DNA of 32,000 nucleotides from Paracoccus suum (GCF_003324675.1 NZ_CP030918.1:2160001-2192000); one strand, 5' to 3'. Positions 1 to 32,000 are shown, counted from the stretch's first letter. The notes: a model not told the origin generated them from the letters alone. Translations and numbers: made by a program.

Positions 1-1
1 G

Positions 2-2164
2 CTCGATGCGTTCACGGCAACGAGCACGCATTTCCCAAATGCCGTTTGCGCGGTGCCCGTGTGCGGGCAGTCCCGCTGGTCGAAGGTTACCGGCTTCACG
101 CCGGCGGAGAGCGGCATAAACTATAACCAGCCGGGCGTTATTCTGCGGTCACGCGCGACCGACACATACACGTATCTCTGCCGGAAGGCTGGCTTCCAGG
201 TTGTCTCGGTCGGGAAGTACACCGACGGCCGCCACCAGGCGGCAAACTACAACACGATCGCCTGCGACTATGTCCAAGGCCAGATCAACGACGACCTCGC
301 GGACGGTATTAGCGTCGATTACGGCGGCATCAACGGCACGGTCAGTCTGAACGACCCGACCGACTATGGCGACCTGAAGGTCGTCCTATGGTGGGAAGAT
401 TTCCTGCGCAACTACAGCGGCACGCGCCCTCTCATGGGCTGCATGGGGTTGTTCAGGCCGCATGATGATTACGTCGTCCCGGAGTCCTACTACAATCTCT
501 ACAGCCTCTCGGACTTCACGATCCCTGCCGATCTCACCTCCACCGACTTGTGGTCTTTGCCGCAGGACATCCTGCAATACGAGCTCGGCCGCGCTGCGGC
601 GCCCGGCGGGGTGATTGATCCTGTCACCCAGGCGGACAAGCTCAAGCGAACCGTTTGGGGTTACTTCGCGGCGCTCAGCTTCACGAGCAACAACTTCGGG
701 CGTCTCGTCCAGGCGATCGAGGATATGTGCGCGCGCCGCGGCGATGAGTATGTCATTGAGGTCTGGTCCGATCACGGGTTCCACCTCGGGTCGCACTTCC
801 ATTGGCACAAGCTGACGACGCTCTCGGAGGCGGCAAACCCGCCGGTCTGGTATCGAGCGCCAGGGCAGACCGTAGCGCGCACCGTGCAGCAACCGGTCGG
901 TTGGTACGACATGTTCCAGACAGTGCTGGACTATGCTGGGGTGCCATCCCCCGCGCGTTCTGTCGGCAAGTCGCTGCGGCCGCTGATCGAGGGGGCCAGT
1001 GCCATCGGCGAATGCTACTCCATCACCGAGGTATTCGGCGGCATGTCGGCGCTTCTCGAAAGCGCGGACGACGGGACATATCAGGCCGGTGGAACACGCT
1101 ACCGCGTTGGGGAGTACCTGTCCGGCGAAACGGTGGTTTTCAACGACAGCACAGACTGGCGCAATATCAAGAACATAGCCGGCCAGAACCCGACCCGCAC
1201 GGCGAACCTGCTGAGCCGGCTCCGCGCGATGGCCGAACAAGGGGGGATGCGCTACGCCAACACACCCGCCGGTGCTGCCCGCCGTCGCGCGACCATGCTG
1301 GTCGGTAACGCTGCGCAGCAGCAGCTCAAGGGAAGCGGCGGCGACGACATCGTTTTCTCCCATGACCTGCTCGGCCCCGGCAGCAACCTCGGGGAGGGAT
1401 GGGATATTCTATGGTGGCTTCCGACCGACGGGGTGGAATTTGTCCTGCCTGAAGGCATCGAGGGCGTCACTCGCGCCTCGGAGAATTTTTGGAAGTCAGG
1501 CAGCAGCACCGAGGCTCTGGCGCGCCTGGTCGCCAATTCGGAAGATAACAGCCTGATCATGGGCTGGGGAGCGAGCGCCACTGTGAGCGCCGGCGCGGGG
1601 GATGACTACGTCGAGAATGCCACCAACGTCGACGGCGGCTTCGGCAACGATCACATCGTCACGCAATGGAAGAACGACACTGTGAGCGGTGGCGAGGGAA
1701 ACGACACAATCGACACGTCAGGTGGGCACGATGCGATTTCCGGCGACGGCGGAGACGACGTCGTTTTTGCCGGGGACGGAAATGATACCATTCGCGGCGG
1801 CGCGGGAAATGACAGCCTGCGGGGAGATGCCGGCAACGACAGCATCAGCGGTGGCCCGGGAAATGACACTCTGCTCGGCGGCGCAGGAATGGATACCCTC
1901 GTTGCGGATGGTGGAGCAGATTTGCTGACCGGAGGCACCGAAAACGACACCTTCGTGATCCTGCGAAACGAACAGCAATCCACCATTACAGACTTTGCCG
2001 TCGGGGACATCATCGACCTGTCCGCATGGTCGGGGATCGGCCCTGTCACGGCGGCCAGTTCGGGCAGCGATGTCATGGTCAGCGCCCGCTTGGAGCGCCT
2101 TCTCGTCAAGGCAGCAACCGTCGCCAACGTGAAGGCGGCAATCAGGGGAGTCACCGTCGCATGA
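2..2164 (+). CDS. Sulfatase-fold (alkaline-phosphatase superfamily) protein with C-terminal RTX/hemolysin-type Ca-binding repeats; 5' end runs off the window
   Basis: The frame is open from nt 2 (LDAFTATSTHFPNAVCA precedes the tracked ORF 53..2164). Sulfatase-like blocks are VPVCGQSR (a degenerate C-x-P-x-R) and VWSDHGFHLGSHFHWHKL. About 10 tandem GGxGxD nonapeptides (GGEGNDTID...GGAGNDSLRGDAGNDSISGGPGNDTLLGG) lie at ~nt 1690-1975. Confidence 0.8.
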   Translation, partial: LDAFTATSTHFPNAVCAVPVCGQSRWSKVTGFTPAESGINYNQPGVILRSRATDTYTYLCRKAGFQVVSVGKYTDGRHQAANYNTIACDYVQGQINDDLADGISVDYGGINGTVSLNDPTDYGDLKVVLWWEDFLRNYSGTRPLMGCMGLFRPHDDYVVPESYYNLYSLSDFTIPADLTSTDLWSLPQDILQYELGRAAAPGGVIDPVTQADKLKRTVWGYFAALSFTSNNFGRLVQAIEDMCARRGDEYVIEVWSDHGFHLGSHFHWHKLTTLSEAANPPVWYRAPGQTVARTVQQPVGWYDMFQTVLDYAGVPSPARSVGKSLRPLIEGASAIGECYSITEVFGGMSALLESADDGTYQAGGTRYRVGEYLSGETVVFNDSTDWRNIKNIAGQNPTRTANLLSRLRAMAEQGGMRYANTPAGAARRRATMLVGNAAQQQLKGSGGDDIVFSHDLLGPGSNLGEGWDILWWLPTDGVEFVLPEGIEGVTRASENFWKSGSSTEALARLVANSEDNSLIMGWGASATVSAGAGDDYVENATNVDGGFGNDHIVTQWKNDTVSGGEGNDTIDTSGGHDAISGDGGDDVVFAGDGNDTIRGGAGNDSLRGDAGNDSISGGPGNDTLLGGAGMDTLVADGGADLLTGGTENDTFVILRNEQQSTITDFAVGDIIDLSAWSGIGPVTAASSGSDVMVSARLERLLVKAATVANVKAAIRGVTVA

Positions 2165-2310
2165 CCTATGAAGAGCGCGAGCGGGAAGCCTTGCTAGCGG
2201 GTGCCCGCCGCTACGAGCAGGTGATCGGAGAAGACCCCGCGAGCCGGGATCAGAAGATTGCGGCAATGCGCGAGGCGATCGAGGTCTACCAACTGACCCT
2301 CACGGACTGA
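2161..2310 (+). CDS. Small hypothetical protein (49 aa), start overlaps the RTX gene stop (ATGA)
   Basis: ATG at 2161 overlaps TGA at 2162-2164. About 77% G/C at third codon positions by my count. No recognisable domain (MTYEEREREALLAGARRYEQ...). Confidence 0.35.
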   Translation: MTYEEREREALLAGARRYEQVIGEDPASRDQKIAAMREAIEVYQLTLTD

Positions 2311-2330
2311 GGTCGCACCTCGGAACCGTG

Positions 2331-3305
2331 TCACGCTGGCTCTTCTGTAAGCACCGCTACCACACCGCGCGGGCGCTCATCCGATGTGCTCTCGCGCGGC
2401 GCGAACTGGATAACCTTGCCTTCGCCGGTCCCTATTTTGTTGAAGCCGCGATGCCCCAGGATCGACTTCAGCAGCGTCATCGCGACTGGTTCCTTTGGTT
2501 CAAGTAGTGCGCCCGCGACCCCTGTAGGCGTGATGACGTCGCATTTTCCACCGCCCGGGCTGACAAGGGTGATTGCAGCTATCACCCTTCCGTACCGGGT
2601 GCGCGGATCGAAGGTGACGGTCTGGTTTCCCCTCGTATCCCTATAGCACACGCTTAAAAGACTGTTCGTGAACTCTGACACTGTCCCGCCCGAAAGGTCG
2701 GTTCGCACGCGGGGCAGGTAACCTTTCCGCGCGAACAGGGGCGCGGGCAAGGTGCCAGCCGGCGCAAGACCCTTGGCGATCTGCTCGGCCATCTTCTGGG
2801 CGATCAGCTTGCACACCCGTCCGCCGGGCAAGTAGTGCGACAGATCACGGAAGTCGGACTTGGGCAGCACCGCCACATTGAAGGCGATGTGAGCCTCTTG
2901 CGCGGCGTCGATCGGAGTGACGCCATAGGCCCGGAAAAGATAGTGCAGCGCGGCCCTGTAGGGGGTGATCTCCTGATTGTTCTCGATGTCGCGGGTGGTG
3001 AGGATCACCGGCAAAAAAAGACAGCCCCGATCCCGTGCATGAATGAGTGTCTGCTCGATGACTGACAGGTGCCATTCAACGCCGCGCGTCGGCAGGCTGA
3101 AGGTGTCATTCAGCGCGTATTCCCAGACGACGATGTCGCCTTCGGACAGGTCCGGATAGCTGAGCAGACGGAACAGTCCCATGCTGCAGTTGGCAGCACC
3201 GACCGATCGGTTGACGAACACCGCCTCGGGTAGCAGCGCCTGCAGGTCGCCCAGATAGCCATTCTTAAATACGGTGTTCGACCCACCGACGGCGATGATC
3301 TTCAT
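2331..3305 (-). CDS. SGNH/GDSL-like hydrolase (esterase) with C-terminal beta-rich extension
   Basis: MKIIAVGGSNT (block I-like), EYALND (block III-like) and DLSHY (block V-like). It is the only minus-strand gene in this part of the block and is visibly lower in GC than its neighbours. Confidence 0.6.
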   Translation of the reverse strand: MKIIAVGGSNTVFKNGYLGDLQALLPEAVFVNRSVGAANCSMGLFRLLSYPDLSEGDIVVWEYALNDTFSLPTRGVEWHLSVIEQTLIHARDRGCLFLPVILTTRDIENNQEITPYRAALHYLFRAYGVTPIDAAQEAHIAFNVAVLPKSDFRDLSHYLPGGRVCKLIAQKMAEQIAKGLAPAGTLPAPLFARKGYLPRVRTDLSGGTVSEFTNSLLSVCYRDTRGNQTVTFDPRTRYGRVIAAITLVSPGGGKCDVITPTGVAGALLEPKEPVAMTLLKSILGHRGFNKIGTGEGKVIQFAPRESTSDERPRGVVAVLTEEPA

Positions 3306-3359
3306 TAATCGCGCCCCTGCTTTCTGCGCTCGGCCTGACGCCCTTCATGCACGACACCG

Positions 3360-3385
3360 GCCCCGCCTTCACGGGGCTTTTTCAT
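3360..3385 (+). terminator. GC hairpin + T5 + CAT junction element E1
   Basis: Stem GCCCCG(3360-3365)/CGGGGC(3372-3377), 6-nt loop, TTTTT 3378-3382, then CATATTCGGAGCC leading into the RBS of the 3400 gene. No plus-strand gene lies immediately upstream, so a terminator role here is uncertain. Confidence 0.5.
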
Positions 3386-3399
3386 ATTCGGAGCCGAAG

Positions 3400-3678
3400 A
3401 TGCCCCAAACACTATCCTACCGGAAGGGCGACACGCTGCCCTTGATACTCGACCCGCGCGACGAGGCGGACGCGCAGGTCACCGGCACCATGGAGTTGCG
3501 TTTCACCGTGGCCGGCGCGTGCGTGCCGCTGCCCTGCACCAAGGTCGCGGAGGGCTACAGCGCTGACCTGTCCAGCCTCGATCTGCCGGCGCGGGTTTAC
3601 CCCGTGGGCGTGTGGATGGACCGCGACGGATGGGAGCATGTCGCGGATCTGGTGATCAACGTTCAGGGGGGCTGCTGA
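3400..3678 (+). CDS. Small beta-rich phage structural-type protein, paralog A (92 aa)
   Basis: GGAG RBS at 3390-3393. Paralogous to the 4314..4613 product (YRKGDT/YRLGES near the N-terminus, VTG/LSG, C-termini ...LVINVQGGC vs ...ALNIVEAC). The stop overlaps the next gene start (TGATG). Confidence 0.65.
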   Translation: MPQTLSYRKGDTLPLILDPRDEADAQVTGTMELRFTVAGACVPLPCTKVAEGYSADLSSLDLPARVYPVGVWMDRDGWEHVADLVINVQGGC

Positions 3679-4202
3679 TGACCGCCATTGTTAAATTGCT
3701 CGTCTCCCGCCAGGGGCCGCCCGGTGGCCTGACGCCAGAGGACCGGCAAAGGGTCGACCATGCGGTTGAGGTCGCAGGGACGATCGAGGGGCACATCGCA
3801 GAGGCCACGCAGGCGGCACAGGATGCAGTAGCAGCCCGCGATGCCGCTGCGGGCGCAGTGGGGCAGGTTATCCCTGCGAGGGATGCTGCGGTCGATGCTG
3901 CGGGTCGTGCGGCGCAAGCCGAGGGGGCCGCCGCTGACTGGGCGAGCAGGGCAGAGGCCGCGCCGGCGGCAGTGACTGACGTGGTGCCGCCCCAGTTCTT
4001 CACCATGGCAGATGCGCGCGCGGCAATCCTGCGGGTCGCGAACCGCTTCAACCTCGACATGATCGACCACTACACGCCCACCAAGCTGCTGCTGGACGCG
4101 GGCGACAGCGCGTGGCTGGCAGACGGGCTGCACCCGAACGAGATCGGGCACAAGGCGATGTTCGACCGTATCCGCGCGGCCCTGGACGCAGCCAACCGCT
4201 AA
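3678..4202 (+). CDS. Ala-rich fibre-like protein ending in an SGNH block-V remnant (chimeric or decayed esterase-headed fibre)
   Basis: N-terminal Ala/Asp/Gln-rich helical stretch (HIAEATQAAQDAVAARDAAAGAV...), as in phage fibre shafts. The C-terminus DGLHPNEIGHKAMFDRI matches SGNH block V, but no N-terminal GDS or GxND blocks are present. Confidence 0.55.
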   Translation: MTAIVKLLVSRQGPPGGLTPEDRQRVDHAVEVAGTIEGHIAEATQAAQDAVAARDAAAGAVGQVIPARDAAVDAAGRAAQAEGAAADWASRAEAAPAAVTDVVPPQFFTMADARAAILRVANRFNLDMIDHYTPTKLLLDAGDSAWLADGLHPNEIGHKAMFDRIRAALDAANR

Positions 4203-4244
4203 AGGCCTTCCCGCTTCCCTGATCTTCTCAGTCGCCGCCCTTCG

Positions 4245-4268
4245 CCCGCTTCGAGCGGGATTTTTCAT
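4245..4268 (+). terminator. GC hairpin + T5 + CAT junction element E2
   Basis: CCCGCT(4245-4250) TCG AGCGGG(4254-4259), A, TTTTT(4261-4265), CATGCCCGGAAC. It follows the stop of the 3678..4202 gene. Confidence 0.6.
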
Positions 4269-4313
4269 GCCCGGAACGCGACATGCTCGGCCCGCCGGAT
4301 GAATGAGGCACCC

Positions 4314-4613
4314 ATGCAGACCTACACCTACCGCCTCGGCGAATCCGCCGAACCGATCACCATGCGCCAGGACGACGGCACGCCCTATGACCTCTCCGGC
4401 TGCAGCGTGCAGATCGCCGTCGAGACTGGCCCGACCTGCCTGATCGTCCCGGTCCAGATCCCGGACCCGCTGCTCGGCACGATCATGCCCGATACGGCCG
4501 TGCTCGACACGCTGACGCCGCGGGCGCGTCGCGCGTCCATTCACATCACCTGGTCCGAGGGCTCGAAGGACAGTTCGCCGGATTTCGCCCTCAATATCGT
4601 GGAGGCCTGCTGA
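4314..4613 (+). CDS. Small beta-rich phage structural-type protein, paralog B (99 aa)
   Basis: GAGG RBS at 4305-4308, which I prefer over the tracked ATG at 4299. Paralog of the 3400..3678 product. The stop overlaps the next start (TGATG). Confidence 0.65.
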   Translation: MQTYTYRLGESAEPITMRQDDGTPYDLSGCSVQIAVETGPTCLIVPVQIPDPLLGTIMPDTAVLDTLTPRARRASIHITWSEGSKDSSPDFALNIVEAC

Positions 4614-6535
4614 TGATCCTCAACTTCGGCACGCAGGCCCGGCCGGCCGGCCTCTCGACGCTCGAACAGGTGATGCAGATCCGGGACCAGGCTGTCGCGG
4701 CCGCCAAGACCGCAGCAGATGATGCGGTGGCGGACGTCGGACGCCGCGCGGATGATGCGGTCACGGCAGCTGAGCAAGCGAGCAGGGACGCGGCCGAGGC
4801 GTCCCAAAGGATCGTAGATGCGGCGGCAACAGCGGGGTCAGGTATCAGCTCTGCGTCGCTCAGCCCAAGCACTCGTGCCTTGACGCTTAACCGGCCGCTT
4901 ATGCCCTCCGTCGTGGTGCCGTTGGAGCCAGAGTTCCGCGGCTTCACCGCGACGGAATACGCCACAAGGGATGAAGCGCTGGCAGCGAAACCACCGACGA
5001 AGGCAAAATTCCTCTGGGTGAACGGCCTTCTGTATCAGCGGGACTCGTCCGGCGCGGCCTTGCAGGTGGCAGACGGGACAAAGTGGTCCCCTGCGATTAA
5101 CTGCACGCCGATGCACTTCGGTGCTGTCGGCGACGGAGTGGCTGACGACACAGTTCCCATCGAGAAGGCCCTAGAGTGGATGGGCGCGGCAGACGGTCGT
5201 CCACAGTTGCTGGACGGCCTGAACAAGTTCTACGCTCTCTCCAGGACGATCGCGCCGACGGGCTTCCGGGAGCGATCCTTTCGGTTCGCCAATATCAAGC
5301 CGCACAGCACCTGGGTTTCCCGCTGGCCCGGCGATGGTAACAGCATCTGGCCGATCTCGGGTCCCAATGGCATCGTCGCCGCCTTCGGCTCCGTGCTTAA
5401 GCCCGGCGAGATCGCATCCCCTAAGCCGGAAGACTATGCCACCTATCCCTTCTTCTACCTCGGTGTCGGCCTGGGCGGCTTCACGCTGGACACGATTTCC
5501 TTCGATGGCCGCGATGCCAACAAGCAGCCCGCCGCAGATTTCGTGCTGTATCACGGCGGCTCCAACACGCTCAGCCGCCTGAAAGGACGCGGTTGCGCAA
5601 ACTTTGGCGTCTGGGTCGCGGGAGGCACAGACGGCGCGGCGCAGGACCTGAAGATTTCTCAGTGGAACCTGACCGACGTCGAGAACGGCCAGCATGCCAA
5701 ACGTACGGCCGCCGCCCTCGTTCTCGGCACCGGTGACATCACCTGGCGCAACAACATCGGCCGCTACTGCAAATACCCGCTGGTCGTCTACGGTACCGGG
5801 GCGAGCCAGCTGATCGGCGACCACTATTATAACGGCGCCCGCGACGGCGATGTTCTGACCACGGGAAAGACCTATGGCCGACTGGTCTATAAGGGCGCCT
5901 TCCCGGTGTTTTCTGACTGCTACACGGACAAGTGCATCTCGCGCTTTGAAGAGCCGCGGGTCCAGGACAGAAATACCCGCCACCTGACCTCCGGCGCGGC
6001 AATCAACGATCCGTTCTATTACGAGCTGGTGCCCCGGGCCCCAAACACGAAGCTCAACGGCCTCATGATCGTCAACGGGGATTTTCAGGGGACGAAGACG
6101 GGCAACAGCGACAGCCTACTGCCGGGCGACTTCTTCCGCATCGATGCCTGGGGCTCCCACAACTACTTTGTCGGCCCAGCGCAGATGGTGGTCGCGGATA
6201 ACGTCTACCACGTCGGAACGAATGCTGGAGTGAGCGTGCCATCGACCCGAGGCACAGTTGTCCAACGGGTTCTTCCCACTACCTGGGCTGCGTCGAGCGG
6301 TGCGTACAAGAGCGGGATCGTTGAACTGGCCGACCGTCTGTTCCTTCCGAACGCGCTCGACTACAGCATCGTCTATTCCGTGAGCGCATCCTCGACACAG
6401 GCCTCGGCACCCTACGCTTTGCCCAACATCCGAATGCAGCGGCTCGGACGAACCCAGGTGCAGTTCTGGTGCGACACCAACCCGGACGTGCATATCAACA
6501 TCATGTGGCACTCGGTGGGGCAGTCATTGTCCTGA
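4613..6535 (+). CDS. Tailspike/fibre protein: Ala-rich N-terminal shaft + pectate-lyase-superfamily (right-handed beta-helix) depolymerase domain
   Basis: N-terminus QAVAAAKTAADDAVADVGRRADDAVTAAEQASRDAAEA. The motif NCTPMHFGAVGDGVADDTVPIEKALEW matches the 'F-GA-GDG-DDT-A-' start of pectate_lyase_3/tailspike domains. Confidence 0.8.
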   Translation: MILNFGTQARPAGLSTLEQVMQIRDQAVAAAKTAADDAVADVGRRADDAVTAAEQASRDAAEASQRIVDAAATAGSGISSASLSPSTRALTLNRPLMPSVVVPLEPEFRGFTATEYATRDEALAAKPPTKAKFLWVNGLLYQRDSSGAALQVADGTKWSPAINCTPMHFGAVGDGVADDTVPIEKALEWMGAADGRPQLLDGLNKFYALSRTIAPTGFRERSFRFANIKPHSTWVSRWPGDGNSIWPISGPNGIVAAFGSVLKPGEIASPKPEDYATYPFFYLGVGLGGFTLDTISFDGRDANKQPAADFVLYHGGSNTLSRLKGRGCANFGVWVAGGTDGAAQDLKISQWNLTDVENGQHAKRTAAALVLGTGDITWRNNIGRYCKYPLVVYGTGASQLIGDHYYNGARDGDVLTTGKTYGRLVYKGAFPVFSDCYTDKCISRFEEPRVQDRNTRHLTSGAAINDPFYYELVPRAPNTKLNGLMIVNGDFQGTKTGNSDSLLPGDFFRIDAWGSHNYFVGPAQMVVADNVYHVGTNAGVSVPSTRGTVVQRVLPTTWAASSGAYKSGIVELADRLFLPNALDYSIVYSVSASSTQASAPYALPNIRMQRLGRTQVQFWCDTNPDVHINIMWHSVGQSLS

Positions 6536-6749
6536 GGAGGAATAGGGCTGTCCATGCCGCGGCGGGACCTTCGAGACCTCGCGCCCTCTGACCCAAGTCC
6601 GGGGTGGGCGCAAACCGGCGCCTCCAAGGCGATGTCACTTGGCGCAGGGCTCCTGGCTCACTATAGGGTCGAGGCGTCGTATCGCAGGCGCGTAGCGCTA
6701 ACGGTATGCTGCGCACCTGATAGATTTTATGTCGCCGTCTGGAGCGGGC

Positions 6750-7769
6750 ATGAAGAAACTCATTTTGCACATCGGCCAGTACAAGACTGGCAGCACTTCG
6801 ATTCAGAAGACGCTCGATCATAATCGTGCCCGTTTGATCGATCACGGCATCCTTTATCCCGAAACTGGTTGCCGCAAGTGGCAGCACGGAGCGCTGATAA
6901 GGGGCCTCAAGAATGAGTTTCACAAGGACCTGCCGGGTTCGTTCGACTCTGCGCCGTTACTGGAGGAAATCGGAACCTCGGGCTGCAAGCACGTGATCAT
7001 CAGTTGCGAAGGGATCTCGGGCGGTCGCATCACGCACATGGACCCGCCGTTGGTCGAACATTTGCTCCGCCGCTTGGGCGATTTAACCGAAGGCTGGGAC
7101 ACCACGGTTGTGTGGTACTATCGGCGCCAGGACGATGCGATCGAAAGCCGTATTATTCAGACCGTGAAGGGCAAGATCGCGGTGTCTCGGCCCGACCCCG
7201 AGAGTTATATGAAACTCGGCGAAGCGCTGGACTATTCGTTCTTTCAATCGGTTGTGCAAAGGGCGCTGCCACAAGCAAAAATTGTGCCGCGGTGTTTTTC
7301 GCGAGCATTGCTGGCGGAAGGCGATGTCGTGCGCGATTTCTGCAATATCGCGGGCATCGGCGAAGCGCTAGGCCCCGAGCACATCATCGAGGGTAATGTT
7401 AGCCCGACAGCTTCCAGTGTTGGCCTGCAACTGGCACTGAACCTGCTGATAGGGGCCGGTTACAATGTCGACCCGATCATTCGCAACATCCGCCGCATGG
7501 GCAACCAAGAGGTCGGAGAGAAGGCAAGCGTCTTTGGTCCGGAAACGCGCCGGGAGATCATGGAGTTCTTCGCTGAGAGCAACGCCAAGTTCATCAAAGA
7601 ACACGTCCCCGCAGAAGACCGGGAAAAGGTCGCCGCGCACTTCAGCACGCCCGTCAGCCAGCGGCCGAAAAATGTCACCGTTAGCGCTGAAGTGCTGGCG
7701 CGCGCACTTATGCAAGCTGGCGCGGCGATCACATTCGATACCGTCAAGACGCGGCGTGCGCCTCAATGA
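6750..7769 (+). CDS. PAPS-dependent sulfotransferase-like protein
   Basis: GGAG RBS at 6741-6744. MKKLILHIGQYKTGSTSIQ carries a 5'-PSB-type K-T-G-S-T loop, and YYRRQDDAIESR fits the 3'-PB R...S motif. A 60-nt spot count gives ~50% G+C, well below neighbouring genes. Confidence 0.6.
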   Translation: MKKLILHIGQYKTGSTSIQKTLDHNRARLIDHGILYPETGCRKWQHGALIRGLKNEFHKDLPGSFDSAPLLEEIGTSGCKHVIISCEGISGGRITHMDPPLVEHLLRRLGDLTEGWDTTVVWYYRRQDDAIESRIIQTVKGKIAVSRPDPESYMKLGEALDYSFFQSVVQRALPQAKIVPRCFSRALLAEGDVVRDFCNIAGIGEALGPEHIIEGNVSPTASSVGLQLALNLLIGAGYNVDPIIRNIRRMGNQEVGEKASVFGPETRREIMEFFAESNAKFIKEHVPAEDREKVAAHFSTPVSQRPKNVTVSAEVLARALMQAGAAITFDTVKTRRAPQ

Positions 7770-7853
7770 GGTCAATATAGAATGAAGTTTAAATGGCCGC
7801 GAACCAGCTAGCACCTGGCGCCGTCTCAAGATCCTTAGTGGCCAATTCTAAAG

Positions 7854-7890
7854 AAACCCGCCCCGTTTTCAGGAGGCGGGTTTCGCATTT
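7854..7890 (+). terminator. Hairpin element E4 (9-bp stem) followed by TTTCGCATTT
   Basis: AAACCCGCC(7854-7862) pairs with GGCGGGTTT(7875-7883) across a 12-nt loop. It lies downstream of the sulfotransferase stop and upstream of a strong SD at 7923-7930. Confidence 0.45.
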
Positions 7891-7933
7891 GAGGTCGGCG
7901 GGCCGAGATCGCCCCTGCCGCGAAGGAGGAAGC

Positions 7934-7990
7934 ATGACCAACATCGAGAACAAGATCACGCTCGACAACATGCTGACCGGCCATGCTTAG
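7934..7990 (+). CDS. 18-aa peptide (MTNIENKITLDNMLTGHA) with near-perfect Shine-Dalgarno, overlapping the next gene
   Basis: AAGGAGGA lies 4 nt upstream of the ATG. 15 of 17 third positions are G/C. Its last 8 nt overlap the ATG (7983) of the 4-TM protein. Confidence 0.5.
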   Translation: MTNIENKITLDNMLTGHA

Positions 7991-8426
7991 CCGCATCCGC
8001 TGGTTCACCAAATTCCCCGAGCGCAAGCTGGAGTTCGGCCTTGCGTTCTACACGCTCGGGCTCGGGCTCTGGCTGGCCCGGCCCGGCCTTTCCTTCAGCG
8101 GCAGTGCCGGCTTCTCCGGCGTCACCAGCATCATGCGAGAGGATTATTGGGCGGCGCTGTTCATCTGCGTCGGCAGCCTCCATGCCTACGCGCTGCACAT
8201 CAACGGCCGGGCGGCGTGGACGCCCTTCGCCCGGCTCGTCGCGCTGTTCGTGAACGGCCTGGTCCTGTTCAACCTTGCCTTCGGCTTCTGGCTCTACACG
8301 CCCCTTTCCTCGGGGGTCTACACCTACGGCTTCATGGCGTTCGGGTTCTGCGGGATGGCGATCTACGCCGCAGCCAAGGATTGCGGCCGGGAAATTGCGA
8401 TCTGGCGGAGCCGCGTGAATGGATAA
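7983..8426 (+). CDS. Four-TM small membrane protein (putative holin-class protein)
   Basis: Four hydrophobic segments (FGLAFYTLGLGLWLA; YWAALFICVGSLHAYALHI; LVALFVNGLVLFNLAFGFWLY; VYTYGFMAFGFCGMAIYAAA). It sits in the lysis region upstream of the endolysin. The functional call is an inference. Confidence 0.5.
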   Translation: MLSRIRWFTKFPERKLEFGLAFYTLGLGLWLARPGLSFSGSAGFSGVTSIMREDYWAALFICVGSLHAYALHINGRAAWTPFARLVALFVNGLVLFNLAFGFWLYTPLSSGVYTYGFMAFGFCGMAIYAAAKDCGREIAIWRSRVNG

Positions 8427-8763
8427 GGAACACCTGCAGGCAATCGGTACCATTGTCGGCGCGCTCGGGGCCGCTGTCCTCGCCGGGTTCGCGGCCGTGC
8501 GGCAAGCGATGAAGCCCGCCGCCCCGCCGCCTGAGCGACCGCCGACGGTGAACGAGACCAAGGCCGCGCTTGAGACGCTGCGCGACCGGATCGACCACGG
8601 CCACAGCATTGCCGAGGAAGACCGGCGAGACATGTCGCGGCAACTGGACCGGCTGGAACGCCTCATGCAGCGTGCCGACGACCGGCTGGAGCGCATCGAG
8701 GACCGGATGGTGTCCGACACGCGGCTGGGCACCGCCATCGCCCGGCTGGGTCGGCCAGAGTGA
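8419..8763 (+). CDS. N-terminal TM anchor + charged coiled-coil protein (i-spanin-like architecture)
   Basis: AIGTIVGALGAAVLAGFAAV is followed by a Pro-rich linker and the heptad-like segment ETLRDRIDHGHSIAEEDRRDMSRQLDRLERLMQRADDRLERIEDRM. It overlaps both neighbours (8419-8426 and 8760-8763). Confidence 0.5.
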   Translation: MDKEHLQAIGTIVGALGAAVLAGFAAVRQAMKPAAPPPERPPTVNETKAALETLRDRIDHGHSIAEEDRRDMSRQLDRLERLMQRADDRLERIEDRMVSDTRLGTAIARLGRPE

Positions 8764-8966
8764 CCCACTGGCGCATCTCGGCAGCGTTCGGGCTGCTGCT
8801 GACCGGGCGGCCGATTCCTATCTGCGCAATTGCCTACGCTGCCCCAAACTGCGCCGCACGGCGGGCCTTCATCCGCGCCACTGACTGGTGGTTCTGCGAG
8901 GACCAGCACGCCCGCCGCATCTGGCTGACGTGGCGCGTGGGCCGGGCGATCCGCGCCGCCGTCTAA
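8760..8966 (+). CDS. Small Cys-containing, Trp/Arg-rich protein (68 aa); an o-spanin role is only speculative
   Basis: GTG start overlaps the upstream stop (GTGA). Third-position G/C is high. N-terminal hydrophobic stretch ISAAFGLLLTG, but no canonical lipobox (…RPIPIC…). Confidence 0.4.
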   Translation: MTHWRISAAFGLLLTGRPIPICAIAYAAPNCAARRAFIRATDWWFCEDQHARRIWLTWRVGRAIRAAV

Positions 8967-8991
8967 GGCCCGTCTAACATCCGTCTAATGC
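8959..8991 (+). repeat. 3 x 11-bp tandem repeat CCGTCTAA(GGC/CAT/TGC)
   Basis: CCGTCTAA occurs at 8959, 8970 and 8981. The TAA triplets (8964, 8975, 8986) fall in all three reading frames, and the first is the stop codon of the 8760..8966 gene. Confidence 0.85.
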
Positions 8992-8992
8992 T

Positions 8993-9020
8993 GCCCGCCC
9001 TGACCGGCGGGCTTTTTCAT
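8993..9020 (+). terminator. GC hairpin + T5 + CAT junction element E3
   Basis: GCCCGCC(8993-8999) and GGCGGGC(9006-9012) with a 6-nt loop, TTTTT 9013-9017, then CATGTCTGGAGCC. 19 of 22 nt match E1 (GGGCTTTTTCATATTCGGAGCC). Confidence 0.6.
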
Positions 9021-9036
9021 GTCTGGAGCCATATCC

Positions 9037-9096
9037 ATGCGAGGCAATTTCGACGCGTGTCTGGCCGAAACCCTCAAGCATGAGGGCGGCTGGGCG
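9037..9096 (+). pseudogene. Orphan 5' fragment (~20 codons) of a GH108-type endolysin gene
   Basis: MRGNFDACLAETLKHEGGW parallels MRGNFEECLSEVLKHEGGY of the intact lysin at 9786. Homology ends at ~9096, after which the frame reads nonsense into the HNH gene region. Confidence 0.75.
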
Positions 9097-9115
9097 GAAA
9101 GGCGGGGTCTTTTTC

Positions 9116-9748
9116 CTATCTGGACAAGAGCCGCGCCGCAGCTTCGTCCGGCTCCATGCCCTTGTATCGCACATAGTTGTGGAGCGTTTTGTAGTTCACG
9201 CCCTTGAGGGCAGCGAAGTCCTTTAGGATCATCTTTTTGCCGTCGTGCTCTACCAGCACATTATCGGTCCTTGTTCTCGCCTGCTGCGAAGTGGTGGCCC
9301 ACCGGCAGTTATCCGGGCGATATCCGTCATCAGGGTTGATCCGATCAATAGACTTTCCGGGCGGGCACTCGCCCATGTCTCCAAGAAACGTCTCAAAGTC
9401 TCGACTCCACTCGGGGCACATTTGAATGCCGCGACCACCATAGATGGAAAACTTGGGATCGTTCGGGTTCTCGCAGCGAGACTTTGCGTGCCTGTAGCAC
9501 TTGAGGGTTCGGCTTTCCTTCCTGCCGACCTGATGCCCGTGCCGCAGTGACCGGGCGGCGATATCTTCTGCCTTTTTGCATCCGCAACTGCGCGTGTGTG
9601 AGTGCCTGACGTTCTCTAGGCGACACTCATAATCGTTCCCGCAGTCACATCGCCAAAGCCAAAACGTCTTTCCGCGAACGGGCGGAAGACGGCGAACCGC
9701 TACGAGCCGTCCATACCGCTCGCCGGTGATGTCGATAGCCGCAACCAT
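9116..9748 (-). CDS. HNH-type (HNH_3/AP2-like) homing endonuclease, free-standing
   Basis: ERYGRLVAV...WLWRCDCGN...SCGC N-terminal Cys cluster. YGGRGIQMCPEW..., then SIDRINPDDGYRPDNCRWATTSQQARTR, typical of phage HNH endonucleases. It is antisense to the surrounding lysis genes. Two 60-nt spot counts give ~50-53% G+C. Confidence 0.75.
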   Translation of the reverse strand: MVAAIDITGERYGRLVAVRRLPPVRGKTFWLWRCDCGNDYECRLENVRHSHTRSCGCKKAEDIAARSLRHGHQVGRKESRTLKCYRHAKSRCENPNDPKFSIYGGRGIQMCPEWSRDFETFLGDMGECPPGKSIDRINPDDGYRPDNCRWATTSQQARTRTDNVLVEHDGKKMILKDFAALKGVNYKTLHNYVRYKGMEPDEAAARLLSR

Positions 9749-9785
9749 TCCAACACCTCACTTCGTGACACAAGGACAGTCTACC

Positions 9786-10370
9786 ATGCGAGGAAACTTC
9801 GAGGAATGCCTTTCTGAGGTTCTCAAGCACGAGGGCGGATACGTCAACGATCCGCGCGACCCAGGCGGGGAAACCAACATGGGCATTTCCCGCCGAACTT
9901 ACCCCAACGAGAACATCAAGGGCATGACCCGCGCCCGCGCCGCTGTCCTTTACCGGCGCGACTTCTGGGACGCCGTGCAGGGCGACGCGCTGCCGCCCGG
10001 GCTGGATCTGGTGGCCTTCGACGGTGCAGTCAACAGCGGGCCCCGGCGGGGCGCGGAGTGGCTGCAAGCGGGAATCGGCGGGCTCGAGATCGACGGCAAG
10101 ATTGGCCAGCGCACTCTGATCGCCGCGACCGAGACCCCCGCTGTCGTCGCGATCGACCGTGCCTGCGACGCGCGTCTGGCCTTCCTGCGCCGGCTCGGCA
10201 CCTGGCCGCACTTCGGCGTGGGCTGGAGCCGCCGCGTTGCCGCCGTGCGCGCCCGCGCGCTCCAGATGGCCTCTCAGCGGCCTTTGCCGCGTCCCACGCC
10301 TGATCCCGCAGCGCAACCTGCCGCCCAGACCAGTTTCTGGGCGTGGCTGACCCGTATCTTCGGAGCATAA
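9786..10370 (+). CDS. Endolysin: GH108 N-acetylmuramidase domain + PG_binding_3 domain
   Basis: LKHEGGYVNDPRDPGGETNMGIS (GH108 EGGY...D.GG.T..GI motif). The C-terminal part FDGAVNSGPRRGAEWLQ...DGKIGQRTL is typical of PG_binding_3. I prefer the start at M21 of the tracked ORF. Confidence 0.85.
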   Translation: MRGNFEECLSEVLKHEGGYVNDPRDPGGETNMGISRRTYPNENIKGMTRARAAVLYRRDFWDAVQGDALPPGLDLVAFDGAVNSGPRRGAEWLQAGIGGLEIDGKIGQRTLIAATETPAVVAIDRACDARLAFLRRLGTWPHFGVGWSRRVAAVRARALQMASQRPLPRPTPDPAAQPAAQTSFWAWLTRIFGA

Positions 10371-10371
10371 C

Positions 10372-10803
10372 ATGACTCACCTGATCCTCGAATGGCTGCA
10401 GCCGGCCCTCACCCTCATTATCGAGGCCGGCGCGGCCGCTGTCCTCACTCTGCTGGCCCGCTATATCCCGCTGGTGGCGCGCCTCTACTCCGACCAGCGG
10501 AACCGAGACGCGCTGCACAAGGCGATCGACACCGGCGTCGACCGGGCGCTCGCCGCAGGCGAGCTTGCCGTTGGCACTGTGCCCGGCGTGGCGGCAATCG
10601 ACCTCGCGCTGTCCTATGTCGAGAAGTCGGTGCCCGGCGCGATCAAGCACTTCTTCAAGACGAACGCGGACGCGGCGCGGGACCAGATCACCCAGATGAT
10701 CGTGGCCAAGATGGGCGCGAAGGCAGCACCGATGCCGGTAGCCGTCGAGGCGGGCGATCCGCTCGCCGAGGCGTTGACCGAGGCGATGGCTATCAGAAAC
10801 TAA
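10372..10803 (+). CDS. Single N-terminal-TM phage membrane protein (holin-like or lysis accessory)
   Basis: The ATG lies 1 nt after the lysin TAA. LQPALTLIIEAGAAAVLTLLARYIPLV forms the TM segment, followed by a soluble Ala-rich domain. The role is inferred from its position immediately after the endolysin. Confidence 0.5.
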   Translation: MTHLILEWLQPALTLIIEAGAAAVLTLLARYIPLVARLYSDQRNRDALHKAIDTGVDRALAAGELAVGTVPGVAAIDLALSYVEKSVPGAIKHFFKTNADAARDQITQMIVAKMGAKAAPMPVAVEAGDPLAEALTEAMAIRN

Positions 10804-11036
10804 ACCGGCCGCTCTGGCGCGCCGGGCGGACGCATTCCGGGCACGGTCGTCTCGCGCATCACCGTCATGGAGATCGCCCCGCGCCGGTCGCACACGCTGC
10901 ACCGGGCGCGGGCAAGCCGCTCGTCTCGGGGCCGCCACGGGCCGGAGGGCAGTTCCACCTCACCCACATGACCGCACCCGCACTCGAATCGAATCCAGTG
11001 CCCTCCGGCGAGGGGCCGAGCGCTCAGGTCGTGCAT
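10800..11036 (-). CDS. Zinc-ribbon mini-protein (78 aa; CxC...CxxC)
   Basis: GAGGG RBS 4 nt upstream of the ATG. Cys pairs are FECGCGH and RCSVCDR. It is convergent with, and overlaps by 4 nt, the 10372..10803 gene. Confidence 0.5.
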   Translation of the reverse strand: MHDLSARPLAGGHWIRFECGCGHVGEVELPSGPWRPRDERLARARCSVCDRRGAISMTVMRETTVPGMRPPGAPERPV

Positions 11037-11079
11037 TTATCCCTCGATCGGCTCGGGGGCGGCGCGATCCAGGAGAACG

Positions 11080-11901
11080 TCAGGTGATATTCTCGGCAAC
11101 TGCTGCAACCAAGTCGCCGGCGTGAGCTTCGTCCATCACCACTGGCTGCAAGGGACTGGCGCGCAGAAACTCGACCATTTTACGGTACCGAGGCATGAGT
11201 GACTGAATCGAGGGTTTTCCCGTCACAAAGTAGGGGCGCACCTTGCCCTCACATTCTGCGATCCCCTGTAGACGCCCAGCCCACTTAGCGGCCTTATCCA
11301 TCATGCGCTCTTCATCAGCGGAGTCGAATGAAAGTGGCTGTATCACATGCCACACACCGTTCTGAATGGCGTGTTCAAACTCGATCGCCGCGAACTTAGA
11401 GCGCACTACATGAGGCTGCAAACGATCATGCAGCTCGGCGATTTCTAACTTTCGTCGAACGCTCTCGAAGACCATTTCATCAGTGCGAACCTCTCGCCCC
11501 GCCGCTTTGTCATATCGTCCGACAAACCGAGCATAAACCTTCTCCAAGGCGGCTTCAGGGTCATCGGCGACACCCGATCCCGTCATGCCCCATGACAGGC
11601 TGCTATCGTCAGGAATGAGTACCTTTCGGCCAATGTCGATCGCGCTGCCACTGGGCATCAACAGTCCTGAGGCGGCTGCGATTTTGTCGAAGCGTCGTTC
11701 CAAGGCCTTCACTGCGTCACGCAGCGCCCCGTGGTTCAGATCGGGGTAGGCGTTTGCGAGTCGCCCTTGACCTGTCCGGGCTTTGAGCTTCAGGAATCGC
11801 GCACCCTCACTGAGCAGCAGCACACCCGCGTTCAGCGCCTCGCCGACCCAGACGTCGTGGCGGTACTGTAAAACTGCGTAAGAGTAGGCATGCTTGGTCA
11901 T
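11080..11901 (-). CDS. DUF3037-domain protein with ~150-aa C-terminal extension
   Basis: The N-terminus YSYAVLQYRHDVWVGEALNAGVLLLSEG matches the DUF3037 signature (Y-x-hh-R/Q-Y-x-P/H-D-x-x-x-GE-x-hNhGVhL). The ATG overlaps the stop of the upstream kinase-like gene (ATGA at 11898-11901). Confidence 0.7.
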   Translation of the reverse strand: MTKHAYSYAVLQYRHDVWVGEALNAGVLLLSEGARFLKLKARTGQGRLANAYPDLNHGALRDAVKALERRFDKIAAASGLLMPSGSAIDIGRKVLIPDDSSLSWGMTGSGVADDPEAALEKVYARFVGRYDKAAGREVRTDEMVFESVRRKLEIAELHDRLQPHVVRSKFAAIEFEHAIQNGVWHVIQPLSFDSADEERMMDKAAKWAGRLQGIAECEGKVRPYFVTGKPSIQSLMPRYRKMVEFLRASPLQPVVMDEAHAGDLVAAVAENIT

Positions 11902-12431
11902 CGGTCGAAATTATGCTCTATGTTGGCGACGATTGCGTCCACGTTTGCCACTGCCTCCGCCGTATAGTGGGCAATCCGCGAAGCTGCTACCTTGTTCCAG
12001 CAGCCGGGAACATCATCAGCGATAAGGGCGAAGGTGTCGTCCGGCAAGGCCCTCCACAGTCCTGCCGCTGCCGCGAAGTTCACGTGGGTCTTGGGGCGCA
12101 GCTTTGGCCAGAGAGGGTGCATCTCGTACTCCCCCGCATGATTTTCAACACCTCCAAGGTGCCAGGGTATCTTATGATAGTCGCGTTCGACATCTGTCCC
12201 GGTCGCAGCAACAAAGGCTTCCCCGTGATCAATCATCAAGAACTGATCACCTTTGACGAGCAAGTTGGGGTTGGCTGCGCATCTGTCCCAATTCTGCACA
12301 ATTGTATCGAAAAGGTATATCGCCGCTGCCAGTTGCAGTTTGTCCCGCGCAACCGACATGGAGTCGCTCCACTCGAACCAGCCAGCGCCACCGCTGAGCG
12401 AGCCGAATAGAATTTGCGGCCCCTGCCTCAA
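11898..12431 (-). pseudogene. HipA-like (HipA_2-type) Ser/Thr kinase, C-lobe only; N-lobe missing (5'-truncated)
   Basis: Catalytic-loop-like IVQNWDRCAANPNLL and metal-binding LMIDHGEAF are present. Homology to full-length family members, from memory, begins at about the first codons. Only a TTG start is available, and the upstream frame (open to 12560) has no ATG/GTG and no N-lobe-like sequence. Confidence 0.6.
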
Positions 12432-12597
12432 CCGTCGCCAAACGCCGAGAGCGCTCGGTCGAGCTGTTCGATCTAATGCTTCAAAGGCATATTTGTCTCG
12501 TTGCTTCCGGCCGTGGATTCGCGCCGCGCGACCGACCGTAGACCGCCGCGGATCGTCCGACTAGAGGGGCTCCGGCTCCGCGGGCAGGGTTTCAAGG

Positions 12598-12672
12598 GTG
12601 ATACACTCTCTGGCGCAACCCATTGATTTATCAAGGCGCGCTTTTCCCGCGTGATACAGGGCAACCCATTGA
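12598..12672 (+). repeat. Direct repeat GTGATACA-(N2/N9)-GCAACCCATTGA x2
   Basis: Copy 1 at 12598-12626 (GTGATACACTCTCTGGCGCAACCCATTGA) and copy 2 at 12651-12672 (GTGATACAGGGCAACCCATTGA). They lie in the non-coding gap between the truncated kinase gene and the host BI-1 terminator. Confidence 0.7.
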
Positions 12673-12732
12673 GACTGCTGCTCTCTTGCAATCCTGCCGG
12701 GGTCGCCAGCCCGCGGATCAGAAGCGCAAATG

Positions 12733-12760
12733 AAAAGGCCGGGGAAAATCCCCGGCCTTC
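12733..12760 (-). terminator. Intrinsic terminator of the BI-1 family gene
   Basis: Minus strand reads GGCCGGGGA-TTTT-CCCCGGCC followed by TTTTCATTT. It lies ~25 nt downstream of the stop at 12785. Confidence 0.75.
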
Positions 12761-12784
12761 GTTCTGTGCGATTTAAGGTACGGA

Positions 12785-13537
12785 TCAGTTGCGCTGGCCC
12801 ATGAAGCTGAGCAGGAACTGGAACAGGTTCAGGAAGTCCAGGTACAACTGCAGCGCGCCCATGATGGCAGCCTTGCCGAGGAAATCGCTGTCGGTGTTCG
12901 CCAGCTCCAGGTAGGCGCGCTTGATGTTCTGCGTGTCGAACGCGGTCAGCGCGGCGAACAGCAGCACGCCAATTGCCGAGATCGCCATCTGCATCGCCGG
13001 CGAGCGCAGGAACAGGTTCACCACCATCGCGACGATCAGGCCGATCACACCCATCACGAGGAAGGTGCCAAAGCCCGACAGGTCACGCTTGGTCGTATAA
13101 CCGTAGAGTGACAGGCCGGCGAAGGCGATCGCTGTGACCAGGAAGGTCTGTACCACCGAATAGCCGGTGTAGATCAGCAGGATCGAGCTGAGCGATAGGC
13201 CCATCATCGCCGAAAAGGCGTAGAACATTGTCGTCGCGGCAGAGATCGACAGGCGATTCAGCGCAGCGCCGAATGCCATGACCATCGCCAGCGGGGCGAA
13301 GATGATGACCCACTTGAGGGGCGAGGCGTAGATAGCGCGACCGAAGTCGGTCAGCGTGCGACCCTGATCAGTATCGATGACTGCCAGCCCGTTGATCGCC
13401 CACGCGGCGAGTGCGGTGATGGCCATGCCCGTGGCCATCAGGCCATAGACCTTGTTCATATGGGCGCGCAGCCCCTCGTCGTAGACCGCCCCGCGCGTGC
13501 CCACCTGAGGCTGGCGGATCGTGTTGTATTCGGCCAT
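12785..13537 (-). CDS. Bax-inhibitor-1/YccA (BI-1) family inner-membrane protein
   Basis: MAEYNTIRQP...YDEGLRAHMNKVYGLMATGMAITALAAW followed by 7 hydrophobic segments, typical of the family. I prefer the ATG at 13537 (GGAGGG 9 nt upstream) over the tracked TTG at 13543. Confidence 0.9.
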   Translation of the reverse strand: MAEYNTIRQPQVGTRGAVYDEGLRAHMNKVYGLMATGMAITALAAWAINGLAVIDTDQGRTLTDFGRAIYASPLKWVIIFAPLAMVMAFGAALNRLSISAATTMFYAFSAMMGLSLSSILLIYTGYSVVQTFLVTAIAFAGLSLYGYTTKRDLSGFGTFLVMGVIGLIVAMVVNLFLRSPAMQMAISAIGVLLFAALTAFDTQNIKRAYLELANTDSDFLGKAAIMGALQLYLDFLNLFQFLLSFMGQRN

Positions 13538-13997
13538 GAGCAAATGCCCTCCGGATGTCCGTCATGGGTGTCACGGGGGCGGCCCTCTGGGCCGTCCGCT
13601 TGCGGACAATATCGGTGTAGCCGTCTGAAAATTCAACGCCGCCTGGCTGACAAACGCGTTGGCACCTCATCTTTTGCCCGGGCCGGCAGTTCTGCAGGCA
13701 TAGGTTGAAGGCGGGGTTCCGCCGGCCGGCGTTGTTAACACTTGTTAATCCCTATTCAGTCGGGCACCCCGCAAGGTGAGTTAACCTGTTCATGCCTTTC
13801 ACCGCTGGCTGATTCGCATGAATCTGGGGACCTTTTGGCGGCGCGAGGCATCCGTGGACGGCACCCGTCACGGTTGTTGACCTAATTTAATGTTAAGGAC
13901 CTGTATATTTCGGCAGGTTCACGCCAGTTCACTGTTTTTTTCCTCGCTGGCACACAGGACCAGCGCTACCCACCTCAGCAGCGGGTGAGGAAGTGAG

Positions 13998-14360
13998 ATG
14001 ACACACAACGTAGATGTTCATGTAGGTAAGCGCATCCGGCATCGCCGCTGGATGATCGACATGACGCAGCAGCAGTTGGCCGAGAAGGTCGGGATCAAGT
14101 TCCAGCAGATCCAGAAATACGAGACGGGTGCGAACCGCGTCTCGGCCTCCCGCCTTTGGGACATTGCCCACGCGCTGGAGGTTCCGGTGTCCTTCTGTTT
14201 CGAGGGCCTGGAAACCGGCGGCGTCCCGACCGGTCGGATCGAGGGTGATATCCTCGCCGACAAGGAAGCGCTGCAGCTGGTGCGTGCGTATTACGCGATG
14301 CCCGAGGCCCAGCGCCGCCAGATTTTCGAGCTGGCACGGGTCCTATCCGACGCCGCCTGA
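13998..14360 (+). CDS. XRE-family HTH transcriptional regulator (PraR/PhrR-like)
   Basis: HVGKRIRHRRWMIDMTQQQLAEKVGIKFQQIQKYETGANRVSASRLWDIAHALEVPVSFCFEG, the conserved alphaproteobacterial Cro/CI-type HTH. RBS is GAGGAAG. Confidence 0.85.
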   Translation: MTHNVDVHVGKRIRHRRWMIDMTQQQLAEKVGIKFQQIQKYETGANRVSASRLWDIAHALEVPVSFCFEGLETGGVPTGRIEGDILADKEALQLVRAYYAMPEAQRRQIFELARVLSDAA

Positions 14361-14382
14361 CACCGGGCGGCTCGGACAGAAA

Positions 14383-14415
14383 ACCCGGCCCCGCGAGGGG
14401 TCGGGTTTCTTTGTT
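14383..14415 (+). terminator. Intrinsic terminator after the XRE gene
   Basis: ACCCGGCCCC-GCGA-GGGGTCGGGT followed by TTCTTTGTT. Confidence 0.7.
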
Positions 14416-14492
14416 CGCGCCCTGGTCCTCTGGCCTGCGGCGCGCTTTGCGGTTAGACCGCCGGCGCGCGCAATCGGGATCGGGGGCCTGGC

Positions 14493-15287
14493 ATGGATGA
14501 TGACGCAGCCGACATCGTCGCTACCGCTCACGCGCTGGCGGATGCCGCGCGGGCACAGACCCTGCCGCTGTTTCGCAGCCCGGCGCTGAAGCCGGACAAC
14601 AAGCTGACGAAGGGCTATGACCCGGTCACCGAGGCTGACCGCGCGGCCGAGCGTGCCATGCGCGACATCCTGGCCGTGCGCCGGCCGCACGATGCCATCA
14701 TCGGCGAGGAATACGGTGCGGCCCCTGGCACTAGCGGGATGACCTGGGTGCTGGATCCGATCGACGGCACCCGCGCCTTCATCAGCGGCGCGCCCAGTTG
14801 GGGCACCCTGATCGGCGTGACGGACAGCGATGGCCAAGCGCTGTTCGGCCTAGTCGACCAGCCCTTCACCGACGAGCGATTTGCCGGCGGGCTGCAGGTG
14901 GCCGAGGTGACGGGCCCTCGCGGCCGCCATCCGCTGCGCGTCCGCACCGACGTCGATCTGGCGGACGCCATCCTGATGACGACCTTTCCCGAACTCTCGG
15001 GCGTGGGCGCGGCGGCAGCCTTTGCCCGTGTCGCGGGCGCAGTCCGACTGACGCGCTATGGCCTTGATTGCTATGCCTATGCGTTGCTGGCCGCCGGGCA
15101 TGTCGATCTGGTGGTCGAATCCGGATTGCAGACCTATGACGTCGTAGCACCCATCGCCGTGATCCGCGCCGCCGGCGGGATCGTCACCGACTGGCAGGGC
15201 GGCCCGGCCGAGCCGGGCGGCCAGATCATCGCTGCCGCCAGTCCCGCCCTGCATGCCGCGGCCCTGCACCTGCTGGGTGCCCAGTGA
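14493..15287 (+). CDS. hisN: Inositol-monophosphatase-family phosphatase, probably histidinol-phosphatase
   Basis: PVTEADRAAERAMRDIL, IIGEEYG and WVLDPIDGTRAFISGAPSWGTLIG are IMPase metal-binding motifs. The HisN assignment rests on resemblance to alphaproteobacterial HisN and is less certain than the family call. Confidence 0.8.
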   Translation: MDDDAADIVATAHALADAARAQTLPLFRSPALKPDNKLTKGYDPVTEADRAAERAMRDILAVRRPHDAIIGEEYGAAPGTSGMTWVLDPIDGTRAFISGAPSWGTLIGVTDSDGQALFGLVDQPFTDERFAGGLQVAEVTGPRGRHPLRVRTDVDLADAILMTTFPELSGVGAAAAFARVAGAVRLTRYGLDCYAYALLAAGHVDLVVESGLQTYDVVAPIAVIRAAGGIVTDWQGGPAEPGGQIIAAASPALHAAALHLLGAQ

Positions 15288-16672
15288 ACGACCGCGCCCC
15301 GCAGACCGCCGAGGCCGAGGACGAGGACGACTTCGCCCCCTCGCGGGCCGAAGTCGTGGCCATCGAAGCCGCTGTTGACGCCGATGACGGCCCGCAGTTG
15401 GATGCCCTGCTGGAGCCGCTGCACGCCGCCGACATCGCAGACATCATCGAGCAGCTGACCCCGACGCGGCGGCGCGCCTTGCTGCGACTCTATTCCGGCG
15501 AGATCGACGGCGAGATCCTGTCCGAGATCGACGAAGCCATCCGCGAGGAGGTGATCGACGCACTGCCCCGCGAGGTGGTCGCCGAGGCCGTCCGCGAGAT
15601 GGACACCGACGATGTCGTCGACCTGGTCGAGGACCTCGACGCCCCGGACCGGGCCGAGATCCTCGCCGCGCTCGACGAATCCGACCGCGCCGCGGTCGAA
15701 CAGTCGCTGGCTTGGCCCGAATATTCGGCCGGCCGCCTGATGCAATCCGAGGTGGTGACCGCGCCCGGCCACTGGACCGTGGGCGAGACCATCGACTACC
15801 TGCGCCGCGAGGAAGAGCTGCCGGACCAGTTCTACCATGTGGTTCTGGTGGATCCTCGCCGCCATCCAACGGGCTATGTGACGCTGGGCCGGCTGCTGAG
15901 TTCCGCGCGCAACGTCCGTCTGGCCGACATCACCGAGGACAGCTTTCGCACCATCGACGCCGACGAGTACGAGGGCGACGTCGCCTATGCGTTCAACCAG
16001 TACCACCTGATCTCGGCGCCGGTCGTCGACTCTCACGACCGGCTGGTCGGCATCATCACCATCGATGACGCCATGGCCGTGCTGGACGAGGAGCACGAGG
16101 AGGACATGCTGAAGCTCGCCGGTGTGGGCGAGGAGAGCCATGTCACCGACAACGCAATTCAGACCGCGCGGCAACGCCTGCCGTGGCTGGTGGTCAACCT
16201 GTTTACTGCCTCGCTGTCGGCCCTCGTCATCTCGCGGTTCGAACACACCATCACCTCGCTGGTGACGCTGGCGGCGCTGATGCCCATCGTCGCTTCGACC
16301 GGCGGCATCGCCGGCACGCAGTCGCTGGCGGTGGCAGTGCGTGCGCTTGCCACACGCGACCTGACCAGCGGCAACGCCCGCCGCGTCGTCCTGCGCGAAT
16401 TGCTGGCGGGCATGCTGAACGGCCTCGGGCTCGCCCTCATCCTCGGGCTCGGGGGCAGTCTGCTGTTCGGCAGCCCCTGGCTGGGCGTGGTCCTGGCGGG
16501 CGCGATGATCGTGAACCAGATCGTCGCGGCACTCGGGGGCGTTCTGGTGCCGCTGACGCTGAGCCGTCTGGGCCTCGACCCGGCGCTCGCCTCGGGGACA
16601 TTCGTGACGACGCTGACCGATGTCATGGGCTTCTTTGCCTTCCTGTCGCTCGCGACATGGATCCTTCTCTGA
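15284..16672 (+). CDS. mgtE: Magnesium transporter MgtE
   Basis: Acidic MgtE N-domain (LHAADIADIIEQL), a CBS pair (APVVDSHDRLVGIITIDDAMAVL), and C-terminal TM domain ending in TFVTTLTDVMGFFAFL. GTG start overlaps the hisN stop (GTGA). Confidence 0.93.
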   Translation: MNDRAPQTAEAEDEDDFAPSRAEVVAIEAAVDADDGPQLDALLEPLHAADIADIIEQLTPTRRRALLRLYSGEIDGEILSEIDEAIREEVIDALPREVVAEAVREMDTDDVVDLVEDLDAPDRAEILAALDESDRAAVEQSLAWPEYSAGRLMQSEVVTAPGHWTVGETIDYLRREEELPDQFYHVVLVDPRRHPTGYVTLGRLLSSARNVRLADITEDSFRTIDADEYEGDVAYAFNQYHLISAPVVDSHDRLVGIITIDDAMAVLDEEHEEDMLKLAGVGEESHVTDNAIQTARQRLPWLVVNLFTASLSALVISRFEHTITSLVTLAALMPIVASTGGIAGTQSLAVAVRALATRDLTSGNARRVVLRELLAGMLNGLGLALILGLGGSLLFGSPWLGVVLAGAMIVNQIVAALGGVLVPLTLSRLGLDPALASGTFVTTLTDVMGFFAFLSLATWILL

Positions 16673-17220
16673 AATCCGCGCTGCGGGCGCAGGCATTGGC
16701 CGCCCGGGCCGCGGTGCAAAACCGCGACGTAGCAGAGGCGGCGATGAATGCGCATCTTGCGGCGCTGCTGGCGCGCCATCCGGAGGTCGTGGTCGCAGGC
16801 TATGTTCCGATGCGCGGCGAGGCCGATCCGCGCCCCGCGCTTTCCGGGCACAGCGGTCCCGTCTGCCTGCCCGTCGTGATGGCCCCGGCGGCGCCGCTTG
16901 CGTTTCGCCTCTGGCGTGGGGGCGATGCGCTGGAGGGGGGCGCCTTGGGGACCACCCACCCGCCCGAATCAGCCCCAGTTGTGACCCCAGATATTGTGGT
17001 GGTGCCCTTGGCCGGATTTGACGGGTCCGGGGGAAGGCTGGGCTATGGCGGCGGCTTCTATGACCGCACGCTAGCGCAACTGCGGCGCGCAGCCCCAGTG
17101 CTTGCAGTGGGATTCGCCTTCGAGGCGCAACGCCTGCCGCTGATTCCGGTCGAAGACACGGACGAGCCCCTTGATTTAATCGTCACACAATCCGGCTGCC
17201 ACAGCATCGCCAGGGCGTGA
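16657..17220 (+). CDS. 5-formyltetrahydrofolate cyclo-ligase
   Basis: MDPSLKSALRAQALAARAAV..., YVPMRGEADP and PLAGFDGSGGRLGYGGGFYDRTL (family signature GYG.G.YDR). The internal ATG of tracked ORF 16183..17220 overlaps the mgtE 3' end by 16 nt. Confidence 0.88.
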   Translation: MDPSLKSALRAQALAARAAVQNRDVAEAAMNAHLAALLARHPEVVVAGYVPMRGEADPRPALSGHSGPVCLPVVMAPAAPLAFRLWRGGDALEGGALGTTHPPESAPVVTPDIVVVPLAGFDGSGGRLGYGGGFYDRTLAQLRRAAPVLAVGFAFEAQRLPLIPVEDTDEPLDLIVTQSGCHSIARA

Positions 17221-17418
17221 GGACAGGTCTGGGGACAACTCCGGAACGACTCGCAAGGTGATGCCGCAAGCCCTTGCAACTGTTGGCGCGCGGCCTGTCC
17301 CGCCTTGTGGCGCCGTCTGTGGACCGCCGACCTGTCAACGAAAACCCTTCGCTAAAGTGCGAAAAATATTCGTTGCGATGGCTGCGCGAACGCGGCACTT
17401 AGTGTAAAAGGTTTACGG

Positions 17419-17435
17419 CACCACAAGATGTGGTG
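17419..17435 (+). promoter_or_regulatory. Perfect 7-3-7 inverted repeat CACCACA-AGA-TGTGGTG in the nrdJ leader (candidate operator or RNA hairpin)
   Basis: Read directly from the sequence. It lies ~155 nt upstream of the nrdJ ATG within a 370-nt non-coding leader. Resemblance to NrdR boxes is loose. Confidence 0.3.
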
Positions 17436-17590
17436 CGGACAAGCACCGACCCCTTCATCCGCCTACCGCATCCCATTGGGACGCGGCCCCTTCTGCTGAC
17501 GGCAGAGGCGGGGTGGACTTTGGGCCGGTGCAGCGGGTGGCGGCACATGGCGAACAGCCGGGTCGCGGGACGAGGGACAGGGGCGCAGCC

Positions 17591-20500
17591 ATGCAGATCG
17601 AACGGCATTTCACCTCCGAGGCCAAGGGCGGCCAGGGCAACGCCTATGGCGGTATCGGCTTTACCATCACCACCTCGGAAATCCGCAACCCGGACGGGAC
17701 TGTCGTCTTCCGCAACGAGGCAGTCGAGGTCCCCCGCGGCTGGAGCCAGGTCGCCAGCGATGTCATCGCCCAGAAATATTTCCGCAAGGCCGGCGTTCCC
17801 GCGCGACTGAAGCGCGTCCGTGAAAAGGACGTCCCCGAGTTCCTGTGGCGCAGCATCCCCGACGAGGCGGCGCTGGCCAGCCTGCCGGAGGACCAACGGT
17901 TCGTGGGCGAGACCTCGGCCCGCCAGGTGTTCGACCGCATGGCCGGGGCCTGGGCCTATTGGGGCTGGAAGGGCGGCTATTTCACCACCGAGGCCGACGC
18001 GGAAGCCTACTACGACGAAATGCGCCACATGCTGGCCCGGCAGATGGGCGCGCCGAACAGCCCCCAGTGGTTCAACACCGGGCTGCACTGGGCGTATGGC
18101 ATCGACGGACCGGGGCAGGGGCATTTCTATGTCGACTACAAGACCGGCAAGTTGACCGCCTCGACCTCGGCCTACGAACATCCGCAGCCGCATGCCTGCT
18201 TCATCCAGTCGGTCAGCGACGATCTGGTCAACGACGGCGGCATCATGGATCTGTGGGTCCGCGAGGCGCGACTCTTCAAATACGGCAGCGGCACCGGGAC
18301 CAACTTCTCGTCTCTGCGCGGCGAGGGCGAGCGGCTGTCGGGCGGCGGCAAATCCTCGGGCCTGATGGGCTTTCTGAAGATCGGCGACCGGGCGGCGGGC
18401 GCCATCAAATCGGGCGGCACCACGCGCCGCGCCGCCAAAATGGTCATCTGCGACATGGACCACCCCGATATCGAGGCCTTCATCAACTGGAAGGTCATCG
18501 AGGAGCAGAAGGTGGCCAGCCTCGTCGCCGGCAGCAAGGCGCATGAGCAGAAGCTGAACTGGATCTTCACTGCCGTGAAGGGATGGGACGGCAGCATTGA
18601 GGACGCCACCGACCCGGCGAAGAACGCCGCGCTGAAGGGCGCGATCCGGTCGGCCAAGAAGGCCATGATCCCCGAGACATACATCAACCGGGTTCTGCAA
18701 TACGCCCGGCAGGGTTTTGATTCGATTGAATTCCCGACCTACGATACCGACTGGGACAGCGAGGCCTATGTCACCGTCTCGGGCCAGAACAGCAATAACT
18801 CCGTCCGTGTGACCGACGCCTTCCTGAAGGCCGTGCATGACGACGCCGACTGGGCCCTGTTGCGCCGCACCGATGGCAAGACCGCCAAGACGGTGCGGGC
18901 GCGCGATCTGTGGGACCAGATCGGCCATGCCGCCTGGGCCTGCGCGGATCCGGGTATCCAGTTCCACGATACGGTCAACGCTTGGCACACCTGTCCGGCG
19001 GACGGGGCGATCCGCGGCTCGAACCCGTGCAGCGAATATATGTTCCTCGACGATACCGCCTGCAATCTGGCGTCGATGAACCTGCTGACTTTCTGGGCCA
19101 ACGGCCGCTTTGACGCGGATGCCTATGTCCACGCGACGCGCCTGTGGACCGTGACGCTGGAGATCAGCGTGCTGATGGCGCAGTTCCCCTCCAGGGAGAT
19201 CGCCCAGCGCAGCTATGACTACCGCACGCTTGGCCTTGGCTATGCCAATATCGGCGGCCTGCTGATGAACATGGGCCTTGGCTATGACAGCGCCGAGGGG
19301 CGGGCGCTGTGCGGCGCGCTGTCCGCGATCATGACCGGCGTTGCCTATGCCACCTCGGCCGAGATGGCGGGCGAGCTTGGCGCGTTCCCCGGCTATGGCC
19401 GCAATGCCGACGCCATGCTGCGCGTCATTCGCAACCACCGCGCTGCGGCGCATGGCACGGCCTATGAGGGGTTGAACGTCCCGGCCGTCGCGCTCGACGC
19501 GGCGCACTGCCCCGACCGCCGGCTGGTGGATCTGGCCCGCGCCTCTTGGGACGAGGCGCTGCGCCTCGGCCAGGCGCACGGCTATCGCAACGCCCAGACC
19601 AGCGTTGTCGCCCCCACGGGGACTATTGGCCTGGTGATGGATTGCGACACTACCGGGATCGAGCCCGACTTTGCCCTGGTCAAGTTCAAGAAGCTGGCCG
19701 GTGGCGGCTATTTCAAGATCATCAACCAGTCGGTCCCCGAGGCGCTGCGGGTCCTCGGCTATGGTCCGGCTCAGGCGGCCGAGATCGTCGCCCATGCCGT
19801 GGGTCACGCATCCTTGGGCAACTGCCCGCATATCAACCCCACCGCGCTCGCCGGTCACGGCTTCGGTCCGACCGAGATCGCAAAGGTCGAGGGCGCGCTC
19901 GCCTCGGCCTTCGACATCCGCTTCGTGTTCAACCAGTGGACCCTGGGCGAGGATTTCTGCCGCGGCACGCTGGGTATTCCGGCCGAACGGCTGGCTGACC
20001 CGACCTTCGACCTGCTTGCACACCTCGGGTTCACCAAGGCGCAAATCGCTGCTGCCAACGATCATGTCTGCGGCACCATGACCCTTGAGGGCGCTCCGCA
20101 TCTGAAGCCTGAGCACTACCCGGTGTTCGACTGCGCCAATGCCTGCGGCCGGACCGGCACGCGCTATCTGTCGGTCGACAGCCACATCCGGATGATGGCG
20201 GCGGCGCAGAGCTTTATCTCGGGCGCGATCAGCAAGACGATCAACATGCCCAACGATGCCAGCATCAGCGATGCGCTGGCCGCCTACGAGTTGTCCTGGT
20301 CCCTCGGGATCAAGGCCAATGCCCTCTACCGCGACGGCAGCAAGCTGAGCCAGCCGCTCGCATCCGCGCTGGTCGAGGATGACGACGAGGCCGAGGAGGT
20401 CATGGCCACCGGCTCGCTGCACGAGAAGGTCACGGTCATGGCCGAGAAGGTGGTCGAAAAGATCATCGTCAAGGAAATGGTCCGCAGTCACCGCGAAAAG

Positions 20501-21244
20501 CTGCCCGGCCGGCGCAAGGGTTATACCCAAAAGGCCATCGTCGGCGGCCACAAGGTCTATCTGCGGACGGGCGAATACGACAGCGGCTCCTTGGGCGAGA
20601 TCTTCATCGACATGCATAAGGAAGGTGCCGGCTTCCGCGCGATGATGAACAACTTCGCCATCGCGGTGTCGGTCGGCCTGCAATACGGCGTGCCGTTGGA
20701 GGAGTTCGTGGACGCGTTCACCTTCACCAAGTTCGAGCCCGCAGGCATGGTCCAGGGCAACGACAGCATCAAGTCGGCGACCTCGATCCTCGACTATGTG
20801 TTCCGCGAACTCGCGGTCAGCTACCTCGACCGCACCGACCTGGCGCATGTCAAACCGGAGGGCGCCAGCTTTGACGACCTTGGCGGCGGCGTCGCCGAGG
20901 GCCGCAACATCGCCGAGGTCAGCGAGGAGAAATCCAAGGGGCTGGAGATGCTGCGCCAGATCAGCAGCACCGGCTATCTGAGGAAGCGCCTTCCGCAAGA
21001 GCTGATGGTCCTGCAGGGCGGCGCCTCGTCGACTGCGCTGGGCCGGGCGACCAGCGCCGGATTTGCCGAGGGTGCGGTCAGCTTCGAGGCGGCGTCGATG
21101 ACCGTCACCATGGATGCCCGCGCAAAGGCCAAGATGCAGGGTTACGAGGGCGAGGCCTGCGGCGAATGCGGCAACTTCACGCTGGTGCGCAACGGCACCT
21201 GCATGAAGTGCAACACCTGCGGCGGCACCAGCGGCTGCAGCTGA
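17591..21244 (+). CDS. nrdJ: Adenosylcobalamin-dependent (class II) ribonucleoside-diphosphate reductase
   Basis: [10 protein letters not shown]...[49 protein letters not shown] and the C-terminal Cys cluster [29 protein letters not shown] prefer the start at the internal ATG of tracked ORF 17513. Confidence 0.95.
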
Positions 21245-21261
21245 TCGAAGGGAGAAGCGTC

Positions 21262-21444
21262 ATGGCGACAAACACCGGGGACGGCCACCGTATCGGTTCG
21301 GTCAAGGATCGCACCCAGATCAAGGGCGAGGACGGTCACCACACCAAGCGCGACCGGACCACGGGCGAGTTCATGGACCGCAAGGCCGATGACAAGCCCT
21401 TCAAGGGCGTCGCGAAAGAGCCTGACAAGCGTCAGGACAAGTAA
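21262..21444 (+). CDS. Conserved small basic hydrophilic protein (60 aa), unknown function
   Basis: AAGGGAGA RBS. GSVKDRTQIKG...KRDRTTGEFMDRKADDKPFKGVAKE resembles a widespread small-protein family (…TG.FMD.K…PFKGV.KE) that I recall. Confidence 0.65.
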   Translation: MATNTGDGHRIGSVKDRTQIKGEDGHHTKRDRTTGEFMDRKADDKPFKGVAKEPDKRQDK

Positions 21445-21495
21445 TCCCCGCACGCGGGGGTAAACAGGCGGCAAACCGCGAGCAGAACAAGACTT

Positions 21496-21526
21496 GGCCC
21501 GAGGGGTGAACCCTCGGGCCTTTTTT
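21496..21526 (+). terminator. Intrinsic terminator between the convergent nrdJ-small gene unit and emrB
   Basis: GGCCCGAGGG-GTGAA-CCCTCGGGCC followed by TTTTTT. Confidence 0.8.
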
Positions 21527-21547
21527 CAGGCCCGCTGTGCGACGTGC

Positions 21548-23143
21548 CTAGTCCATATGCGCGGCCGCCGCAGGGCCGCCACCACGCTTGGGCCGGCGGA
21601 GCAAAAACACCAGCGGCAGGGCCGCAAGCGTCACCCACATCATCGCCAGGAAGTTGTTGAGATAGCTGATCATCAACGCCTGAACGTTGATCATCCCGTC
21701 CAGCACCGCCAGCGCGCTGCCGCCCGGCAGGCGGCCTGCGACCGGCAGCATCGATTGCACCTCGGGCGCGGTGGGCACGATCAGCGCCGACAGTTCGACA
21801 TGGTTCACCTGCACGTTGCGCGTCAGCAGGAACGAGACGACCGAAATCCCGATCGAACTGCCGATGTTGCGCACAAGGCTGAACAGGGCGGTCGCGTCGG
21901 CGCGCAGCCGCGGCTCGATGGTGGCAAAGGCGACGGTGGACAGCGGTACGAACACCAGACCGAGGCCAATGCCCTGGATGATGCCGCTCTCGATGATTAG
22001 GCGGTTCGACATATCGGGGCTGAACCCGGTCATCAGATACAGCGACCACGAGGTCAGCAGCAGGCCCGTGACGATTAGCGCCCGCGGGTCGACGATCTGC
22101 ACCAGCCGCCCGACGAGGATCATCGAGAACATCGTTCCGACCCCGCGCGGGGCCATAACAAGGCCGGTGGTAATGACCGGATAGCCGTAGATGCGCGACA
22201 GCATCGGCGGCAACAGCGCCATGCTGGCAAGCAACACGACGCCGATCACGAAGATCAGCACCAGTCCCGTCGAAAAGTTACGGTCGCGGAACATGCGCGG
22301 CTCTAGGAACGGCTTTTGCGCGGTGGCGATATGGACGATGGCAACCCAGAAGCCGGTGATGGCGAGGCCAAGCTCGATCCAGACCTCGGTCGAGTTGAAC
22401 CAGTCGACCTCGCCGCCCCGGTCCAGCATCAGTTGCAGCGAGCCGACCCCGAGGGCGATGAAGGCAAAGCCGATCAGGTCGAAATAACGCCGCACGGTGG
22501 CCTTTTCGGGCAGCGTGGCCAGACAGCCGAGGAAGGCGGCGATGCCGACCGGCAGGTTGATGAGGAACACCCAGCGCCAGTCAAAGCTCTCGGTCAGCCA
22601 GCCGCCCAAGGTGGGGCCGATGATCGGGCCGACCATGATTCCGGCGCCCCACAGCGCCATGGCCTGGCCCTGCTTTTCGGGTGGGTTGATGTCCAGCATG
22701 AAGGTCTGGGACAGCGGCACAATGGCCGCGCCGAACACGCCCTGCAGCAGGCGAAAGGCGACCATGCTGTTGAGGTTCCAGGCCAGCCCGCAGGCCAGCG
22801 AGGCGACGACAAAGCCTGCCACCGACACCAGAAACAGCCGCTTGCGGCCAATCCGGTCGGCCAGCCAGCCAGTCATCGGCGTCATGATTGCGGCGGCGAC
22901 GATATAGCTGGTCAGCACCCAGTTGATGGTGTCCGCGGATGCCCCCAGGTCGGCCTGCATCGAGGGCAGGGCGACGTTGGCGATGGTGGTGTCCAGCACC
23001 TGCATCACCGTCGCCAGCATGATCGAGATGGTGATCAGGCCCTTGTTGTTGACCTCGATCGAGGCGCGGCCGGGCTGCGGGCGGGGTGACGCCGTGGCCG
23101 CGCCGGAGGGGGCCGCGCCCGCCATGGCAGGCGCGCGGCTCAT
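21548..23143 (-). CDS. emrB: MFS DHA2-family multidrug efflux permease (EmrB/QacA type, 14 TMS)
   Basis: LITISIMLATVMQVLDTTIANVALPSMQADLGAS...WVLTSYIVAAAIMTPMTGWLADRIGRKRLF, the typical EmrB N-terminus, with hydrophobicity throughout. Confidence 0.92.
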   Translation of the reverse strand: MSRAPAMAGAAPSGAATASPRPQPGRASIEVNNKGLITISIMLATVMQVLDTTIANVALPSMQADLGASADTINWVLTSYIVAAAIMTPMTGWLADRIGRKRLFLVSVAGFVVASLACGLAWNLNSMVAFRLLQGVFGAAIVPLSQTFMLDINPPEKQGQAMALWGAGIMVGPIIGPTLGGWLTESFDWRWVFLINLPVGIAAFLGCLATLPEKATVRRYFDLIGFAFIALGVGSLQLMLDRGGEVDWFNSTEVWIELGLAITGFWVAIVHIATAQKPFLEPRMFRDRNFSTGLVLIFVIGVVLLASMALLPPMLSRIYGYPVITTGLVMAPRGVGTMFSMILVGRLVQIVDPRALIVTGLLLTSWSLYLMTGFSPDMSNRLIIESGIIQGIGLGLVFVPLSTVAFATIEPRLRADATALFSLVRNIGSSIGISVVSFLLTRNVQVNHVELSALIVPTAPEVQSMLPVAGRLPGGSALAVLDGMINVQALMISYLNNFLAMMWVTLAALPLVFLLRRPKRGGGPAAAAHMD

Positions 23144-24483
23144 GGCGCTGCCGTGGCCGGCGTGCCGGTGGTGCCGTCAGGCGTCACCGGGGCAGGGGCC
23201 GTGGTGACGGGGGGCGGGGCGGCGGCCGGAAGCGTCGCCGGCAGATGCGCCGCGTCCGAGGGGCCGGTGGTCTTGGTTGTCGTGGTCACGCTTGCGCCGG
23301 CGGTCGCCTTGCCATTGCCGATCTTGGCCGCCGCGGCATTCGCGCGATCACCCAGCCGCTGCAGGCCGGTCTGGCGGCCGGTATCGACCTTGACCGTCGC
23401 GCTGAGGCCCGAGCGCAGGTCGCCAATTTCCTGCCCTTCGGTCAGACGCAGGCGAACCGGCACGCGTTGGGTGACCTTGACCCAGTTGCCGGACGCGTTC
23501 TGGGCCGGAAGCAGCGAGAATTCCGCCCCGGTGCCGGCGCCAACCGCCTGGACAGTGCCGTGGTAGGTGCGGCCCGGAAAAGCGTCGAACTCGACCTCTG
23601 CCGGCTCGCCGGGGCGCAGGGCCTCCAGCTGGGTTTCCTTGAAGTTGGCATCGACCCAGGAATCGCCGGTCGCGACCAGCGAGAAGGCGGGCGAGCCCGC
23701 GGCCACGAATTGGCCGGGGCGGAACGACGCGGCCTGATAGACAATCCCCGCCATCGGCGCGCGCACCTCGGTCTGGGTCAGGGTGTAGGCGGCTTTGTCA
23801 CGGGCAGCGATGGCCTGGAGCACCAGCGGATGGCTGTCGACCGGCGCCTGCGGATCGCCGCCAAGTGCGGCGGCCGCGCCCTGCACACCGACATCGGCCG
23901 CGGCGAGCGCCTGCTTGGCGCGCAGCAGGTCGTGCTGGGCGCTGTCCTGGTTGGCCGCGCTGCTGACGCCGCGCTTTGTCAGCGTCGCCTGGCGTTGGGC
24001 CTCGGTCTCGACGAAGTCCAGATCGCCCTGCGCCAGATTGCGCTGGGCATCGGCCGCCGACAGGGCCGCCTTCAGCTGCGCGACCTGCACACGGGCGGCA
24101 GCGACCGATGCATCGGCCTGTTGCAGGGCCAGCTTGTAGGGCTCGGGATCGACGCGGAACAGCAACGCACCCTTGGCGACGGGCTGGTTGTCCACCGCGC
24201 CCACCTCGGCGACCCGGCCGGACAGATCGGACGCGATCAGCAGCCGGGCCTGGTGCAGGTTGGCGTTATCGGTTTCCTCGTAGCGCCCGCCGCTGAGCCA
24301 GACATACCCGCCCACCAATGCCAGCAGCATCGGGACAGAGAACATGAGGATGCGCCGGCGGCCGCGCTTTGGCGCGGGCTCGACGGTCGGGGCGATGGCC
24401 GGGGCAGGGGGCGCAGTCGCGGGTTTCATCGGTTCGGCAGCAGCCTTGGCATTGCTCGAATCAAGGGGTGTCTCGGCGTTCAT
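23140..24483 (-). CDS. emrA: HlyD-family membrane fusion protein (EmrA type) with Pro/Thr/Ala-rich C-terminal tail
   Basis: N-terminal TM segment, ETDNANLHQARLLIASDLSGRVAEV (lipoyl-like), coiled-coil hairpin segments, and GNWVKVTQRVPVRLRL. The stop overlaps the emrB start (ATGA). Confidence 0.9.
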   Translation of the reverse strand: MNAETPLDSSNAKAAAEPMKPATAPPAPAIAPTVEPAPKRGRRRILMFSVPMLLALVGGYVWLSGGRYEETDNANLHQARLLIASDLSGRVAEVGAVDNQPVAKGALLFRVDPEPYKLALQQADASVAAARVQVAQLKAALSAADAQRNLAQGDLDFVETEAQRQATLTKRGVSSAANQDSAQHDLLRAKQALAAADVGVQGAAAALGGDPQAPVDSHPLVLQAIAARDKAAYTLTQTEVRAPMAGIVYQAASFRPGQFVAAGSPAFSLVATGDSWVDANFKETQLEALRPGEPAEVEFDAFPGRTYHGTVQAVGAGTGAEFSLLPAQNASGNWVKVTQRVPVRLRLTEGQEIGDLRSGLSATVKVDTGRQTGLQRLGDRANAAAAKIGNGKATAGASVTTTTKTTGPSDAAHLPATLPAAAPPPVTTAPAPVTPDGTTGTPATAAP

Positions 24484-24953
24484 GCCTCAGCTCCGATTTT
24501 GGATGTGCCGCAGGCCGTCTCGCCGTCAGCGGTCGCAAGGTTCAGGTTCATGCGGTCGATCAGACCCATCAGGGTGTCGATCTCGGACCGCGAAAAGCCG
24601 CGCAGCGCCTCGGCATAGACCGCCTCGGCCACGTCCCCCAGCCGCGAGAGCGAGTTCATCGCGCGCGCGGTGGGCCGGACGATGCGGGCGCGGCGGTCGG
24701 TCGGATCGGGCTCGCGGCTGACCCAGCCACCCTGTTCCATCCGGTCGATCATGCGCGAGACACTGATCGGCTCGATCTCCAAGGCTTCGGCGAGGCGCGC
24801 CTGCCGCATCTCGCCGGCGCGGCGCAGCAGCACCAGCAGACGCCATTGCGCGCTGGTTAGCGACCGGTCGCGCGTACGCTCCTCGAAGCGGCGGCTGAGG
24901 CGGCGGCCAATATGATGCATCATGACGGCAAGGCCGTGGGCGGGATGTTCCAT
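24480..24953 (-). CDS. MarR-family transcriptional regulator (EmrR-like)
   Basis: LTSAQWRLLVLLRRAGEMRQARLAEALEIEPISVSRMIDRMEQGGWVSREPDPTDRRARIV (winged HTH). I prefer the start at the internal M (MEHPAHG) of tracked ORF 24480..25007. The stop overlaps the emrA start. Confidence 0.85.
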   Translation of the reverse strand: MEHPAHGLAVMMHHIGRRLSRRFEERTRDRSLTSAQWRLLVLLRRAGEMRQARLAEALEIEPISVSRMIDRMEQGGWVSREPDPTDRRARIVRPTARAMNSLSRLGDVAEAVYAEALRGFSRSEIDTLMGLIDRMNLNLATADGETACGTSKIGAEA

Positions 24954-25112
24954 GAGCGGCGATATAATAAGCCTGCTCACCGTGTGCAAGCACAGCATGT
25001 ACCCCAAACCCAGCGTGAGCGCGGCTCATGATTTGGGTGAGGATTATGCGTTTCCCTCATCCTGCGTCAGGCGTTAGACAGGCTGGCCCCTTTTCCGCCG
25101 GAAACCCTAGCC

Positions 25113-28892
<3,780 letters not shown>

Positions 28893-29070
28893 GGCTGCGC
28901 TGAGTATCGCGCGGCGACGGGACACCTGCTTTCCGTAGCCAGTCCGCGCGATCGCTGCGGGGCGTCCCAACCCTCCACAGCGGCCCTTGCCCGACGGTCA
29001 CATTTGCGACAATCTCGCGGCATAAGCCGACGCGTCGCGTCAGGCCAGAAACAGCAACAGGGTCCACGAC

Positions 29071-30666
29071 ATGTCATTTCTGAAGCCCAGCGCCCGCGCG
29101 GTTCTTTTCGCCACGGCCGTCGCCTTCGCGCCCGCCGCCTTTGCCGCTACTCCGGCCGACACGCTGGTCGTGGCCGCGACAATCGACGACATCATCAGTC
29201 TCGACCCGGGCCAGAGCTTCGAGTTCTCGGGCAATGACGTTGACCAGAACCTCTACGACCGCCTCGTGGATTTTGACCCGCTGGACCTGGAGAAGGGCTT
29301 CCAGCCCAGCCTCGCCGAGAGCTGGGAGGTCAGCGAGGACGGCAAGACCATCACCTTCACCATGCGCGAGGGGGTCAAGTTCCATTCGGGCAACCCGGTC
29401 CGGGCCGAGGATGCCGCCTGGTCGCTGCAGCGTGCGGTCAAGCTGGACAAGTCGCCCGTCTTTATCCTGACGCAGTTCGGCCTGACCGCCGACAACGTCG
29501 AGGAGATGGTCAAGGCCGACGGCAACAAGCTCAGCATCACGATGGACAAGCCCTATGCCGAGAGCTTCGTTCTGAACTGTCTGACCGCCAACGTCGGCTC
29601 GATCGTCGACAAGGAACTGGCGATGCAGCATGTCGAGGGTGACGATCTGGCCAACACCTGGCTGACCACCAACGACGCCGGTTCAGGCCCCTTCACGCTC
29701 GGCGCGTGGAAGCCGAACGAGGCGGTCCAGTTCATCGCCTTTGAAGATTACTGGGGCGGCGCGCCCAAGCTGAAGCGGGTTATCGTCAAGAACGTGGCCG
29801 AATCCAGCTCGCAGCGCCTGCAACTCGAGCAGGGCGACATCGACGTCGCGCGCAACCTGTCGCCGACCGATGTCGACGCAGTCGCGGCCAATGACAAGCT
29901 GAAGATCCAGGACGAGTTGCGCGGCCGCATGGTCTACATGGGCATGAGCCAGAAGGACCCGATCCTGTCCAACCCGGCCGTGATCCAGGCGATGCACCAC
30001 CTGATCGATTTCGAGGGCATGGGGAACAGCTTCCTCAAGGGTCAGTGGCGCATCCACCAGAACTTCCTGCCGGAAGGCTATTTGGGTGCCTCGGACGACA
30101 ACTCGTGGAAGTTTGATGTCGAGGCCGCGAAGAAGATCCTGGCCGATGCCGGCGTGACCTCGGGCACGATTACCACCAAGATCCGCGACCTGCCGGAATA
30201 TATCAACATTGCCCAGACCTTGCAGGCCGCGATGGCCGAGGCCGGCCTGACGTTGAACATCGAGCAGATGACCGGCGCGCAGGTGCTGGACGCTTATCGC
30301 GCGCGGCAGGTGCCGATCTTCATCGGCGAGTGGGGTCCGGACTATTCCGACCCGCAGACGAACGCGAGCGCCTTTGCGCTGAACCCGGACAACGCGGCCG
30401 AGAAGGGCTCGACCATTGCCTGGCGCAACTCCTACGCCGTCCCGCAGGAGATGCAGGACAAGGTGAACGCCGCGCTGCTGGAGCCCGACAGCGACAAGCG
30501 CAAGCAGATGTATATCGAGATCCAGAAGGAATTTCACGACACCGCGCCGATCATGCCGCTGTTCCAGCGGGTCGAGCAGGTCGGCATGCAGAAGGGCGTG
30601 AAGGACTGGTCCGGCGGCGGCTCGGTGGCCTGGGTGATGTACAAGCAGGTCAGCAAGGGCGAGTAA
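29071..30666 (+). CDS. ABC transporter substrate-binding protein, family 5 (peptide/nickel, DppA/OppA-like)
   Basis: Signal peptide MSFLKPSARAVLFATAVAFAPAAFA, then SBP_bac_5-like DTLVVAATIDDIISLDPGQSFEFSGNDVDQNLYDRLVDF and a ~530-aa length. Confidence 0.88.
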   Translation: MSFLKPSARAVLFATAVAFAPAAFAATPADTLVVAATIDDIISLDPGQSFEFSGNDVDQNLYDRLVDFDPLDLEKGFQPSLAESWEVSEDGKTITFTMREGVKFHSGNPVRAEDAAWSLQRAVKLDKSPVFILTQFGLTADNVEEMVKADGNKLSITMDKPYAESFVLNCLTANVGSIVDKELAMQHVEGDDLANTWLTTNDAGSGPFTLGAWKPNEAVQFIAFEDYWGGAPKLKRVIVKNVAESSSQRLQLEQGDIDVARNLSPTDVDAVAANDKLKIQDELRGRMVYMGMSQKDPILSNPAVIQAMHHLIDFEGMGNSFLKGQWRIHQNFLPEGYLGASDDNSWKFDVEAAKKILADAGVTSGTITTKIRDLPEYINIAQTLQAAMAEAGLTLNIEQMTGAQVLDAYRARQVPIFIGEWGPDYSDPQTNASAFALNPDNAAEKGSTIAWRNSYAVPQEMQDKVNAALLEPDSDKRKQMYIEIQKEFHDTAPIMPLFQRVEQVGMQKGVKDWSGGGSVAWVMYKQVSKGE

Positions 30667-30669
30667 GTC

Positions 30670-31752
30670 TTGTCCGTCACAGACACCGGCGGGGGGCAGC
30701 AGGCGCTGCCGCCGAAGGCGCCGCGCGGCGCGACCCGGACGGGACGGCGCCTCAGAAAAACCGGTGGCTTGCTGCTGTCCCTGCTGCTGACGCTGCTGGG
30801 CCTGCTGCTGGTGACCTTCATCATCGGCCGGGTGATGCCTATCGACCCCGTGATGAAGGTGGTGGGCGAGCGTGCCTCGCCCGCGCAGATCGAGGCGGCG
30901 CGCGTGGCCATGGGCCTCGACAAGCCGCTGATCGTTCAGTTCTTCAATTATATGGGCGATGTCCTGCGCGGCGATTTCGGTCGCTCGATCTCGACCGGGC
31001 ATCCGGTGGCCGAGGATCTGCGCCGCGTGTTCCCCGCCACGCTGGAACTGGCGAGCCTCGGCACATTGATCGGCGTCTTCGTCGGCATCCCGCTGGGCGT
31101 GATTGCCGCCGCCAATCGCGGCGGATGGATCGACCAGGTCGCGCGGGTAGTCGCGCTCGTTGGCTATTCGGTGCCGATCTTCTGGCTGGGACTTATGGGC
31201 CTGCTTGTGTTCTACGGCATCCTCGGCTGGGTGGGGGGACCGGGGCGGCAGGACATCATTTATGACGGCATGGTCACGACCCACACGGGCCTGTTGCTGA
31301 TCGACACCCTGATCGCCGGCGACTGGGGTGCGTTCCGCGATGCCTTCAGCCACATCATCCTGCCGGCGTCCCTGCTCGGCTACTTCAGCCTCGCCTACAT
31401 CAGCCGCATGACGCGCAGCTTCATGCTGGAGCAGCTGTCGGCCGAATACATCACCACTGCGCGCGTCAAGGGGCTGAGCGAGAGCAAGGTCATCTGGCGC
31501 CATGCTTTCGGCAATATCCTGGTGCCACTGATCACCGTCATCGCTCTCAGCTTCGGCTCGCTGCTGGAAGGCTCGGTCCTGACCGAGATCATCTTCAGCT
31601 GGCCCGGCATCGGCAGCTACATCACCAAGACGCTGCTGGCCGGCGACATGAACGCGGTCCTTGGCGGCACGATTGTCGTCGGCACCTGCTTTGTGGCGCT
31701 GAACCTGCTGAGCGACATCCTTTACCGCGTGATGGACCCGAGGGCGCAGTGA
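30670..31752 (+). CDS. ABC transporter permease (DppB/OppB-like)
   Basis: LLVTFIIGRVMPIDPV N-terminal motif and the EAA-like loop YITTARVKGLSESKVIWRHAFGNILVPLITV. It has a TTG start with an unusually long basic N-terminal extension, so the start is uncertain. Confidence 0.85.
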   Translation: MSVTDTGGGQQALPPKAPRGATRTGRRLRKTGGLLLSLLLTLLGLLLVTFIIGRVMPIDPVMKVVGERASPAQIEAARVAMGLDKPLIVQFFNYMGDVLRGDFGRSISTGHPVAEDLRRVFPATLELASLGTLIGVFVGIPLGVIAAANRGGWIDQVARVVALVGYSVPIFWLGLMGLLVFYGILGWVGGPGRQDIIYDGMVTTHTGLLLIDTLIAGDWGAFRDAFSHIILPASLLGYFSLAYISRMTRSFMLEQLSAEYITTARVKGLSESKVIWRHAFGNILVPLITVIALSFGSLLEGSVLTEIIFSWPGIGSYITKTLLAGDMNAVLGGTIVVGTCFVALNLLSDILYRVMDPRAQ

Positions 31753-31760
31753 CCGACATC

Positions 31761-32000
31761 ATGACCAATTCCCAGCCGACGCTGCGCGCCTGGCTGCTGA
31801 GCCCCGCGCCCCAGACCGCGCGGCAGGCCCGGCTTGGCGCCATCTACCAGGGTTGGCTGGTGTTCCGCTCGAACCATCTTGCGGTGCTCGGGCTGATCAT
31901 CCTGATCCTGCTGATTGGCATGGCGATATTTGCGCCGCAACTGGCGCCCTATAGCCCGTTCGCGCAGCGCTTGCCTGACCGCCTGCAGCCGCCCTCGTCG
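31761..32000 (+). CDS. ABC transporter permease (DppC/OppC-like), 3' end runs off the window
   Basis: The frame is open from GTG 31749/ATG 31761 to the window end: MTNSQPTLRAWLL...FRSNHLAVLGLIILILLIGMAIFAPQLAPYSP, the typical OppC N-terminal TM + 'APxxxPY' motif. Not in the ORF track because no stop is reached. Confidence 0.75.
   Translation, partial: MTNSQPTLRAWLLSPAPQTARQARLGAIYQGWLVFRSNHLAVLGLIILILLIGMAIFAPQLAPYSPFAQRLPDRLQPPSS

Follow-up and report, generated by a model that had tools for sequence, protein, structure and literature searches.

A truncated HipA_2 kinase–DUF3037 locus in Paracoccus suum as a probable remnant of a two-gene anti-phage cassette

We analyzed a 32-kb stretch of Paracoccus suum DNA, referred to here as the window, and found a minus-strand locus that belongs, in degenerate form, to a defense family already known and validated by experiment. 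Situated between a phage-type lysis cassette and a host Bax1-I gene, the foreign fragment at 11066-12432 very probably represents a decayed PDC-M66/DS-6 (HipAD) two-gene anti-phage toxin–antitoxin cassette. In intact systems, a compact 268-aa HipA_2 kinase acts as the toxin and a translationally coupled DUF3037 protein neutralizes it, with the literature indicating that defense requires the kinase. Deletion or illegitimate recombination has probably taken codons 1-90 of the kinase gene together with its upstream control region, leaving a C-lobe presumably unable to bind or orient ATP and, with it, a dead toxin. The locus would then be devoid of kinase-dependent abortive infection, and the intact DUF3037 gene would persist as an orphan antitoxin of uncertain expression. 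The features considered below are the following:

53-2164: sulfatase-RTX protein at the left end of the window
9116-9748, minus strand: HNH endonuclease (phrog_374)
9726-10370, plus strand: GH108 endolysin of a lysis-type cassette
After the endolysin, in the cassette spanning 9726-10803, plus strand: 143-aa membrane protein (phrog_17576)
10800-11036, minus strand: 78-aa zinc-ribbon-like ORF with the pattern CxCGH...RD...RARCxxC
11066-12432, minus strand: acquired low-GC fragment of 1,367 bp, delimited by a blastn block against the related locus L001
11080-11901, minus strand: DUF3037 ORF, 273 aa
11898-12431, minus strand: truncated kinase ORF, 177 aa, with a TTG start at the junction
12433-12784, no strand: junction without coding sequence, from the breakpoint to the Bax1-I gene
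12785-13543, minus strand: Bax1-I/YccA-like host gene, the first gene of a syntenic block

A kinase–DUF3037 pair of the PDC-M66/HipAD family

A preliminary description of this DNA had placed three minus-strand ORFs next to the lysis genes. We recovered all three at the coordinates given there, together with the ATGA overlap of the kinase stop and DUF3037 start (11898-11901), the 43-nt spacer between the DUF3037 and 78-aa ORFs, the Shine-Dalgarno sequence of the latter (GAGGGA, 4 nt 5' of its ATG) and the NWDRCAANPN and IDHG motifs of the kinase ORF. The lower GC content attributed to the module was also borne out: the kinase remnant and the DUF3037 gene have 56.7% and 57.3% GC, respectively, versus 72.6% in the 78-aa ORF, 66.7% in the 143-aa gene and 61.7% in the Bax1-I gene, and GC3 values are 0.63-0.65 in the module versus 0.82-0.87 in the same three neighbors. 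The discontinuity occurs at both fragment edges with sharp boundaries, and the fragment at 11066-12432, with a GC content of ~57%, is foreign DNA.

Profile searches in Pfam and PADLOC matched the proposed HipA-like kinase and DUF3037 assignments far beyond chance. HipA_2 was the sole Pfam match of the kinase ORF (E=1.6e-7, with residues 7-86 aligned to profile positions 82-165/240), accompanied in PADLOC by PDC-M66A (E=6.3e-25, profile 110-266/270). The DUF3037 ORF matched Pfam DUF3037 (E=1.3e-13) and, at full length, the PADLOC profile PDC-M66B (E=2.6e-57, profile 2-275/281). PHROGs likewise includes both the kinase and the DUF3037 families (phrog_3162 and phrog_5137). The C-terminal half of the DUF3037 protein (~130-273) had no Pfam match, and a fold search with a structure model of this protein returned nuclease-like matches only, all of them non-significant. 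A HMMER search of PDB sequences with the kinase-family profile gave no match.

The preliminary description held that no function had been assigned to the pair, which is at odds with published experiments. Proteins with DUF3037 show a strong association with HipA-like kinases, and the pair is listed as PDC-M66 in PADLOC (PMC12548924). In the Retron-Sda1 operon, it constitutes a stand-alone defense system: deletion of the kinase abolished defense against phage Bas51, deletion of DUF3037 resulted in toxicity, and neither the retron RT nor the ncRNA was needed (PMC12548924). DS-6 of E. coli, predicted with DefensePredictor and validated, combines a HipA-family kinase with a DUF3037+DUF1829 protein. 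Catalytic mutation of DS-6A abolished defense, and AlphaFold3 predicts a DS-6 A-B complex (PMC13092281). The same system was independently found and renamed HipAD (Brenes & Laub 2025, on E. coli prophage defense systems, as cited in PMC13092281). The pair already has a function as an anti-phage system in which the kinase is the toxin and the DUF3037 protein its antitoxin (PMC12548924, PMC13092281), in agreement with the toxin–antitoxin or abortive-infection logic that had been suggested for it.

Among these systems, PDC-M66 of Retron-Sda1 resembles the window locus in both profile matches, in gene order and in the overlapping stop and start codons, and intact close relatives of the window copy reside in integrative elements and defense islands. 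The window copy differs in that its kinase covers the PDC-M66A profile only from position 110 onward and in having neither the N-lobe nor the upstream control region, with toxin and defense functions predicted to be lost. DS-6/HipAD shares with the window family a HipA-family kinase and a DUF3037-containing partner; it depends on a catalytic kinase residue, has been proposed to follow toxin–antitoxin or abortive-infection logic and is borne on mobile elements. Its DS-6B component, however, is a DUF3037+DUF1829 protein, whereas the C-terminal half of the window protein is without a Pfam match, the two being likened by description. The truncation of the window copy is a further difference. Classical HipBA, with E. 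coli HipA (PDB 3dnv/3tpv) and Shewanella HipA (4pu4) as references, has a kinase-like fold in common with the family (Foldseek E ~1e-3 and TM ~0.5 to HipA structures), as well as a kinase toxin neutralized by a co-transcribed partner. In contrast to the 268-aa HipA_2 kinase, HipA has ~440 aa, and its HTH partner HipB is encoded upstream, whereas the HipA_2 pair encodes the toxin first and has DUF3037 as the partner. The HipBA combination of HipA_C, an N-terminal coupling domain and an upstream HTH HipB gene was not found in the window locus, and no HTH gene adjoins the module on the minus strand. As the PDB sequence search gave no match, the likeness of the HipA_2 kinase to HipA is confined to the fold level.

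For a comparison with intact members, we assembled 17 loci with close homologs of the kinase/DUF3037 pair. The kinase gene lies directly upstream of the DUF3037 gene in 17/17 of them, and the window retains this arrangement, its DUF3037 gene following immediately 3' of the kinase with the ATGA overlap. Wherever a contig end does not interrupt the locus, the kinase is complete (16/16, profile positions 1-268). Truncation in this comparison is limited to the window copy, and the 17 related loci contained no further truncated or kinase-less copy. Identities of the intact close relatives are 73-88% for the kinase and 75-95% for DUF3037. The DUF3037 homolog P0060 (95% identical) is always found in one element, in which DUF927, RhuM and PhageMin_Tail genes precede the kinase and DUF3037 genes, followed by a tyrosine integrase and host DNA. 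An integrase also accompanies the module in Cereibacter johrii. Elsewhere, the module occurs near GmrSD (L002), is flanked by PDC-S15 (FRG) and PD-Lambda-1 (L003), comes after a type I R-M system (L098) or stands alone amid housekeeping genes (L100 and L101). These contexts support a mobile defense cassette, and carriage on mobile elements, as surmised in the preliminary description, is reflected in the integrase adjoining the closest intact relatives and the defense genes beside others. Exact-sequence searches with the DUF3037, Bax1-I and HTH proteins of the window gave no match. A DUF3037 search of genome contigs yielded two loci only, and tblastn with the window DUF3037 protein against 50,697 phage records yielded no match.

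Truncation of the kinase gene

Full-length homologs of the kinase comprise 268 aa and match PDC-M66A over profile positions 20-266/270. In a blastn comparison with L001 (Logan SRR25399867), its closest intact relative, the window gave a single block, with 11066-12432 corresponding to L001 10273-11639 at 88% identity over 1,367 bp. This block extends from kinase codon 91 (of 268) to 14 nt past the DUF3037 stop. Upstream of the breakpoint, the kinase frame stays open for 14 unrelated codons before a stop, and tblastn with the N-terminal 100 kinase residues detected no remnant elsewhere in the 32-kb window. The break at codon 91, as placed by DNA homology to L001, confirms the previously noted loss of the N-lobe.

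An alignment of 19 full-length homologs shows that the near-invariant residues G15-R16-T17, K37 and E51-R52-E53-W54 fall in the lost segment. Within the retained C-lobe (codons ~91-268), every invariant family residue is present, including the DRxxxNPN catalytic loop and IDHG, and the reading frame contains no stop codon or frameshift. To visualize the missing part, an AlphaFold2 model was made of the full-length homolog P0001 (268 aa; pLDDT 87.4, pTM 0.88). It has a kinase fold whose N-lobe strands and alphaC-like helix are made up by residues 1-90, the segment lost in the window comprising strands 2-11, 20-25 and 31-37, helix 49-62 and strand 70-74. Foldseek matched the model to the HipA-like kinase CtkA (E=1e-5), PI4KII-alpha, Rio kinases and HipA (3dnv, 3tpv and 4pu4). 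On the basis of this model, the lost 90 codons would correspond to the ATP-binding N-lobe. The window copy, with codons 1-90 absent, does not encode a complete kinase domain combining the N-lobe Lys/Glu pair with the C-lobe loop. Because the N-lobe motifs are gone and all 16 uncut relatives keep a full-length kinase, we consider the kinase toxin of the window copy almost certainly dead as judged from its missing motifs, and the locus is predicted to be unable to give kinase-dependent defense. The missing near-invariant residues thus fit the earlier suggestion of an inactivated copy.

Homologs of 153, 182 and 194 aa were considered as possible recurrent N-truncated kinases and rejected, as the underlying DNA encodes full-length ORFs from TTG or CTG codons. 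For example, complete 268-aa kinases can be read from the DNA of L005 and L098 when translation begins at TTG or CTG. Database kinase entries of 153-249 aa are gene-calling artifacts with the N-terminal coding DNA present in frame, and they arise because the kinase gene often begins with TTG or CTG.

The 78-aa ORF and the flanking regions

The 78-aa ORF has a coding-like GC3 of 0.82 but no match in Pfam, PADLOC, PHROGs or NCBIfam. A word-indexed search also found no homolog, which had suggested a spurious ORF, a view overturned by exhaustive phmmer searching with ~11 small homologs (64-95 aa, 44-52% identity). The top match of the exhaustive search, P0045 (3698 aa), was discarded as a spurious repeat protein. 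The family alignment contains invariant C19, C21, G22, R37, R43 and C46 and near-invariant H23, D38 and C49; the window ORF has these conserved Cys/Gly/His/Arg/Asp residues and falls within the family size range of ~65-95 aa, and a zinc ribbon is predicted. Judged by this conservation, the ORF represents a genuine small gene conserved in an unnamed CxCGH...CxxC family. Its relatives are present in 0/17 kinase/DUF3037 module loci, and the module is absent from 3/3 viral contigs that carry the family. On one of these contigs (L011), the gene directly follows a lysis cassette near the contig end, the cassette comprising a GH108 endolysin 47% identical to that of the window and then small membrane and lipoprotein ORFs. 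Another family member (L010) lies 1.4 kb from an integrase.

To the left, the lysis-type cassette formed by the GH108 endolysin and the 143-aa protein converges on the 78-aa ORF. The phage-like genes of the window amount to no more than a tail-fiber-like gene, an HNH gene, a GH108 endolysin and a single membrane protein with a PHROG match, and the case for a prophage is weaker than previously stated. We detected no tRNA, att repeat or integrase in the window and no convincing flanking repeats at the junction, and scans of viral contigs with the 143-aa and 640-aa proteins and blastn against phages returned almost nothing. A prophage is plausible, its documented part being a lysis/tail-fiber fragment only. 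The 640-aa protein, encoded left of the module, is weakly tail-fiber/pectate-lyase-like.

The right-hand flank consists of host genes for Bax1-I, an HTH_3 regulator, inositol monophosphatase, MgtE and a class II ribonucleotide reductase. A metagenome contig has the same host gene order to ~21244, with a Bax1-I protein 69% identical to that of the window, and its synteny ends at the Bax1-I terminator. In the empty-site comparison by Bax1-I relatives, 69% was also the best identity, and synteny was restricted to the host side. The junction at 12433-12784 contains no Rfam family and no similarity to intact modules. Regarding strand, the module does oppose the plus-strand phage-like block as described, but it is not alone in doing so; the HNH endonuclease gene at 9116-9748 is likewise on the minus strand.

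Fate of the remnant and alternative readings

We assessed constraint on the remnant by comparison to L001. At a dS of ~0.48, dN/dS was 0.051 for DUF3037 and 0.149 for the C-terminal part of the kinase, with intact-intact kinase pairs ranging from 0.065 to 0.12. Branch counts with three outgroups gave nine nonsynonymous and nine synonymous changes for the window kinase versus 5/9 for L001, and 6/16 versus 4/15 for DUF3037. Relaxation on the window kinase was not significant in these counts. Given the stop-free C-lobe, the low dN/dS and this lack of significant relaxation, either the truncation is recent or the kinase fragment is still constrained. The low dN/dS of DUF3037 mostly reflects pre-truncation history.

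With its ORF intact, DUF3037 may survive as an orphan antitoxin, with expression doubtful because the upstream region is lost, no promoter was found and a terminator stands 3' of Bax1-I. The stretch homologous to intact loci starts within the kinase ORF, and the native upstream region, where a promoter/operator of the cassette's own would be expected, is absent from the window copy. A scan of 10600-13000 for sigma-70-like promoters, which covers alphaproteobacterial promoters poorly, found none. The Bax1-I terminator hairpin at ~12737-12760 on the minus strand is strong (dG -26.5 kcal/mol, z = -5.4) and would be expected to insulate the remnant from the Bax1-I gene, which lies upstream in the same orientation. 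A 153-aa fragment that could preserve translational coupling to DUF3037 has a candidate start at an internal ATG (12359) preceded by GGAG 7 nt upstream.

These data bear on a reading in which DUF3037 is a functional orphan antitoxin, maybe with the kinase C-lobe as a decoy, retained against HipAD-type kinases of the host or of rivals. Such retention would suit the intact DUF3037 ORF with its dN/dS of 0.05, the neutralization of the kinase by DUF3037 in intact systems (PMC12548924), a C-lobe without stops in which every invariant residue persists, and the coupling that the ATG at 12359 might maintain. We nevertheless regard it as unlikely: beyond the lost upstream region, the missing sigma-70-like promoter and the terminator that isolates the locus from Bax1-I, the dN/dS value dates mostly from before the truncation, the branch counts are too low to demonstrate that constraint continues, the 17 related loci include no second copy that is truncated or lacks the kinase, and the 50,697 phage records gave no tblastn match. 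The more specific proposal that the antitoxin, perhaps with the dead C-lobe as a decoy, is kept as a counter-defense or anti-addiction device against HipAD/PDC-M66 kinases is likewise improbable. If DUF3037 were expressed and neutralized intact kinases, the locus would provide an example of anti-defense or anti-addiction by antitoxin capture and the first natural antitoxin-only derivative of the PDC-M66/HipAD family.

An artifact, in which misassembly at 12432/12433 or gene calling conceals a complete kinase, would find a precedent in the many artifactually short database versions of this kinase (153-249 aa, TTG/CTG starts), and a single sequence was read here. Those versions, however, keep their N-terminal coding DNA in frame, whereas window homology ends at 12432, a stop follows after 14 unrelated codons, and tblastn found no N-terminal segment in the 32 kb, making this explanation very unlikely. 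Hardly any probability attaches to a functional three-gene module with the zinc ribbon as a conserved third component, as the preliminary description had grouped the genes. The co-oriented ORFs, the 43-nt spacing, the Shine-Dalgarno sequence of the third gene and its status as a genuine conserved small protein agree with such a module, but homology to intact modules stops 14 nt past the DUF3037 stop, GC climbs there from 57% to 73%, zinc-ribbon family and module do not share a locus in either direction (0/17 and 3/3), and the L011 zinc-ribbon gene sits directly after a lysis cassette with a related endolysin. Because homology ends before it, GC jumps and the two sets of loci are separate, the most fitting reading of the 78-aa ORF is an accessory phage gene of the adjoining block that lies outside the module and is co-oriented by chance.

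Read as a decayed two-gene cassette, the locus illustrates a course of PDC-M66/HipAD decay in which the toxin is lost first and the antitoxin is retained. PADLOC-style two-gene matches can include dead copies, and the coverage of the kinase profile is worth checking. For annotation, it is also of value that many entries of the HipA_2 kinase family are artifactually short owing to TTG and CTG starts.

Kinase start codons and the DUF3037 partner

Among relatives of the truncated HipA_2 kinase in the window, the usual start codon is TTG or CTG (LICNLTG...), as seen at loci L002, L005 and L098 with related kinase/DUF3037 modules and in the database homologues P0014, P0019 and P0026-P0037. Because of these starts, gene callers produce N-truncated kinase proteins of 153-249 aa, one of which is deposited under the name 'ATP-dependent protease ATP-binding subunit'. 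Database kinases of this clade that look truncated are mostly artefacts.

In the adjacent DUF3037 protein (window 11080-11901, minus strand), residues ~130-273 contain no Pfam domain, whereas DUF1829 is reported at this position in DS-6B, the DUF3037-containing partner of the E. coli DS-6/HipAD system (PMC13092281). An AF2 model of this C-terminal half gave only weak, non-significant matches to restriction-endonuclease-like folds, comprising Cdn1/Card1 (E=3e-3), Mus81/XPF and EndoMS. In Falsirhodobacter flavus (JARWBI010000007.1, locus L003), the module lies within a compact defence island (7768-14292) with the gene order PDC-S15 (FRG), DUF6998, HipA_2/DUF3037, PD-Lambda-1 (DUF4041-T5orf172) and Fic.

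A small-protein family near viral contig ends

The 78-aa zinc-ribbon-like gene belongs to an unannotated family of 65-95-aa proteins with the pattern CxCGH...RD...RARCxxCG, for which no Pfam or PHROG model was found. Its members include:

window 10800-11036, minus strand
viral contig L009, 6001-6138
viral contig L010, 2579-2839
viral contig L011, 5899-6204

In ~40-kb viral contigs, genes of this family are located close to the ends, past the lysis genes or in the vicinity of the integrase.

Lysis genes, HNH endonuclease and left end of the window

Further features in the window include:

53-2164, 703-aa protein with a sulfatase domain and RTX calcium-binding repeats
9116-9748, minus strand, HNH endonuclease gene (phrog_374, E=1.5e-57)
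9726-10803, endolysin gene (GH108 + PG_binding_3), then a gene for a 143-aa protein with one TM segment

The endolysin and single-TM gene pair resembles the separate endolysin/holin locus of Rhodobacter gene transfer agents (GTAs), and it could be of prophage origin or GTA-associated. The first ~20 endolysin codons (MRGNFEECLSEVLKHEGGY) have a second copy, MRGNFDACLAETLKHEGGW, at about 9037-9100 (window regions 9019-9207 and 9116-9850), a short distance upstream of the HNH gene's 3' end. A homing-endonuclease cassette appears to have entered the endolysin gene at its 5' end, and the N-terminus appears to have been restored downstream. A 22-nt motif, GGGCTTTTTCAT(A/G)T(T/C)(C/T)GGAGCC, occurs three times in the window (3374-3395, 4257-4278 and 9009-9030), and the duplicated endolysin fragment has its ATG within the copy at 9009. 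The motif may represent a terminator tail and start region common to cassette boundaries.

The sulfatase-RTX gene, whose RTX repeats show a 27-nt tandem periodicity at 1750-1911 and whose protein also matches phrog_19870, is an unusual neighbour for the edge of a phage-like block.
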